Assembly (NCBI GenBank): GCA_963735595.1
Contig: CAVTLK010000002.1
Location: forward strand, 448,001-512,000
DNA: 64,000 nt
From: an uncultured delta proteobacterium
GTDB taxonomy: Bacteria > Desulfobacterota > Zymogenia > Zymogenales > Zymogenaceae
Direction of reading: 5' to 3'
Shown here: positions 1 to 64,000 of the stretch, one piece after another
Layout of the letters: each line of letters starts with the position of its first letter
Numbering within the stretch: position 1 is the first letter of the stretch
Notes under the pieces: model-generated
Database searches by the model: none
What the model saw: the letters and a program-made list of their open reading frames with translations, nothing else
What the model was told of the DNA's origin: nothing
Program-made: the position numbers and the translations under genes

Positions 1-253
1 ACGACCAGCCGGAGGCGATGGGGGAGGGATGCCGGATGAACTGTGCCCAGTTGGTCAGGATGAACAGGAGCTTTGCCCCGACCAGGGCCGACGGCAGCAT
101 CCAGAGGATGATATCGACACCCGTCCACGCCGAAAGGCCGTCGCGACGGGCCAGGACGAGGAAGAGGACCACGCCGGCAAGGTAACCCGCCGTTATGAAA
201 AAGCCGTACGACCAGACGATGTGGCCGTCGATGGTAAAGAGGATGGGATGCAT
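1..253 (-). CDS. lgt: Prolipoprotein diacylglyceryl transferase-like protein, N-terminal part (runs off the window)
   Basis: Manual translation from ATG 253: MHPILFTIDGHIVWSYGFFITAGYLAGVVLFLVLARRDGLSAWTGVDIILWMLPSALVGAKLLFILTNW. The MHPILF...YG...GA[RK]L pattern and hydrophobic helices match the Lgt N-terminus. Absent from the ORF track because there is no stop in the window. Confidence 0.72.
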   Translation of the reverse strand, partial: MHPILFTIDGHIVWSYGFFITAGYLAGVVLFLVLARRDGLSAWTGVDIILWMLPSALVGAKLLFILTNWAQFIRHPSPIASGWS

Positions 254-436
254 AACTAATAGCTGCTACCTGATATCGTACGGGATGACACTGGCAGGCA
301 AGAATCGCTATTGACTCGTGCAATTTCGAGGGTGGCACTGAGAAGCGAAGCTTGTCAGTGATCCGAACTATTCCCAACAGCGGGAACGAACCTTCCGGTT
401 GTACGAGGCACGCGATGGTACGGAGGATCGGGTGCA

Positions 437-2526
437 TTATGGCTTCTTGCCGGTTACCCGCGTTTTGCCCCCGGCGTGATTTGCACTGAGTGCCGACTTT
501 ACGGCCTTTGCGATCGATTCTACGTCGATACGGTCCATGCAGTGGTTGGGTCCCATGGGGCAGGGCGTTCCGTAGATGCCGCTCCTTGTTTCCGTCAGGC
601 ATCCGTCCGGGTTCTGGCAGATCCGGTGGCCGACGAGGGTTGTCTGGCCCGGCCAGCCGTAGGTGGCGGGGTCTGTCGCCCCCCAGAGGGTTACGGCGGG
701 CGTGCCGACCAGCCGGGCGATGTGGACAAAGAGGTTATCGGTCGTGACGATCAGGTCGAACCGGGCCGCCAGCCCGATTGCCTCCCTGACGGTGGTGACG
801 CCCAGGAGGCTGTAGGCCCCGCGGATATACCGGTCGCGCGCGGCGCCCGCCTGGGCGACGAAGATTCCCTCGGCGGAGAGGCGTTTGACCAGCTCTTCCC
901 ACTGGGCGATGACATGTCTTTGCGGGGCGAGAGCGACCAGGGGCAGATCAGGACGTTTTTATCGGAAAGGGGGATGCTGTTGATGAGCAGCTCGTCGATC
1001 GACCGGCTCAAACGGCACGAAGAGGCGTTCGGCGGCCGGCATCGGGACGCCGAGCATCTCGGCAAGAATCTTGAAGGGGCGGCCGTTCGGTCCGCCGAAG
1101 TCCGGGGTGATCCCAGTAGGCGGTCCCGACGACGGCCGATCCGGGCGGCGGGTTGCCGATCCGTTCGACGGCGGGGTGGCCCTTGAGGATCTCGCCGTAG
1201 GTGGTTCGGGTGACCAGAGAGAAACGCCGCCGCGGGTCCTGATCGACGGCGGCCTTCAGGACGCCCGAAAGGATGATCGTGTCACCGTAGCCGCCGAAGG
1301 GGCTGATCCAGAGGGGACGGTTCTTGGGCGGCGCCCTGAACGGGACGACCGTCGCTGGCCGGCGGGACGGGAGGCTCGGGGACGCTTCGGTCCGTGCGGT
1401 CCGGGGACGCCGCCGGGCCGTCCGGCTCGAAGCGGACGCCGGTGATCGGCTCGAAGTACTTCTCGATGAACCCCTTCTTGTAGGCGCACAGGGGCGATTT
1501 TCTCATCCAGTCGCCGGTCTCGGCGTAGCTGTCCAGCGGGCAGCCGCCGTGGCAGACAGTCCAGAGGCGGCACCCCTTGCACTCACCCTGTTCGAGGTGC
1601 AGCTGGCGGGCGCGATACATCTCCTTTTGGGGGTCTTTGAGGACGCGTGTCTATCGAATTTTCGTGGATGTGGCCGTAGTCCAGCAGGCCCCAGTCCGAC
1701 GAGCGGCCGCACTGAGAATACCGGCCGGCGGGTCCCACGGACATGTGGGTATCGGCGCACATCCCCGACTCGGCGCATTCCAGGCCGCCCTTTCTCTCGA
1801 TGATCGCCTCCACAAACGACATGAAGGGACGAATCCTCGGGAAGCGATCCCGGCGCTCCCACCAGACCGGAAAAATCGCCCCGAGGAACTCCACGAATTC
1901 TTCCGGGGTTATCGCAAGCTTGGCGACCTTGCGCTTGAAGGAGTAGATCGAGTTGAACTTGACGGAGCCGGTTTTGTTGAGGTTGGTCAGAAAGTAGAAG
2001 AGGTCAAGGGGGGCGTCCAGAGAGAGCTTCGTGACGACGTAGATCATCCCCCAATTGATGTCGTTTTCCTCCAGAAGGCCCAGCGCGTCCATGAAACGCC
2101 GGTTATAGGCCGCCGAGTCGATAGTGCTGCCCAGACCCCGGACGTCGGGGATCGGGTCGTAGCTCGTGCTGACGCCGTTGATGCCGAGCGTCCGAAAGAC
2201 CTCGATATATTCCGGCGACAGCAGGGTAATGTTGGTCTGGATATCGTGGGAGATGCGGTCCTTTCGTGCCGGGGCAGTGCCGTTGTTCGAATTCATGGGC
2301 CTTCAGGAAATAGTCGGGCCCCAGCAGCAGCGGCTCGCCGCCGTGCCAGATGATCTGGAACCGCTCGTCCGGGCGATCGGCGAGGTATTCATTGACCCGA
2401 ACAAAGAACCGCTCCAGGGTCTCCAGCGGCAGCCGTGACGCCCTTTTCGCGGTCTTTCCTGACCACGTCGCAGTAGGCGCAGTTGCCGTTGCACGCCTCG
2501 GTCGGTTTAAATATGACGGTGGTCAT
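437..2526 (-). CDS. Radical SAM/SPASM maturase (anSME-like) apparently fused to a C-terminal GT9 glycosyltransferase domain; several frameshifts
   Basis: ATG 2526 with SD AAGGAG. Motifs: MTTVIFKPTEACNGNCAYC (CxxxCxxC), IIWHGGEPLL, IQTN, SPASM CAESGMC..SQCGR..CKGCRLWTVCHGGCP. Then GT9 motifs PFGGYGDTIILSGVLKA and DLIVTTDNLFVHIARLVGTPAVTLWGATDP, and a Cys-rich end PCPMGPNHCM. Stop TAA at 437. Confidence 0.75.
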
Positions 2527-3390
2527 GTCGCTCCTTTCTCGGTTCATCGCGCCGTTTGTCGAGGTCATCCAGGAGCGCGATCATCTCGACGGAGAAGGCC
2601 GCGCATCCCGTCCTGTCCGTCCCGTTTCGATCGAATTTCCCCAGGCAGACCTTCCATCCCGGGCAGCGCGAGCAGGGGTGATATGCGAGAAACAGGCGCC
2701 GGCGCACGTCGATCCGCTCCCGGTACGTCTCGGAATCGATAACTGTCGTCCAGCCGCTCGATATCGTTCTCGATGAAGCTTTCGTCGAGAAGTTCCCGGC
2801 GCGAGAGGGCGATGCGGCCGTCCGGGTCCAGGTGGAGGAAGTCCTTGGGGTCGTCGAAGAAGACCGGGCCCCACTCGATCCATCCGTCTGACTGGTAACG
2901 CCCCGCAATGGTCGAAAAGGGCTCGATCGGGCCGTGGGGTACGGCTGTCGACCAGGGAATAAGTCATGAGGTCGGCCAAGCCTTCCCAATCGACGGGTCC
3001 CGCGATCCCCGAAGACCGCCGCACATCGGATGTTGACCGACGAAAGAATCCTGAGGGCGGTGAGATTCCCGGGATCGTCGGCCGAAAGGTAAATCATGGG
3101 GTTCAGATCCCGAACCGTTCGCAGCCGCCGGGACGAGGCCGCGGAACTGCGCCATCTTCGGGGCAAAGACGGCAAGCTTGATGCCCGGCCCAGGCGTCGT
3201 CGAAGGGGACTTCGTCCAGGGGGATGCGAGAATCCAGGATGACCATCGAAAGCCGGTTGGCCGATGACCTCACGCACTCGGCGGCCCTGACGACGTCTGA
3301 CGGCTCATCGACCCGTACCGCCAGGACACGCTCGGATAAGTCGGCGATCAGCGTCTCGCTAAACGGCAATACAAGGTTTGGAAAGCCCAC
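2507..3390 (-). CDS. Hypothetical rSAM-associated protein with a C-terminal SPASM-like Cys cluster; frameshifted
   Basis: Joined from ORFs 3103..3390, 2964..3155, 2581..3024 and 2507..3277. Ends HPCSRCPGWKVCLGKF...GCAAF. Overlaps both neighbouring rSAM genes. No CxxxCxxC seen. Confidence 0.6.
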
Positions 3391-4393
3391 GTTCTATCTC
3401 CTGGAGCCGAACCGGCGCCTCGCCGACAAAGCGGTTCATGACCTGGCAGGCCCCGCCGCCCGCACACCGGCCCTCTTCCCGATGGATACAACCGTCACAC
3501 TCTTCGTAAATCCCGGCGGTCTCGGAGCGGACGCGGTCGAAGAGCCCCTGGTAGAAGTCGTGTACTTCCTTCATCGAGTTGAACTCGAAGAGGGAGCCGC
3601 TTGTGAAATCCCGAGAGCGGAAAGCATGCATAGACGTTCAGATCGGGGGTTAGGTCGATGGCCGGCCCGCAGCCGAATTTGAATTTCGCCGACTGGCGCA
3701 TAAGCCAGCCGAGCTGTTCGTCGGTAAACCCGCAGAGCGGGAAACCGCAGTCCAGACCCCGGCTTGATATCGAACCGATCCAGCGCCGGCCGAAATGAAT
3801 AGAGGCGGTCGATAACCGTCCGCACGTCGTCGGGTTTAATGATAGACGCTCTCAACTCCCGGCATCGGCGAGGCCAGGCCCAGCCGGATATGCCGGTGCA
3901 TGCCGTATCGCGCAATCAGGTCAAAGAGGAACCCGATGTCAAAATCGGTTCGATAGATGTTGAAGCCCGGCGTGCACCACGGCCCCATGAGGGAAAGGAA
4001 CTTCGCGATGCGCGTGCCCTCCTGCTTGGGGGCCGGGGTCTGATCGGGATTATTGAGGTTTACGACGAAGCTCAGCCGCGCGGGCGGCACCGCCGACAGG
4101 TGATCGGCCAGCTCCCTGAGACGCGCATCGGCCATAATGCCGCTGGTAAACACCGTTACGTGGAACTTGCGCTCGATAAGGAAGAGCACCATATCGACGA
4201 ACTCCGGGTGGAGGGTCGGCTCGCCGCCGAGCAGCGAAAGGCGATCCTGATCGGACGCGGCCAGAAAATCGGCAAGGTAGATCAGGTTTTCCCAGTTGAC
4301 AATGTCGCCCGAGGGGGACCCCTCCATCTCCCGCTTGGCAAAGCAGTAGGGGCAGGAACGGACGCAGCGGGATGTCATCAGGAGGTTGGTCAC
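3359..4393 (-). CDS. Radical SAM protein with SPASM/twitch-like C-terminus; frameshifted
   Basis: TSRCVRSCPYCF, LLGGEPTLHP and VFTSG. Downstream frames give CGPAIDLTPDLNVYACFPL and ECDGCIHREEGRCAGGGAC. Confidence 0.8.
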
Positions 4394-4520
4394 GATTGCT
4401 CCTCGAACGGTAATAATGAGGAGAGGCGGTTATCGCATCGTACGGCGGACGTGGGCCCGAGTCTAACGGTCAAATCGCTCCACCGGAAAGGAGGGGTGAT
4501 ATACAAACAGCACTTCTTTT

Positions 4521-4883
4521 TTAGTTGTGCCAAATTATATTGCCGTAATTTTCGGAGTAATCGTAATAGTTCTGGTAATCGGAGTAGTTGTAATAATCGG
4601 AGTAGTTGTAATAATCAGAATAATTATAGTAGTATGCTGAATATTCGGTGTACATGTTTGAATAGTTGTAGTACGAATAGTTGTAATAGGAGTTACTGTA
4701 GCCGTTCACATACCCGCCGGTACACTCGTCCTGCCCCTGGGTAACGACTCCGGCGACGCCAAGGGTGCCGACCAGGGCGATCCCCTTGGCCATGCGCTTC
4801 ATCGCCTCCCGCCGGGTAAGCGTTTCCTTGTTTGTGGTGTCGATCTCTTGAGTTTTCTTCTTTGTCTTCTTTTCGTCGTTCAT
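4521..4883 (-). CDS. Tyr-rich repetitive RiPP-like precursor peptide A1 with twin-arginine leader
   Basis: SD AAGGAG. Leader LTRREAMKRMAKGIALVGTLGVAGVVTQGQDECTGG, then a 63-aa core with 25 Tyr and (YYNYSD)x3. Lies directly upstream of the rSAM genes. Confidence 0.8.
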   Translation of the reverse strand: MNDEKKTKKKTQEIDTTNKETLTRREAMKRMAKGIALVGTLGVAGVVTQGQDECTGGYVNGYSNSYYNYSYYNYSNMYTEYSAYYYNYSDYYNYSDYYNYSDYQNYYDYSENYGNIIWHN

Positions 4884-5041
4884 CGTCTTCTCCTTGCAGA
4901 GCCGTCTTATCGTAAAGAGGAAGGCATGACAGGTCGAGGGTGGTGAATACTCAACGTGTCGCTCCGCCGGGACTTATATTACATGTAAGCTTCTTATCTT
5001 CCTGACTCCTGCAAGCCCGTCTTGCATACCGTTACTGTCAT

Positions 5042-5070
5042 AGTTTATTACCAGTCATGATGTGAGTCAA
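5042..5070 (-). promoter_or_regulatory. Putative sigma70 promoter for precursor A1 and the rSAM operon
   Basis: TTGACT-N17-TAAACT on the minus strand. Confidence 0.45.
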
Positions 5071-5123
5071 GCAAATTGGTAAGTATCTTTAGTATAATAG
5101 TCGGAATTAAGGCCTGTCCCAGC

Positions 5124-5156
5124 AAAAAATATAAAGGGGCCCGTTCAGGCCCCTTT
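5124..5156 (-). terminator. Intrinsic terminator after precursor A2
   Basis: AAAGGGGCC-TGAACG-GGCCCCTTT hairpin followed by ATATTTTTT on the minus strand. Confidence 0.75.
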
Positions 5157-5177
5157 GGCTTGTCTATGTAACCCCGG

Positions 5178-5540
5178 TTACCAGGGGTGATAGTTGAAGT
5201 ACCCGCCGCCATGATTGTAATAATTGTAGTAGTCGCTGTAGTTGTAGTAGTCGCTGTACGTGTTGTAGTAATTATAGTACCCGTTGCTATAATTATAGTA
5301 CGCGTTCGAATAATCATAGTAGCCGGCATTGGAGTAGTTGTAGTAGCCCGGAGGGACCAGATTCACGTACCCGCCGGAGCATTCGTCCTGCCCCTGGGTA
5401 ACGACCCCGGCGACGCCGAGCGTGCCGACCAGGGCGATCCCCTTGGCCATGCGCTTCATCGCCTCGCGCCGGGAGAGTCTTTCGTCTTTCCTGACCTGGG
5501 CGGCCCCCGTTTCGTCTTTTTTCTTCTTCTTATCTTCCAT
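5178..5540 (-). CDS. Tyr-rich repetitive RiPP-like precursor peptide A2 with twin-arginine leader
   Basis: Likely start ATG 5540 (GGAGAAGACAATG, same context as A1), giving 120 aa. Same leader as A1; 63-aa core with 24 Tyr in YYN/YSN/YSD units. Confidence 0.8.
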   Translation of the reverse strand: MEDKKKKKDETGAAQVRKDERLSRREAMKRMAKGIALVGTLGVAGVVTQGQDECSGGYVNLVPPGYYNYSNAGYYDYSNAYYNYSNGYYNYYNTYSDYYNYSDYYNYYNHGGGYFNYHPW

Positions 5541-5678
5541 TGTCTTCTCCATTGATTCGGTTACCTACGAAATGTAGAGACGGCAATGTGAGAACCAGGG
5601 ATGCCGAAGTCTTACCGGGCAAGAATAATCGTTGCTGCCGTTGCTGCTTATCGACTTTACATGCTATCTCACGATATT

Positions 5679-5708
5679 ATTTTAACTATAAGTGAACTAT
5701 TCTGTCAA
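5679..5708 (-). promoter_or_regulatory. Putative sigma70 promoter for precursor A2
   Basis: TTGACA-N18-TAAAAT on the minus strand. Confidence 0.5.
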
Positions 5709-5847
5709 GGATTATCGGCAAAGGGATGCGTATTTTTAGGTCCTATAAAACGACGGTAGGCCCGGCTGGCGGGGTAGCGGGTGCGGCGGTCGATTGCGAT
5801 CCGACGGTGAACGGCTCTTTTTTGGCGCCGACGACTGCCGAATCTGC

Positions 5848-5876
5848 TTGACAGCGGAGGGCGTTTCGTGTTTAAT
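5848..5876 (+). promoter_or_regulatory. Putative sigma70 promoter for the lysine fermentation operon
   Basis: TTGACA-N17-TTTAAT, about 75 bp upstream of kdd. Confidence 0.55.
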
Positions 5877-5951
5877 TACTACTGGCGTAGTAATAAGGAT
5901 AGTACGGGCTGTTCGTTATTCGTATAAAAGGATTTATGAGGAGCAGGCGTA

Positions 5952-6989
5952 ATGAAAAAGGGAGATAAATACGGCGCCCACCGGGTGATTGAGCCCAAGG
6001 GGGTGCTTCCCCAGGCGGCCGATAAAATCGATAACACCATGGAGATCTACGATAACGAGATCCTCGTTTCGGTCAAGACACTCAACGTTGATTCGGCCTC
6101 GTTCACGCAGATCGAAGAAGAGGCCGGTCACGATACGGGCAAGATCGGCCGGATCATCATGGACACCGTAACCCGCAGGGGCAAGCAGCACAACCCGGTC
6201 ACCGGGTCCGGGGGGATGTTCATGGGGACGATCGAACAGGTCGGCCCGGCGCTCAAAGGCACGGTTTCCATTAAGCCGGGGGATTTTATCGCGTCGCTGG
6301 TTTCCCTCTCGACGACACCGCTGGTTATCGAAAAGATCGTCGAGATCAGGCCGGACCGGGACCAGGTGGATATCATCGGCAAGGCGATCCTCTTTGAGAG
6401 CGGGATCTACGTCAAACTCCCCGAAGACATGCCGCAGTCGGTTTCGCTGGCGGTGCTTGATGTTGCCGGGGCCGCCGCCCAGACGGCGAAACTCGTCAAA
6501 CCGGGGGATACCGTATTCATCATCGGCGCCGGGGGTAAATCGGGGATGCTGTGCGCCTACGAGGCCCAGCGGCGGGCGGGCGTCACCGGCATGGTTATCG
6601 GCACCGGACACTCCGCCGAGAGCACCAGGCGGATCAGAGAACTCGGCTTTTGCGATCACGTTATCCAGGTGAACGCCACCAATCCACTGGAGGTGGAGCG
6701 CGAAGTAAGCGAACTAACCGGCGGACGGATGGCAGATGTCACCATCAATTGTGTCAATATCCCCAACACGGAGATGGGCTCCATCGTCGCCACGAAAAAC
6801 GACGGGCTTATCTATTTCTTCTCGATGGCGACGAGCTTTACCAAGGCCGCCCTGGGCGCGGAGGGTATCGGCTCGGACGCTACCATGATTATCGGCAACG
6901 GCTATACCAAGGGCCATGCCGAGATCTCTCTCAATATCCTGAGGGAATGCTCGGCGCTGAGAGAGATATTTATGAAGCTCTATGCGTGA
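5952..6989 (+). CDS. kdd: L-erythro-3,5-diaminohexanoate dehydrogenase
   Basis: MKKGDKYGAHRVIEPKGVLPQAA, LNVDSASFTQ, GKQHNPVTGSGGM, GAGGKSG; lies in kam gene context. Confidence 0.92.
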   Translation: MKKGDKYGAHRVIEPKGVLPQAADKIDNTMEIYDNEILVSVKTLNVDSASFTQIEEEAGHDTGKIGRIIMDTVTRRGKQHNPVTGSGGMFMGTIEQVGPALKGTVSIKPGDFIASLVSLSTTPLVIEKIVEIRPDRDQVDIIGKAILFESGIYVKLPEDMPQSVSLAVLDVAGAAAQTAKLVKPGDTVFIIGAGGKSGMLCAYEAQRRAGVTGMVIGTGHSAESTRRIRELGFCDHVIQVNATNPLEVEREVSELTGGRMADVTINCVNIPNTEMGSIVATKNDGLIYFFSMATSFTKAALGAEGIGSDATMIIGNGYTKGHAEISLNILRECSALREIFMKLYA

Positions 6990-8022
6990 GACGCTGCTCG
7001 ACCTGGTCGAGAAATCGGGGGCGCGGATAATCTCGGTCGTGGGTCTGGCAAAGAACACGGGCAAGACCACGACGCTTATCTACCTCGCCGGGCGCCTCGG
7101 CGCTGAGCCCGGGGTGCTGGCCCTGACCTCCACTGGGCGTGACGGCGAGGCAATCGACGAGATCACTCGTAGAGAAAAGCCGTCCGTCACCGTACAGGAG
7201 GGGACCCTGGCGACCGTCGGCCAGCGGTCACTGGACCAGGGGCCGGGCGTATCGGTGGTGCGCGATACGCCTTACGCAACCGCCACCGGCGGGATCGTGA
7301 TCGTTCGGGCCGAGAAAACCGCCCGGGTTGTCCTCGAAGGACCGGCGACGGCCACCGAGATGGGGCGGCTGGTGACCGACCTCATCGAGAAGGACGGCGC
7401 CCGATACGTTATCATAGACGGGTCGCTGGACCGGATCGCCGCCGCGGCCCCCGGCGTCTCTGACGGGGTGATCCTTGCGGTGGGGGCGATCCTGGGGCCC
7501 GATATGGAAACGGCGGTGCGAAAGACCCGGCACGCGGTGGACCTCTTTGTGACCGGGGAAGCGCCCGTGGCCGTACCCGGTGATATCGGCGTCTCCCGGC
7601 TCTGCGCGGTAAGCGCCGACGGGGCGGATTGGGCGATACGCGAGGGATCGGTAATCACCGACCTTTCCCCGGTCATGGGGATGCTGGAAAAGGGCGCCCG
7701 GTATCTCTATGTCTCTGGAGCGCTTACCGACGAGGTGCTGGAGGCGTTTACGGAGCGCGGCCTTTTCCCGGTCGTGATCGCGCAGGACGCAACACGGCTG
7801 TTTGCGTCGGGCCGGTCACTGGCCCGCTACACCGCGGGCGGCGGCGCCGTGAGGGTTAAACGGCGCATCAGGCTCATCGCGCTGACGGTCAATCCCCATA
7901 ACCCGGAGGGGATCGATTTTGACCCCGACGATTTCCTGGCGGCGATGAGAGCGGCGATACCGGACGTGCCGGTTTTTGATATTGTGCGGGAGGAAGCGCG
8001 TGGAATCCAAACTCGGCCTTGA
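6982..8022 (+). CDS. kamB: Lysine 5,6-aminomutase reactivase-type subunit
   Basis: P-loop-like SVVGLAKNTGKTTT, TSTGRDGE and IDGSLDR; located between kdd and kamD. Confidence 0.7.
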   Translation: MRETLLDLVEKSGARIISVVGLAKNTGKTTTLIYLAGRLGAEPGVLALTSTGRDGEAIDEITRREKPSVTVQEGTLATVGQRSLDQGPGVSVVRDTPYATATGGIVIVRAEKTARVVLEGPATATEMGRLVTDLIEKDGARYVIIDGSLDRIAAAAPGVSDGVILAVGAILGPDMETAVRKTRHAVDLFVTGEAPVAVPGDIGVSRLCAVSADGADWAIREGSVITDLSPVMGMLEKGARYLYVSGALTDEVLEAFTERGLFPVVIAQDATRLFASGRSLARYTAGGGAVRVKRRIRLIALTVNPHNPEGIDFDPDDFLAAMRAAIPDVPVFDIVREEARGIQTRP

Positions 8023-9538
8023 CAGGGCGATTATCGACGAATGCCGGGGCTTTGCGGAAAAGATCTCCGACGACCTCATGGGGTTTATCCGGTCTCACAC
8101 GACCGACAGCGTGGAGCGGGCGGTAACACGGCTCCTGGGGCTGGACGGGACCGACCGGATCGGCACCCCGTATCCGAACGTGCTGATGGACGCGGTCAAG
8201 CAGTCGCGCGGGCTCGGTGAGGGAGCGGCGGCGGCATCGGCCGACCTCATCGCGCACACAGGCGGGGCACTTATTGACGCCGTCAAAATGATCGCAGAAA
8301 AAAAGCTCAGACTTGCGGACGTTCCGGTGCTCGACAGAAACAGGCGGATTACGATTATTAGGCCCCTGGCCCAGGCGGGGCTTGCGAGGATCAAGGACCG
8401 TGTCGATGAGCGAAACCGCCTGAGGGCGGCCTATCCGATGAGCGGGCCCCCGCTCCTCTACGTGATTGTAGCCACCGGCAACATCCACGAGGACGTGACC
8501 CAGGCGGTCAGCGCCGTGAAGAACGGGGCCGACTGCATCGCCGTTATACGCTCAACGGCCCAGAGCCTTCTGGATTATGTCCCGTACGGCGCGACCACCG
8601 AGGGCTTCGGCGGCACCTACGCCACCCAGGAAAACTTCAGGATCATGCGCAGCGCACTGGACGAAGCGATGGTGCGGGAGGGCCGCTATATTAACCTCGT
8701 CAACTACGCCTCGGGCCTCTGCATGCCGGAGATCGCGGCTGCCGCGGCCTTCGAGCGGCTGGATATGCTGCTCAACGACTCGATGTACGGTATTATCTTT
8801 CGCAACATCAATACCTACCGCACGTTCGTCGACCAGTATTTTTCCCGGATGATCAATGCCAAGGCCGATATCATCATCAATACCGGCGAGGACAACTACC
8901 TGACCACGGCCGACGCCGTGGAGAAGGCCCATACGGTGCTGGCAAGCGATTTCCTCAACGAGTCGTTCGCGTATAAATCGGGGCTCCCGCCGCGCCTCAT
9001 GGGGCTGGGCCACGCCTTCGAGATTGACCCCTCGCTCGAGGGGGGCTTCCTGATGGAGCTCGCCCAGGCGCAGATGATCAGGGAGATCTTCCCCGAGGCC
9101 CCCATCAAGTATATGCCCCCCACCAAACACGTGACCGGGAACGTATTCCAGACGCACCTCGTGGACATGATGTTTAACGTCTGCTCCGTGATGACCGGCC
9201 AATCCATCCACCTGCTGGGCATGCTGACCGAGGCTATTCATACCCCGTTTGTCGGCGACCGGTACCTGTCCCTATCGGGGGCGCGCTACGCCAAGAACAA
9301 TATGCGCGGGATCGGCGACGAAATCACGTTTGCGCCGGACGGGTTCATCCGGAGGCGGGCGCGGGAGGTCCTCGGCAAGGCCCACGTAATGCTGGCCGAG
9401 ATCGTCGATATCGGGCTGGTGGAGGCGCTGGCCCGGGGGATGTTTGCTGATATCCACCGGGACCCCAAGGGGGGCAAGGGGATCGACGGCGTGGCCGAAA
9501 AGGGCGAGAACTATTACAACCCGTTTGCCGAGGCATGA
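8000..9538 (+). CDS. kamD: Lysine 5,6-aminomutase alpha subunit
   Basis: GTG 8000 after GGGAGG. ESKLGLD, YVIVATGNIHED, YGATTEGFGGTYATQENF, NYASGLCMPEIA. Confidence 0.92.
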   Translation: MESKLGLDRAIIDECRGFAEKISDDLMGFIRSHTTDSVERAVTRLLGLDGTDRIGTPYPNVLMDAVKQSRGLGEGAAAASADLIAHTGGALIDAVKMIAEKKLRLADVPVLDRNRRITIIRPLAQAGLARIKDRVDERNRLRAAYPMSGPPLLYVIVATGNIHEDVTQAVSAVKNGADCIAVIRSTAQSLLDYVPYGATTEGFGGTYATQENFRIMRSALDEAMVREGRYINLVNYASGLCMPEIAAAAAFERLDMLLNDSMYGIIFRNINTYRTFVDQYFSRMINAKADIIINTGEDNYLTTADAVEKAHTVLASDFLNESFAYKSGLPPRLMGLGHAFEIDPSLEGGFLMELAQAQMIREIFPEAPIKYMPPTKHVTGNVFQTHLVDMMFNVCSVMTGQSIHLLGMLTEAIHTPFVGDRYLSLSGARYAKNNMRGIGDEITFAPDGFIRRRAREVLGKAHVMLAEIVDIGLVEALARGMFADIHRDPKGGKGIDGVAEKGENYYNPFAEA

Positions 9539-9539
9539 A

Positions 9540-10298
9540 ATGACGGCGCAGGTAAAGAAAGGAATCGTAAAACCGTACGGCGACGCCATGGGGGACGGCG
9601 CCGTGCAGGTCTCGTTCACCCTTCCGGGCGTCTCCGGTGAGATAGCCGAGGAGGCCGCCCGCCGCCTGGCCGGCGAGATGGGTATAGACGACCCGTTCGT
9701 GAGTAACTGCGACGACATCGGTTCCGGGATGACCTTTATCGTCCTCTACGGGAGGCTCCGGCACTCGGTCGACATCACCCGGATCAAGGGGTTTGACCGG
9801 GCCGCCGAAAAGATACCGAACATGAAGGTCATCGACCATATGATCGAAGAGCGGCTGGGCCGCGCGATCACGGCGGTCGGGGCGTGCATCGAGAGCGACG
9901 CCCATACCGTCGGGATCGACGCTATCATGAACATGAAGGGCTATGCCGGGGATTACGGGCTGGAGCGGTATAAGAACTTCCGGGCGATCAACATGGGCGC
10001 CCAGGTAAGCGCCGAGGAGGTCGTGCGAGAGGCGGTCCGGGAAAAGGCCGACGCCATCCTCGTCTCCCAGGTGGTGACCCAGAAGGAGGTCCACGTCAGG
10101 AATCTCACCCGACTGGTGGACCTGCTGGAGGCCGAGCACGTGCGCGATCGCGTTATCCTCATCGTCGGGGGGCCGCGGATCACCCGGGAGCTTGCAAAGG
10201 AGCTCGGCTTTGACGGCGGATTCGGCCGGGGTACGCTGCCGTCGCACGTGGCCTGGTTTATCCTGAACAGGCTCATCGAAAAGGAGGGCAGGGCATGA
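9540..10298 (+). CDS. kamE: Lysine 5,6-aminomutase beta (cobalamin-binding) subunit
   Basis: VKPYGDAMGDGAVQVSFTLP; B12 motif DAHTVGIDAIMNMKGYAG. Confidence 0.92.
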   Translation: MTAQVKKGIVKPYGDAMGDGAVQVSFTLPGVSGEIAEEAARRLAGEMGIDDPFVSNCDDIGSGMTFIVLYGRLRHSVDITRIKGFDRAAEKIPNMKVIDHMIEERLGRAITAVGACIESDAHTVGIDAIMNMKGYAGDYGLERYKNFRAINMGAQVSAEEVVREAVREKADAILVSQVVTQKEVHVRNLTRLVDLLEAEHVRDRVILIVGGPRITRELAKELGFDGGFGRGTLPSHVAWFILNRLIEKEGRA

Positions 10299-11419
10299 AG
10301 ACAACCCCCAGCGCATTGGAGCGTTTTTACGTCCAGTGGGAGTTTGCGGTCGGAACCAATATCAGCGCCTCGTGCGGCGCCGAGACCACGACGGCGGAAC
10401 TCCTTGCGATGGCGGGGAAAGACGAGAGGGAGAAATACCTCTCGCTGGGGCTCGGGTACCGGGAGAACAAGGGCGACGCTCAGCTCAGGGATTTAATCGC
10501 CGCCGAGTACAAGAACCTTTCCGCCGATGATATACAGCTCGCCTGCGGGGGCTCGGAGGCCATCTTCCTGTTGATGCATACCGAGCTTAATCCGGGAGAC
10601 CGGATCATAGCCGAGGCGCCGCTCTACCAGACGCTCTTTCAGATAGCCGAGGATCACGACGTTGAAGTGGAGTGGCTCCCCCTCCTTGAATCGGAGGATT
10701 ACGTGCCGGACCCGGGACGCCTCGCCGACCTGCTCAAGAAAAAGCCGGCGCAGATGGTCGTCATCAATCATCCCCACAGCCCCACCGGATCGATCCTGAC
10801 CGAAGGGCTGCTTGCCGAGATCGTGGGGATCTGCGACCGATACGGTGCGCTCCTGGTCTCCGACGAGGTCTATTGGGGGGCCTTTTATGACGAGGCGGAC
10901 GTTGTCCCCCATGCTGCCGATCTCGCCGAAAACGTCATGACCATCGGCGACATGACCAAGCCCTACGGGCTGGGGGGGCTCAGGATCGGGTGGCTCGCCT
11001 CCCGGAGGAACGATATCCTGGAGGAGGCCTCGGCCCTCAAGGACTACACGACGATGTGTGCGGCGGGCCCGTCCGAGCACCTGGCGATACTGGCCCTCAC
11101 GCACAAAGAAGCGATCCTTGAACGCAACGTCGGGATTGCCGCCGAGAACATCGCGCTGTTCGACGATATCCTAAAGGACTCCGGTGGAAGGCTCTCCTGG
11201 GTGAGGCCGAGGGGCGGATACACGGGGTTTGTCTCGCTCAACGTGCCGGGGATGACAACGCGGGATCTCGCGCTGGGCCTCATCAAGGAAAAGGATGTCC
11301 TCATCCTGCCGGGTGACGTCTTCGGGGACGGCGGCAAGTTCCGGATCGGGGTGGGGACAAAGCGGGACGAGTTCGCCCGCGGAACCGTGGCCCTGGCGGA
11401 TTTCGTGTCGCGCCTGTAA
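10295..11419 (+). CDS. PLP-dependent aminotransferase class I/II
   Basis: INHPHSPTG, SDEVY, DMTKPYGLGGLRIGW. Confidence 0.85.
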   Translation: MKTTPSALERFYVQWEFAVGTNISASCGAETTTAELLAMAGKDEREKYLSLGLGYRENKGDAQLRDLIAAEYKNLSADDIQLACGGSEAIFLLMHTELNPGDRIIAEAPLYQTLFQIAEDHDVEVEWLPLLESEDYVPDPGRLADLLKKKPAQMVVINHPHSPTGSILTEGLLAEIVGICDRYGALLVSDEVYWGAFYDEADVVPHAADLAENVMTIGDMTKPYGLGGLRIGWLASRRNDILEEASALKDYTTMCAAGPSEHLAILALTHKEAILERNVGIAAENIALFDDILKDSGGRLSWVRPRGGYTGFVSLNVPGMTTRDLALGLIKEKDVLILPGDVFGDGGKFRIGVGTKRDEFARGTVALADFVSRL

Positions 11420-11507
11420 GGGCCGGCGCCCGAGGTGGCGCGACGCACTTTTTGACAGCACTTGCGCCGGCCGGCGGCGATGGTGTATGATGCATAGTCG
11501 GCAATAA

Positions 11508-11930
11508 ATGGATTTTCATATGACGGTTACGTATACGGGTATTGAATCGACGATCCGCCTCAGGATGAGCAGCGCCGACGCCCATTACGGCGGCGGGCTG
11601 GTTGACGGGGCCGGGATACTGGCGCTCTTCGGCGACGTGGCCACGGAGCTGCTTATCCGGCTCGACGGCGACGAGGGGCTCTTCCTGCGCTACGACGAGG
11701 TCGAGTTCATCGCCCCGGTATACGAGGGGGACTACATCGAGGCGACAGGCACGATAACGAAGGTCGGCGGCACCTCGCGGACGATTGAATTTTGCGCCCG
11801 CAAGGTGGTGGCCGCACGGCGGGACGTCGGCGCTTCGGCGGCCGATTTCCTGCCCGAGCCGGTGATCGTTACCCGGGCCAAGGGCGTCTGCGTTACTCCG
11901 AAAGGGCTTCAGCGGACGATAAAGACATAA
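11508..11930 (+). CDS. kal: 3-aminobutyryl-CoA ammonia-lyase (hotdog fold)
   Basis: [17 protein letters not shown]...[19 protein letters not shown]...[14 protein letters not shown]. Confidence 0.9.
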
Positions 11931-11945
11931 CGGGAGGTTTTACCG

Positions 11946-13327
11946 ATGGCCTACATGAACTATGAGCTGGTTTCAAAAAAGACCGAACGGATCACGACCA
12001 AGTTCCGTAAGATAGCGACCGATATCCCCGTGCCGGAGTCGATACCGATACTCAAGGAGCTGAGAAAATACGAGCCGATCTCCATGAGCGGCCAGCCTTT
12101 GGTCGTGTGGGATAACGCTGAGAACTTCACGGTGAGGGACCGCTGGGGCAATAAGTGGATCGACTTTTCATCCGGTGTGCTCGTGGCCAACTGCGGGCAC
12201 CTCCCGCCGGAGATGAAGCGGGCGCTGGTGGACCAGATCAACTCGGGCATGATCCACTCCTACTGCTTCCCCAACGAGCCGCGGGCACAGCTCGTCAAGA
12301 AGATGATCGAGATCGCCCCGAAAGGGATGAACAAGGTCTTTCTGCTGACCACCGGCGCCGAAGCCACGGAAAACGCCATCAAGCTGGCCAAGACGTGGGG
12401 AATGCGCACCGCGGGGCCGAACAAGAACGTGATCGTAACCTTTACCGGGTCTTTTCACGGCCGCACCCTCGGGTCGCAGCTGGCAGGCGGCATCCCGGCC
12501 CTGAAAGAGTGGATCGGCAGGCTCGACCCCACGTTTGTCAACGTCCCGTTCCCGGACGGGTATCGATTCGAGGATACGAGTTTTGACGTCTTCGAGAAGA
12601 GCCTCAAGGATCAGGGAATCAGCAAGGATCGGGTCTGCGGCGTGATGATGGAATCCTACCAGGGCGGCATCGCCGGGTTTTACCCCGAGCAGTACGTCAA
12701 AAAGCTGCGGAAATGGTGCGAAGGCGCCGGTGCGCTGTTGATCGACGACGAGGTGCAGGCAGGCTTCGGGAGATCGGGAAAGCTCTTTTCCATCGAACAC
12801 TACGGCGTCGTTCCCGATATCATCTGCTGCGGCAAGGGGATGAGCGGGGGGCTGCCGATATCGGCGGTCATCGGCAACTCGAAATTCATGGATATCTACG
12901 GGCCGGGGGAGATGACCTCAACCCACAGCGGCAACCCGCTGACCTGCCGGGCGGCGCTCACGAGCATCGAGCTGCTCCAGAAGAACAAGCTTGTCGAAAA
13001 CGCCGCAAAGATGGGCAAAATCCTTCATGACGAGCTCAATAAGCTTAAAGACGAGCATCCGATATCATCGGCCGGGTCCAGGGCAAGGGACTGCTGGCGG
13101 CGATGCTCTTTGTCAAGAAAGGGACCAAGGAGCCGGACCACCCGCTGGCTTTCGCCGTGGTGGAAAGGTGTATCCAGACGGGCGTTATGCTCTACGCGCC
13201 CCTGGGCCCGGGCGGCGGCACCGTAAAGGTCAACCCGCCGTTGACTATCACGCCGGAGCCGCTGATGGAGGGGATCTCGGTGATCGCCGAGGCGATCCGG
13301 GCGGCGCGAAAGGAATTGAAGAGGTAA
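11946..13327 (+). CDS. PLP-dependent aminotransferase class III; frameshift near 13070
   Basis: TGAEATENAIK, SFHGRT, DDEVQAGFGRSG, GKGMSGGLP, STHSGNP. C-terminus lies in ORF 13103..13327 (KVNPPLTI). Confidence 0.85.
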
Positions 13328-13570
13328 CACCGGGATGGGGAATATGCCCACGGGCGGAACCCGTATGCCATGAACGTCTGGTTTATCAAGATGCTGAGTC
13401 TTTTGCGGATCGGGACCGGCGGATACAAGTCCGGGGCCTATAAACCGGATTGATGCCGCTCGCGCGCGGATAGGCACTTCGTACGCGGACGAGGGCGCCG
13501 AGGACCGCGGGGGCGTTTTCTCGGCGGGCCACGGCTACCGGCCTTTTACCTATGATGAACGGACAAACCC

Positions 13571-14853
13571 ATGAGAAACTATAAAGACATAGAATTATTC
13601 AAGGACGCCACCGAAAAGGAGTGGGGCGACTGGCGCTGGCACGTCAAGAACCGCATCACCACCGTCGAGGCCCTCAAGAAGGTCATCAACCTGACTGCGG
13701 AGGAGGAGGAGGGGATCAGGACGACGCTGGCGCGCTTTCGCATGGCCATTTCCCCCTACTACGCCTCCCTGATGGATCCCGACGACGGCTGCTGCCCCAT
13801 TCGTAAGCAGGCCAGTGCCCACGATCAGCGAGACATGTAAGGCGCCGGAGGACCTCGAAGACCCGCTGAGCGAGGACGAGGACTCCCCGGTGGCGGGCCT
13901 CACGCACCGCTACCCCGACCGGGTCCTCTTCCAGGTCACCGACCAGTGCACCATGTACTGCCGGCACTGCACGCGGCGGCGCATGGTCGGCGTCAACGAC
14001 AGGATGCGCAGTCAAAGACCGAGCTTTCGGCCGATATCGACTACATCCGGGAGACGCCGGAGGTCAGGGACGTGCTCCTCTCGGGCGGCGATCCGCTCAC
14101 GCTGGTCGACGACCAGATCGAGTGGATCATCGCCGAGCTCCGGAAGATCCCCCACGTGGAGATCATCCGCATCGGCTCCCGGACGCCGGTGGTGCTGCCC
14201 CAGCGTATCACCCCCGAGCTGGTCGATATGCTCACCAAGTACCACCCGATCTGGTTCAACACCCACTTCAACCATCCCGAACGAGATCACGGAGGAATCG
14301 GCCCGGGCCTGCGACCTGTCTGACCCGCGGGGGCATCCCCGTCGGCAACCAGTCGGTGCTGCTGCGCGGCGTCAACGACTGCATCCACGTCATGAAGGCG
14401 CTCGTCCACGGTCTCATGAAGATCCGGGTGCGGCCCTACTACCTGTACCAGTGCGACCTCTCGGTGGGCATCGAGCACTTCCGCACCTCGGTGGGCAAGG
14501 GCATCGAGATCATTGAGCGGCTGCGCGGCCACACGTCCGGCCTGGCGATCCCCACCTTCGTGGTGGACGCCCCGGGCGGCGGCGGCAAGATCCCGGTCAT
14601 GCCCCAGTACATGATATCCCGCAGCGACCACAAGATCATCTTCCGCAACTACGAGGGATTCATATCTTCGTACACGGAACCGGTGATAGACCACGAGGAA
14701 TGCCCGGTCTGCAAGCAGATGCGAGCGAAAGGGGGTCAAGAGCATCGGCATCGAAAAGCTCTTCACCGGCGAGGCATCATCGCTGCGGCCCACGGACTCC
14801 GTGCGCGGACAAGCGCAAGAAGAGCCAGTTCCACGCATAAAGAGATTCCGTAA
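13571..14853 (+). CDS. kamA: Lysine 2,3-aminomutase (radical SAM); multiple frameshifts
   Basis: [61 protein letters not shown] found across four ORF fragments. Confidence 0.9.
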
Positions 14854-14897
14854 ACCACTCGTTTTGCCGGAGCGGTTCAACCGCCACGATTCAGATG

Positions 14898-14938
14898 ATG
14901 CCGCGGTGGAGGGGTAACCTCCACCGCGGCATTTCTTT
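14898..14938 (+). terminator. Intrinsic terminator between convergent kamA and aspartokinase genes
   Basis: Perfect 15-bp stem ATGCCGCGGTGGAGG-GGTAA-CCTCCACCGCGGCAT followed by TTCTTT. Confidence 0.85.
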
Positions 14939-14993
14939 GATCACAATGGTTACGTGCGGACGGCCGCAAGACCGCCGACGAAGGCTGGCCGGG

Positions 14994-16215
14994 TTACTTA
15001 CCGGCGATGAAGGCGTCGTGACAGACCCGCACCGCCTCGTCGATCGCCGCCCGATCGACCAGCGCGCTGATGCGGAAGCGCGAGGTGTGCACGTCGTGCA
15101 CCGGGATGCCCCGATCGCTCAATAGAGAGATGGTCTTTTTCACGTTTTGGCCGGTATTGTTGATTCCCTCACCGACCAGTGACAGCGCCCCCCACTCCTC
15201 GAAGAAGAGTGATCCGTTTCGGGAAACGGGAGGCAAGCCTTTCCTTCATGCCCCGATAGCCATGGACGTTCTCCAGCGACAGGATGAAACTAAACGAAAA
15301 TCCTTGTCCGCCGTAGGTCTTGAGGTCGAACTGCTTGTAGTCGGCCGCCTCGTCATCCAGGAAGTCCATGAGCCCCGTGATCTCCTCCCGGGAAAAAAGG
15401 TCGTCGGAGACTACGTAGGTCAATCTCCCGCTCGAAGACCACCGCCCGGACAAGGCCCGGTGCGCGCCTCCTCGTAAAAATCGCCCACTACGGTGCCGCT
15501 GCCCGTCCCGAAGGTGGAGACCGAACGGATGGTGATGCCGGCCCGCTTCGCGTACTCGACGGCGGTCGTGTTGAGGACCCGGGCCCCGGCCGCGGCCATT
15601 TCCTGCATCTCGTCAAAAGAGAGCCGATCGATCTTCCTGGCATCGGCCACGATCCGGGGGTCGGTCGAGAGGACCCCGTCCACGTCCGAGCAGATTTCGA
15701 GGTACTCGGCGCCCAGGGCGGCCGCCAGCGCCACCGCCGTCGTGTCCGACCCGCCGCGGCCGAGCGTCGTCACCTCGTTTTCGATGCTGACGCCCTGGTA
15801 GCCCGCCACGATGGCAATCAGGCCCGACGTGGAGCGCCTCCACGATCCGTCGGGGCCGTACCTCCACGATCCGGGCGTTGGAGTGGCGGGTGTCGGTGAT
15901 GATGCCGCTCTGGGACCCGGTAAAGGATTTCGCGGGGTGGCCCATCTCGTTGAGCGCCATGGACAGCAGCGTCATCGAGATGCGCTCCCCCACCGACAGC
16001 AGCATATCGAGCTCCCGGGCCGTGGGGGTGGCGACCATCTCTTTTGCCAGCGAGAGGAGCCGGTCGGTGGTGTCGCCCATCGCGCTGACCACCACGACGA
16101 CGCGCTTGTTGCGCTCTTTCTCGGCGATGATTCGCTGCGCGACCCGCTTGAGCTTATCGGGGTCGGCCACGGATGAGCCGCCGTATTTATGGACGACGAT
16201 GGGAAGCTCGCTCAT
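14994..16215 (-). CDS. lysC: Aspartate kinase; frameshifted
   Basis: [43 protein letters not shown]-terminal ACT-like segment. Confidence 0.88.
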
Positions 16216-16479
16216 GACTGCGGTTCCCCCATGATCCGCGGTTGAGAGAAGCGGGCCGGGTTACCGCCCGGCATTTTTAACTGTCGCATGCGTGAGATTA
16301 CCTCCCGTATCGTTTCGTGATCGCCTGACGGCGTATCGGGGACAACCCGTATCCCTTTTCGGGCCGGGATCGGGCTATTTCCCGCCCGGCCATAAAGACG
16401 GCATAAAATACGGCAGGCGGACCCTTTCCTCTTGCCTCACCGGCCGGCGCAGCATCGGCCCGCCGCGGCCGCCTTTCGT

Positions 16480-18087
16480 CTACTGACCGACGGTTTGCTT
16501 CTGCAGCATCTCGTTCTTTTTTTCGTACATCTTGTCGTCGGCCGAGGTAATGAGGCCGTCGATCGAGATATCGTCCTGAAGGTCGGCGATACCGTAGGTA
16601 ATCGTTACGCCCCTTGTCTTTTCGGTGACCTTGATGCTGATACGCTTAACGATATTTTCGGCCATTACCGGGTCGGCATAGGGGAGGATCAGGGCAAATT
16701 CGTCCCCGCCGTAGCGAAAGCCGCCGTCCACTCCGTTCCTGATCGAGCGAAGCGTAATATCGCCTATTGTCCGGAGAATCTGGTCTCCCTTGAGGTGTCC
16801 GTGCAGGTCATTATAGCGCTTGAAACCATCCACGTCAAAGATTGCCAGGCACAGCGGATGGCGGGACCGTCGCGCCCGATCCACTTCTTCCCTGATCTTT
16901 TCCGTAAAGTGACGCTGGTTGAAAAGCCCCGTGAGGTTATCGGTGATGGAAAGGCGTATCAATTCCCGTTCCATCTTTTTTCTATCCGTGATTTCTTCGT
17001 TATAGAGCGCCAAACGGGTCACCGCGCCTTCGGAGTCGAGAACCGGATAGATCCTGATGTCAAAGCAGCGGCCGTCCACCTCTTCTTCGAACCGTTCGGG
17101 TTCCCGCGTGCGTACGGCCGCTTCCGCCCCGTTTTTTATCCCGGCCGAAAGGCCGGGCGTCAGCAGACCGTATATACTTTTGTCGATGAGATCCGACGGG
17201 GTGCTCCCGAAATCGGCCGCCGCGCGGTTGTTGAGCGCGATGATATTTCCGTCGGTTGACAGGAGAACCGCCCTGTTTGTCGTGACGTTCAGGAGCGTCC
17301 GCTGCGTTTCCTGGTTCTGTTTGAGATCACGGAACAGGACCGCGTAGGGCTCCGTAAGCGTCGAGCGAACGACCGCGCGGTACATATAGTAGAAGGAGGC
17401 GATCTTTAACAGGTGGCCGACCGTATTGGCCGGTCGATACGGGTCCGTGTAAAGGGTAAAGAACAGCTCGGAGCCTACGGCGGCACTGATTGAGAAATTC
17501 AGAGAACTAAGCACATTCGCGTCAAAGAACCGGCGCTTATTCATCAATAAGAAGATCGAGGCCAGAAGGAGCAGGCAGATCACATACTCGGCTGATTTCT
17601 TGAACGTCGTCAGCCCCACCCCGTCCACGAAGCAGACCGGGAAGACCCCCCATACGAATATCGATCCGAGCAGCAGCGCGGTAACGGCAAAGTAAACGGT
17701 AAATACGATCCGGGCCGGGATTTTTCTCGTGATGAAAAAGGGCGCAACAACCATAGTGGCCGCCTGCATCGAACGGGCGGCAATCCAGAGCTGGGTGGGA
17801 GTGTCCGTCCCGTAGCCGGGGATTACGCCCATCCCTTCGTAGGTGAGCATATGGATAAGGTCAAGGAAACCCACGAAGAGGACGGCTATGCCTATCAGCA
17901 GGAAATAGGTGCTTTCCTCGATCTTGCGGGTGTTCCAGAAGATAACGAATACGGTCCACGCGACGACAATGCTGAACAGCTCGGCCAGGACGTGGAACAG
18001 GAGGTAGGTGTCCCGGCTCATCAAATAGAGCCCGACGGCCGCCGCCGCTCCCAGGACAACCCGTATGGGCATGTTACGGTCTTTCAT
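16480..18087 (-). CDS. Membrane sensor (MASE3-like)-PAS-GGDEF diguanylate cyclase
   Basis: Multiple TM helices with YLLFHVLAELFSIVVA, a PAS-like region, TDNLTGLFN and RYGGDEF. Confidence 0.88.
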   Translation of the reverse strand: MKDRNMPIRVVLGAAAAVGLYLMSRDTYLLFHVLAELFSIVVAWTVFVIFWNTRKIEESTYFLLIGIAVLFVGFLDLIHMLTYEGMGVIPGYGTDTPTQLWIAARSMQAATMVVAPFFITRKIPARIVFTVYFAVTALLLGSIFVWGVFPVCFVDGVGLTTFKKSAEYVICLLLLASIFLLMNKRRFFDANVLSSLNFSISAAVGSELFFTLYTDPYRPANTVGHLLKIASFYYMYRAVVRSTLTEPYAVLFRDLKQNQETQRTLLNVTTNRAVLLSTDGNIIALNNRAAADFGSTPSDLIDKSIYGLLTPGLSAGIKNGAEAAVRTREPERFEEEVDGRCFDIRIYPVLDSEGAVTRLALYNEEITDRKKMERELIRLSITDNLTGLFNQRHFTEKIREEVDRARRSRHPLCLAIFDVDGFKRYNDLHGHLKGDQILRTIGDITLRSIRNGVDGGFRYGGDEFALILPYADPVMAENIVKRISIKVTEKTRGVTITYGIADLQDDISIDGLITSADDKMYEKKNEMLQKQTVGQ

Positions 18088-18381
18088 CTATCGTCCGATC
18101 GGCGCCGTTTGTGGGGGCCGATCTTGTCAAAAGTGAAAATATCACTACAAATTATAGCAGGAATTATCCGAAAATCAAAAGAAATAGCCCCGGGCAAGGG
18201 GCCGCGGGTAGGTGCCCAGGACCGATGGTGATCCGGTGATGAGAGGACCGGTTTCGTATGGCAGGCCGCACGTTAGTCGGAGACCTGAAGAAAGGGCCGG
18301 GCTTTCGAGCGCTGTTAGCATCGATGTGCGGAAACCAACGTAACCCGGTAATGAGCAAGGAGGAACAGGGGCAGCATCCAG

Positions 18382-18728
18382 CTACCCCGCCAGTCTGTCG
18401 CCGAGCTTCTTGCCCCCCAGCACGTGCATGTGGAGGTGCCAGATGATCTGGCCGCCCTCGGGGCCGTTGTTGATCACCGTGCGGAATCCCCGGTGGTCGA
18501 TGCCCTTTATCCTGGCGACCTCGAAGGCGCCGCGGTACATGTCTCCATGATCGACATCTTGCCGTTCCTGTACATGGCGTTGAGATCGTCGACGTGCTCC
18601 TTGGGGACCACCACCACGTGGACGGGCGCCTGGGGGTTGATGTCCTCGAAACAGAAGACCGTGTCGTCCTCATAGACGATCGTGGAGGGTTGCTCTTTGG
18701 CGACCAGCTTGCAGAAGAGACATCCCAT
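18382..18728 (-). CDS. HIT family (HinT-like) nucleotide-binding protein; frameshifted
   Basis: MGCLFCKLV..FEDINPQAPVHVVVVPKEH; second frame ends with the histidine triad QIIWHLHMHVLGG. Confidence 0.85.
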
Positions 18729-18933
18729 ACGCCGTACCTCTCTTCCTGGGGTAATAAGTGAAAGCAAATTATACCGTTTTGGCCGCCCGAATGCAAGGCC
18801 GACGATCATATTCGTTGAAAAAGAGGTGCATCGGTGATATAAATAGAAAATTCCTGTCGCTTCTTCAGAACAATTATCGAAAATCGTTGTCACTATCGAT
18901 ATCCACGCCAATCGTGCATATGGGAGGTTTGTC

Positions 18934-21222
18934 GTGAAAAAGGCAATCATCCTTTTCTTGTATTGTGCTCGCGTAATTTTAAGTCGCGGCCGTATCCGCC
19001 CGGTCCGAACAGGGGCTGCCCGATCTTCCGGGCGGCGCCGTTACGATCCCCTGGTCGGACTTCAAGGAACTTATTAAGGAGCTGATCGCCCCGCCCCCGG
19101 TTGCCCCGGTCGCCCCCGCGCCCCCCGCCGACTATTCGGTAAGTTCGGCGAAATACGCCGGGAGGCTCGAGGGCGACAGCGCCGTATTTTCGGCGTCGTT
19201 TGCGGTCACGGTCCTGGCCGAGAAGAAATGGGTGACGGTGCCGCTTCTCTCCAGCGAGGCCGCGATTTCCGACGTCACGATGGACGGCGTTCCCGTAACC
19301 CTCTCGGTCACAAACGGCATGTATTCCATCATTACCGATAAGCCGGGTGCGCATGCCGTTTCGCTGAAGTTCTTCGTTCCCGCCGATACCGGCGCCGGAA
19401 GGAACTCCCTGCGATATCCCCCTGCCGGAGGTCCCGTCTTCCACCCTTACGTTTTCGGTGCCCAGGCCGGGGCTCGATATACAGATCACTCCCGCCCATT
19501 TCAGGAAGGTTACCGCCTCCGGCGGCGGCACCATGCTCGAAGCCGTGCTTCCGATCACCAGCAGGGCCGCCATTTCGTGGAGCCCCGCGGTACGCGAAGA
19601 GGTCTCCGGCACGCTCAGGGTCCAGGCACAGGTCAACACCATCATCTCGGTGGGCGAGGGGATCGTGAAGGGAGTCACCGACGGTCAGCCTACGACGTCT
19701 CACACGGCAGTCTCTCGTCGTTTTCGATCGTGGTCCCGTCGGCATCGAGATATTGGACGTCTCGGGAGACGCGGTTCGCGATTGGAAGGCGGATCCCGCA
19801 CGGCGACACCTCGACGATCTGATAAACGCCGGGATTTGCGGTCTCCGGCCCGACCAGCATCGTGATCCTCTACGAGCAGAACATGGGGGGAACTACCGCC
19901 GATATCGACGTGCCGCAGATCCAGGTGAACGACGTAGTCCGGGAGTTCGGCTATCTTGCGGTTACCGCCTCGACCAAGGTGGGAATCGAGGAGATATCCT
20001 CGGCCAACCTGGCCGGTTTGGACAGCCACCGAGCTTCCGCCCGATCTCGTCTCCGCGTCGGACAACCCGATTCTCTTTTCCTACAAATATCTCAAGCACC
20101 CCTACGCCCTCAAGCTCTCGGTCGTGACCTACGAGGATATCCCGAGCCTCACCACGGTGGTGACAAAGGCCGACCTTGCCTCTCTGTTGACGGTCCGGGG
20201 CGATCTGGTAACCAGGGCTGTTTTCGAGGTCAAGAACAACGTCAAGCAGTTCATGCGGCTCACACTGCCGGAACATTCTACCCTCTGGAGCGCCTACGTT
20301 TCCGACAGGCCGGTCAAGCCGTCGCTGGACAAGGACGGGGCGATCCTCATCCCCCTTGACCGTTCCGCCCGAACGGACACGGCGCTAACCTCCTTTACGG
20401 TGGAGGTCGTCTATATAACCGGGACCACGCCGCTGGGAAGGCTGTTCGGCAGGCGCGAGTTTACCGCTCCCATAATCGACATACAGACCGACGCACAGGC
20501 GTGGACGGTGTATCTCCCCGAGCGGTATTCCTACCGGAACATCGGAAACGACATGGAGGTCGAGCGCACCCGCCCCCGTCATGTACGGGGCAGACATGGA
20601 AGTCAACGCGCCGGCATCGATTCCCCAGGAAGAGATGGACGCGGCCGATGAGATGTACCGGGGCGCCGTCGAGAAGAAGGAGCTCCAGTCACAGCTCTAC
20701 ATGGAGAAGAACATCTACGCAGAGGGGCTGTCGGCCATAGGCGGCACGACCGGTATGAAGGGTGTGCTGCCGGTAAAGCTCGACATCCCGTTTTCGGGCC
20801 GCGAGATGAGCTTTACCAAGGCAATCGTCAGGCCCGGCGAGCGCTCAACGGTGCGGATCAGATATGAGGGGAAGGGGGTTTCGGGCCTGCTCTTCTACAT
20901 CGTGATGGCGCTGTGCGCGGTCATATTCGTCTGCCTGATCATCGCCGCGCGGCGGTCCGTGGAGGCTCGGCGGCTTGTCGTTGATCAAAGGCTCGCGGCG
21001 CTGCTCGGGGCGGCGCTGGTAATCCTCATCCTGGTCGCCGTTTTACTGATCAGTGGACACCGGCGCGGTCTGGGGGGGCTCGGCGTCGCCATTATCATCG
21101 GCGGCGGTCTGTTTGCCCGGGACCTGGCTGAAAAAATCAGGGAGATTACACGGCGCGCAAAGGCTCAACGGACCAACAGGGAAAAGCAAAGTCCTGCTAC
21201 GGAAAAGAAACATGAGAAGTAG
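18934..21222 (+). CDS. Large hypothetical exported/membrane-anchored protein, paralog 1; frameshifted
   Basis: GTG after GGGAGG, hydrophobic N-terminus, Pro-rich linker and C-terminal TM helices. Motifs are shared with the downstream paralog. Confidence 0.6.
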
Positions 21223-23200
21223 GGTCCTCCCGGCGCTGTTGATTCTTTTTCTTGTCGTCTCGGTGCAACAGGTTCGCGCCGAAACGGGTACGCTCCCGTC
21301 GATGCCCGATACGAAGATCACCGTGCCGTGGGATTGGTTCATTACGGTGCTGAGGGAGTTGGGCGATACGCCTCTCCCGCCGCCGATCCCACCGCCGGCC
21401 GATGTTGTGATCGGCAGGGCGACCTATACGATGAATCTTTCCTCCGGAAGGCTGGAGTCTTCGGTAACTATCGAGGCGATGACCTTCGGGGACGGCTGGC
21501 ACGAGCTGTTTGTCGCCGGGCGGGATACGCCCCTGGTCTCGGTTACCGTCGACGGGAACGATGCGGTGACGCTCGTCCGGCCGGACGGCGTGTGGGTGGC
21601 GCTGCCGGCGGCGGGCAGGCGGACGATCCGCGCCGTCGTCGTCAGTGACGCGCCCGAGACCCCGGGCCCCATACGGTAACGATATCGGGTCCCGACGCGG
21701 CGGTCCGGGGGGTCGACCTGACCTATCCGCGAGGCTTTGCCGACGTGGGGGTCGGCGGGGTGGTTATTTCCTCGGCGCCGGGGAGGATCTCATCGGTGCT
21801 TTCGGGCGGCGGCGGCATTACGCTTTCCTACACGGCGGCCGCCGCAGAAGGGCCCACGGTTCCCGGAAAGACGGCGAGCGGTCCTCCGGAGATAATCGCC
21901 GAAGTCGTGTCGGTGATGGATGTCCAGGAGGAAGCGGTGGTCCTCAAGACCCGTATCGCCTGCGAGGTACGCAACGCACCCGTGCGGTCGTTTCGGGTGA
22001 AGTCTCCCGAAGGGCTTTGACCTCCTGGACGTAACGGGAGACGGGATCGCGTCATGGAAGACGTCGGAAGATCACTCGGAACTTACCGTTACCGTCGGAT
22101 ACGACGTCGTCGGCGGCTACGTGCTTCAGCTTACGTTCGAAGGGCCTAAGATAGAAACGGCCGATGTCCTCCCATTTCCAAAGGTGATGCCTGTCGGTGT
22201 GGAACGGGCGACGGGGTTTCTCGCGGTCGTCTCGGGCGGCGGGTTTGAGGTTACGGAAAAGGAGACCAATCTTCTCACCCCCAGGGATCCCTCGGAGCTT
22301 CCGGAGGCGATCCTTTCCCTTTCGGCGCTGCCGCCCATCCTTGCCTACCGGTTTACCGATCCGGGTTTCTCCCTCTCGGTAGCGGTCGGAAAAGGGAAGG
22401 ACCTATCGGCGCTTTCGGCCTACGTCGATTCGGCCAATTCGGTCGTTCTGGTGACGGCCGACGGCAAGATGGTCGTGAGGACGAACTACTTCGTCCGCAA
22501 CAGGAGCCTCCAGTTCCTCAGGATAACCCTTCCGGCCGGGTCGGTCTTCTGGTCGGCGACGGTACGGGGGACTCCGGCGCGGACGGCGGCCGACCGTGAA
22601 GGGATCGTCATGATACCGCTGCCGATGGGCGCGGTCAGCGCGGCGGAGCCCTTTGTCGTCTCGGTCGTTATCTTCGTACCGGTGCCGCGGATGCGGTGGG
22701 CCGGACGGCTCGGGCTGGGACTGCCGAGCCTCGAGATCCCAACGGGAGAGGTGATGGCCACCTTCTACCTCCCGGATGACGCATCGTACCTGTCTTTCGG
22801 CGGGGACATGGAGGCAATCGAATATTTCACGGAGGTGCTTGCCCCGGACGCGACGGAATCGTTTATGTCCGATAACCTGCGTCTCAGGAAGACGGTCTAC
22901 GAACGGCAGGATGACCTCGAAAAGGCCATCAATAAACAGCAGCAGATGCCGGAGAGTGGTGACACGGGATTGCCGCCGGCGCCCGAGGGTTTCGACCTGC
23001 CGCTGAGGGGAAAGGAATTCCGCTTCGTGAAGCTGATCGCGATGGGGGAGAAAACCGGCGTGCGCGCCACCTACGTCGACCGGAGCCTGCTTGTCATTGT
23101 TATAGTCCTTGCGGTGGTATTAGCCGGGGCGTTTATCCTCCGGTACCGGCGTGTGCTGTGGAATATCGTTAGCGGGCTCAGGGATAAAGGTAAACGCTGA
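21212..23200 (+). CDS. Large hypothetical exported/membrane-anchored protein, paralog 2; frameshifted
   Basis: Signal peptide MRSRVLPALLILFLVVSVQQVRA, PPPIPPP linker and C-terminal TM helix. Built from ORFs 21053.., 21745.. and 22121..23200. Confidence 0.65.
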
Positions 23201-23322
23201 ATGACCCGTCGGTCGGCCCGGGTAATCGATCTTATGTCTTTGTGCGGCCGCCGTCGAGTTCCAGCAGTGCCGGGGTGAGGGTACTGTGGAGCGTGAAGGG
23301 GGGGCGAAATACAGCGGCACTA

Positions 23323-24924
23323 TCAGATCGGGCCGGGAGCTTCGTCGTCAGTGTCGGGCCTCTCTCGGCAATACTTATCCACCAGCACGTACTTCGTTAC
23401 CTTACCGACCCTGTTGCGGGGCAGCATAGTCGAAAAGATGATTCGCTGCGGTATCTCGTTGGCCGTAACCCTCTCGCGACACCATTCGATCAATGCCTCC
23501 TTCGAGATGCTTTTACGCGGGTCTCGAACCACCACCGCGACGACCGCCTGGCCCAGGGTATCGTCAGGCAGTCCAATGACCGCCACGTCAAGGACCCCCT
23601 CGCAAGACGCGAGGACCTCCTCCACGCCCAGCGCGAAAACCGTCTTGCCCGCGCTTACGATCATATCCTCCCGCCTGCCCATGAAGTAGAGGAAATCGTC
23701 TTCATCCAGACGGCCCCAGTCGCCCGTGTAGAACCAGCCGTCCCGGTACGAATCCGCGTTCCGTTGCTCGTCCTTGAAATATCCAGCGGTAACGCTAACC
23801 CCGCGGCAGACGATCTGGCCGATCTCGCCGGCCGGCACATCCTTTCCATCCCCGTCCACAATGCGCAGGTCCGTCCCGAAGTACCGGGTTCCTACGGAAG
23901 CGGGATTGATCCGTTTATCTTCCGGCCCCATGAGCGTGATAACACCCGCCTCATGCATGCCGTAGAACTCATAAATGTTGGGGCAGATGCGCTCCATCAC
24001 CTCATGCTGCAGGGCGACGGGAAACGGGCTGTTAGAAAAGGATATGCCCCTGAGTGACGACAGATCATATCGATCAAGATCCGGAATCCTAAGAATGAGG
24101 GATGCTAAAGGCGGTGACCAGTTGGTAATGGTGACGCGCTCATCCTGGATGATCCTCAGCATTCCGGCGAGGTCCGTAATTTCCGGCTGGAGAAAGACGT
24201 TGCGCGCTCCGGTCAGGAAGCCGGCCCCGTACCAGACGAGCCCTCCCCTGCCGTAGAGGGGAAAGACGGTCAGGATCACGTCATCGCTTGTGACGTCATG
24301 GGTCGTCGTAAAAAAACCCAGCCCAAAAAGGCCGTTGCCGTGAGTCAGCGGGAAGACCTTCCGGGGGCCGGTCGTGCGCGAGGTGGTATCTATGCACTGG
24401 ATATCGTCCGAATCGACCTCGATGAAGGGAAGATCGGCATGGGATTCCGCGATCAACTCCTCGTAGGGGAGCGCGTAGCCGGCTTCACGTTTCCCGATGC
24501 AGATAAAGGTCGTGACGCCGGGGAGGCTCTTCTTGACTTCCTCGGCTGTCGTGGCATATATATCCTCAAACAGGAGGACCCGAGCCCCGACGAATCCGAG
24601 ATACTCGACGATATCCGGGGGACTGAACCCCCATTGAAGAGGAACCGCAACCGCCCCGATCTTGACGAGGGCCCCGTATATCTCTCCGGCCTCCGCCCGG
24701 TTTCTGCATTGAAAGGCGCAGTGATCCCCTTTCTTCACTCCCCGGCCTATCAGGGCGACTGCCAGCCGGTTCGTCCGCTCCTCGACGTGCCGGAACGTGA
24801 ACCGCCGGCCTGTCATGGAGCAGAAGACGGCCTCGCGATCGCGGAAGCGTGCGGCCGCCGTTTTAATGAGGGTTGCCTGGGTTATCTGTGATGCCCGAGC
24901 GGATGATCGGCCGGTTTCGCTCAT
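23323..24924 (-). CDS. AMP-dependent synthetase / acyl-CoA ligase
   Basis: TTSRTTGPRK (variant P-loop), FYGMHEAG, WFYTGDWG, GRREDMI, PRNRVGKV. ATG 24924 with SD AGGAG. Confidence 0.85.
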   Translation of the reverse strand: MSETGRSSARASQITQATLIKTAAARFRDREAVFCSMTGRRFTFRHVEERTNRLAVALIGRGVKKGDHCAFQCRNRAEAGEIYGALVKIGAVAVPLQWGFSPPDIVEYLGFVGARVLLFEDIYATTAEEVKKSLPGVTTFICIGKREAGYALPYEELIAESHADLPFIEVDSDDIQCIDTTSRTTGPRKVFPLTHGNGLFGLGFFTTTHDVTSDDVILTVFPLYGRGGLVWYGAGFLTGARNVFLQPEITDLAGMLRIIQDERVTITNWSPPLASLILRIPDLDRYDLSSLRGISFSNSPFPVALQHEVMERICPNIYEFYGMHEAGVITLMGPEDKRINPASVGTRYFGTDLRIVDGDGKDVPAGEIGQIVCRGVSVTAGYFKDEQRNADSYRDGWFYTGDWGRLDEDDFLYFMGRREDMIVSAGKTVFALGVEEVLASCEGVLDVAVIGLPDDTLGQAVVAVVVRDPRKSISKEALIEWCRERVTANEIPQRIIFSTMLPRNRVGKVTKYVLVDKYCRERPDTDDEAPGPI

Positions 24925-24926
24925 CG

Positions 24927-25361
24927 TCAAGGTTTCTCCTTCTGAACTGGTGCGAATAAGCGCGCGCGGGCCGACCGAACGCAACGTGCGATCTTCCCCT
25001 TGATGATACCTGCAGTCATGTTAGCCCGGGAGAGGAGGGCCGTCAACTTCCCGCGATGTGGGCGGATCAACCCCCGGGCGGCGCGGGAGACCATGACTAC
25101 CCTGGGTATGCCGCCGGTCGGCAGCTGGACGGGCGGATCGGGATAGGTAAGGCTGTCTCCCTTGCTGGTGATCCGGGGAGGGGCCTGACTCCTGTCGATT
25201 TTGACGATCCGATGCACAACATACTCGTTTTCCCGGCCGATGCAGACGATGTCGCCCGGCGCGCAATCGTCCGGGGCGGCGATCTCGAGGATCAGGGTAT
25301 CGCCCGGGCGGAGCGCAGGATACATGCTGTACCCCCGGAATGTGATCCGTCTATAGTCCAT
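24927..25361 (-). CDS. S24/S26 signal-peptidase-like protein
   Basis: FRGYSMYPALRPGD...VVHRIV...ITSKGD. Confidence 0.75.
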   Translation of the reverse strand: MDYRRITFRGYSMYPALRPGDTLILEIAAPDDCAPGDIVCIGRENEYVVHRIVKIDRSQAPPRITSKGDSLTYPDPPVQLPTGGIPRVVMVSRAARGLIRPHRGKLTALLSRANMTAGIIKGKIARCVRSARARLFAPVQKEKP

Positions 25362-25421
25362 TTGCGTCTGTAGTCTATCTCGTGTCTATTGGCGACACGC
25401 GACGGTCGAGCGCGACCGGGC

Positions 25422-25676
25422 CTACGGCGATTTCCCGTAGTTGCAGTTCTGCGCGGTATTACCATTGCGGCAGTTTTGCGGCGTGGCCGAGTTGCCCTGG
25501 GCGCATGAGACGGTCGCCGCGGTACCGGTGTTACAGTCGCTCGTTGCCTGGCTGCCCGTTCCGCACTGACCCGTCGCGGTCGGTCCCGTGACGCACCGCG
25601 TCGCGCCTACTGCCTGGGTATAGTCCACCTGCAGATCGATGATCTTCGGCGGCTCATACGGCTTTTTTTGTTTCAT
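25422..25676 (-). CDS. Cys-rich RiPP precursor (ScmA-like) with six CxxG repeats
   Basis: Leader has YEPPKI (YxxP RRE-binding motif). Core has CVTG, CGTG, CNTG, CAQG, CRNG and CNYG at 9-11 aa spacing. Confidence 0.8.
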   Translation of the reverse strand: MKQKKPYEPPKIIDLQVDYTQAVGATRCVTGPTATGQCGTGSQATSDCNTGTAATVSCAQGNSATPQNCRNGNTAQNCNYGKSP

Positions 25677-26637
25677 CGGCTATTCCCCTGAAAAAAGGTT
25701 TGGGGTCAAAATCCCGGGCAAAAACGAGGGTCGAGACGGGATGTCTCCGACAAAGCTCTCCGGCGAGATTGAAGGCCCTGGCCGCCGGCTTATGACCCAT
25801 GAACCGAAAGAAATGGATGTGATTGGAAAGCAGCATCGACAACGCCCGGCCCGGCGACAGATCGGCGATCCGGTTTTCCGATCCCTTTTCGAGAAACAGG
25901 ATGCGCGTGAGGGGAGCCGGGCCTGCGGGCTTATGAACCGGGTCTACCTGAGAAAAGGGGGTCGGGAAGAGGGAAGATGTCCCGCCGTTTTGCGAACACC
26001 ACGACCCGTCGTCCGAGAGTACCAGTCCGGGATCAACCGCGCGGGCGATCGTACTTTTGCCCGCACCGGAATTTCCGACAAAGAGATAGCCGTCGCCATC
26101 CAGGACCAGGGATGCGGCATGGAGCATAAGTGCCCCGTAATCCGGGGCGCACAGGGCCAGAACTCCCTGAAGCACGGGTGTCAAAGACGACTCCCTGTCC
26201 CAATCTTCTTCGACTTTTACAAGGGCGTCTGCCCGCCCGAGCCGGTGATCCACCGCCACGATAAAGCCGGCGCGCGGGATTACCGAGACGTCTCCCGCAC
26301 CAAACGCGGCCAACAGCGGCAGCGATACGGTTCCGGGCCGTATCGGCAATCTACGGCCGGTCGTGCGCCCGTAGGTTACCCCGGTGAACGGAAACCTCCG
26401 CTCTAATGCCTGGGCGATATGCTGTATCCGCGCGAGGTCTTCGGGCGTCAATATCTCATCCCAGGATGACCCGGAGACCTGCATTACCGACAGGCTGATT
26501 GAGACCCGGTTTCTTTTCCTCCCCGCGAAACGGGAGATCGGATCGTCCGGCCTGTGGCCGATGCTCATCGTCGGCTCGCCCTCCCTGTGATTGGCGATGG
26601 TTATATCCACCGAGACCCCTCCGACCGTGACGATCAT
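25654..26637 (-). CDS. HprK-related P-loop protein (ScmC-like)
   Basis: LMLHAASLV..LFVGNSGAGKST..LSDD..PTPFS; located beside two rSAM genes and PqqD. Confidence 0.72.
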   Translation of the reverse strand: MIVTVGGVSVDITIANHREGEPTMSIGHRPDDPISRFAGRKRNRVSISLSVMQVSGSSWDEILTPEDLARIQHIAQALERRFPFTGVTYGRTTGRRLPIRPGTVSLPLLAAFGAGDVSVIPRAGFIVAVDHRLGRADALVKVEEDWDRESSLTPVLQGVLALCAPDYGALMLHAASLVLDGDGYLFVGNSGAGKSTIARAVDPGLVLSDDGSWCSQNGGTSSLFPTPFSQVDPVHKPAGPAPLTRILFLEKGSENRIADLSPGRALSMLLSNHIHFFRFMGHKPAARAFNLAGELCRRHPVSTLVFARDFDPKPFFRGIADETKKAV

Positions 26638-27722
26638 CGATCCACCATCCTTCCGGGCGGGAAAAGACCTTTATTGTAGGCCTCCTCGCACATCCAATGG
26701 GACGCAGCAACGCTTCCCGACAGGACAAAAGCGTCCGCCCGGCAGGAGCCGAGGCAGATCCCCGCCATAACGCACCGACCGCAGATTCCTTCCATTCGGT
26801 GTGGGACGACCTCCCGGAGCCGTTTAAGTACGGGGCTTTTCCCCCAGATCTCCGCCAGATCGTCGGTCCGGATATTGCCCATGACCAGATCCGGTTCCTC
26901 CCGGCCGATACCGCAGATCGAAATACCCCCGTCGGAAAGGATGCCGATAATGTTCAGCACGCGGCACTGGGAGTTTCTTCTGTCGAACAGGTGACCGATC
27001 GGCTTGAGGGCCGAGGGAATAGTGAAGAAAGTCTCAATGCCGTTACGGTCCGAGAGGTCCCTCTCCACCCACTCGGAGAGGGCCAGCAATTCTTCTACCT
27101 GCAGGGTCTCACCCCGATCCGTCAGCGCGCCGCCCCTGCCGACGGGATTGACGGGATTGATTTTCACCGAAGGCGTACCGATCCGCCGCGCCAGGTCAAC
27201 GACCCCCTCAATATCGGCGGCGTTTTCACGAACCAGGCTCATAATGAGCTGGACGGAAATGCCCTCGGCAGTGAGTAGTTCTGCGCCCGAGACGGCGTCG
27301 TCAAACGCGCCATTGACGCCCCGGAAGGAGTCGTGAAAGGAGGGGCGGTGGCTGTCAAGGCTGACGCTGAGAGAGGTTACCCCGTGTTTCTTTAGGAAAG
27401 CGGCGGTCTCGCGGTCGATCAGTGTCCCATTGGTCTCCACAAAAATCGTGAGGCCGCTGCCGGAAGCCAATTCGACGATCTCGAATATATTTCGGTTCAG
27501 GAAGGGCTCCCCGCCGGTGATCTTCACATGGGAGAGGCCCAGGGGCGTCGCCTTATCGATCACCTTGCGCACGTCGGCGGCCGTGAGGGAGTCTTTGGCC
27601 GTCTCGTCACGGGCGGCGAAGGTCGGGGATATCCAGCAGTGGGCGCATCGGAGGTTGCACTCGCCCGAGAGGTACAGGTATGCGTGGATAAGAGGATACG
27701 CGGATGTCCTATCGGCTCGCAT
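26634..27722 (-). CDS. Radical SAM/SPASM protein (ScmF-like)
   Basis: ATG 27722 with SD GAGGAGG. YLSGECNLRCAHCWISP, KITGGEP, VETNG; SPASM CRVLNIIGI..SICGIG..CGRCVMAGICLGSCRA. Confidence 0.85.
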   Translation of the reverse strand: MRADRTSAYPLIHAYLYLSGECNLRCAHCWISPTFAARDETAKDSLTAADVRKVIDKATPLGLSHVKITGGEPFLNRNIFEIVELASGSGLTIFVETNGTLIDRETAAFLKKHGVTSLSVSLDSHRPSFHDSFRGVNGAFDDAVSGAELLTAEGISVQLIMSLVRENAADIEGVVDLARRIGTPSVKINPVNPVGRGGALTDRGETLQVEELLALSEWVERDLSDRNGIETFFTIPSALKPIGHLFDRRNSQCRVLNIIGILSDGGISICGIGREEPDLVMGNIRTDDLAEIWGKSPVLKRLREVVPHRMEGICGRCVMAGICLGSCRADAFVLSGSVAASHWMCEEAYNKGLFPPGRMVDR

Positions 27723-28854
27723 AAGACCCCTCCTCTTCGCGAAGCTTGAGACAGCAGGACGGGTCCCGGGCAAGCGTTGAGCCGCAGGCGGAAAAGGCCG
27801 ATGCGGCGCACCCCGCCGTGCAGTAAGGGGCATATCTGCAGTCCGTGCAGGTGGGAAGGCTCGTGATCGGGGTAACGAAGCGCCTGCGAAATTCCCGGAA
27901 TACCGCCGATTTGCTCCATATCGTGTCAAGGTCCGTCTCGAGGATGTTGCCAGCCACGAGCTCGGTGAGGCGATCGCAGGGAGTTGCGTGCCCGTCCGGC
28001 CGGATGGCGCATTCGGTGCGCAACGCACCGCATCCCGAAAGGCAGTTTATGCCCCCATCGTTTGGGGCCTCGCCTTCGGCACTGACCGAGCGGATGCCGG
28101 CAAAGATGTCATCTATCTGGAGGAAAGTGCCCGAGACGGAGGGATAGGTCTCCTTCAACTCCCGGAGGGACGCGGTGACCTCGCGCCGTTCTTCAGCTGA
28201 GAGATCGAGCTCGCCCCGATTGTCGTGGCCACGGCCGAGCGTGATGAGGTCATTGAATTTCACCCCCCGGATGCCGAGCTCCTCGGCCAACCTTGCCACC
28301 TCTTCCAGCCGCCGGAAGTTCAGGCGGGTCACGGTGCAATAAGCCGAGATTCGGCCAATTCGTTCGATGAGATAGTCCAGGCCCCGGACCGTCTCATAAA
28401 AGGCCCCGGGTCCGCGCAGCGCGTCGTGAACTTCCTCCGACCCGCCGTCAAGGCTCACCATGATATCCGAGAGCTTGGCCCCGTACTTTTGAAGGCGCCG
28501 TGCCGCCCCGTCGTCGATGAGGGCGGCGTTCGTGTTGAGGGAAAAACGGATCGGCTTTTGCGAGAGATGATCAAGGATCGTGAAGATATCCTCCCGTACG
28601 AAGGGCTCCCCGCCGCTGATCTTGACGCGGAACACCTTAAGATAGGCGATATGATCGATAAATGAAAGCCATTGAGGGGTCGTAAGATCCGGCCCGTAGG
28701 CATGATCCTTCCCGTAAACGGCGCAGTGGAGGCAGGACAGGTTGCATCGGGACGTAATGGAGATAAAGACGGACAGCGGCGCCCGCGGTATCTTCGGGGG
28801 GATGGGGGATATATCTCTGACCCGGTTGCGGCCGGCTGCGCTATCTGTGGTCAC
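27709..28854 (-). CDS. Radical SAM/SPASM protein (ScmE-like)
   Basis: ITSRCNLSCLHC, ISGGEP, LNTN; SPASM LSGCG..RPDG..PC..CTDCRYAPYCTAGCAA. Confidence 0.85.
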   Translation of the reverse strand: MTTDSAAGRNRVRDISPIPPKIPRAPLSVFISITSRCNLSCLHCAVYGKDHAYGPDLTTPQWLSFIDHIAYLKVFRVKISGGEPFVREDIFTILDHLSQKPIRFSLNTNAALIDDGAARRLQKYGAKLSDIMVSLDGGSEEVHDALRGPGAFYETVRGLDYLIERIGRISAYCTVTRLNFRRLEEVARLAEELGIRGVKFNDLITLGRGHDNRGELDLSAEERREVTASLRELKETYPSVSGTFLQIDDIFAGIRSVSAEGEAPNDGGINCLSGCGALRTECAIRPDGHATPCDRLTELVAGNILETDLDTIWSKSAVFREFRRRFVTPITSLPTCTDCRYAPYCTAGCAASAFSACGSTLARDPSCCLKLREEEGSYASR

Positions 28855-28908
28855 GATTTTGTCTCCCGCGTTTGTTTTTCCATGTCAGGATACGTTTTCC
28901 GGGTTACC

Positions 28909-29526
28909 TCAGACGCCGATTAGTCCCCGAGTCACCAACCCCTCGATGAACGCCTCTACGTCGCGGCCGATCCGTTCCGGCTCGACCTGGGAGAACTCGG
29001 ACGCCACGGTATTAATGATATCGGCAAGAGTCCTTTTCCCGTCTATCTGGCTGATCACTATGAGCCCGGTTTCGTTGACTGCCGAAAGCTCGTCGGTAAC
29101 CGGGTCGAATATAAAGGCTCCGTCGTCTTCTTGCCGGATGACGGTCTCCCGTTTGATTCTGGGTATGAACGAGCGGTCAGGCGCCATGGCAATGACTCCC
29201 TTTTTAAGCAGTTCACGATAGATCTTTTTTACGTCCCGAGTAACGACTTTCGTTTTCTTATCGAAGTCCCAGGCGACCATCCGGGCGATCCATTCGAGGT
29301 TTAGTGTGCCGTTGGTAAGTCGAATGACCGCCGCGGCCGTGTGGTTGAGGGGATAGACGCTCCGGCTCTCAATATTAAAGAGGACAATCTCGTCCCGCGT
29401 GCATTCGCATACAAGGATTCTATCGACGAGCTGGAAGACACTCCTCTCCGAGAACCTGACTTGCCGCTCGTAGACACGCCGCATGAAAGAGAGACAGTAA
29501 GAGAGTATTCTGCCGACAACTGCCAT
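28909..29526 (-). CDS. Tandem PqqD/RRE domain protein (ScmD-like)
   Basis: Two repeats of the PqqD pattern: LFNIESRSVYPLNHTAAAVIRLTNG and IFDPVTDELSAVNETGLIVISQIDG..GL. Confidence 0.8.
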   Translation of the reverse strand: MAVVGRILSYCLSFMRRVYERQVRFSERSVFQLVDRILVCECTRDEIVLFNIESRSVYPLNHTAAAVIRLTNGTLNLEWIARMVAWDFDKKTKVVTRDVKKIYRELLKKGVIAMAPDRSFIPRIKRETVIRQEDDGAFIFDPVTDELSAVNETGLIVISQIDGKRTLADIINTVASEFSQVEPERIGRDVEAFIEGLVTRGLIGV

Positions 29527-30770
29527 TATCGACGACCGGTAAAGAAGACGCGAAATCCCGATCTAACCAGGTGAAGCAAGCGCGCCCGGTAAACTCCCGG
29601 AATGTCGTGGGGATTAATGCCCATCTCATGAGCGATGATATTCCGGTGTGGCAACGCCATCCCCTTAAAGTAATAAAACTTTTTTCGATTGCTGTCAATG
29701 GTAAATCCGAGCAGTATGTCCCCGAAGAAGAGGTAATCGGTGCGCCTGACGGCTGCCCCGATGAGCCGTCCGATCGGACGAGGTGGGCGATAATCGTCCG
29801 GGAGGGGGATACTCCCGGGATACCCGAAGATTTCCCGGATTGACCAGAGATGATAATTCAGCACGGGTAGAAGCCGGTGTCGGAGGGCGATGTCAATCAG
29901 GCTGTCTGAGAACGAGGGACGGCTGTTCTTGATGAGCAGCACCCCGGCATCCATGAACCAGAAATCCATGATGTAGGAGTGGGTGAGGGCGTGCAGTGCC
30001 GTCATAATCAGGGTGTGTCGTGGGTCCGGGGAGCGATAAGGAACACCGTTAATCTCCCGTTGTTCGGAACCGGCAAATATCTCATCTGATTCAATCCGGG
30101 GAAGGTGGGCGCTCGCCGGATTCCTGATATCCCCCACGAACCCGAAGTGAACGTCGATAATCAGTCCCCCCCGGGACCAGGTGCCGGAGTGTTCGCCTCC
30201 GTTGGGACGATACCCCATGTCCGAAAGAATCCCTGTCAGACCCGGGTAATCCTGCCGCCTGACAAGGAAGTCGGCGTCGGTAACGGGCCGGATGGCATTG
30301 TCGTGATAGCAGACAGTGATGAGGTCGTGTCCCTTGAAGAGCACTATGTCAATATTTTTTTCACCGCACCTGGAAAGTATCAGTCCAAGTTCCTTCCTCA
30401 TGGCCGCCGTCGCCATGGCAGTTCGCGCGAGAGCTAGTCGCGCCTTTTCCTTTTCCCTCTCTTCAAGGGCGCCCGAAAGACCCCACCGCGTGAGGGCGCC
30501 CATAACGGCTCCCAGGGAACCTTTCGCTGCGGCAAACGGGATAAGGTCTGGCGGCAGACGATCCGGCAGGTCGCGGGGAGTCACGGGATCTCGGCCGAGC
30601 ATCGTCTCCCATACGAGCCGAATAGCCCTGGCGGTGATCTCCCGGGAATCCGCCGACAGGCGGACACCTTCCGGCCTCTCCCCGGCCGCCCCGCTCAGCC
30701 GGGGAACGCCAAGGGTCGGGAGCAGGCCGAGTCCTGTCTTTTCCCGACAATGTGGTTGTCGTGTCATCAT
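29526..30770 (-). CDS. Nucleotidyltransferase family protein
   Basis: IVLFKGHDL...YHDNAIRPVTDADFLV...IDVH; TAATG overlap with the PqqD gene. Confidence 0.78.
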   Translation of the reverse strand: MMTRQPHCREKTGLGLLPTLGVPRLSGAAGERPEGVRLSADSREITARAIRLVWETMLGRDPVTPRDLPDRLPPDLIPFAAAKGSLGAVMGALTRWGLSGALEEREKEKARLALARTAMATAAMRKELGLILSRCGEKNIDIVLFKGHDLITVCYHDNAIRPVTDADFLVRRQDYPGLTGILSDMGYRPNGGEHSGTWSRGGLIIDVHFGFVGDIRNPASAHLPRIESDEIFAGSEQREINGVPYRSPDPRHTLIMTALHALTHSYIMDFWFMDAGVLLIKNSRPSFSDSLIDIALRHRLLPVLNYHLWSIREIFGYPGSIPLPDDYRPPRPIGRLIGAAVRRTDYLFFGDILLGFTIDSNRKKFYYFKGMALPHRNIIAHEMGINPHDIPGVYRARLLHLVRSGFRVFFTGRR

Positions 30771-31954
30771 TACCGTCCCGGGCCGCATATCAGACTGAAC
30801 GTCTCATTATATACTGTGTCTCGGCCGAAGCGCAAGAGCGCGGTTTCTCTCGCCTTGATCCCGAGCCGTCTTCTGAGGGACTTATCCGAGATGACCGACC
30901 CCAGCTTGAGGGCCAGGTCGTCCGGGTCCGCCGGAGCAAAGAGGAGGCCGTTTTCACCGTCCCGGATCACCTCCGGGATTCCCGTAATCGAGGGGACGAC
31001 AACGGCAAGTCCCGTGGCCATCGCCTCGAGCATCGAAACGGGCAATCCCTCCGATCCGCTTGCCATCACGAAGACGTCGGAGGCGGCAAGCCGATCCCTG
31101 AGGTCTTCGCCCAGCAGGACACCCGTAAAACTGATTCGGTCATCGAGGCCGAGCTCGGCTACCTGCCGTTTGAGGGGAAGATCCAACTCACCGCCGCCCA
31201 CTATCGTCAAGGTAAAATCGACTTTCCGACGCCGGAGGAGCTGCGCGGCCTGGATAATGCGGCTGTGCCCCTTTATCGGATGGAGCCTGCCCACCGTGAT
31301 CAATCTGGTCGCGCCGGCCGGCCGCTCCTTCTTCGGTTCCGGTCGGAAGAAATCCGTATCCACCGGTGAGGGGATCACCCGGATACTGTCTTTCGGGCCG
31401 CCGGCAAGAGAGGCGGTTCGTGACTTGTTATATTCGGTAGGGGTGATAACGAAGGCCGCGTCCGTTATTAACTGCTGCGCGTCGGCCGGGGGAAAAAGGA
31501 GAAGATCCGAACCGTGGACCGTAAGGGTGTAGGGAATTCCAAGCAGGATCGAGCAAGCCCTCGCTCGCGAGGCCGCCGGTGAGAGGGTGTGGGCATGGAT
31601 GCGGCTTATAGCAACCCTATTGAGGAAATGGGCCGCCTCTAGTGACTTGAGGACGAATCTTATCCCCAATAGCTGCCGGTAATCCGAGAAGATGCGCGCC
31701 GTCCTTGCCGGGCTCATCAGGGAAAAACAGGCAAGGGCCCTGATCCATCCCGGGGACGCGAGGGAAAAACTGGTGTAGTTATACCCCGGGTATGCGGTGA
31801 CCGCCTCGGGGAGGTCGTCCGTGTCGGTATCCCAGAGGGGCAGAAGGTATACCTCGTGTCCCCGCGTCCTCAGATGCTCAACCTCGTGATAAATAAAGGT
31901 CGAGAGATTCGAGGGGAGCGATTTAACGAAATAGACAAGCCTCACGGTCGTCAC
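30770..31954 (-). CDS. Glycosyltransferase family 4
   Basis: TVGRLHPIKG, EGLPVSMLEAMATG. Confidence 0.88.
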   Translation of the reverse strand: MTTVRLVYFVKSLPSNLSTFIYHEVEHLRTRGHEVYLLPLWDTDTDDLPEAVTAYPGYNYTSFSLASPGWIRALACFSLMSPARTARIFSDYRQLLGIRFVLKSLEAAHFLNRVAISRIHAHTLSPAASRARACSILLGIPYTLTVHGSDLLLFPPADAQQLITDAAFVITPTEYNKSRTASLAGGPKDSIRVIPSPVDTDFFRPEPKKERPAGATRLITVGRLHPIKGHSRIIQAAQLLRRRKVDFTLTIVGGGELDLPLKRQVAELGLDDRISFTGVLLGEDLRDRLAASDVFVMASGSEGLPVSMLEAMATGLAVVVPSITGIPEVIRDGENGLLFAPADPDDLALKLGSVISDKSLRRRLGIKARETALLRFGRDTVYNETFSLICGPGR

Positions 31955-33345
31955 CGCTCCAAGGCCGGTGATAGGGCCTGTTCGAGTTGGTGCAACGAAA
32001 AGACACAGGCCATGAAAAACCAGTACGGCTCCATGATCCTGACTATAATAAACGAGGCCGCGCCGACGCTGTGGCCCAAAAGGGCGGCGGTTCCGGTGAG
32101 CATCCCGAGGGCAAGACCCTTCAGGAGTGGATCGCGGCTATCACGATAGACGGCATACAGATACAAGCCGATTACCCCGATGAGATAGAAAAAGGCAAAA
32201 AGTCCTATCAGCCCCGTTTCGGCAAGTAACCGAAAGTAGGTGCTGTCGATAAGTCCGACCCCGGTGATTCCCCATCCAAACACGGGGCGCTGCCGCCACT
32301 TATTAATCGAGTACTTGAACGAATAGATCCGCTCCGAGGTAGAACTGTCGAAACCGACGTCGCCGATCACCTGTGTTTTTTCGAAACCGGGGTCCGGCAC
32401 GAAGGTCTCCATGACTCGCCCTTTGACCTTTTCCGGAAGAATAAACGGGGTCGCAAGGATAAAGACGAGCATTAGAAACGACAGGAGGAGCTTCTTGTTG
32501 CTGAAGATGAACACCATAATGAACATCGGGATCGCGGCGAGGTATGAGCTGCGGGAAAGCGTGAAAAGGAAGGGAACGAATAGCAGACCGATAAAGCAGG
32601 GCAGGATGATCTTGAGCCGCTCGTCCCGATTGACCGCCCAGAGGCCGGCCAGCACCGATATTATCAATATGAGGTACCCCCCCAGCGTATTGGGCTCGCC
32701 GTTTGTGCCTTCAAACGGAGCGGTAACCCTATCCCCAAAGGGTATCTGGATAAAGGCGTACAGGGCCGTGAACAGCGCTACAATAAAGGCGGCGAGGACG
32801 AACCTCCGGACCTGGTCTCGATCCGAGATGTTATTTGCGAACATAAAGAAGACAAGGAAATACTCCATATACTTGAAGACGTACAGGAGTCCGGACCCAA
32901 GATTTACTTTGCCGAATATCGCCCCGAGAAGTGTCGCCACAAAGCAGACAAGGACGTAAACCTTGATAGGGCGGTTGAGGGGTGTCTTGACGATCAGCCC
33001 CACCCCCTCGTAGAGCGCGGTTTTGATGACCCAGGAGAAAAATGTGACGAGGATGATGATATCCTCAACCCGGAAAATGAGGCTTCTCTCCTCGGCAAGA
33101 TCGCCGCCGAAGGAAAACTCCGGGGAAAAGAGCATGGCAAATATGATGAGATAGAGGGCCATCTCGGTATTGAAGAAACAGATGGCCGAGGCCATGATCC
33201 CGAGTATGAGGATCACCATCTTGAGCTGCACCCCCCCGGATACCAGGAAGGCCAGCAGCACGATAAAGAAAAGCATGAGGCCGAGAACGACGAAGATAGA
33301 CGGGTTTACCGATCTCTTTTCGGATCTATGTCCGCCGATCCTCAT
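31951..33345 (-). CDS. O-antigen ligase / Wzy-like polymerase membrane protein
   Basis: Many TM helices; EPNTLGGYL, FTLSRSS, RPVFGWG. Confidence 0.78.
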   Translation of the reverse strand: MRIGGHRSEKRSVNPSIFVVLGLMLFFIVLLAFLVSGGVQLKMVILILGIMASAICFFNTEMALYLIIFAMLFSPEFSFGGDLAEERSLIFRVEDIIILVTFFSWVIKTALYEGVGLIVKTPLNRPIKVYVLVCFVATLLGAIFGKVNLGSGLLYVFKYMEYFLVFFMFANNISDRDQVRRFVLAAFIVALFTALYAFIQIPFGDRVTAPFEGTNGEPNTLGGYLILIISVLAGLWAVNRDERLKIILPCFIGLLFVPFLFTLSRSSYLAAIPMFIMVFIFSNKKLLLSFLMLVFILATPFILPEKVKGRVMETFVPDPGFEKTQVIGDVGFDSSTSERIYSFKYSINKWRQRPVFGWGITGVGLIDSTYFRLLAETGLIGLFAFFYLIGVIGLYLYAVYRDSRDPLLKGLALGMLTGTAALLGHSVGAASFIIVRIMEPYWFFMACVFSLHQLEQALSPALER

Positions 33346-33361
33346 GATACGGGCCCGTCGC

Positions 33362-35620
33362 TCATTTCTTGTCTTCTTTTTTCCTTAGCGGCCGGGTAAG
33401 GTTCGCCACGACGTCCGCGACGGTCCGGGATAGCTGCCGGGGGGAGAGGGAATCCCTGAACTTCTCCCAGTCCGAGGCCCGTTTCGGCGGCTTACCCTCC
33501 TCGTAGTAATACTGGTAGTGATAGTCGTAGTACTCTGGACCGTATTCGGGGCGGACGTTATTAAGAATGATTCCGAGTATGTTCGCCTTGACGGTGGTGA
33601 GGTGCGACTTGGTCCGCTTAAGCACCCCGCGGGCGATCTTGCCAACCTCATAGAGGACGATGACGCCCTCTACCTTTTGGGAGAGGAGGACCGCGTCGGT
33701 AACCGGCAGGACCGGGGTCGAGTCGAAGATAATGAGGTCGTACTCGGCCTTGACCTCCTCGATAAACTTCGACATTTGGCGGGAGCTCAGCAGCTCGGCC
33801 GGGTTGGTCGGAAAGGCGCCGGAGGTAATAATGGTGAGATTGGCCAGCTCCGGGGACTTCATCAGCATGTCCATTTCCAATCCGCCCAGGAGGATATCGT
33901 TGATGTCCCGGGTAACCTGCCGCCACGGAACGATTCCAAGGACTACCTCCGAGAGGCCCGGAGAGCGTTCGATGCCGAATATTTTGGCGATCGTACCGCG
34001 CCGGAGGTCGGCCTCCACCAGCAGCGTCCGGTAACCGCCGAGGGCCAGTGTGATGGCGGTGTTGATGCTGTTAATGGTCTTGCCTTCCTGAAGCGAGGAG
34101 CTGGTGATCATGAAGGTTTTAATTCCCTTTTCCTGGTGCAGGAATACGATATTAGTGCGCAGCGACCGGTATGCCTCGATCACCGGTGATTTGGGAGGCA
34201 TCGTGATGATCAAAAGGGAGCTCTTTTGCTGATCGACGGGTGGTTCTTCCCCCTTTCGTTCGGTCTCCGTCGTAATCGAGGGGATTACCCCGAGTACGGG
34301 GAGTTCCAGGTAGCTTTCCACGTCCTCGATCGTTCCTATGGAAGTATCCATGTTCTCCATGACGATGGCAAAGAAGATGCCCAGGAACAGGCCGAGCAGC
34401 ATACCGATAAGGAGAGACGAGAATATCCTCGGCGAATTAATCGGGTTTTCCGGTGCGAGGGCGGGGGCTACGAGGGCCACCTCCACCACCATGCCTGACT
34501 CCTGGATAAGGATCTCCTGATACTTTGAGGAAAGCTCGGCATACAGGTTGCTCTGAAGCTCCACCTCGCGCTCGTATTTTGCCAGGTTGAGGTTATCGGC
34601 GGGGTACTCGGCCGCCCGTCCCTTGTACTTGCCGATATCTTTGTTAAGGCTCGCCATCCTGACCCCGTTGGAGGAGATTCGCGAGGCGACGTCGCTGTTA
34701 ATCAGCGCAAGGATATTATTGATCTTATCGTTGAGATCGATGATCTTGGGATGATTGACGGTATAGACCGTCATGAGCTCGTCGCGCTCAAGCTTGAGCT
34801 TCTGGAGCTCCGTATTCAGCGAGAAGAGGTTGCTGTGGACGTCTTCCTCGAGGATAGGGAATAGTTCTTTACCGCTTGTGTCTTTGGACGAAAGCCTCCT
34901 TTTGAAGGCGGACAGGTCGTCGTTCTCACGTCCGAGGCTTTCATATTCCGTTTCGAGGACGACCAATGAATTCAGGTCGTTGTTTGTCTGCGCATCGAGA
35001 ACGACGATGTTGCGTTCCTGTTGAAAGTTCTTAAGGTCTTCCTCGGCCTGTTTGAGACGTCCGGTGATCAGGTTGAGCTGCTTTTCTATGAACTCCTTTG
35101 TGTCGAGCGTCCGCGTATTGATCTGCTCGCGGTTATAGTCACGGTAGCTTTCCGCCACCGCATTAGCGATATCTGCGGCCATCTCGGGGTCAACGGAAGT
35201 AACCATGATGTTTATAATGTTCGTGTTTTCTTCTATCTCGCAGACGATCTGGCCCTCTAACCCCGAGATGACGGCCATATGCTCCTTTGATTTGAGGATC
35301 TCGGCAGGCGTGAGCTTCGAGTTGAGATAGCCGAGCTTCCGTGCGGCCTTTTCGAGAACCGGAAAGCTTGTGATGATCTTGGTCTGAGAGTTAATGTTGT
35401 CGTAGGGCGAGTAGTAGTAGACGGGCGACGTTATACCCGCAAGAGACCTGGTCTGGTCATACGAGACCTTGGCGACCGCCCGGTAGAGAAGGTTTGGGGA
35501 CTGTATCTTGGCAAAGACAACACTCAGGATGCCGAGCACAACCATCGAAAAGATAATGATATTTTTCCGTCGTCTCAGGATACGGATGAGGTCTTTGAGC
35601 TGTATCTCGTACTGGGGCAT
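33362..35620 (-). CDS. wzc: Wzc-like polysaccharide co-polymerase / tyrosine autokinase
   Basis: Two TM helices flanking a coiled coil; EAYRSLRTN, ITSSSLQEGKT, EADLRR, DSTP and a C-terminal Tyr cluster YYDYHYQYYY. Confidence 0.85.
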   Translation of the reverse strand: MPQYEIQLKDLIRILRRRKNIIIFSMVVLGILSVVFAKIQSPNLLYRAVAKVSYDQTRSLAGITSPVYYYSPYDNINSQTKIITSFPVLEKAARKLGYLNSKLTPAEILKSKEHMAVISGLEGQIVCEIEENTNIINIMVTSVDPEMAADIANAVAESYRDYNREQINTRTLDTKEFIEKQLNLITGRLKQAEEDLKNFQQERNIVVLDAQTNNDLNSLVVLETEYESLGRENDDLSAFKRRLSSKDTSGKELFPILEEDVHSNLFSLNTELQKLKLERDELMTVYTVNHPKIIDLNDKINNILALINSDVASRISSNGVRMASLNKDIGKYKGRAAEYPADNLNLAKYEREVELQSNLYAELSSKYQEILIQESGMVVEVALVAPALAPENPINSPRIFSSLLIGMLLGLFLGIFFAIVMENMDTSIGTIEDVESYLELPVLGVIPSITTETERKGEEPPVDQQKSSLLIITMPPKSPVIEAYRSLRTNIVFLHQEKGIKTFMITSSSLQEGKTINSINTAITLALGGYRTLLVEADLRRGTIAKIFGIERSPGLSEVVLGIVPWRQVTRDINDILLGGLEMDMLMKSPELANLTIITSGAFPTNPAELLSSRQMSKFIEEVKAEYDLIIFDSTPVLPVTDAVLLSQKVEGVIVLYEVGKIARGVLKRTKSHLTTVKANILGIILNNVRPEYGPEYYDYHYQYYYEEGKPPKRASDWEKFRDSLSPRQLSRTVADVVANLTRPLRKKEDKK

Positions 35621-35722
35621 AGCATTGTCTCACATTCGGTTTGTTCGCGTTGCCCCGCGTCAATCCGGGCAATCGGTCAGCGCGAGATGTAACGCGAAGA
35701 AAATCCCCCCGATGGGGCGGCC

Positions 35723-36406
35723 CTATAAACCAAGCACCGAGCCAAGCACAAATATGTCCAGGATCGGCTTTATCTGCATAATGAAGTAATTGATGTCGGA
35801 AATTACCGTAGACGGTACAAAGATGATGTCCCCGGCCTGGAGCATAACGTTTTCCGAAAGGTCACCCTTATGAAATATTCTTGAGGCGTTGGCAACGATA
35901 ACCGTGGGATTGTTGTTGTAATCGCCCCGAATAACCAGGGTATTGTGAAGTTTCGCGGCCCGCGTCGGTCCTCCGCCGGCCGCGAGCATGGAGACCAGGG
36001 TCCGGCCTTTATCCAGCTCATAAACCCCGGGATTTTTTACTTCGCCGATCAGGTAGACGACTGCCGCGAGAGAAGCGGTAAGCCTCGGATTCACGTAGTA
36101 GGTGGAAACCTCTCTGGTCAGGTACTCCTTTAATTCGGCTTCCGTGAGGCCGACCACCTTGAGGCCGGTCATGAACATGAGGTCTATCGTACCGTCGCTT
36201 TTCACCTGGGCCTCAAGTTCTTTAGGCTGGTCAACTTCCCATATGGTGACATGGATCGTATCACCGGGCGTGATCCGATGCTGATACATCGCGGCCTTTT
36301 CGGGTGTCGAGGACAGCGTGTCGGCCTCGATACTTCTCGTTGAAGCGCAGGAAGTAATAACCAGCGCGGCACAGATCATAATAGTGATGAGTATGTTCCT
36401 TTTCAT
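35723..36406 (-). CDS. wza: Polysaccharide export lipoprotein (Wza-like, SLBB)
   Basis: Lipobox ITSC; ITPGDTIHV, DGTIDL, GEVKNPGVY, LQAGDIIFVP. Confidence 0.82.
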   Translation of the reverse strand: MKRNILITIMICAALVITSCASTRSIEADTLSSTPEKAAMYQHRITPGDTIHVTIWEVDQPKELEAQVKSDGTIDLMFMTGLKVVGLTEAELKEYLTREVSTYYVNPRLTASLAAVVYLIGEVKNPGVYELDKGRTLVSMLAAGGGPTRAAKLHNTLVIRGDYNNNPTVIVANASRIFHKGDLSENVMLQAGDIIFVPSTVISDINYFIMQIKPILDIFVLGSVLGL

Positions 36407-36415
36407 GTCGTCCCT

Positions 36416-37459
36416 TTAGGTGAAGGTTCGCTCGTCAACAGGCTCTGCAATATAGAGGAGATGCTCCTCCATAAGGTTTACCGTCTTGGGTTTGATCAGG
36501 CGCTCGCCGTCGGGGCCAAACAGGACCTGCACAACGTGCCGAAAATGGGCTTTGCTCATTGTTGCGATGACCCTGCCGACCTCCCGATTGTTGAGCCGAA
36601 CGAAACTCCCCACCGGAAACATAGTAACTTCTTCGAGGAAGGCCTTGACAATCCTCGTGTCGAACTTACCTCTCATTTTTTCGAGGATTTCCTTTATCGC
36701 CGTAAGCGGGAGCACGCGCTGACGATATGGCCGGATATGAGTCATCGCCTCGTAGCAGTCGGCAAGTCCGACGATCCGGGCAAAGAGCGATACTTCGTTT
36801 CCCGCCAGAGCGTTTGGGTAGCCGGACCCGTCCAGGCGCTCGTGCTCCTGATAGGCCGTATCCGAGAGGTAGCGGTAGGGCTCCGGGAGGTTGAGCAGGA
36901 TTTCTTTACCGTAGTCCGGGTGCTTTTCAATCTGCCGGCGTTCGGAGTCGGAGTACCTTTCTTTCTTGCCGAGTATTCCGTTTTGGAGTTGGGTGATACC
37001 GATGTCATGAAAAAGGCCGGCCAGAAAAAGACTGCACTGTTCTTTATTCGAGAGCCCGAGCCGTTTGCCGATCTTGATGGAAATCAACGCGGTCCAGAGG
37101 CAATTCTTGAGATAGTCCGTTTCGTCGTAATCTCTGTACTCCTGAAGCATGTAGATATTGTTGTATTTATCAACGGAACTGACGAATTTTTCAGCCAGCG
37201 GCTCAAAGGTATCGATTGAAAAAATCTTTCCATTCCGGATTACGGAAAAAGCGCGTTCGAGGGCCGCAATCGTTCTTTCGAGGAAGATCTTGGCCTCCTC
37301 TTCTTCCATAGTGGTAGGAGCACGCAGTCCCGGAGATATCCGTTCGCCCATAATATCGTCGGCGGTCAGGACGTCGCTGATGGATACGCGGGTCTGCCCG
37401 GTTCCCTTAGGCTTGTTGATGAGCTCTTGGTTTTTGATAATGTCTGATATCCGTACCAT
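36416..37459 (-). CDS. HD-GYP domain protein
   Basis: LFHDIG, EHERLDGSGYP, ADCYEAMTHIRPYR. Confidence 0.82.
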   Translation of the reverse strand: MVRISDIIKNQELINKPKGTGQTRVSISDVLTADDIMGERISPGLRAPTTMEEEEAKIFLERTIAALERAFSVIRNGKIFSIDTFEPLAEKFVSSVDKYNNIYMLQEYRDYDETDYLKNCLWTALISIKIGKRLGLSNKEQCSLFLAGLFHDIGITQLQNGILGKKERYSDSERRQIEKHPDYGKEILLNLPEPYRYLSDTAYQEHERLDGSGYPNALAGNEVSLFARIVGLADCYEAMTHIRPYRQRVLPLTAIKEILEKMRGKFDTRIVKAFLEEVTMFPVGSFVRLNNREVGRVIATMSKAHFRHVVQVLFGPDGERLIKPKTVNLMEEHLLYIAEPVDERTFT

Positions 37460-38255
37460 CTATGCTCTCGTCAATGAGGTTGGCGATGATCTTTGAATCT
37501 ATACTGGTGGCTTTCTCGCTCCAGCCGACCAAAAGACCCATATCGCAAATGTTATTGATCTTACGCGGTATCCCGTCGGAATAGTGATAGATCTTCTCAA
37601 TTGCCTCGGTGGTAAAGATGTTCTTCGCAAGTCCCGCGCGCTTGAGCCTATAACCGATGTATCTAACCGTTTCATCATGGTTGAGGCGCGTCAGGTGGTA
37701 GCGGATGGCGATGCGCTGCTCGAATTGCGGAATCGTCCCTACCACGTCTCTCAGCTCGGGCTGTCCCATGAGGATAAGGGTCAGGAGGAAACGGTTGTTC
37801 AGCTGGAAATTCAATAAGAGCCTCAGCTCCTCAAAAGTTGATTTGTCTCCAATGAGCTGGGCCTCGTCAATGATAATGACGGAGTCTTTTTCCGCGGCAA
37901 GGTTCTTGAAAAGAATCCGGTTGAGGGAATGCAGGAGGTCCATTTTGTTCTTCCCCTCCGCCTGCCCGATAAACTGGTAAATAATCTCCTGGATAAAGAG
38001 GGAAGGGGAGAGCCTCGGGTTCTCGATGATCGCCACTTCGTAGTTTTCGGGGGGCAGACTCTGGAGCAGGGTTCGGGCAAGCGTCGTTTTGCCACTCCCG
38101 ACCTCGCCGGAGAGCATGATACAACCCTTTCTCCGCGATATTCCGTAGAGCATCCGCGAGAGGGCCTCTTTGTGCTGAGGCGACTCATAGAGGAACGAGG
38201 GGTCGGGTACGTTTTCGAACGGGGCCTCGGTCAGCCCCCAATATTTCTCATACAT
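37407..38255 (-). CDS. ExeA/GspA-like AAA ATPase
   Basis: MYEKYWGLTEAPFENVPDP, GEVGSGKTT, IIDEAQ, LMGQPEL, GIPRKIN. Confidence 0.85.
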   Translation of the reverse strand: MYEKYWGLTEAPFENVPDPSFLYESPQHKEALSRMLYGISRRKGCIMLSGEVGSGKTTLARTLLQSLPPENYEVAIIENPRLSPSLFIQEIIYQFIGQAEGKNKMDLLHSLNRILFKNLAAEKDSVIIIDEAQLIGDKSTFEELRLLLNFQLNNRFLLTLILMGQPELRDVVGTIPQFEQRIAIRYHLTRLNHDETVRYIGYRLKRAGLAKNIFTTEAIEKIYHYSDGIPRKINNICDMGLLVGWSEKATSIDSKIIANLIDESIDGTDIRHYQKPRAHQQA

Positions 38256-38478
38256 CGCTTCACCTATACCGTCACTATCCGAGCGCACTGAACGTATTCC
38301 GAGTGCGGTCCATATTATTACAGTATATTAGTAATATATACTATAAGTATATATAAGTCTATTTCTTTTTAGCTCACTCATTTCCACGCGGACGTATATC
38401 CTCAGTCAATCTATCGTTATCGGATCATGCGCCAGGCGCGAAACGATCACGTATCCTGTAAGCACATATATGATTAAA

Positions 38479-38494
38479 AGCAAATTACATGCCA
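38479..38494 (-). promoter_or_regulatory. sigma54 (-24/-12) promoter
   Basis: TGGCATGTAATTTGCT on the minus strand; GG-N10-GC, one mismatch to TGGCAC-N5-TTGC. Confidence 0.8.
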
Positions 38495-38541
38495 CATTGG
38501 TGATATCGTGTCAAATAAGCTATTCTTACTATCTTCAATTA

Positions 38542-38554
38542 TATCAATTAGTTA
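38542..38554 (+). promoter_or_regulatory. IHF binding site
   Basis: TATCAATTAGTTA matches WATCAANNNNTTR; about 50 bp upstream of the sigma54 promoter. Confidence 0.65.
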
Positions 38555-38606
38555 ACGGAAGGGGAGCTCATCGGGGTGATGAAAGGCTCTGCGTGTGTGC
38601 TATTAA

Positions 38607-38784
38607 TGCAACATTTTTTGCAGAGGGATACGCACTATTGTACAATTATTTTGCAGGGAAAGGACCACGTGGGAAAGAGACATTTAACTATTCAATATTC
38701 TTAGTATATATTATGGGTATTCATTGTGTTGCCTGGGGCCGTGATAATCAGCGTTAAGATTCAAAACTGCAACATTAATGTTGC
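38607..38784. promoter_or_regulatory. Putative enhancer (UAS) sites for the sigma54 activator
   Basis: TGCAACATTTTTTGCA at 38607-38622, TGTTGC near 38727, and the perfect palindrome GCAACATTAATGTTGC at 38769-38784. Confidence 0.55.
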
Positions 38785-38866
38785 TCTCAATTACACATAA
38801 AGAAACACCACGAGACCGTTCATGTCCGGACGCCGGTACAGCAGTACGACCGGTCTACTCGAAGGC

Positions 38867-41056
38867 CTATTCCTTATTCTTAATCAGATGGTGCTTCTGC
38901 ATCTTCCGCCACAGGGTCGTTCGATTAATATTAAGCGCGCGGGCCGCAAGCCCCCGGTTTCCTTTATAGCGGTTTAGGACTTCCTGGATCATCTTTTTCT
39001 CCGACCCCTCTATCTCGTCCTTGAACGAGGTATACTCGTCTTCTTCGCCGTCCTTCGGCAGCAGCTCTCGGGGAAGATGGCGTCGGGTAATAGTATCACC
39101 TGAGGAAACGACGAGCATGCGTTCGATGATATTCTCAAGCTCGCGGATATTTCCGGGAAATTCATGGCTCATCAGGACATCCATCACGTCATCCGATACG
39201 GTCACAACGGGCTTACCCATCCTGATGGATAGCTTCTTGAGGAAATGCGTGATAAGGAGCGGGATATCCTCGCGGCGCTCTCTCATCTCGGGGAGGGCTA
39301 TCCGTACCACGTTGACGCGATAGTAGAGGTCCTCGCGAAAATTACCGAGCCCCACCTCCATCCCGAGGTCCCGGTTGGTGGCGCAGATAATCCGCGCGTC
39401 CAGGTCGTACGAGGTGATCGATCCCAGAGGCTCATAGCGGCGTTGTTCGAGGACGCGGACCAGCTTGACCTGCAGCGGCTTTGCGAGCTCTCCGATCTCA
39501 TCCAGGAGGATAGTTCCGCCTCCGGCGGCGGTAAACCTCCCGACCTTATCCCGGACGGCATCGGTAAAGGCCCCCTTCACATATCCAAAGAGCTCCGATT
39601 CAATGAGGCTTTCGGGTATTGCCGCGCAGTTGACTGCCACGAACGGGCCGTTCTTTCGGGGCGAGAGGCTATGAATCGCCCTGGCAAACAATTCCTTCCC
39701 TGTGCCGCTTTTCCCCTCTATGAGCACGGTGCTGTCGCTTTCCGCAACGGCCGGCAGGATTGCGAATATCTCGCGCATCTTTTTGTTCTTGCTTACGATA
39801 TCGAGAAATGTGTATTTCTCATCGATCTCTTTTTTCAGGTCTCTAATGGCCGTAAGGTCCCGAAAGGTTACTACCGCGCCGATCCCCTTTCCTGACGTAT
39901 CGGATACGTGTGAAACCGAAAGTGAAACCGGTACGGCGGTCTTATTGCGCGCGATGAACTCATCATCCTGATCCAGAAGATCAAGGCCCGTATCGCACGA
40001 CTGAATAAGGGCGGAGGTATTCCTGCCGGCCCCATAGAGTGTCTCGCTGTAATGGCGCTTAAGGGCTTTCCTGTGGGGGATCCCGAGGATCTTTTCGGCC
40101 GCCGCGTTAAAATAGGTGATTATTCCGGCCGCGTCGATAATGAATACGCCGTCCGCGACGGTGTTGAGCGTTTTGTCTATTACGCGCTTGCGGGTCGTAA
40201 TATCTCTGACGATCCCCTGATAACCGATTATGGCCCCCGATCCGTCTCTAATAGCGACGGCGGAGATAAGACAGTCCAACGGGGTGCCGTCTTTCCGAAC
40301 AAGGACGGCCTCGTGGTCTTTTACCGAGCCCTGGCGGTCGATGCGTTCCATAAACAGCGGCCAGGCCTTGGGGTCTTGGAATATGTCGCCGGGATGGCGC
40401 GCAGCGATATCGTCCTCACCGAATCCAAAGAGCTCCAGTCCCGCCCGATTGATTTCGAAGGAGTCCCGATCCGTCGAAGCGATTATAACGGCGTCGGTCG
40501 AGGTTTCAAAGAGGTTCCTCCACTTATGTTCCGATTCTCTCAACGACGCCTCGGCCCGCAGCCGTTCGGCGGCCTCACGGGTGAGGCGTTCGTTCGCCGC
40601 CTCCAGGTCTGCCGTCCTCTCCCGCACGCGCCGCTCGAGGGAATCGCGGGCGGCCCGCAGCGAATCCTCGATGCGCTTGCGTTCCAACGCGTATCGAAGG
40701 GTACGCACCAGGATATCGGGGGTGATTTTCCCTTTTGTCAGGTAATCCTGGGCGCCTTCCTTGAGGGCACGTACCGCCGTTTCCTCGTCGTCGACGGCCG
40801 AACATATCACAATGGGCTCGTGACTGAGACCCTCTGCGACCGCCCGGAACGTCGGCAGTCCCTCGCTGTCGGGCAGATTCAGGTCCAACAGGACGATATC
40901 CGGCGGGTTTGACCGGATGCCGGCTAATCCCTCGGAGAGGGTCCCGGCGGTTGAAAGGACGAACTGCGGGGATTGCGCCTCGGAGAGGATGTCGGAGATA
41001 ATGCGCCGATCCCAGGAATTGTCCTCGATGTGCAGAATACTAACCGATTCAGTCAC
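38867..41056 (-). CDS. sigma54-dependent transcriptional activator (REC-PAS-PAS-AAA+-HTH)
   Basis: LHIED..LLDLNLPD receiver, two PAS domains, GKSGTGKE, ELFGYVKGAFTDA, RTTLWRKM. Likely start GTG 41056. Confidence 0.9.
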   Translation of the reverse strand: MTESVSILHIEDNSWDRRIISDILSEAQSPQFVLSTAGTLSEGLAGIRSNPPDIVLLDLNLPDSEGLPTFRAVAEGLSHEPIVICSAVDDEETAVRALKEGAQDYLTKGKITPDILVRTLRYALERKRIEDSLRAARDSLERRVRERTADLEAANERLTREAAERLRAEASLRESEHKWRNLFETSTDAVIIASTDRDSFEINRAGLELFGFGEDDIAARHPGDIFQDPKAWPLFMERIDRQGSVKDHEAVLVRKDGTPLDCLISAVAIRDGSGAIIGYQGIVRDITTRKRVIDKTLNTVADGVFIIDAAGIITYFNAAAEKILGIPHRKALKRHYSETLYGAGRNTSALIQSCDTGLDLLDQDDEFIARNKTAVPVSLSVSHVSDTSGKGIGAVVTFRDLTAIRDLKKEIDEKYTFLDIVSKNKKMREIFAILPAVAESDSTVLIEGKSGTGKELFARAIHSLSPRKNGPFVAVNCAAIPESLIESELFGYVKGAFTDAVRDKVGRFTAAGGGTILLDEIGELAKPLQVKLVRVLEQRRYEPLGSITSYDLDARIICATNRDLGMEVGLGNFREDLYYRVNVVRIALPEMRERREDIPLLITHFLKKLSIRMGKPVVTVSDDVMDVLMSHEFPGNIRELENIIERMLVVSSGDTITRRHLPRELLPKDGEEDEYTSFKDEIEGSEKKMIQEVLNRYKGNRGLAARALNINRTTLWRKMQKHHLIKNKE

Positions 41057-41192
41057 CGATTGCCTCTTCCTATCGCTAAATATTTCACTGGATCCGTGAA
41101 TTATATGGTATACGTATAACGTATGTAAAGCATTAATATTTTGCACCAATACTGTAGATGCGGCACCGCTTGTTAATAAATGAGCTGCTTGG

Positions 41193-41885
41193 GTGTGCAT
41201 TATGTCGGCGCTGAAGCTATCCGATTATTACTGGCTGGTGAAGTTCTTTCCTCAAAAAAAAATGAGGAATATCTCGCCGTCGCTCTCAGGTGTGCTGCTG
41301 GACGTTGGAATCGCAGATAACCCGTATACGGATATTTTCGGCTCGTACGTGAGTCGGTATATCGCCCTGGATATCTTATGGAATACCGCCATTGACGTGC
41401 AGGCCGACGCAGTCCATCTTCCATTTCAAAACGGAAGCATCGACGTTGTCCTCTGCGTTGATGCGCTCTACTTTATTCCGGAGCCGTGGAAAGCCTTCTC
41501 GGAATTCGAGCGCGTTCTCAAACCGGGCGGTCGTCTTGTTGTCTTTGCGAGTCAATCCTGGCGCACCATGGACGAAAAGACCGACTATTATCGGTTCACG
41601 AAGAACGGCCTTTCATACCTTGCGCAAAGGGCGGGGTTGCAGGTCATCGAGTCAAAACCGTTAGATGGATTTTGGGCGAAGATGGGGGCGCAGGTAAACT
41701 ACTATCTATTCAGAATTCAGAAGAAAAGCGTGTTGTGGAGCTTCCTGTTCAGGGCAGTATACGCATGCAACAATGCTTTCTTTTATTTTCTTAATAAGAT
41801 TAATAATATCGAAACGGATACAATAAATAACTCGCTTATTGCCGTCAAGAGGAATGTGACCGAGGGCAGCGATCGCTCCCTTTGA
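41193..41885 (+). CDS. Class I SAM-dependent methyltransferase
   Basis: LLDVG, DAVHLPFQNGSIDVVLC, RVLKPGGRL, DYYRFT. Confidence 0.78.
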   Translation: MCIMSALKLSDYYWLVKFFPQKKMRNISPSLSGVLLDVGIADNPYTDIFGSYVSRYIALDILWNTAIDVQADAVHLPFQNGSIDVVLCVDALYFIPEPWKAFSEFERVLKPGGRLVVFASQSWRTMDEKTDYYRFTKNGLSYLAQRAGLQVIESKPLDGFWAKMGAQVNYYLFRIQKKSVLWSFLFRAVYACNNAFFYFLNKINNIETDTINNSLIAVKRNVTEGSDRSL

Positions 41886-41900
41886 CGAGAGAAAGGCGTT

Positions 41901-43370
41901 TTACGTGGGGGTTTTTGCGTCACGGAGAAAAATGTTTACAGCCAGATACCTCAATTCCTTCTTGATATCCTTTACAATCAACAGCATTATCGAAATATAA
42001 AGGAGTATCGAAACAAGAATCAGGCCGAAAAAAAAGAGAAACGTCATATCTTTCCCACTCCAGATCCATACTCCGTACGGCAGACCGATAACCGCGATTG
42101 ACACGAGAAGCGGACGGATAGCCTGATTGATCAGCTCGCGGGCGATCGCGGGGAAAAAGCCGTTCATGAGAAAACATATTATCACGATACAGATGAAATT
42201 CAGGGACGCAATAAAAGAGGCGAGTCCCGAAATCCCCAGATAGCGTACTACCGGCACAATACCCATCAGCATAAGGGCAAGTTGACCGAGATTCAGCCAG
42301 AAGACCTCCCGAACTTTACCCATCGACATGAAGAGGGCCCCCGCATGAGAGAAAAGGGAGCGGAGCAGGCCATATACGGTGAGAATCTGGGCGCACAGAA
42401 TTGCCTTATCCCACTTTCCATTATAAAAGAGGTGGAAAAAATGCGGGATATACCAGACAATACCGACGGCCAACGGGATGTTTATGATCGCCAGCCAGCG
42501 GTAGGCCATCAGATAGGTATCCCGGACCCTGCTGAGGTCGGAGCCCATCTTGATAAATGCGGGATACAGCACCTTGGACATCGCGTGGGAGATCTGCGTT
42601 GCCACGACACTTCCTATACGGTAGGCGATATCATAATACCCCAGGGTTGCAGTCCCGAGGATTCTTCCCACGCTGACGCTGTCGATATTTCGTATCACGA
42701 AGTTTATCGTCGTTGAGGACATTGCGTATGATCCGAACCCGGCAAGCTCCCTCAGCACGAAGGGGTGAAATCTGAGTGTCGGGTGCCACGGCGACACGGC
42801 GAACGTCGCCACCAGCCCAACGATGCACAGCGCCAGATATCCGAAGATAATACTCCAGTATTTGAACCCGTACCACGCCAGAACAAGACAGACAACAAAG
42901 TAAGCTAAAAACGACAACACCTCCGGCACAGCCCGCCTCTTGAAAGCCATCTCCTTTTCCATCAGGGAGGTGGGAATCGAGGAAAAGGCGGTGATCACCA
43001 GCGAGAAGGGGAGAACCTTCATCACGTCTTCAACGGCCGGATTACCAAAAAAGACCGCCGCGGGGCGCGCCAACAGCCAGCCGACAAGAAACAGAAAAAG
43101 ACTGATCGTGACGGAAATGACGAGCGTCGTGTTGGCCGCCTCGCTGACATTTTTCTTTTGGTAGATGATTGCCTGGTTCATTCCGAAGTCGCGAAACAGG
43201 CCGAGGGAGGCGGTGATTAGATTGGCAACGGATACGACTCCGAAGTCGTCTGGGGCAAGGATACCGGCCAGCACCAGGGTGGTCAGCATCGTCAGGGAGC
43301 GGGAAAAGGCGGAGCTCACTGTCACCCAGTAAAATGAGTCGGTAATCGTTCCCTTGAAACTCCCGGTCAA
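41901..43370 (-). CDS. wzx: Polysaccharide flippase (Wzx family)
   Basis: LAGILAPDDFG, DFGMNQAII, GRILGTATLGYY; about 12 TM helices. Confidence 0.85.
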   Translation of the reverse strand: MTGSFKGTITDSFYWVTVSSAFSRSLTMLTTLVLAGILAPDDFGVVSVANLITASLGLFRDFGMNQAIIYQKKNVSEAANTTLVISVTISLFLFLVGWLLARPAAVFFGNPAVEDVMKVLPFSLVITAFSSIPTSLMEKEMAFKRRAVPEVLSFLAYFVVCLVLAWYGFKYWSIIFGYLALCIVGLVATFAVSPWHPTLRFHPFVLRELAGFGSYAMSSTTINFVIRNIDSVSVGRILGTATLGYYDIAYRIGSVVATQISHAMSKVLYPAFIKMGSDLSRVRDTYLMAYRWLAIINIPLAVGIVWYIPHFFHLFYNGKWDKAILCAQILTVYGLLRSLFSHAGALFMSMGKVREVFWLNLGQLALMLMGIVPVVRYLGISGLASFIASLNFICIVIICFLMNGFFPAIARELINQAIRPLLVSIAVIGLPYGVWIWSGKDMTFLFFFGLILVSILLYISIMLLIVKDIKKELRYLAVNIFLRDAKTPT

Positions 43371-44170
43371 CGGCGGTCTCCGGCGGCGGAGTTGGGCCGC
43401 TTTCGAGCCGTCATCAGCAGAATATCGGAGCGGGCGCGGCTCATGAAGAGGGGATCAACCCGGTAGATGAGGCCACCGATGATTCTCTCAAGATCAACAT
43501 GGAGCTTGGTGAGCTGCCATTTGACGAACGAGTAGACGGAAGGAAGTGGGATCGGCTTTTTGAGCAGGTAGTTAACCGGAATGATTATCTCCGGGACAAG
43601 TCCCACTTTATCCATTGCGTTACGGTACGTCTCAAGATTACGATGTTGGTAATAGTAAGGCGGCCGCGGGGGGCCGGCATCTCGGAATGTATCGGTAATG
43701 AAAAGAACGCCGTTTTGATTCAGACTATCCGCGAGATTGGAAAGGGCCCGGCCAAAGGCATCGTCGGCGGTGATATAGTAAAGGACGTCAAGGCAATTTA
43801 CTATGTCAAAACGCCCCTTGGCTGCGAACGAAGATGAACCGATATCAGCCACTTCAAGGTCATACTGGGGATATAGGACCCGCAAATTTGAGATGCTTAG
43901 GTCGACAAGGTCTACCCCGGTAATACCGGCGGCTTCGGCTTTTCGATAGTACTCGATCCAATAGCCCGTGCCCGAGCCAACGTCAAAAACGTGTTTACCC
44001 GCAGCCCCCCCGTAGTGAGAAAGGGCCTTTTTCAGGGCGCGTTCGTAAGCTCGATAGACAAACGAATTATAGCCCTCATTAAAGGAGACGTGACCGCTGG
44101 AGCCGATGGTGAACTTCTTTTCATATCTTTTCTTCCAGTAATCCTTGACGACGTTCCGTTCATCTTCCAT
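43367..44170 (-). CDS. Class I SAM-dependent methyltransferase
   Basis: VFDVGSGTG, GVDL, FDIVNCLDVLYYI. Confidence 0.8.
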   Translation of the reverse strand: MEDERNVVKDYWKKRYEKKFTIGSSGHVSFNEGYNSFVYRAYERALKKALSHYGGAAGKHVFDVGSGTGYWIEYYRKAEAAGITGVDLVDLSISNLRVLYPQYDLEVADIGSSSFAAKGRFDIVNCLDVLYYITADDAFGRALSNLADSLNQNGVLFITDTFRDAGPPRPPYYYQHRNLETYRNAMDKVGLVPEIIIPVNYLLKKPIPLPSVYSFVKWQLTKLHVDLERIIGGLIYRVDPLFMSRARSDILLMTARKRPNSAAGDRR

Positions 44171-45407
44171 AACTGTATTTCCTCCGGTCCGGGAAGCTTT
44201 CCCAAGGGATGCCGATATATCCAGATAAACGGCGCCCGCGCCCGAGGATCAGGTGGTCGGTCCTTGTTCCATTGATCTCGATAACCGCGCGCGAGACGTC
44301 CGGGACGAGAAAACAAATTCCCCGAAGATCAGTTATATCGGGGACGCGATCCCCTGAAACGGGATCGGCGATCCCCTGGATGGAGACGACTGTATGGCCG
44401 CCGGTCCGTACGGCCCTAAAGCGAAGGTGCCGATGCACCAGATGGTATGAGAGGAGCCTTTCTGTCGTGGTAACGAGGATTTCCCGTCGGTCGCAATAGT
44501 GCACGAGTCTCATGAGCGCTTGACGCTCCTGGTCTGAAAAAAGGGTACCCGGCTCTCCCTGAGGGATACCGAGATGGATGTAGGCCACCATATATCCCCC
44601 CTTCCGGGACAGCGTTTTTAGGTTTTCGGCAGAAAGTATCTCCCCGAGGTTGTTGCGATGGGCGCAGTCCCACCGGCCGAACCGTCTAAAGGCCCAGAAA
44701 GTTTGATTGTCGGCAAGAGTAACCGGGAACAGCAAGTCATTGGTGGAATGGTCGAGAGGCGATTTGCCCGAAACAATCATTTTGGCAAGATATCTTAGGT
44801 GCCCCAGCGACCTTACGACGAAAGAAGGGTGAAATCGTTTGTTTCGATAGGTATCCTTGATGGTCAGTTTCCTTGCCTGTCCGACGTGGGGGGAAAGGTC
44901 ACCGACCCACAGGAAACGCACTCCGATCGGAACCAGGAGGTCGGCAATGTAGGCGTCGGACACCGGGTCGTCGCCCGACGCAATTCGAATATTCTGGCGG
45001 TTATGTCTGTCCCCATGATTTGTCCAGATGGGCAGGCTGATCCCCTCTCGAAGGAGCGCCTCAACGGCTCTGACCATTGTCTTCCTATCGACCCCTCCGA
45101 CCCCTGAGTAGTTCCCGAGGGCATGGAGGCTATCGATCTTTTCCGCCTTGATCATCTTACGAATTGCAGCGAGATAGGTCGAGGGTGAAAAAGAAGGATA
45201 CTCCAAAAGAGAGAAGGCATTATAATCGGCCCCGGTCATCTGATACGCGAAGATCGAATCGGCAAGGGGTATGCTGAGGTCATCAAACACCTTGTGCACC
45301 GCGCGAAAACTCTCCCATGGGGTCCCGTCGATATCGTTGCTGATGGACAGAATCGCCCGATAGGGATAGGGAAAGGGGAGGAGTGAAACCTTATGAACCA
45401 TCGACAC
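44160..45407 (-). CDS. Hypothetical polysaccharide deacetylase-like protein
   Basis: LSISNDID, IDSLH, WTNHG and YIHLG His/Asp motifs; lies within a glycan cluster. Confidence 0.5.
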   Translation of the reverse strand: MSMVHKVSLLPFPYPYRAILSISNDIDGTPWESFRAVHKVFDDLSIPLADSIFAYQMTGADYNAFSLLEYPSFSPSTYLAAIRKMIKAEKIDSLHALGNYSGVGGVDRKTMVRAVEALLREGISLPIWTNHGDRHNRQNIRIASGDDPVSDAYIADLLVPIGVRFLWVGDLSPHVGQARKLTIKDTYRNKRFHPSFVVRSLGHLRYLAKMIVSGKSPLDHSTNDLLFPVTLADNQTFWAFRRFGRWDCAHRNNLGEILSAENLKTLSRKGGYMVAYIHLGIPQGEPGTLFSDQERQALMRLVHYCDRREILVTTTERLLSYHLVHRHLRFRAVRTGGHTVVSIQGIADPVSGDRVPDITDLRGICFLVPDVSRAVIEINGTRTDHLILGRGRRLSGYIGIPWESFPDRRKYSYGR

Positions 45408-46597
45408 CCTGTCTACTCCAGAGGCTTCTTAGGTAAAAATCGGCCGATAGACAGAAGCGCTTTATGCCCCTCTGCGTGAAATGCGCCAACATCAGGTGGT
45501 CTTCCTGGTCGGTCCAGAAATATTTGTAGTTATCGGTTCCTCTGAGGAAGAGGTACTCGTCGATTCCCCAAGATTTGGCATGGAGCATCTCATTGTGGAA
45601 AAGGACAAGCCCGGCCCGGTTTTTTTCCCACCGCACATCCATGCCCGCGTTGTAGTAGTAGAGGCGGCGGTTCATGACAAAATTAAGATGGATCGCCGCG
45701 ATATGATCCCCTACGGATATCCAGGTAAAGAGGAGCCTCCCGGCGTCAAAAAGCCGCCGGGACGCGCTGTGTAAGAAGTCACGGAACGGCGGGGTGGTAA
45801 GTTTCGTGAATCTACCGGTCCTCCTGCTGCGCCCTTCGTGGAGCGTCAGAAATATCCTGAATGTCTCATCGAAATCATTGCCGACCAAACCAGTTCCGAA
45901 GTGATACCGGCAGTGCCGTGCGAATGAGCGCTCATATTCGACGAGGCGCCGGAGTGTCTTTGATTCCTTCATGTCCCGGCCATATCGCAACGGGTCAATT
46001 ACGGCGCGGGGGCACAGATCTTTAACGCTCTGGTGGACTATAAGCCCGGCGCTTCGGGCCGCTTCGATCAGGATTGGATATAATGGGGATTCTCCGACAA
46101 TATCTTTCAACTCGATGAAAGACCACTCCCGTTTTCGCGCCGTAAGATAGCGAACCCAGAACGAGACGGCGGGATCTTCCATACCGCGCCGAATGATAAA
46201 GTCCAGGTAATCGGTGGCGGTATAATCCTGCCCGATGGTATGGACTGCGTTCAACCGCCACATGAAGAAAGACTTGCGGGTGGAAATAAAATGGGGGAAG
46301 ACGGCCACCGGTTTATCGTGGAGATAGAGGACGACTATAAAGAGGCCGACGGCCGCCTCCATAATATTCCCACCAGGTGAAAAGCCACTCCCAGGATGAG
46401 AATACGGAGGCACCGCTGTCGGCAATGAGCGTTCCCCACGCTTCCTGAAGTTCCAGAAATCCTTGCCGGTCCGATATAAAGACGAGTCTGAATGCCTCGT
46501 GGATTTCGGCACACGCGGGCACGTCGCTGCGCATTCGGGTGGAATCGATTGGAGAGACGTTACCCGTCTTCATATAGAAAGACCCGCTTTTTATCAC
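45391..46597 (-). CDS. GNAT acetyltransferase (CelD/BcsL-like); frameshift near 46340
   Basis: FSSWEWLFTWW, TDYLDFI, YYYNAGMD, FLRGTDNYKYFW. Confidence 0.75.
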
Positions 46598-46701
46598 ATC
46601 GTGCGTGGCGAAAAACGCCGTGCCCGTGATCGCCCGGCCGCCGCGCCGCAGGTTTTTTACCTTTGCTTTATGCGCACCATTATGTCACAATATTTATTAC
46701 A

Positions 46702-47985
46702 ATGCAATCACCCCGACGAGACCGCACGGCAAAGCGAGTAATCTTTATAGCTCACAACTTTCCGCCCATGGGCGGCGGGGGTGTACAGCGGAGTGTCAAG
46801 TTCGTCAAATATCTACCCGAATTCGGCTGGGAGCCGGTGGTGGTGGCAGCAGCGGACCGCCACTACTGGGCGCGGGACGATACGCTGCTTAGCGATATCC
46901 CTCCGGGCACACGTGTTATGAGGCTCTCTCCTGCCAGGCCCCACCTTTTATATTCGCTGTTTGCCGCGATAACTTCCGACGCCGTCTCGCGGAAGATCCT
47001 GGATAACATCTTCATCCCCGATGACCGCATCATTTGGGCGCTCAAGGCGGCCCTATGCGCCCGCACGATTGTCAGAGAAGGCACGATCAGGCTCATCTAC
47101 ACCACCTCCCCGCCCCACAGCGCCCATACCGCCGGGCTTATCCTCAAGCGGATGACAGGGTTACCCTGGGTGGCGGACTTCCGGGATCCCTGGACGGGTG
47201 ACTTTCGCTATAATCCGCCGACACGATGGGTCAGAAAAGTGCATACCTGCTGCGAAAGGAAGATCCTTGAAGAAGCCGACCGGGTCATTTGCATCACCGA
47301 GTCAACGCGGCACAGCTATATAACCGGCTTTGGAATCGATCCGGGACGTCTTGTGACGATCTATAACGGTTTTGATGCCTCTGACTTCGGCGTCGACTAT
47401 AGACGCCGGGACGCATCCTCCAACCGGATTATGATCACTCATTCCGGATCGTTTTACGGTACCTATTTTCCCGATACGTTCATTCATGCCCTGGCCGAGG
47501 TCCTGAATAACGATGCGGACCTGAGAAAACGTATAACCATGCGGTTCATCGGGGTTATGGAAAAGGGGATGGAGGAGAGAATTCGGCGGGTTCTCCCCGA
47601 CCATTGTATGTTTTCCGGATACGTGAGCCATCCCGAGGCGGTGAAAGCCGTTATGGAATCGGACATCAACCTGATCGCGCTGCCGGTCGAGGAAAGGGTA
47701 TTGTATATGGTCTCCGGTAAGCTCTTCGAATACCTTGCCGCCGGGAAGCCGATTCTGGCCATTGCCCCGCGGGGCGAAGCTGCGCATATCATTGAAACGG
47801 CAAAAGCGGGGATAGTCCTCTCCCAAAACGGAGTGCATGAGCTTTCTGATGCCCTGCGCCGCGCGATCCCACTGCTGGCGGGGACAGGTGGCGGCGTGTC
47901 GGACAAAAGGACGATAGACGGATTTGAGAGAAAGCGCCTGACAGGACAACTCGCCCGGGTTTTCGATGACGCTATCGGGGAATAG
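46702..47985 (+). CDS. Glycosyltransferase family 4
   Basis: FPPMGGGGVQRSVKFVKYL, ADFRDPW, SGKLFEYLAAGKP. Confidence 0.85.
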   Translation: MQSPRRDRTAKRVIFIAHNFPPMGGGGVQRSVKFVKYLPEFGWEPVVVAAADRHYWARDDTLLSDIPPGTRVMRLSPARPHLLYSLFAAITSDAVSRKILDNIFIPDDRIIWALKAALCARTIVREGTIRLIYTTSPPHSAHTAGLILKRMTGLPWVADFRDPWTGDFRYNPPTRWVRKVHTCCERKILEEADRVICITESTRHSYITGFGIDPGRLVTIYNGFDASDFGVDYRRRDASSNRIMITHSGSFYGTYFPDTFIHALAEVLNNDADLRKRITMRFIGVMEKGMEERIRRVLPDHCMFSGYVSHPEAVKAVMESDINLIALPVEERVLYMVSGKLFEYLAAGKPILAIAPRGEAAHIIETAKAGIVLSQNGVHELSDALRRAIPLLAGTGGGVSDKRTIDGFERKRLTGQLARVFDDAIGE

Positions 47986-47991
47986 TCGACT

Positions 47992-49125
47992 ATGCGAATC
48001 GGCTATATACTTGAGAATATGAAAGGAGGGTGGCTCACCTACGAGATCGACGCGCTGGCCGATCTCTGGGCGGAGATTACCATCCATCCCGTCAATCCCG
48101 CGACCTATGAAGTATTTGGGGTGGATGCCCGGTATCGAACCAGGACAATTCCCGGAGATCTCGTCAGGGCGGGAGCAATCTCTTTTGTCCATCCGGTTGC
48201 CGCGTCCGGCCTTTTCAGGAGACTGTCATCGTATGCGGGAAGGAAAATAGCTCTGGCTGCGCTTTCCACGGCCTGGGTAGTCGGCAGGCAGAAGCCGGAC
48301 ATTCTCCACGCCCATTTCGCCACAGCCCCCGCCGCCGCGGCATGGGCGGCGTCACGGCTCACCGGTATTCCGTACGGGTTTTCCGCGCACGCCTACGACC
48401 TGTTCAAGGAGCCGATAGACCGGGAGTTTCTCACCCAAAAATGCGCCGACGCCGCCTTCGTCCGCTGTATCTCCGACTATAACCGCCGCTATCTTATGCA
48501 GACCACGGGGGTCGATGAGACGAAGTTTCACGTCATTCACTGCGGGATCGATACGCGCCGCTTCGCCGTTGACGGGAAGGGGCCGGAGGGACATCCCCGT
48601 AAAAAGACGATTGTGACGATGGGCAACCTCGTTGAGCAGAAGGGAATTCGGCATCTCGTTGAGGCGCTTTCCGATCCGACGCTCAAACGCAATGGCTACC
48701 GGGCGGTCATCGTGGGAGACGGACCGCTCCGGGAGGAGCTGACCGCGCAGGCGCTGTCACTGGGTGTCGAGGCCCAGTTTACCGGGGTCGTGGATAATAG
48801 TGAGATCATGCGGTTCTACCGGGAGGCCGATCTTTTTGTCCTGCCGAGCGTGATCTGCCCCGACGGGCACAGGGACGGCATCCCGGTCGTCCTCATGGAG
48901 GCGATGGCCTGCGGCGTTCCGGTCATATCGACGAGGCTGTCCGGGATACCCGAGCTGGTCGAAGACGGTGTGAGCGGTATCCTGGTGCCGGAAAAGGACC
49001 CCCGGTCGCTTTCCGGCGCGATCGGTACCCTCCTTGCCAACGCCGATATGGGAGGCGGTTTTCGATCGAAGGACGGAAAAAGGTCGTCAATGAATTTGAA
49101 ATCAGACAAGTGGGCCGTCAGTTGA
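47992..49125 (+). CDS. Glycosyltransferase family 4 (C-terminus probably frameshifted)
   Basis: LHAHFA, AHAYDLF, DGIPVVLMEAMACG. Confidence 0.85.
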   Translation: MRIGYILENMKGGWLTYEIDALADLWAEITIHPVNPATYEVFGVDARYRTRTIPGDLVRAGAISFVHPVAASGLFRRLSSYAGRKIALAALSTAWVVGRQKPDILHAHFATAPAAAAWAASRLTGIPYGFSAHAYDLFKEPIDREFLTQKCADAAFVRCISDYNRRYLMQTTGVDETKFHVIHCGIDTRRFAVDGKGPEGHPRKKTIVTMGNLVEQKGIRHLVEALSDPTLKRNGYRAVIVGDGPLREELTAQALSLGVEAQFTGVVDNSEIMRFYREADLFVLPSVICPDGHRDGIPVVLMEAMACGVPVISTRLSGIPELVEDGVSGILVPEKDPRSLSGAIGTLLANADMGGGFRSKDGKRSSMNLKSDKWAVS

Positions 49126-49164
49126 TGGAGATATTTTCCGGCTGCGCGAATAGAGGGGGGGGTA

Positions 49165-50358
49165 GTGGCCGCGAAACATAAGAAGGACGATAGGCGCGAA
49201 AAGAATCTCTTTTACGCCTGCTGTGAAGACCTGACCCGGGAGGGGGCGTGGACCGTTCATATCCGTGAGGTGGTCAACAACTGGGAGAAGCTGGGGGTAC
49301 CGGTTACCCTTTTTGCCCCCCGGATACGGCCCTTTTCCGTTCCCCCGGTTTGCGACGTCATATACGTCCCGACGATAGACGTGAGGATTGTCAGCGAATA
49401 CCTCTATCTTGCCATACTTCCCTTTTATATCCTCCTCTTCGGCCTGAGGCGGCGGCCGGACGCCCTCTACTGCCGGGAGATGAACCTTATGGCCCCGGTC
49501 GTGTGCGTAGCCCGCCTGTTGGGTATACCCGTCATCATGGAGATAAACGGATTTCTTCTCGGCGACTTGCGAATGATCGGGGCCTCCCGCTTGAGGTTGT
49601 CGATCTTTCGATTCTTTCAGATGATAAACCTCAGGTTGGCCGACTCCATCGTTTTTGCCGGGAAGGACTATATCGACCTCTTCGGCCAGGAATACAACAT
49701 CGAAAAAGAAAAGGCGCGCTTCGTCCCCAACGGGGTTGACACGGACCTCTTTTCTCCCGGCAATAGACAAGAGGCGGCGCGGCTTATCGGCCTTGACCCG
49801 GCAAGAACATACGTGACCTTCGTCGGCACGTTCCATCCTCACTCGCTTACGCCGCTCATTATCAGGGCGGCCCGGCGGATTGTCGGGAGGTACGACGATA
49901 TTGACTTTCTTATGGTCGGGGAAGGGCACGATCTTGCCACGTGCAGGGCGATGGCGGGGAAAATGGGAATTTCCGATCGCGTTATCTTCCGGGGGACACA
50001 AAAAAACCGCGATGTCCCGAACTACTTACGGTCCTCGGCCTTATTGATCAACCTTATCGAGGGTTCGGAAGACTGTGGGAGCATGAAACTCCTTGAATAC
50101 ATGTCGTCGGGAGGGGCCGTCGTCGTAAACAAGGGATCAGCCTTCGGTATTTCGTTGACCCATCGCAAAGACTGCTGCATCATAAAAGAGACGATACCGG
50201 AGGCCCTTGCCGAAGCCATTGAGACCCTCCTCGGCGACGCCGCCACGAGACAAAAGATGGGAATGAACGCCCGCAGGCTTATCATCGACCATTTCAGCTG
50301 GAAAAAGACGGCCGAAAAGCTCATTTCGGTTATCGACGAGGTGGGCAATCGACACTAA
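49165..50358 (+). CDS. Glycosyltransferase family 4
   Basis: VPNGVDTDLF, SMKLLEYMSSG, FSWKK. Confidence 0.82.
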   Translation: MAAKHKKDDRREKNLFYACCEDLTREGAWTVHIREVVNNWEKLGVPVTLFAPRIRPFSVPPVCDVIYVPTIDVRIVSEYLYLAILPFYILLFGLRRRPDALYCREMNLMAPVVCVARLLGIPVIMEINGFLLGDLRMIGASRLRLSIFRFFQMINLRLADSIVFAGKDYIDLFGQEYNIEKEKARFVPNGVDTDLFSPGNRQEAARLIGLDPARTYVTFVGTFHPHSLTPLIIRAARRIVGRYDDIDFLMVGEGHDLATCRAMAGKMGISDRVIFRGTQKNRDVPNYLRSSALLINLIEGSEDCGSMKLLEYMSSGGAVVVNKGSAFGISLTHRKDCCIIKETIPEALAEAIETLLGDAATRQKMGMNARRLIIDHFSWKKTAEKLISVIDEVGNRH

Positions 50359-50359
50359 G

Positions 50360-51476
50360 ATGAAAAAGGTGCTGGTCCTCAACATCGGCGGCATCGGTGA
50401 CATGGTGCTGGCGACCCCGGCACTCGAATGTCTTGCGGGACGGGTCGAAGGAGGGAAGCTGGACATCCTGACGGCGGATCGTTCGGCGCCCGTGATCCAG
50501 GCGGCGCCCTTTGTCGGCCGTGTGTATACGGTTGACGTGTCGGTACTGACGGGCAGGCCCGGTTTCGGCGGGCTGATCCGGCTTTCGGCCTCGCTCCTGA
50601 CCCTGATTCGCCTCCGGATGAACCGGTACGACCTGGCCGTTGACCTGATGGCCGTGGAGAGCCCGCAGGCGGCGCGCAGGAGGAGGCTCCTCGTCGATAT
50701 GATCTCACCCGCTCGAAGGGCAGGCAGGAATACGAACGGGTGGGCCGACTATCTGGACGTGAAGGCCGGTGAGGACCTCTTGTCGGGCGTCCACGAGGCG
50801 GACCGGAAGCTGGCGGTAGTCGGAGGCCCTTTTCGGCAACGTCCCGGGGCGGGCCATGCGGGTCTATTCCACCGAAAGGGACGCCCGGACCGCGCGGGGC
50901 CTGTTCCATTCGCTTCTGAAGAAGGGTGACGACGGCGTCGCCATCCTCGTGCCGGGGGCCTGGCGTCCCACGAGACGGTGGGATATGGAGGGATTTATCA
51001 CCGTGGGTAACTACCTTGGCCGTCGTCACCGCCTTTCGGTGGCGGTTTGCGGCTCGCCGGATGAGCGGGACATCCTCGATGCCGTTGCACGGGGTATTCC
51101 GGGGGCGTCCGTCCTGATAGACGTGCCGCCGAGGGTCCTGTTTGAGACGATCGGGCGATGTGATATAATGATCACCAACGATACGGGCCCGATGCACCTG
51201 GCGGCGGCGGCCGAGAAACCGGGGATCGTCGCGATATTCGGCCCGGAAAATCCCGATCGGTACGCCCCGAGGCGCAACGAGAGGTCAGTCGTGATTTCCG
51301 ATCGGGTAGACTGTTCGCCCTGCGTCCGTTATTCCTGCCCCGATATGCGCTGCCTCGCGGGGATTGGAGCCGGACGGGTTCTGGAAGCGGTCGATAGCCT
51401 TATGACAAAAAGGGATACAAGCGGCGCCGGGCGAAACCGGCCGAGAAAAAAAGCAGGCCGTACGGAGACGCCATGA
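50360..51476 (+). CDS. Glycosyltransferase family 9 (heptosyltransferase-like); frameshift near 50830
   Basis: GGIGDMVLATP; ITNDTGPMHLAAA..AIFGPENP; CSPCVRYSCPDMRC. Confidence 0.85.
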
Positions 51477-52432
51477 ACGAGGGGATGAAGGCCGGGACGA
51501 AGACCGGGACAAAGACCGGCAAGGGGGGGGACCTCCGCGATCGGCACGCGGACCGGTCTGTTTCCGTGGTCGTGGCTACCATAGGCAGGGGGCGGCTCCT
51601 TGTGCAGACGGTCCGGGGACTCCTCGGGAACGACTATCCCTCTTTTGAGGTCATCGTCGTGGACCAGACCCCCGAGCCTGAGCCGGACGTGCTCACCTTC
51701 ATGGAACAGAACCACGGGCGCGTCAGGTATATCCACCGGACGCAACCCGGCCTGCCGGACGCCCGCAATGCCGGCGTTGCCGCAGCCCGGGGGGACGTGG
51801 TTCTGTTCGTTGACGATGACGTGACGGTCGACCGCCGCCTCATCAGCGGGCACGCCGGCGTCTACGCCGAAGGCGGGGTAGGGGGGACGGCGGGGCGGGT
51901 GCTGGCGGCCGGCGGCGCGCCCACGACGGTGGAGCGCAGGCAGTCCCATATCGCCAAGATCAGGCTCATGGGGCTTGTCATCCGGGACCATTTTGACGCC
52001 GATATACGGACGCGGGCCGACCACGTTCGGGGATGCAATATGTCGTTTCTCCGGCAAGCAATCAATGAAGCGGGCGGATTTGACGGCCGCTTCGGGGGCA
52101 GCGCGCACCTCGAAGAGACCGACCTGGCGTGCCGGGTGCGTGCAGCGGGGTACCGGCTTGTCTTCGAGCCGGCGGCATCTCTTGTCCATATCATGGAGCC
52201 GGCAGGCGGATGCCGTCCGAAAAACCCGCGTGACTGGTTCTTCTGGTACGGCCACAACTGCTGCCTCTTCTATCGAAAGAACTTCCCGTGGTGGTTCTTC
52301 CCGGTGCTCGGCGCCGCCTTTGCCGCCCGGCTCCCGTTTTCCGCGGTTAAAAACCGGCGGACGGGCGTGATCCGCTGGGGTCTGGAGGGATTCATGAAAG
52401 GGCTCGACACCTATTGGCGCGCCGCAATATGA
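51473..52432 (+). CDS. Glycosyltransferase family 2
   Basis: SVVVATIGR, ARNAG, FVDDD, GCNMSF, EETDL. Confidence 0.87.
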   Translation: MNEGMKAGTKTGTKTGKGGDLRDRHADRSVSVVVATIGRGRLLVQTVRGLLGNDYPSFEVIVVDQTPEPEPDVLTFMEQNHGRVRYIHRTQPGLPDARNAGVAAARGDVVLFVDDDVTVDRRLISGHAGVYAEGGVGGTAGRVLAAGGAPTTVERRQSHIAKIRLMGLVIRDHFDADIRTRADHVRGCNMSFLRQAINEAGGFDGRFGGSAHLEETDLACRVRAAGYRLVFEPAASLVHIMEPAGGCRPKNPRDWFFWYGHNCCLFYRKNFPWWFFPVLGAAFAARLPFSAVKNRRTGVIRWGLEGFMKGLDTYWRAAI

Positions 52433-52463
52433 CGCGCTCAACCGCTCTGACGGACGACGGCCT

Positions 52464-53120
52464 ATGATTATCAGGAGACTGATCGCCCGTATCTTTGTTG
52501 CCGCGCGCGGGAACGGCGGTTCGGACCTTTCCCGGGGGCCGCTCTCGGACCGTATCAGGGATGCGGCCGTTGCCGTACTCCTGGAGGCGGGCGGAGGGCC
52601 GGTGCTCGAGGTCGGGGTGGGTGAAGGCCTCCTGGCCCGGGAGGCGGTCGTACGGGGGGGTATGAAGAGACTCGTCGGCATGGATATTCTGTGCGAAAAC
52701 CTCAGGAGGGCGCGGGAACGGGTCAGAAGGCCGGATGCATTTGCCGTGATATGCGCACGGGGAGACCGCATCCCGTTTAAGGCGTCATCGTTTTTGAGGG
52801 TCGTCTGCATCAATACGCTGCATAATCAGGCGACCTGGTCACAGGTCGAGACGATCGTTTCCGCGGGGGCCGCGCTGGTCGGGGAGGGCGGGAGCCTCAT
52901 CCTCGATATCAGGAACGCCTGGGACCCGCTCATCGGCTCGGCCTACCGCTATTCGACGGTTTTCGACCCGTCGACGAAACGGCTGCCGGTGCGCGCCTAC
53001 CGTCTCGGGCGTATGAGGCGGCTGCTCGAGCGGTACGGGTTTCGGATTGTCAGGAAGGTCGGGATATACTATCCGTTCTGGTTTTTGCCCAGTGCCTTTG
53101 TCATCGAGGCCCGGCGATGA
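52464..53120 (+). CDS. Class I SAM-dependent methyltransferase
   Basis: VLEVGVGEG, GMDI, IPF. Confidence 0.72.
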   Translation: MIIRRLIARIFVAARGNGGSDLSRGPLSDRIRDAAVAVLLEAGGGPVLEVGVGEGLLAREAVVRGGMKRLVGMDILCENLRRARERVRRPDAFAVICARGDRIPFKASSFLRVVCINTLHNQATWSQVETIVSAGAALVGEGGSLILDIRNAWDPLIGSAYRYSTVFDPSTKRLPVRAYRLGRMRRLLERYGFRIVRKVGIYYPFWFLPSAFVIEARR

Positions 53121-54298
53121 GGCGAGTCCCCACGAACTCATTTTACGCTAATGTCCCGCGCATCGCGGCGGCTTTCGCCTCGGCCGGCGAAAACGACGTG
53201 GCCACATGTGAGGCGGCCTTCGCGCGGTACGTGGGCGTTCGGCATGCCTTCCTGGTGGGATCAGGTACCTCGGCCCTCTACGTAATCCTCAAGGCGCTGA
53301 GGACGTTTTCCACGCGCAACGAGGTGGTGCTGCCGGCCTACATGGTGCCCACGCTGACGCTGGCGATTGCCCGCGCGGGCCTGGTCGCGAGGCTCTGTGA
53401 TATCGACCGGGCGACGCTCAACATGGACCCGGGGCGGTTGGACGAGTCGGTAAATCGCAAAACGCTGGCGGTGGTGCCGGCACACCTGTTCGGCTTTCCG
53501 ATGGACCTGGGGCCCATCCGTACGGCGGCCCGCAGCGGCTCCTTTTTCGTCATAGAGGACGCGGCCCAGGCGCCGGGGGCGATTTTGAACGGCGGTCCGG
53601 TGGGGGGATTGGGAGACGTGGGCTTTTTGTCGATGTGCAAGGGCAAGATCATTTCGGCGTTCCGCGGCGGGGTAATCACGACGGACGATCCCGACATCGG
53701 AGCACTTCTTGAGCGGGAGGTGCGGTCGTTACGGGCGCCCGGCCGGCTCTTTGACCTGAGGCTCCTGGCTACCCTGACGCTGCTTGCCGGCGCGGTTCGG
53801 CCCGCGGTCTACGGGGTGCTGCTGCCCGTTATCGGCCGCTTCAAGTCGACGGCGGTCCATACCCATTTCGAGCCGACCGGGGCAACGGCCTATATCGCGC
53901 GGCTTGGGCTCGACCAGTTGGGTGCGATCCGTCGCCAGGTGGCGGCGCGGGTTATGAACGGCAGGGCGCTCCTCTCGGGGCTGGCCGGTATCGCCGGCGT
54001 CACTACGCCCAGGGTCATTGCCGGGGCGGTCCCCTCGTTCAACCACCTGCCGATAGTCGTCCACGACAAGCAGATCATTGAACGGCTCAGGGGCCTGCTC
54101 CTGGTGCGGGGGATAGACACGGCCAGAATGTGGGAGCGCCCGGTTCACCGTATCTACGATCTCGGCTATGGCGGGTCTCCCGACCCGTTTGGCGAGGCGA
54201 CGTTCGTTGCCGAGCGGCTCGTGGTCCTGCCGACCCATCCACTGGTGTCTGCGGCCGACATCCGGACAATCATTGATACAATACGCGAGGTGATGTAG
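53117..54298 (+). CDS. DegT/DnrJ/EryC1/StrS family PLP aminotransferase
   Basis: SGTSAL, HLFG, IEDAAQA, SMCKGK, VLPTHP. Confidence 0.82.
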   Translation: MRRVPTNSFYANVPRIAAAFASAGENDVATCEAAFARYVGVRHAFLVGSGTSALYVILKALRTFSTRNEVVLPAYMVPTLTLAIARAGLVARLCDIDRATLNMDPGRLDESVNRKTLAVVPAHLFGFPMDLGPIRTAARSGSFFVIEDAAQAPGAILNGGPVGGLGDVGFLSMCKGKIISAFRGGVITTDDPDIGALLEREVRSLRAPGRLFDLRLLATLTLLAGAVRPAVYGVLLPVIGRFKSTAVHTHFEPTGATAYIARLGLDQLGAIRRQVAARVMNGRALLSGLAGIAGVTTPRVIAGAVPSFNHLPIVVHDKQIIERLRGLLLVRGIDTARMWERPVHRIYDLGYGGSPDPFGEATFVAERLVVLPTHPLVSAADIRTIIDTIREVM

Positions 54299-54301
54299 GA
54301 C

Positions 54302-54481
54302 ATGTCCCGGGCAAAACGAAGGATAAAGATCTACTTTATTATATTTCTTATCCTGCTGGCGGTGGCGGTCTCATTGCCGGTCATCCTGAGGACCATTTCG
54401 GATTATTTCAAATCCGATCAGAAATATTATTATCCCCATGACCTGCAGCGCGACAAGTTCCTTAATGGACAGGAGAAGTAG
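54302..54481 (+). CDS. Small single-TM hypothetical protein (59 aa)
   Basis: MSRAKRRIKIYFIIFLILLAVAVSLPVILRTISDYFKSDQKYYYPHDLQRDKFLNGQEK. Fills the gap between neighbours exactly; below the ORF-track length cutoff. Confidence 0.6.
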   Translation: MSRAKRRIKIYFIIFLILLAVAVSLPVILRTISDYFKSDQKYYYPHDLQRDKFLNGQEK

Positions 54482-55633
54482 ATGATCTCCGTTCGCAATC
54501 TCAGGAGGAACCTGCGCAAGGCGCGGGAGTTTCCGGGATACGCCGTCCGGGCGCTTTACAAGCGGGCCCGCTCGGCGCTGTCCTACTACGTGGGCCGCGG
54601 CAGGAGCGCCCCCCCCGAAACGGTATCGATCCTGTTGGCCTACCGCTGTAACCTTCGCTGCACGATGTGCGGTCAGTGGGGGGAAGGCGGGGCGGCCCTC
54701 GGGTATACCGACGACGTCAGGCGCCAGTCGCTGACGCTCGGCGACATCAAAGCCGTCGTCGACGGCGTACGGGGCTTCAGCCCCGCCATCACGCTCTTCG
54801 GCGGAGAGCCCCTCCTTTACAAGGAGATCATCGGCGCACTCGAGATCATCAAGGGGGCGGGCCTCCGGACGAATATTGTCACCAACGGGACACTCCTTTC
54901 GCGCCACGCCCGGGACCTCGTGCGTCTTGGCCTGGACGAGGTCATCTTCTCTCTGGACGGTCCGCCCGGGGTTCACGACCGGGTAAGGAACAGGGCGGGG
55001 GTCTTCGCGGAGGCGGCCGAAGGCTTTCGGCTGCTAGCCGAAGCCAAGAAAGGGCTTAACCGCCGCCGGCCCGTGGTCAACGTCAACAGCACGATCTTCG
55101 ATTTCAATTACCGGCATATGAACGAGACCCTCGATACGGCCCGGTCGCTCGGCGCCGAGGAGGTCACGTTTCACCATTTGATCTTCATCAGCCGCAACAT
55201 GTACACCGCCCACCGGCAGCTGATGCAGTCTCTGTATGGGATGCCGGTCTGCGACTGGGAGGGATTTGTGGTCGATCGGCTCCCCGACATAGACCCCGAT
55301 ATCCTTATCGAAGCGACCAGGCAGATCACGCGCCGCGGTGCATCGGTCTACCCGAATCTCACGGAGGCCGAGGTCAGGGACTATTATACTTCTTTCGAGT
55401 TTGCCCCGAAGAGCTATGCGGCGGCGTGCATGAGCCCCTGGATGGTGGCCTACGTCTTTCCCGACGGGACGGTAAGGCCGTGCCTCAGCAACGGTGTCGT
55501 GATGGGAAACGTGAGGCAGCAGCCCTTCAGCGCGATATGGAATAACGACCGATACGTCGGGTACCGACGCGAGGTCAAGAAGAGAGGACATTTTCCGGCG
55601 TGCGTCCGCTGCACGGAGCTCTATCGCTTTTGA
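54482..55633 (+). CDS. Radical SAM protein with twitch/short SPASM domain
   Basis: YRCNLRCTMC, FGGEP, VTNG; CMSPW..PDGTVRPC..GN...PACVRC. Confidence 0.85.
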   Translation: MISVRNLRRNLRKAREFPGYAVRALYKRARSALSYYVGRGRSAPPETVSILLAYRCNLRCTMCGQWGEGGAALGYTDDVRRQSLTLGDIKAVVDGVRGFSPAITLFGGEPLLYKEIIGALEIIKGAGLRTNIVTNGTLLSRHARDLVRLGLDEVIFSLDGPPGVHDRVRNRAGVFAEAAEGFRLLAEAKKGLNRRRPVVNVNSTIFDFNYRHMNETLDTARSLGAEEVTFHHLIFISRNMYTAHRQLMQSLYGMPVCDWEGFVVDRLPDIDPDILIEATRQITRRGASVYPNLTEAEVRDYYTSFEFAPKSYAAACMSPWMVAYVFPDGTVRPCLSNGVVMGNVRQQPFSAIWNNDRYVGYRREVKKRGHFPACVRCTELYRF

Positions 55634-55649
55634 TTACCTATACCGGGCC

Positions 55650-56813
55650 ATGAAAAGACGAATCAGGATTCTGCACATCATCACACGTATGGAGGAAGGG
55701 GGGGCGCCGCGCGTGCTCCTGGACCTGCTGAGAGGGCTTGACCGTGACCGGTTCTCCCAGACGCTGGCGGCGGGTCGCGCCCCGGAGGGGACGGAACTCC
55801 TGCCCGAGGCGCGGCGACTGCCGATCGAGATACGGGAAATCACGGGGCTCACGAGGCCCATCGCCCCGGCACGGGACTTTTCGGCGATCGTCAAACTTAT
55901 CGCCTTGATAAGGGAAGAAAGGTTTGATATCATCCATACACATACTTCCAAGGCCGGGTTTCTCGGGCGGCTCGCGGCGCGGATCTCCGGTGCCAGAAGG
56001 GTGGTCTATTCGCCGCACGGCGATATCTTTTCCGGCTACTTCTCCGGCTATCAGACGGCCGTCTATAGCCTGGCGGAGCGCGCGGCCGCCGGGTGGTGCG
56101 ACAGGATCGTGACCCTGACGGATGCGGGGGCCGGCGAATACCTCGGCCGGGGTATCGGCGCCCGGCGGCAGTTTGTGACAATCCCCAACGGGGTGAACGC
56201 CGATCTGCTCTCGGGTGCGGCCGACCGCCGGGGGATGCGAAAGGAATTCGGCATTGGGGCCGAGGTTTTCGTCATCGCGTGCGTCGGCAGGCTGGTTCCG
56301 GTAAAGGGGTATGACGTGCTGGCGGCGGCGGCACCATGGATCATCGCGAAGGCCGGCGGCCGGGACGTCCGGTTTCTCGTCATCGGGGAAGGCCCGGAGC
56401 GCGGGGCGCTCGTATCCCTGACGGAGAGGCTCGGCGTGGGAGACCGGTTTTCGTTTACCGGATTCCGCAACGATGTTGCCCGGCTGCTTTCGGGCGCCGA
56501 CCTGCTGGCGATGCCGTCGCGAAACGAGGGACTGGGGATGAGCATACTGGAGGCGATGGCGTTGTCGCTGCCGGTAGTCGCGTCGCGCGTCGGGGGGATC
56601 CCCGAGGTCGTCACGGACGGCATTGACGGCATTCTCGTTTCCCCCGATGACCCGGAAGACCTGGCGCGTGCCTGTATCGGCCTTATGAACGATACCGGGC
56701 GGGCCCGGGAGATGGGCCGGGCCGGCAGGGGGAAGGTCACGGCTCGTTTCAGTGTCGGTCAGTATATCGAAAAGACGGCGCGGCTCTATCTTGATTTGAT
56801 GCAGGCGATTTGA
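55650..56813 (+). CDS. Glycosyltransferase family 4
   Basis: HTHTSKAG, VGRLVPVKG, EGLGMSILEAM. Confidence 0.88.
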   Translation: MKRRIRILHIITRMEEGGAPRVLLDLLRGLDRDRFSQTLAAGRAPEGTELLPEARRLPIEIREITGLTRPIAPARDFSAIVKLIALIREERFDIIHTHTSKAGFLGRLAARISGARRVVYSPHGDIFSGYFSGYQTAVYSLAERAAAGWCDRIVTLTDAGAGEYLGRGIGARRQFVTIPNGVNADLLSGAADRRGMRKEFGIGAEVFVIACVGRLVPVKGYDVLAAAAPWIIAKAGGRDVRFLVIGEGPERGALVSLTERLGVGDRFSFTGFRNDVARLLSGADLLAMPSRNEGLGMSILEAMALSLPVVASRVGGIPEVVTDGIDGILVSPDDPEDLARACIGLMNDTGRAREMGRAGRGKVTARFSVGQYIEKTARLYLDLMQAI

Positions 56814-56826
56814 TGGGGGAGACGGC

Positions 56827-57513
56827 GTGATCGTGGCCATCCATCAACCGCAGTACATGGCCTGGGGCGGCTATTTCCACAAGATGGACTCCGCCGACAC
56901 CTTTGTCTTTCTGGATACCGTACAATATAAGAAGAACGAGTTCCAGAACCGAAACCTGATCAAAGGCCCCCAGGGACCCCAGTGGCTTACCGTGCCGGTG
57001 CTGTATCATTTCGGCCAGGCAATCCGCGAGGTCCCGATAAACAATACAGTGCCCTGGGCGAAGAAGCACCAGGCGGCCATCGTTTCGTGTTATGGGAAGG
57101 CGCCCTACTTCGACCGCTATTTCGGCGATTTCGAGCGGCTCTATGCCGGCTCCTACACGGGGATTTCGGAGATCAACATCGCGGCAGCACGCCTCATCGG
57201 ACGGCTGCTCGGTATCCGAACTGAGCTCCTGGTAGCCTCCGAGCTTCCCCGTGTCGACGACCAGCGTGATCGACGGCTGGCCGAGATCGTCAAACTGGTG
57301 GGAGGCGATACGTATCTATCGGGGGCGGGCGGCAGGGGCTATGTCAATGAGGGTATCTTTTGCGAGGAGGGGGTGCGGCTGGTGTTTCAGGAGTTTTCGG
57401 CGCCGGTCTATCCACAGCTGTTCGGCCAGTTCGCACCAAACCTCTCCATAGTGGATCTCATTTTCAACGTGGGACCCAATGCTATTGACTGCTTGCGGGG
57501 AACAATACGATGA
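56827..57513 (+). CDS. WbqC family protein
   Basis: AIHQPQYMAWGGYFHK, FQNRN, WLTVP, YLSG, YPQ..NLSIVD. Confidence 0.88.
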   Translation: MIVAIHQPQYMAWGGYFHKMDSADTFVFLDTVQYKKNEFQNRNLIKGPQGPQWLTVPVLYHFGQAIREVPINNTVPWAKKHQAAIVSCYGKAPYFDRYFGDFERLYAGSYTGISEINIAAARLIGRLLGIRTELLVASELPRVDDQRDRRLAEIVKLVGGDTYLSGAGGRGYVNEGIFCEEGVRLVFQEFSAPVYPQLFGQFAPNLSIVDLIFNVGPNAIDCLRGTIR

Positions 57514-58124
57514 ACATTCTCGCATTAGGCGCTCATCCCGATGACATCGAGTTCGGCTGCGCCGGAACTCTGGCGAAGTACGCCAATAACGGCCACAACA
57601 TCTATCTCATGGTCATGACCAGGGGAGAGAAGGGAGGCGATGGGAACGAACGGGCGACGGAGCAGAAGAAGGCCAGGGAGATACTCATGGCCAAGAAGAT
57701 CTTCTGGGGAGGGTTCCCGGATACCTTCCCGCCCGCCCAGAAGGACCTGATCGACGCGATCGAGCGGGTCATCGAGAACGTGCAACCCAACATGACCTTC
57801 GTTAATTTCGCCGATGACACCCACCAGGACCACCGGGAGCTTGCCAGCGCCCTCAAGTCCGCGGGCAGAAACGTCAGAAACGTCATGTACTACGAGGTAC
57901 CCTCGACCCAGAACTTCACCCCGACGGTTTTCGTCGATATCGAGAAGTTCATGGACGTCAAAAAACAGGCCCTCATAGCACACCACTCCCAGATGATGAA
58001 GACCAATATCGAGGGGCTGTCGATCCTCGAGATTTCGCGCTCGCTGTCCAACTACCGCGGGATTCAGGCCCGGATCCGCTTCGCCGAGGGTTTTTATCCC
58101 GAGCGGCTGATGATAAATCTCTGA
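57510..58124 (+). CDS. PIG-L family deacetylase
   Basis: GAHPDDIE, DTHQDH, HHSQ, FAEGF. Confidence 0.88.
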   Translation: MNILALGAHPDDIEFGCAGTLAKYANNGHNIYLMVMTRGEKGGDGNERATEQKKAREILMAKKIFWGGFPDTFPPAQKDLIDAIERVIENVQPNMTFVNFADDTHQDHRELASALKSAGRNVRNVMYYEVPSTQNFTPTVFVDIEKFMDVKKQALIAHHSQMMKTNIEGLSILEISRSLSNYRGIQARIRFAEGFYPERLMINL

Positions 58125-59214
58125 TGGGACCGACGTCCGCTCACGGACCGGGACGCGCGCGCGGCCCCATCCCCCATTCCCGGCCCTCGATTACCCGGGA
58201 CGACGCCCGGGCCGTAGCGCAATCCGTGATGAGCCGGACGCTCGTCGGCGGGGGCGCCGTCTCGACCTTCGAGGCGGCCGTGGCCCGGCGGGCGGGCGCG
58301 GCCCACGGGTGCGCGGTGAGCTCCGGGACTGCGGCGCTTCACCTGGCGCTGGCGGCTCTCGGGGCAGGGCCGGGCGACGAGGTGGTCCTGCCCGCCTACG
58401 TCTGCGCGGCCCCGCTCTATGCCGTGCGGTACGCCGGCGCCAGCTCCGGTGCTTGCCGACGTTGATCCCGAGACCGGCCTCTCTTGACCCACCACATACG
58501 GGCCGTCCTTTCGAAACGAACAAAGGCTATTGTCACCGTCCACCTCTTCGGCAGGGCCGCCCCGGTGGACGATATCGTATCCCTCGGCGTCCCGGTGTTG
58601 GAGGACTGCGCGCAGTCGCTGGGCGGGGTCTACCGGGGTAAACCGCTTGGATCGTGGGGGGCGGCGTCGGCCTTCTCGTTTTACGCCACGAAGGTCATCA
58701 CGACGGGATTGGGGGGGATGGTCTGTTCGGACGACGCGGGAATTATCGGCCGGGTCAGGGACTCGATCCGGTACGATGAGCGAACCGACGATCACACCGC
58801 GTATGCCTGCGGGATGACCTCGTTTCAGGCGGCCCTCGGAACCAGCCAGATAGCGCGGATCGACGATTTCCTGAAACGGAGGCTCGCAATATACGATTTT
58901 TACCGGGAGACCTTCCTTTCGGCGGGCATAGAGCTTGCGCCGCCCGCCGGCCCGGGCGAAGACATACACTACCGGTTCGTCGTGAAGACCGACCGGGGGA
59001 CGGAAACCATAACAGCCGCCCTTGCGGAGCTGGGCATTACCGCCCGTCGGCCGGTCTTCAGGCCGCTGTTCGCCTACGAGGCAGCCGGAGAGCTGCCCGG
59101 GACCAGGCGGGCCTACGACCGGGACGTTTCGATCCCCCTGTACCCGGCGCTGACTGCCTCGCAGATGAGGCGGGTCGCCAAAGCGGTGGTCAGGGTTTTG
59201 ACGGGCGGCCATGA
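58124..59214 (+). CDS. DegT/DnrJ/EryC1/StrS family aminotransferase; frameshifted, end approximate
   Basis: IPHSRP, SSGTAALHLAL, VHLFG, EDCAQS, SFYATKVITTG, SIPLYP. Confidence 0.8.
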
Positions 59215-60344
59215 AACGGATGTTCGGCCTACCCTGGTTTATTGCCGCGCTGCTTGCCGTGGCCCTCGCGATTCCGCCGGTTCTGGGTGTTTTTCCGAGG
59301 CGGGGCAGCGATGGTTGTGGCTGATGGCCTTTTCGTGCCTTGCCTCCTTCGTCCTTGTCCCGATCGCGGCCAGGCTTGCCGTGCGCGTGGGCGTCATGGA
59401 CGTTCCGGGGGGCAGGAAGGATCACGAAGTTTCCCACCCCGCTGCTGGGGGGGCTCGCGGTCTTCTGCTCGTTTATCCTTTGCCATCTTCCTGAACGGGG
59501 TCATCACGCCCATCCTTATCACGGTGATATCGGCCTCGATGATTATCCTGTCGGTCGGCATCCTGGAAGACCGCTTCGGGCTCACGGAATGGGTCCGGCT
59601 CCTGGCACAGGCAGTGGCCTTTGTGATGGTCGCCCTGGCGGGGGTACAGCTGCACCTCTTTTACCCGACGCCGCTGGGACAGGTGCTCAATTACGCGCTG
59701 AGCTTCCTGTGGATTGTCGGGATCACCAATGCAATGAATTTTATCGACGGTATGGACGGGTTGTGCGCCGGGATTTCCATAACGATCTCCTTTTTCCTGG
59801 GAGTGATCGCTTTTCAGACCAATCAGGCGGAACTGGGCTGGCTTTCGGTCGCGATGTTCGGCGCGGTTGCGGGTTTCTTTCCGTACAACTTCAGCCCGAA
59901 ACAACCGGCGCGGATATTTCTGGGCGACGCGGGAAGCTCGTTTCTGGGCTTCGTGCTGGCCTGCCTCGCCCTCATCGGGGAATGGTCGGATAACGACCCC
60001 ATCGTCTCTTTCTCAACGCCGCTGCTGATCTTCGGCGTGCTGATATACGATATGGCCTATACGAACCTGTCTCGCGTATCGTGACCGGCAAGGTCAAGGG
60101 TCTCCGGCAGCTGCTGGCTTTTACCGGACACGACCATTTCCACCACCGCATGAGCAGCGTCCTCGGCGGCAGATGTCTGACCGTCGCGTTCCTCGTACTG
60201 GTTAACATCGTCTTCGGATTCGGCGCCCTGGCCCTGAGGGACGCCGGGTTTTTCACCGCCGTTATCCTCGTCGTCCAGGCGCTGGCCGTATTCTTGATGA
60301 TCAGCCTCGTGGAGATCGGGTGCAGGGGGAGAGACGGGCAGTGA
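59211..60344 (+). CDS. MraY/WecA-family polyprenyl-phosphate sugar-1-phosphate transferase; frameshifted
   Basis: DVPGGRK..PTPLLGG, ITNAMNFIDGMDGL, IFLGDAGS, HFHHR. Confidence 0.82.
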
Positions 60345-60403
60345 CGCGCGGCCTTCCGTTCCCGGGACCGATGGGCGGGAACCATGCGCGCCGGTAATCG
60401 GGG

Positions 60404-61403
60404 TCAGCAGATCCGGGGCAGTTCTTCGCCATAGGGCATATCAACCGCCCTGACGGACCCATAGCTGGTCTGGATCGTCACGGGGACCGGTCCCCCGGGC
60501 ACGACCGACCCGATGACCGCCGCTTCCTCTCCCCGGCGAAACCTCCCGCAGGAGTTTTACCGCGCGTTGTGCGTCCTTTTCGGCGACGATGGCGACCAGT
60601 TTCCCCTCGTTGGCGACCGTCAGGGGATCGATGCCCAGCATCTCGCAGGCCGCCGCCACCCCCCCGTTGATCGGAATCGCATCCTCAATGAGCTTTACCG
60701 TAACGCCGCCGTCCGCGGCAAGCTCCGTTAACGTGGCGGCGACCCCCCCGCGCGTCGGGTCCCGCATGACCCTTATAGCCACGCCGCCCTTAACGAGGGC
60801 CTCCACCAGGGGCCATACCGACGCCGAATCGGACACGACCTCCGTCCGGAAATCGATGCCCTCGCGTTTGCTCATGACGGCGATCCCGTGCTCGGCGATG
60901 GCTCCGCTGATGACGACCGCATCCCCGGCCGTGATCGAGCGCGGGTCTGTGGCAATCACCCGCAGGCCGACGCCCGCTGTGGTAACGAACAGGCCGTCGG
61001 CCTCTGTGCGAGCCACGACCTTCGTGTCCCCGGTAACGATGCCGACGCCGCATTCCCGCGCCGCCCGGGCGGCGGACTCGACGACTTGCCTCAACGTTTC
61101 GACCGGCAGACCCTCTTCGATGATGAGAGATAGCGCTATCGCCAGGGGGCGCGCCCCGGAGACGGCCAGGTCGTTGACCGTCCCGTGGATGGCCAGGCTC
61201 CCGATGTCGCCGCCGGGGAAAAAGAGGGGCTTGACGACGAAGGAATCGGTAGTCAGGAGGAGGTTATCGGTGCCCGGCACGGGCGCGGCGTCGGGGAGCC
61301 CTTTGGGGTTTGTCCCGAACGCCGGTACGATGACCTTCTCGATCAGCTCGCGGGTAAGGATGCCGCCGCCGCCGTGGGCCAACAGGATCTTGTCGTGCTG
61401 CAT
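60404..61403 (-). CDS. hypE: Hydrogenase maturation protein HypE; frameshift near 60535
   Basis: LAHGGGG, TTDSFVV, GTVNDLA, TGDTKVV, RDPTRGG, ANEGK; the alternate frame ends GEELPRIC. Confidence 0.92.
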
Positions 61404-61497
61404 GTACGCCTCGTTTTCGGTATGGAGGAAGATAGTACTATATCCGCAGCCGTTTTTCAAACTGAATCGCGGGTATTTTGGCCGCGGGCAAAAGGCT

Positions 61498-61870
61498 CAC
61501 TGCAAAGACACGAAGGAAGGAGGGTAATGGTGTTCCACATTCCAGACTGTTGATAAACCTTAAATACCGATACGAGCTCAGTCATTGCGAGGGAGCGTCC
61601 CTGCCGAAGCCGCGGGGAGCGTTAGCGACGTGGCGGGACCGAGGCAATCTCGGACGCTGTAATTACCGGTAATCACGTTACTATATAGAACGGTGTCCGA
61701 GATCGCCACGGGCCCTCCGGGCCCTCGCGATGACACTCCTTCAGAATCCATGCTTTTTCAATACACTGTGCATTCCTTGTTGTGCCTTTGTGTCTCAGTG
61801 TCTTAGTGGTGGATTCTCTTGACGGTCGCTTTAGGGAAAGGCCCACCACAAAGGCACAAAGACACGAAGG
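61498..61870. repeat. Short CACCAC(A/T)AAG..CAC..AG repeat family: a partial direct copy plus an inverted pair
   Basis: CAAAGACACGAAGG near 61505 and 61857; TGTGCCTTTGTG at 61782 is inverted relative to CACAAAGGCACA near 61847. Confidence 0.6.
61581..61734. repeat. REP-like nested palindromic element
   Basis: GTCATTGCGAGGG...CCCTCGCGATGAC outer arms; GGCAATCTCGGAC...GTCCGAGATCGCC inner arms. Confidence 0.7.
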
Positions 61871-61907
61871 GGGAGAAAAAAAGGCCGGGAAACTCGTTGC
61901 GGGCATA

Positions 61908-61933
61908 CCAAAGGGGGCGGCTTTCGCCGCCCC
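61908..61933 (-). terminator. Possible terminator after the hydrogenase operon
   Basis: GGGGCGGC-GAAA-GCCGCCCC followed by CTTT on the minus strand. Confidence 0.5.
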
Positions 61934-61964
61934 TGGTTTAGTGAAGTCTTGCATTATTGGATTA

Positions 61965-62472
61965 TCACGCGACCGTCGATTTCCGCTCGGATCGTGCCTT
62001 TGCCGGAACGAATTTATGGGCGAATAAGGGCAGGAAGGCCGCGAGAAACGCCGTGGCCGCGTCCAGGTTTGCCCGGGCCGGCTCCGTCAGCCCCTCCTCA
62101 AACTCAAAGGAGTATCCCCGGATACCCATGACGTAGGCCTCCGGGAGGGGGCCGAAGTGGTCGGCGGCAAGCTTGACGATCGAGCCGGGTGATACCGAGT
62201 GGCTCGTGAAGGTGACCTCGTCGGCGGGATATATCCGCTCGAAGGAAAAAGGCCCCGGCGCCGATATGGAGGCGTCCACGAAAATCACCATGTCATGCCC
62301 GGAGATCGCCTCGGCGTCCTCGATGTTGAGCTGATAAGCGGCGTCCGTCGTGACGAAAGACAGCTCGAGGGATTCTACCCGCTCGGCCGCCCTGGGGCCC
62401 GAGGCCGTCGTCCTGCCTTCCGGGGTTGCCGTACCCGAGGACGAAGACCGACCGCTGATGACTTTGGCTCAT
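61965..62472 (-). CDS. Hydrogenase maturation protease (HoxW-like); frameshifted
   Basis: ATGA overlap with the large subunit gene; VLGYGNPGRQDDGLG, YQLNIEDA, VIFVDAS, TSHSVSP. Confidence 0.82.
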
Positions 62473-63899
62473 CCCCTTACCTGTTCGTCCACGATTGACC
62501 CGTTGTGGTCAAGCAGTTGTACGACCAGCGGCATCTGCCCCAGGGCATGGGTCGCGCAGGACAGGCAGGGGTCGTATGCCCGGATGCCCACCTCGATGTG
62601 GTTGAGCAGGCCCTCGGTGATCTTCTTTCCGTCAAGGTACTGCTCGGCGACCTTCCTGACCACCCGGTTCATGGGCTCGTTATTGTTGGTGGTGGACACG
62701 ATGAGGTTTGCCATGGTGATCTGGTCGTTATCGTCAACCTCGTAATGGTGGAACAGCGTACCCCGCGGCGCCTCGATCCATGCAACGGCACGGTTTTTCT
62801 TCTTGCCGGTGACGACCAGGTCGTCTTTCTGAAGATCGGTGTCGGCCAGGAGCTCGCGGATCTTTTCGGCGGCATGGATCAGCTCGATGATCCGCGCCCA
62901 GTGATAGGCAAGCGACGAATGGATGGGCCTGCCGTTGCCGAGGGCCATGAACTCCTGACGCTCCTTCTCGGCGATCGGGGTATCTATGTAGGTGGCGCAG
63001 TTCATGCGGGCCAGGGGCCCTACCCGGTACCACCCCTTCTCCTTGCCGAGGGGCAAGATAAAGGGGAACTTCATGTAGCTCCAGGGGCGGACCTCTTCCC
63101 TGATGTAGTCGAGGTAGTCCGCGGGCTTGACCTGGTCGAAGATGGTCTTGCCGTCGGCGTCGATAGCCCGGAGGTTACCGTCGTAGAGGTCCATGCACCC
63201 GTCTTCTTTTACAATCGACACGAAGTTGGACTCGAAGGTGCCGAATTCAAGGAGCCGCTTGGCGTCGGCGTTGATGATCTTCTTGCAGAGATCCAGGGCC
63301 TCGACGGCCCAGTCAACCATGGTGTCGGCTTCTCTCTTGAGCTCGTCGGCTTCCTCTTTGGAGAGGTTCTTGTTGACGCCGCCCGGGATCGAGCCGGTGC
63401 AGTGCACCTTCTTGCCGCCGGTCGCCTTGATGACCTCCTGCCCGAACTTCCTCATGAGAACCGCCTTCTTGGCGACCTCGGGATACGCCTCGATGACGCC
63501 GAAGACGTTTCGGCGCTCGACCGGCGAGTCAAACCCGAACAAGAGGTCCGGGGAGCAGAGGTGGAAGAAGTGGAGCGCGTGGGACTGGTACGTCTGGCCG
63601 TAGTGCATGAGGCGGCGCATCTTCTCGGCCGTCGGGGTGATCTTCTCGGCGCCCGCGATCACGTCCATCGCCTTGCTCGCCGCCAGGTGGTGGCTGACCG
63701 GGCAGATGCCGCACAACCGCTCGACGATGACCGGGGCCTCCCAATAGAGCCGGCCCTGAACGAAGCGCTCAAAGCCGCGGAATTCGGTGATGTGAAACCG
63801 CGTTTGGCTGATGTGCCCCTCTTCGTCCAGATGAATGGTGACCTTTCCGTGTCCCTCGACACGGGTCACCGGATTGATGACGATCTTTCGTGTAGCCAT
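62469..63899 (-). CDS. hoxH: NiFe hydrogenase large subunit, group 3d-like (HoxH)
   Basis: PVTRVEGH, RGFE, L1 ERLCGICPVSH, EAPRGTL, L2 DPCLSCATH plus a C-terminal extension. Confidence 0.85.
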   Translation of the reverse strand: MATRKIVINPVTRVEGHGKVTIHLDEEGHISQTRFHITEFRGFERFVQGRLYWEAPVIVERLCGICPVSHHLAASKAMDVIAGAEKITPTAEKMRRLMHYGQTYQSHALHFFHLCSPDLLFGFDSPVERRNVFGVIEAYPEVAKKAVLMRKFGQEVIKATGGKKVHCTGSIPGGVNKNLSKEEADELKREADTMVDWAVEALDLCKKIINADAKRLLEFGTFESNFVSIVKEDGCMDLYDGNLRAIDADGKTIFDQVKPADYLDYIREEVRPWSYMKFPFILPLGKEKGWYRVGPLARMNCATYIDTPIAEKERQEFMALGNGRPIHSSLAYHWARIIELIHAAEKIRELLADTDLQKDDLVVTGKKKNRAVAWIEAPRGTLFHHYEVDDNDQITMANLIVSTTNNNEPMNRVVRKVAEQYLDGKKITEGLLNHIEVGIRAYDPCLSCATHALGQMPLVVQLLDHNGSIVDEQVRG

Positions 63900-63922
63900 A
63901 GTTATTTCCGCCTCCCGGCGCG

Positions 63923-64000
63923 TTAATCGTATTTGATCAATTCATAGGGGAATTCCAGTTCCTTTCCCGTCAACAGGGCCACCAGCGCGTTCCAGATGGT
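63923..64000 (-). CDS. Hydrogenase small subunit (HoxY-like), C-terminal fragment
   Basis: TIWNALVALLTGKELEFPYELIKYD* directly upstream of hoxH. Confidence 0.6.
   Translation of the reverse strand, partial: TIWNALVALLTGKELEFPYELIKYD

Follow-up and report, generated by a model that had tools for sequence, protein, structure and literature searches.

At one end of the window, by which we mean the whole stretch of 64,000 nucleotides from an uncultured delta proteobacterium, two small Tyr-rich proteins are encoded on the same strand as two rSAM enzymes and a SPASM-like partner protein (Table 1). The question raised by this locus is whether the Tyr-rich proteins are substrates of these enzymes and, if so, what is made from them. 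At a probability of about 0.55, we favour a conserved maturation system that would turn Tyr-x-Asn/Asp units into serial three-residue cyclophanes, the product being exported by Tat and possibly anchored by a lipid.

Precursor proteins and enzyme genes of the locus

The sequence-only reading had described two 120-aa proteins with a near-identical segment of about 39 residues and divergent, equally long Tyr-rich cores. The common segment was confirmed, 37 of 39 residues being identical in L-x-RREAMKRMAK...QDECxGGYVN. Precursor B does have 120 aa, while precursor A reaches that figure only when counted from its second ATG. The cores are indeed divergent (17 of 63 positions identical) and rich in Tyr (24-25 residues each, 38-40%); their equal length, however, is a coincidence, since the part after the Cys varies from 40 to 77 aa in 36 family homologues. 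A total of 37 homologues of precursor B were found. The first inventory of the locus was incomplete, as it had overlooked an Lgt paralogue gene starting at 253 and an orphan third precursor, situated away from the cassette in the same genome (C5 553544-553987). The rSAM, SPASM-like partner and rSAM/SPASM-GT9 genes that it had recognised are present as frameshifted pieces in the window and intact in relatives, where they encode 343-345 aa (rSAM1), 286-297 aa (partner) and 692-700 aa (rSAM2-GT9). In Pfam, NCBIfam and PADLOC, no model was matched above its cut-off by the precursors or the partner.

Table 1. Positions of the cassette features in the window.
Feature	Position	Strand	Description
Cassette Lgt paralogue, 5' part	1-253	-	Runs past the window to C2:447533; one break
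Insert	254-412	.	About 159 bp, flanked on either side by an imperfect 25-bp copy of the lgt start; loose ends at 413
rSAM2-SPASM fused to GT9 glycosyltransferase domain	437-2526	-	WHGGEP, eight SPASM Cys; several +1 breaks
Partner protein	2507-3390	-	Predicted rSAM/SPASM fold, no CxxxCxxC; C-terminal C-x2-C-x5-C...C kept; five +1 breaks
rSAM1	3359-4393	-	CxxxCxxC, GGEP, SPASM-type Cys; three +1 breaks near 3841, 3755 and 3597
Precursor B	4521-4883	-	120 aa; leader as in precursor A; 63-aa core
Precursor A	5178-5552	-	124 aa, 120 from second ATG; RRxAMKR leader, hydrophobic stretch, QDEC Cys box, 63-aa core

Conservation of the cassette

We surveyed 80 loci with rSAM1 relatives, covering about 15 bacterial phylum labels and one archaeon. 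The partner was present at 77/80, rSAM2 at 75/80 and GT9 at 51/80, and the gene order rSAM1-partner-rSAM2 was fixed. A Tyr-bearing ORF with an RRxALKR leader accompanied 71 of the 80 loci (64 detected by rule and 7 by eye), as against 0/77 control loci for the leader-peptide rule; this was the outcome of the synteny check proposed earlier for the precursors and rSAMs. No precursor was in view at L143 and L148. Applied at 12% Tyr to the 3.63-Mb genome of the window, the rule picked only the two cassette genes. The partner family comprised 358 clusters at 50% identity, and an ESM Atlas search gave unnamed clusters. On viral contigs and plasmids only distant rSAM1 relatives were seen (<=31% identity over the full length), with neither partner nor precursor.

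This co-occurrence suggests that the Tyr-rich proteins are very probably the substrate. It agrees, together with the clean controls and HMM scores far below maturase cut-offs, with the earlier proposal of a peptide-modification system outside recognised families; in the NCBIfam scan, which had also been suggested, all RiPP-maturase models stayed below cut-off. These comparisons support the view that the cassette is dedicated to peptide modification and belongs to no named family. The cassette is apparently undescribed: no description was found in the literature searched, and triceptide and rSAM network papers (e.g. Sugiyama 2022) could carry the family without a name; term searches found none in passages of PMC10352776, PMC9062424, PMC10288494, PMC8939145 and bioRxiv 2024.12.16.628070. 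This is a widespread unnamed rSAM family whose candidate substrate is unambiguous, which makes it directly testable by co-expression.

Relationship of the enzymes to known rSAM/SPASM proteins

CxxxCxxC and SPASM Cys place rSAM1 and rSAM2 in the rSAM/SPASM superfamily, to which the partner is assigned by fold alone. In fold searches rSAM1 resembled SuiB, anSME and ChlB (Z 19.7-21.2). The predicted structure of the partner (pLDDT 95) matched ChlB with Z 13.1 and rmsd 4.3 over 268 aligned residues, and the partner is thus predicted to have an rSAM/SPASM fold devoid of the SAM cluster motif. This placement comes from the fold search alone; a sequence search against PDB gave no match and comparison of the partner profile with those of rSAM1 and rSAM2 was not significant. 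Weak SPASM-domain matches were obtained in 18/139 partner homologues.

Alignment of rSAM2 revealed conservation of WHGGEP and of all SAM and SPASM Cys. It was best matched by the models of DynA, anSME and DarE; those of the triceptide synthases came next. DynA (NF041298) scored highest at 134-153 bits and DarE (NF038005) gave 105-140 bits, the cut-offs of 450 and 650, respectively, not being reached; unlike dynobactin and darobactin precursors, those of the window have no Trp-based cores, and the gene context is also unmatched. The named 3-CyFE families (XyeB, GrrM, FxsB, AmcB, YhhB) scored 48-97 bits against cut-offs of 310-450, and no YxdB model was among the matches listed. The Asp after the third AuxI Cys has a catalytic role in anSMEs. 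The description of rSAM2 as anSME-like holds for its sequence but not for an anSME function, which we rejected: TIGR03942 scored 124-152 against a cut-off of 349, the third AuxI Cys is followed by Gly (C-G, not C-D), and no sulfatase is among the recurrent neighbours.

Tyr-x-Asn/Asp pattern and the proposed cross-link

Non-overlapping Y-x-N/D triplets number 15 in core A and 14 in core B. Tyr stands at -2 of Asn/Asp in 15/15 and 14/15 cases in the two cores, where about 6 would be expected, and none of 5000 shuffles scored as high as the observed arrangement; the pattern is not due to chance. Across the homologues, Y-x-[N/D/S/R] was enriched (p<0.01) in 52/69 cores, the X3 set having been picked post hoc from the pooled data and 17/69 cores lacking significance. 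The enrichment included cores in which the Tyr spacing was other than 3. The pattern was judged not to stem from a simple structural repeat of period 3 alone. His makes up <1% of core residues.

Triceptides are defined by a cross-link from an aromatic residue to C-beta across three residues (PMC11499958). Repeated Omega-x-X3 motifs, with X3 being Asn, Asp, Arg or Ser, are common to the cassette and to substrates of three-residue cyclophane synthases (YxdB, YhhB, ChlB, XncB, OscB, MscB). These synthases are anSME-related rSAM/SPASM enzymes with HGGEP, as found here, and ChlB is among the top structural matches for both the partner and rSAM1. By analogy with YxdB and YhhB, rSAM2 (or rSAM1) would, on balance, link Tyr(i) to C-beta of residue i+2; linkage of Tyr C3 to the C-beta of Asp and to that of Arg is on record (PMC11002830), YxdB acting on Tyr-x-Asp and YhhB on Tyr-x-Arg. 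The other rSAM would introduce an additional modification, the cluster-less partner may stand in for an RRE, either by providing a scaffold or by binding the leader, and GT9 would, on balance, attach a sugar as an accessory step. The cassette differs from triceptide systems in scoring at most a quarter of the family cut-offs, in having two rSAMs and a cluster-less partner, and in the 14-15 motifs per core. Counting against the cyclophane model, rSAM2 lies far below every triceptide-synthase cut-off, and in the alignment it keeps AuxI cysteines that ChlB lacks.

The same substrate and export could be combined with other radical chemistry, namely Tyr-Tyr biaryl or ether formation, beta-oxidation or an ether of the darobactin/dynobactin type, or epimerisation, along with glycosylation by GT9. 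The top HMM, DynA, belongs to an enzyme that acts at Tyr C-beta with non-triceptide spacing, Tyr-Tyr pairs at lag 3 are strongly enriched (1242 vs 884), and two active rSAMs imply two reactions. Nevertheless, the preference for small polar residues or Arg at i+2 is also present without period 3 and is better fitted by the Omega-x-X3 motif. We consider such chemistry unlikely, though it is the most serious competitor of the cyclophane reading. Spliceotides, for which the part of PMC11002830 that deals with PlpXY gives an Xaa-Tyr-Gly motif and an RRE partner, were rejected, as the two window cores together contain only one Tyr-Gly and no RRE-like neighbour recurs across the 80 loci.

If the proposed maturation pathway is right, cyclophane chemistry would extend beyond short antibiotics to long proteins that are exported, enzymes for cross-linking or glycosylating Tyr repeats would become available, a role would be defined for cluster-less rSAM partners, and an Lgt paralogue would be shown to serve modified peptides specifically.

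Leader and proposed export

Both window peptides have a twin-Arg and a hydrophobic stretch. RR is present in 70/75 leaders, the other five having KK, KR or RK. A tatC gene adjoins 5/80 cassettes, mostly as tatA-tatC, with tatA directly after the precursor(s) in four, and tatC is present in the window's genome (G000) and in 9/10 family genomes. The leaders end in x-x-[GAS]-C in 17/73, in LEGC in one and in an acidic Cys box in 10, with no Cys in 40/73. These features support a leader that behaves like a Tat signal, and the finished chain would very likely be exported by Tat. The Tat-like leader, with adjacent tatA-tatC and lipobox or signal-peptidase-like ends, would account for the cassette having no transporter or peptidase of its own; in keeping with what had been observed at the window locus, the neighbours that recur beside it across the 80 loci include neither an RRE nor a peptidase or ABC exporter. 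Triceptide systems, in contrast, have a Gly-Gly leader, a protease and an exporter, where the cassette has a Tat-like leader, GT9 and Lgt. The Tat consensus has Phe where these leaders have Ala. This substitution counts against Tat, as do the five leaders devoid of RR and the result that no Tat-signal model in NCBIfam or Pfam was listed at E<=0.1.

On this model the end product would be an aromatic, rigid polypeptide of the envelope or surface rather than a small diffusible antibiotic. A classical RiPP pathway, in which the leader forms a helix that serves solely for recognition by the enzymes and cleavage of the core releases short, diffusible antibiotics of the cyclophane type, could draw on leader conservation that is unusual for a signal peptide and on a weak resemblance to the RiPP leader TIGR04117 (E 0.024-0.09). 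It is nonetheless highly improbable: no peptidase or ABC exporter recurs, and the tatA-tatC adjacency, the lipobox endings and the fusion of S74-chaperone or Lcl_C domains to three precursors point to proteins exported intact. Membership in the CXXX-repeat rSAM targets (TIGR04117) was also rejected, the score being 13-15 against a cut-off of 50 and the cores having no Cys repeats.

Lgt paralogue and Cys box

In the window's family, Lgt is a member of the cassette. As the third Lgt paralogue, it descends from the lgt that is linked to ileS-lspA, and the same Lgt clade lies downstream of Tat-leader CxxxC-repeat peptides in G004. The QDEC box is found in the window and in 31/36 family homologues and is not a canonical lipobox; the T-Q-G preceding it may be recognised by signal peptidase I. 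The acidic Cys box together with Lgt is confined to one family and so counts as a single event. In this family Lgt may, as a tentative step, put diacylglycerol on the QDEC cysteine. The non-canonical QDEC, the possible signal peptidase I site, the restriction to a single event, the leaders that lack Cys and the absence from the cassette Lgt of the HGG-motif His known from E. coli count against a lipid anchor; the lspA-linked copy also lacks this His. In DAG-RiPPs (PMC13056109), too, a modified peptide that has an N-terminal Cys and a signal peptide enters the lipoprotein pathway. There, however, the pathway is the endogenous one, the lipoboxes are canonical and the enzymes are of the MNIO type, whereas the cassette has QDEC and a private Lgt; the terms 'radical', 'rSAM', 'twin' and 'Tat' are absent from the main text of that paper.

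A bolder version, which we regard as rather unlikely, is that of pan-bacterial, Tat-exported poly-cyclophane rods with 10-30 Tyr cross-links per chain, made by two rSAMs and a dead partner, glycosylated and anchored by a private Lgt at an acidic lipobox. Such rods would be a new, enzymatically hardened cell-surface fibre and the first rSAM/Tat/lipoprotein hybrid product.

Integrity of the window copy

At least 14 frameshifts and the 159-bp insert fall within about 5 kb of the window, while the adjacent lysine-fermentation genes are intact, as would be the case if this copy were a decaying pseudogene cluster of a family that is real elsewhere. However, every one of the ten breaks at 1871-4392 is a +1 insertion. 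Between rSAM1 and its counterpart in G003, 38 of the codon differences are synonymous and 1 is non-synonymous, and no new stops were seen in any comparison. An unrelated fatty-acid gene downstream is broken too, and G002 and G003 are broken in different patches. The frameshifts look like consensus errors, and decay of the cluster has only a slim chance of being the explanation. The insert, missing from G002, G003 and public contigs, is either a real insertion or an assembly artefact.

Comparison with HXS

An HXS-like anti-phage function, in which an rSAM-matured repeat protein acts in the envelope, is compatible with cyclophane chemistry, and the system as outlined in PMC13128918 has a parallel architecture, two rSAMs and a partner maturing a repeat protein that is exported and carries an aromatic-x-Ser motif. 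Its probability is nevertheless very slight, since the motif here is Tyr-x-X and not His-x-Ser, the cassette has neither HxsD nor a peptidoglycan-binding domain, membership in HxsA, HxsB (39-64 bits vs cut-off 370) and HxsC (19 vs 268) is lacking, PADLOC gave only N-terminal viperin-like rSAM matches, the window cores are neutral to acidic, unlike DNA-binding proteins, and the position of the cassette is stable within the family.

Tyr-rich precursors and their association with the rSAM cassette

The cassette represents a real, widespread and apparently unnamed rSAM peptide-maturation family, and there is a strong link between its enzymes and the Tyr-rich peptides. The sequence-only reading had described two small precursor ORFs with a near-identical segment of ~39 aa and 63-aa cores of ~40% Tyr, followed on the same strand by three enzyme genes. 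All of these are present, the enzyme genes all being frameshifted; 37 of 39 residues of the leader region (RREAMKRMAK...QDEC) are common to both precursors and Tyr accounts for 38-40% of both cores. Asn or Asp stands two places after Tyr in 15/15 and 14/15 cases in the two cores, where ~6 were expected in shuffles, and the observed value was reached in 0/5000 shuffles.

Features of the cassette and its surroundings in the window
Feature	Position	Strand	Remark
Precursor ORF A	5178-5552	minus	small Tyr-rich ORF
Precursor ORF B	4521-4883	minus	small Tyr-rich ORF
rSAM1	3359-4393	minus	
Partner	2507-3390	minus	
rSAM2-GT9	437-2526	minus	
Lgt homologue	from 253 onward	minus	downstream of enzyme genes
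Lysine-fermentation operon	5952-13226	plus	ordinary; 3,5-diaminohexanoate dehydrogenase and KamB over NCBIfam cut-offs

By appearance, the neighbouring operon also encodes lysine 5,6-aminomutase-like subunits and aminotransferases.

Within the same taxonomic family, rSAM2 was found in 7/9 other genomes and the precursor leader in 8/9, in the order 1-5 precursors, rSAM1, partner, rSAM2-GT9 and Lgt; the name Candidatus Zymogenus sp. is attached to one locus so arranged, which makes Zymogenaceae the probable source of the window. Among 51 more distant genomes, rSAM2 gave a weak match in one. A genome scan with rSAM1 yielded 95 loci, of which the best 80 were kept for counts; these span ~15 phylum labels among Bacteria and one among Archaea. 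These 80 loci cannot be counted as independent, since they include five related to the window and several further near-copies; they carried the partner in 77, rSAM2 in 75, GT9 in 51 and Lgt in 4 cases. By a leader-plus-Tyr rule, written after the peptides had been seen, precursors occurred at 64/80 loci; three more were recognised by eye, and four Elusimicrobiota loci had leader peptides with less Tyr. In seven of the nine remaining loci the contig stops at the cassette; no precursor was in view at loci L143 and L148. In 77 control loci taken from the surroundings of distant rSAMs (742 kb), the same rule found no precursor; at 12% Tyr, its matches in the window's own genome were limited to the two genes of the cassette. 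By the sequence-only reading, homologous rSAMs that usually occur without such peptides would have refuted the system; the peptides are present at most of the best 80 of 95 loci, as against 0/77 controls. At 50% identity, the partner family falls into 358 clusters.

A third precursor of the own genome lies alone on contig C5 (553544-553987, L018), away from the enzyme cassette. Such orphans occur in the own genome and in G002, G003 and G005 (L018, L030, L034, L154, L155), the two in G005 being without the Cys. Precursors of G007 and G008 (L015:3952-4900, L016:10975-12000) have Arg-rich (Y-x-R), strongly basic cores, unlike those of the window. Locus L122 (5039-11835) has a duplicated cassette, in which one rSAM1-like copy is without the N-terminal motif, and a second rSAM2 paralogue is present in six loci (L122, L089, L091-L093, L104). 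In every family member examined, the gene after the cassette is convergent and pilin-like, with a weak PilA match (L014:13439-13960 and equivalents).

Frameshifts in the enzyme genes

Over 1871-4392 the window differs from a public contig that spans this stretch by ten single extra bases, with ~4 further breaks in 437-1871. Comparison of rSAM1 with its G003 orthologue revealed 38 synonymous and one non-synonymous codon differences, and no new stop codon appeared in any comparison. Past the cassette, an unrelated gene is likewise broken, and the G002 and G003 copies are broken in other patches. From these observations we infer that the frameshifts are consensus errors. Protein analyses were based on intact copies from relatives throughout.

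At 229-437, the lgt start is present as two imperfect 25-bp copies flanking a 159-bp insert; the insert is absent from relatives, and part of it has short matches at other places in the genome. In G002 (L012:7150-9999), rSAM2-GT9 and Lgt share one reading frame of 949 aa, which reflects either a genuine fusion or an error of a single base.

Enzymes of the cassette and comparison with known systems

None of the maturase family models reached its cut-off with the cassette rSAMs, in keeping with the earlier statement that the system matches no recognised family. For rSAM2 the best model was DynA (134-153 bits against a cut-off of 450), followed by anSME, DarE and then triceptide synthases. Its WHGGEP motif and eight SPASM cysteines are conserved; in the alignment, the residue after the third AuxI Cys is Gly, as against Asp in anSME, where this Asp has a catalytic role. 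DarE, too, is closest to anSME in sequence, yet is a cyclophane maker according to the available text of PMC10288494.

rSAM1 is predicted to fold as a complete rSAM/SPASM protein, its model matching SuiB (Z 21.2, rmsd 3.3, 290 aligned) and anSME (Z 20.8), a match which gives no reading of its reaction. The partner had no match over cut-off in family libraries; most of its model (pLDDT 95) can be aligned with ChlB, CteB, TigE and anSME, with tied scores (Z 12.2-13.1, rmsd 4.2-4.6). Since CxxxCxxC is missing and four C-terminal Cys are kept, the partner probably derives from an rSAM enzyme, is without catalytic function and holds a single auxiliary cluster. The GT9 domain (PF01075) is fused, separate or absent depending on the locus and is therefore accessory to the cassette.

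The closest known systems appear to be the triceptide pathway in proposed chemistry, HXS in gene layout (PMC13128918, available text) and DAG-RiPPs in proposed anchoring (PMC13056109, available text), and the cassette falls outside each by its membership tests. No description of the cassette family was found in a search of openly accessible main texts.

Proposed cross-linking, anchoring and export

Four of the 73 cores were too short for the test; in 52 of the other 69, some of them with a Tyr spacing other than 3, Y-x-[N/D/S/R] was enriched at p<0.01. The set N/D/S/R had been picked from pooled data. By definition, triceptides have an aromatic residue joined to C-beta on such three-residue motifs (PMC11499958), and known examples with Tyr are the Tyr-Asp and Tyr-Arg links of YxdB and YhhB (PMC11002830, available text). 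By analogy, which is not proof, the radical-SAM enzymes may cross-link the repeated Tyr-x-X motifs in a triceptide-like manner, aromatic to C-beta. The putative cross-link, sugar, lipid and biological role of the products are proposals.

Leaders (n=73) ended in x-x-[GAS]-C in 17, the acidic box in 10, no Cys in 40 and other forms in 6 cases; the acidic box is restricted to the window's taxonomic family, which also carries the cassette Lgt. This Lgt, a third paralogue in most genomes of that family, is an offshoot of the ileS-lspA-lgt operon copy, and both are missing the His of the E. coli HGG motif. In G004, a member of this Lgt clade comes immediately after two CxxxC-repeat peptides (L063, contig C277, 561-2099), one of them complete, with a canonical SRRKFLK leader (TIGR04117, E 2e-6); no rSAM2 match was found in this genome. 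That the clade is tied twice to Tat-leader repeat peptides favours a dedicated role, and the exported chain might be lipid-anchored in a DAG-RiPP-like manner.

RR followed by a hydrophobic stretch is present in 70/75 leaders, tatC adjoins the cassette in five loci and tatA directly follows the precursor(s) in four of them; in the own genome, tatC is present elsewhere. Tat export suits a chain needing completion in the cytoplasm. Export of the precursors by Tat is likely, and the finished modified chain would leave by this route. Three distant precursors are fused to another domain, two to a Peptidase_S74 chaperone and one to an Lcl_C domain (L123:11890-12669, L136:8595-9353, L151:6603-7586), which hint at surface fibres.

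After precursor-tatA-tatC, the next protein joins a TatB-like N-terminus to an additional radical-SAM domain in L131:12206-13912 (TIGR01410, E 1.5e-4) and probably in L119:12092-13726. A distant rSAM1 relative (31%) lies in a three-rSAM cluster on plasmid NZ_CP128402.1 (L158), adjoining two larger proteins with RRDFL Tat-like leaders that are not Tyr-rich.

Follow-up and report, generated by a model that had tools for sequence, protein, structure and literature searches.

Two intact open reading frames on the minus strand of the window, as we call the whole 64,000-nucleotide stretch of a Zymogenaceae contig (CAVTLK010000002.1) analysed here, encode Tyr-rich precursors, A1 and A2, and we are highly confident that these are substrates of the adjacent cassette of two radical SAM enzymes (rSAM1 and rSAM2), a pseudo-rSAM, a GT9 glycosyltransferase and a paralogue of Lgt. 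By its grammar of aromatic-x-Asn/Asp triplets the system resembles the triceptides, whilst by the tests run it appears to fall outside every named family of enzymes that form three-residue cyclophanes (3-CyFEs); there is a credible chance that it represents a new class. The triplet register, the gene order and fusions, the conservation of the leader, the Lgt paralogy and the selection acting on it are observed directly. With a Tat-like signal that holds a Cys, a GT9 fusion, a pseudo-rSAM and a dedicated Lgt, the product looks like an exported envelope protein rather than a cleaved small peptide. We found no description of this precursor and cassette family in the literature searched, a search with most subscription chemistry journals outside its scope; the triceptide network of Sugiyama (JACS, 2022) may list it.

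Table 1. Coordinates of precursor and cassette features within the window.
Feature	Position	Strand	Description
Precursor A2	5178..5552	minus	124 aa (alternative start 5540); Tat-like signal, Cys58, 66-aa core, 15 triplets
A2 core	5181..5378	minus	core sequence
Precursor A1	4521..4883	minus	120 aa; Tat-like signal, Cys54, 66-aa core, 17 triplets
A1 leader	4722..4883	minus	charged n-region, twin Arg (T-R-R-E-A-M-K), ~14-residue h-region, polar linker to Q-D-E-C
Nine contiguous A1 triplets	4551..4631	minus	residues 85-111
Candidate sigma-70-like promoter upstream of A2	5679..5708	minus	11/12 consensus positions; consensus match only
Terminator-like hairpin 3' of A2	5133..5156	minus	pattern match only
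rSAM1	3359..4393	minus	radical SAM, CxxxCxxC, C-terminal Cys clusters, unnamed family; frameshifted here, intact in L001 (343 aa)
Pseudo-rSAM	2507..3390	minus	radical-SAM/SPASM fold, no SAM-cluster motif, four C-terminal Cys kept; frameshifted here
rSAM2-GT9	437..2526	minus	anSME/DynA-like SPASM fused to GT9 glycosyltransferase; frameshifted here, one 692-aa ORF in L003
Stretch between GT9 and lgt	254..436		~180 bp, absent from relatives; its first bases repeat the lgt start; occurs once in the genome
Cassette Lgt paralogue, 5' part	1..253	minus	runs past the window to ~447530 on the source contig

The triplet register and its third position

A recount returned the same 17 (A1) and 15 (A2) non-overlapping [YW]-x-[NDE] triplets as the original prediction, and reproduced the nine that stand back to back in A1. 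When each 66-aa core was shuffled 20,000 times with its composition preserved, the mean was 6.3 triplets for A1 (sd 1.6, maximum 13) and 5.1 for A2 (maximum 11); the run of nine in A1 exceeds the shuffle maximum of six, and the longest run in A2, five, lies inside its own maximum of six. Tyr or Trp occupies position -2 of Asn, Asp or Glu in 17 of 18 cases in A1 and in all 15 in A2. Since synonymous codon positions vary between the repeat units, the triplets are not a plain DNA slippage repeat. The cores are ~38% Tyr and 19% Asn, with lag-3 Tyr-Tyr pairs enriched and N-x-S/T sequons frequent (5, 3, 8); they hold no Cys, and their charge is neutral to acidic. Sigma-70-like consensus matches of the kind found upstream of A2 number six, against 2.1 in shuffles.

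A third precursor stands on contig C5 of the source genome (553545-553988, minus; 147 aa), with the same leader and 22 triplets where shuffling gives 8.9. This orphan has an internal duplication and no adjoining cassette, and syntenic orphans are found in the relatives L002 and L005. A six-frame scan of the genome yielded 10 stretches with at least five triplets per 45 aa, and only A1, A2 and the C5 orphan reach 11-13, the next best having six. In a profile search the precursors matched no Pfam or NCBIfam family above cut-off; the ESM Atlas returned unnamed clusters only, along with leads, themselves weak, that pointed to Cys-x-x-x targets (0.84) and to SPASM proteins, and the leader is weakly similar to TIGR04117 (E 0.024).

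Homologous precursors keep the three-residue register, a point on which the original prediction had staked its reading. We compared 47 de-duplicated cores of the precursors' own family, found partly by similarity to A1, with 45 from other lineages, chosen by a filter needing at least four triplets; one frameshifted core (P0037) and two duplicates (L112 and L113) were left out. In these counts, where related cores are not independent, aromatic-x-[N/D/S] exceeds shuffles at p<0.01 in 40/47 own-family and 40/45 other cores. Four of the seven own-family failures come from one genus with Tyr-x-Arg (55 Arg, 26 Asn), whose cores lie above all 5,000 shuffles when Arg is admitted as an acceptor, an addition made post hoc. 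Two residues after Tyr, the own-family cores hold (observed/shuffled) Asn 492/213, Asp 182/79, Arg 57/32, Ser 4/107 and Gly 1/66, and those of other lineages Ser 516/279, Asn 279/152, Asp 60/36 and Gly 16/49; Y-x-Y falls below the shuffled count in both sets (314/436 and 301/509). The preference for Tyr at -2 holds with distinct 5-mers and is therefore not repeat expansion alone.

Position 3 thus varies by lineage among Asn/Asp, Ser and Arg, all of them documented triceptide acceptors, and avoids Gly. Indeed, crosslinks are described in which the C-beta belongs to Asn, Asp, Ser, Arg or Ala (PMC11002830), and Gly is without a C-beta (PMC11002830, PMC11499958). This choice among known acceptors, together with the avoidance of Gly, would be the strongest argument for cyclophanes. 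Between own-family triplets the spacer is of zero residues in 404 cases, one in 233 and more in 83, so that ~44% of triplet-to-triplet steps carry spacer residues; such a mix seems to fit unit-by-unit local recognition better than a fixed coil, and the pattern, as we read it, gives no support to the continuous rod that had also been envisaged. The X2 residue is most often Tyr (326). In some paralogous precursors the core is followed by a charged tail of His/Glu/Arg/Asp (L001:7222-7548, L003:5734-6189 and 7033-7392).

Triceptides are defined by an aromatic-to-C-beta link on an aromatic-X2-X3 motif (PMC11499958), and such motifs are present in the cores studied here. The aromatic-to-(i+2) crosslinks that the original prediction ascribed to triceptide enzymes, Asp and Asn included, are documented for C-beta (PMC11002830): YxdB joins Tyr-C3 to the C-beta of Asp, and YhhB joins Tyr to Arg. 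Aromatic-X2-X3 units, Tyr donors, Asn/Asp/Ser/Arg acceptors and a SPASM enzyme of the same broad group as rSAM2 are thus common to our system and to the 3-CyFEs (XncB/XyeB, OscB/GrrM, MscB/FxsB, YxdB, YhhB, HaaB, HtkB, ChlB and MicB). The differences are of scale and of setting. The triceptides compared here (the HtkA family; MicA, with three rings, PMC12912966) carry one to three units per core, whereas the cores in our system hold a median of 16 and up to 50, and reach 150-200 residues; their leader is cleaved, with proteolytic release right before the first ring (PMC12912966), whereas ours is an export-type signal; and our cassette has two rSAMs, a pseudo-rSAM, GT9 and Lgt.

The cassette and its radical SAM enzymes

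The genes 3' of the precursors are rSAM1, a middle gene (the pseudo-rSAM), the rSAM2-GT9 fusion and lgt, in that order. All five cassette genes (rSAM1, pseudo-rSAM, rSAM2, GT9 and lgt) are frameshifted in the window. Most of these breaks are single extra bases, and contigs of related organisms, obtained in up to four runs, lack them. Splits over frames also affect other genes of the source genome, namely 10 of the 17 non-cassette ORFs taken from relatives, a set that contains duplicates, so that the frameshifts are probably assembly errors. The stretch between GT9 and lgt could be either a true insertion or an assembly artefact. Analyses of the enzymes used the intact copies of the relatives L001 and L003. 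Beyond the precursors, positions 5952-14853 hold what we take to be a probable lysine-fermentation cluster (dehydrogenase-like and aminomutase-like subunits, aminotransferases and a KamA-like rSAM), partly frameshifted.

rSAM1 has 1,219 homologues at E <=0.001 and occurs in 20/401 genomes of the phylum, including seven of the nine other genomes of the family. Most long loci among 80 metagenome loci carry rSAM1, the middle gene, rSAM2 and GT9 in order, and a filter search, in which many contigs were short, recovered a Tyr-rich twin-Arg ORF from 45 of the 80; human-gut metagenomes are among the carriers. Relatives hold up to five precursor-type ORFs per locus (L003), plus further orphans. One match, L007, was at chance level and was dropped.

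Several neighbourhoods depart from this arrangement. In L055 (6525-9131) and L081 (4811-5353), T9SS-sorted proteins and a large FG-GAP/SpvB-domain protein come after cassettes that have no GT9; additional radical SAM genes, mostly B12-binding, lie near cassettes in L020, L038, L039, L084 and L124, and GT87 genes occur in L039 and L050. Remoter rSAM1 homologues (L119, L078, L074, L084 and L122-L124) come without the pseudo-rSAM and rSAM2; a CsgG-family gene adjoins L119 and L078, and L084:4109-4525 encodes a Cys-rich peptide with a Tyr-Thr tail.

The catalytic motifs of both rSAMs are conserved, and intact in L001 and L003: CxxxCxxC in rSAM1, and in rSAM2 a SAM motif with eight SPASM Cys kept in at least 90% of 60 loci. 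The best profiles of rSAM2 are DynA, anSME (129 bits) and DarE, and it reaches none of the NCBIfam cut-offs (score/cut-off in bits: DynA 138/450, DarE 119/650, AmcB 89/425, YhhB 87/445, GrrM 81/310, FxsB 64/370, XyeB 47/450). For rSAM1, AmcB, YhhB, GrrM, FxsB and XyeB are all absent among the matches listed. Orthology to the HXS enzymes is missed as well, HxsB scoring 59/370 with rSAM2 and 19/370 with rSAM1, and HxsC 17/268.

In quick trees, with NCBI-named members as references and without XyeB, YxdB, ChlB, DynA and AmcB, rSAM2 forms a clade of its own, outside the FxsB/YhhB and GrrM clades sampled. Its nesting with YhhB is rejected (p-AU 1.7e-48), deeper sister relations to FxsB/YhhB, GrrM, anSME or DarE are neither rejected nor supported (p-AU 0.12-0.50), the link to DynA/DarE-type maturases is weak (SH-aLRT 83), and HxsB sits on a separate long branch. 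Its sister group (SH-aLRT 99) consists of plasmid rSAMs from triple-rSAM clusters. Two of these, on pQBR57 (L136:4992-8867) and on a Photobacterium plasmid (L135:4887-8616), hold three radical SAM genes, the first being sister to rSAM2, together with a gene for a small protein that bears a signal peptide and Cys-His-x-Ala or His-x-Asn repeats, and adjoin type IV pilus/T2SS genes. Plasmid and phage collections gave no close homologue of rSAM2, all being <28% identical among the matches listed.

rSAM2 belongs to a broad anSME/DynA/DarE/3-CyFE-like SPASM group; ChlB is among its three PDB sequence matches (E 3.9e-11). The original prediction of poly-cyclophane, triceptide-like substrates hence keeps its footing in the register, in the documented acceptors and in this broad group, but the enzymes lie below all 3-CyFE cut-offs in a comparison that did not include YxdB, and reach no named family. 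The phylogeny against three-residue cyclophane enzymes, which it had put forward as a check, does not nest rSAM2 among the FxsB/YhhB and GrrM enzymes sampled, though a sister relation to either is not rejected. The residues D214 of HtkB and H204 of HaaB tune the third residue (PMC11499958); at the column corresponding to HaaB H204, where YhhB has Asp, N/D-type and R-type rSAM2 alike have Ile/Val, with no enzyme-substrate covariation.

By sequence, rSAM1 is a distant, unnamed SPASM-like family; its model matches SuiB, anSME, SkfB and ChlB at ~15% identity with no specific neighbour, and is uninformative on chemistry. The pseudo-rSAM reaches no Pfam or NCBIfam family above cut-off, and its predicted fold (pLDDT 93) aligns with anSME (Z 13.8, rmsd 3.7, 264 aligned) and ChlB (Z 13.2, rmsd 3.9, 262 aligned). 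Because it has no SAM motif, keeps its Cys and, in 7 of 36 long relatives (>=35 bits), follows rSAM2-like domains within one fused protein, it is likely a non-catalytic partner. GT9 has a weak WaaF match only (E 0.0011).

An export-type leader and a dedicated Lgt paralogue

The leader runs from a charged n-region and a twin Arg through a hydrophobic stretch to a polar linker that ends in Cys. Twin Arg and Cys are invariant in 35/35 aligned homologue leaders; a few own-family precursors are without the Cys (L111, L185 and L188). The Tat consensus includes a Phe that the motif here lacks, and the window precursors do not reach TIGR01409. TatC is encoded in the source genome, in L063 and L070 tatC is the immediate neighbour of the precursor, and the leaders of distant homologues end in lipobox-like or AxA sites. 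Directly before the leader Cys there is no canonical lipobox, the sequence being Q-D-E-C, and the T-Q-G that precedes the Gln would also be compatible with signal peptidase I. No protease or ABC exporter recurs among 113 neighbouring ORFs from 44 loci. Export by way of the N-terminal signal is, in our judgement, probable. At L015:4909-13800, a cassette has a lolC/E-type gene upstream and lnt and lgt downstream, and its precursor has a canonical lipobox.

The gene for Lgt lies directly after GT9 (45-364 nt) in 7/40 loci, all seven with Q-[D/G]-E-C leaders, counted over the 48 loci with rSAM1 and GT9 less eight with <1 kb after GT9. Among the remaining 33, Lgt occurs only in L015, where it is of the E. 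coli type and 2.3 kb off. As all seven Lgt-linked loci come from one family, they amount to one gain event. In L001 (a single assembly) one ORF of 949 aa encodes rSAM2, GT9 and Lgt together; in L003, rSAM2-GT9 (692 aa) and Lgt are separate ORFs. The source genome has two other Lgt genes besides the cassette copy, and six of seven family genomes searched likewise hold three, the seventh (G125) holding two, with its cassette unassembled. The third copies form a clade (SH-aLRT 99, quick tree) derived from the lspA-linked type, and dN/dS in the cassette Lgt is ~0.15-0.19. This is a third, diverged paralogue under purifying selection, newly seen in Zymogenaceae.

The cassette paralogue scores 145 bits against Pfam LGT and keeps Y26, R143, G154, R239 and R246; E243 is changed, and N146C is as in the lspA-linked paralogue. 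The position of His103 is held by Q, A, V, L or T; His103 is naturally replaced by Y, W or F, and H103Q is non-functional in E. coli (PMC13251419), so that the activity of the cassette Lgt is uncertain. The Pfam domain and the kept residues are common to bacterial lipoprotein systems, but the putative target, Q-D-E-C, is not a lipobox. A rough genome scan found ~60 canonical lipobox starts against three of the Q-D-E-C type, and these three are the precursors.

The same Lgt clade is met in a different setting in genome G157 (L164:3-353 and 591-1025; contig C277), where two Cys-x-x-x repeat ORFs stand directly before the gene. One of them has a full Tat signal ending in G-A-S-C, and this Lgt has Lys at R143 and R239. 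We found no Tyr cassette in G157, and TIGR04115 is absent, at E 1e-20, from both G157 and the source genome. Given this neighbourhood, the paralogue appears to be tied to exported repeat substrates and not to one chemistry.

A maturation scheme, its alternatives and its implications

We propose that rSAM2, the most likely candidate, with the pseudo-rSAM as its predicted partner, would link the ring of Tyr(i) to the C-beta of Asn/Asp(i+2) in the cytoplasm, and that rSAM1 would introduce a second modification of another kind. The fused GT9 would then add a sugar, with the free X2 Tyr/Ser hydroxyls as likely sites; the bulk of the stapled chain would account for Tat export, and the invariant Cys would be lipid-anchored by the cassette's own Lgt paralogue. 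Every chemical step of this maturation is one that we infer. Taken together, stapling, glycosylation, Tat export and lipid anchoring make a reading that we hold to be evenly poised. Of its parts, we lean somewhat towards an aromatic-C-beta crosslink from i to i+2 being a main reaction, whilst Lgt-dependent lipidation of the predicted precursors could fall either way and at least ten rings per chain are doubtful. The most ambitious version, a poly-cyclophane glycolipoprotein with at least ten stapled Tyr-x-Asn/Asp units, glycosylated by GT9, exported by Tat and modified by its own Lgt on a non-lipobox Cys, is less probable still.

Other systems in which rSAM enzymes act on repeat proteins provide useful points of comparison. 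HxsA is an exported His-x-Ser repeat protein with two rSAMs and one +8 Da (+C, -4H) site (PMC13128918), and HXS (HxsA/B/C/D) likewise pairs a signal-bearing aromatic-x-Ser repeat protein with two rSAMs and a helper; there, cytoplasmic maturation precedes export, the order that we propose here. Our system differs in having Tyr rather than His, in lacking a peptidoglycan-binding domain, in its neutral to acidic cores, in enzymes that are not orthologous, and in GT9 and Lgt; His-x-Ser repeats are absent from the window cores, which are of Tyr-x-Asn/Asp with Ser avoided at +2, and the HxsA modification is of +8 Da, not the -2 Da expected of a crosslink. Cys-x-x-x repeat targets (TIGR04114/04117) and CrpA/CrpC (PMC13692751) also make a repeat protein the rSAM substrate, as proposed here, with thioether chemistry on Cys, a residue that our cores lack. 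TvgB (PMC9062424) and CrpC (PMC13692751) are further cases of repeated rSAM modification. The dynobactin and darobactin maturases, DynA and DarE, are with anSME the best-scoring profiles of rSAM2, but there is no short single core here.

The main rival reading, which comes chiefly from HXS and which we regard as rather unlikely, is that substrate, export and anchoring are as proposed whilst the radical chemistry on the triplets is not cyclophane formation. It could be carbon insertion or bridging of the HXS kind, for which both rSAMs would be needed, or else Tyr-Tyr or Tyr-O ether links, dynobactin-like C-N links, or a modification of only one or a few units. The single +8 Da site that two rSAMs produce in HxsA is one reason to entertain this; two catalytic rSAMs and a pseudo-enzyme exceed what a 3-CyFE needs, DynA is the top profile of rSAM2, Tyr is the commonest X2 residue, and TvgB shows that repeat precursors can hide unexpected chemistry (PMC9062424). 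Yet rSAM1 and rSAM2 score far under the HxsB and HxsC cut-offs, with HxsB on its distant branch, Y-x-Y is depleted, and position 3 changes only among known acceptors that bear a C-beta. A quite different possibility is that the triplets are purely structural, a beta-solenoid or amyloid-like ladder of Tyr and Asn in an exported, glycosylated fibre, with rSAMs that act elsewhere or only epimerise. The Tyr/Asn composition, the lag-3 enrichment, the sequons and the GT fused to rSAM2 would suit such a fibre, but the free mixture of spacers is unlike a fixed coil, the -2 rule survives the switch of acceptor to Arg or Ser, and no separate conserved substrate gene was found, all of which leave this account very improbable.

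The remaining two alternatives concern the fate of the product and the state of the locus. Were this a classical triceptide RiPP, the N-terminus would be a recognition leader, and host proteases would cut the cyclised core into short diffusible units; the triplet grammar is indeed that of the triceptide definition, the leader is strongly conserved among paralogues and its twin-Arg motif is non-canonical. Set against these are the absence of a conserved peptidase or ABC exporter from the neighbouring ORFs, homologue leaders that have h-regions and finish in a lipobox or AxA site, the placement of tatC, lnt/lgt or a dedicated Lgt next to the cassette, and the length of the cores; we consider it quite unlikely, and a protein retained in the envelope more likely than a released antibiotic. 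As for the window copy being a decaying pseudogene cluster, its five frameshifted genes and the extra 180-bp stretch before lgt would be expected of one, but related contigs lack the extra bases, non-cassette ORFs are split in the same genome and L001 and L003 hold intact cassettes, so that decay is the most improbable explanation that we weighed.

If the glycolipoprotein reading is true, a single assembly line combines RiPP chemistry with protein glycosylation and with lipoprotein biogenesis, and in L001 three of those activities are predicted on one 949-aa chain. Cyclophane stapling would then build densely crosslinked envelope proteins, beyond short antibiotics and with many more rings than in the characterised cases considered here, and an Lgt paralogue that acts on Q-D-E-C would broaden the lipobox rule. 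A processive enzyme for back-to-back Tyr-x-N/D/S/R units would serve as a peptide-stapling tool. That exported repeat proteins of such a kind can give strong phenotypes is illustrated by HXS, which blocks phage DNA entry (PMC13128918), and the large family with its intact copies makes these ideas testable. The glycolipoprotein reading, if true, would also establish a class of envelope polymers that is widespread among anaerobes, including gut bacteria.
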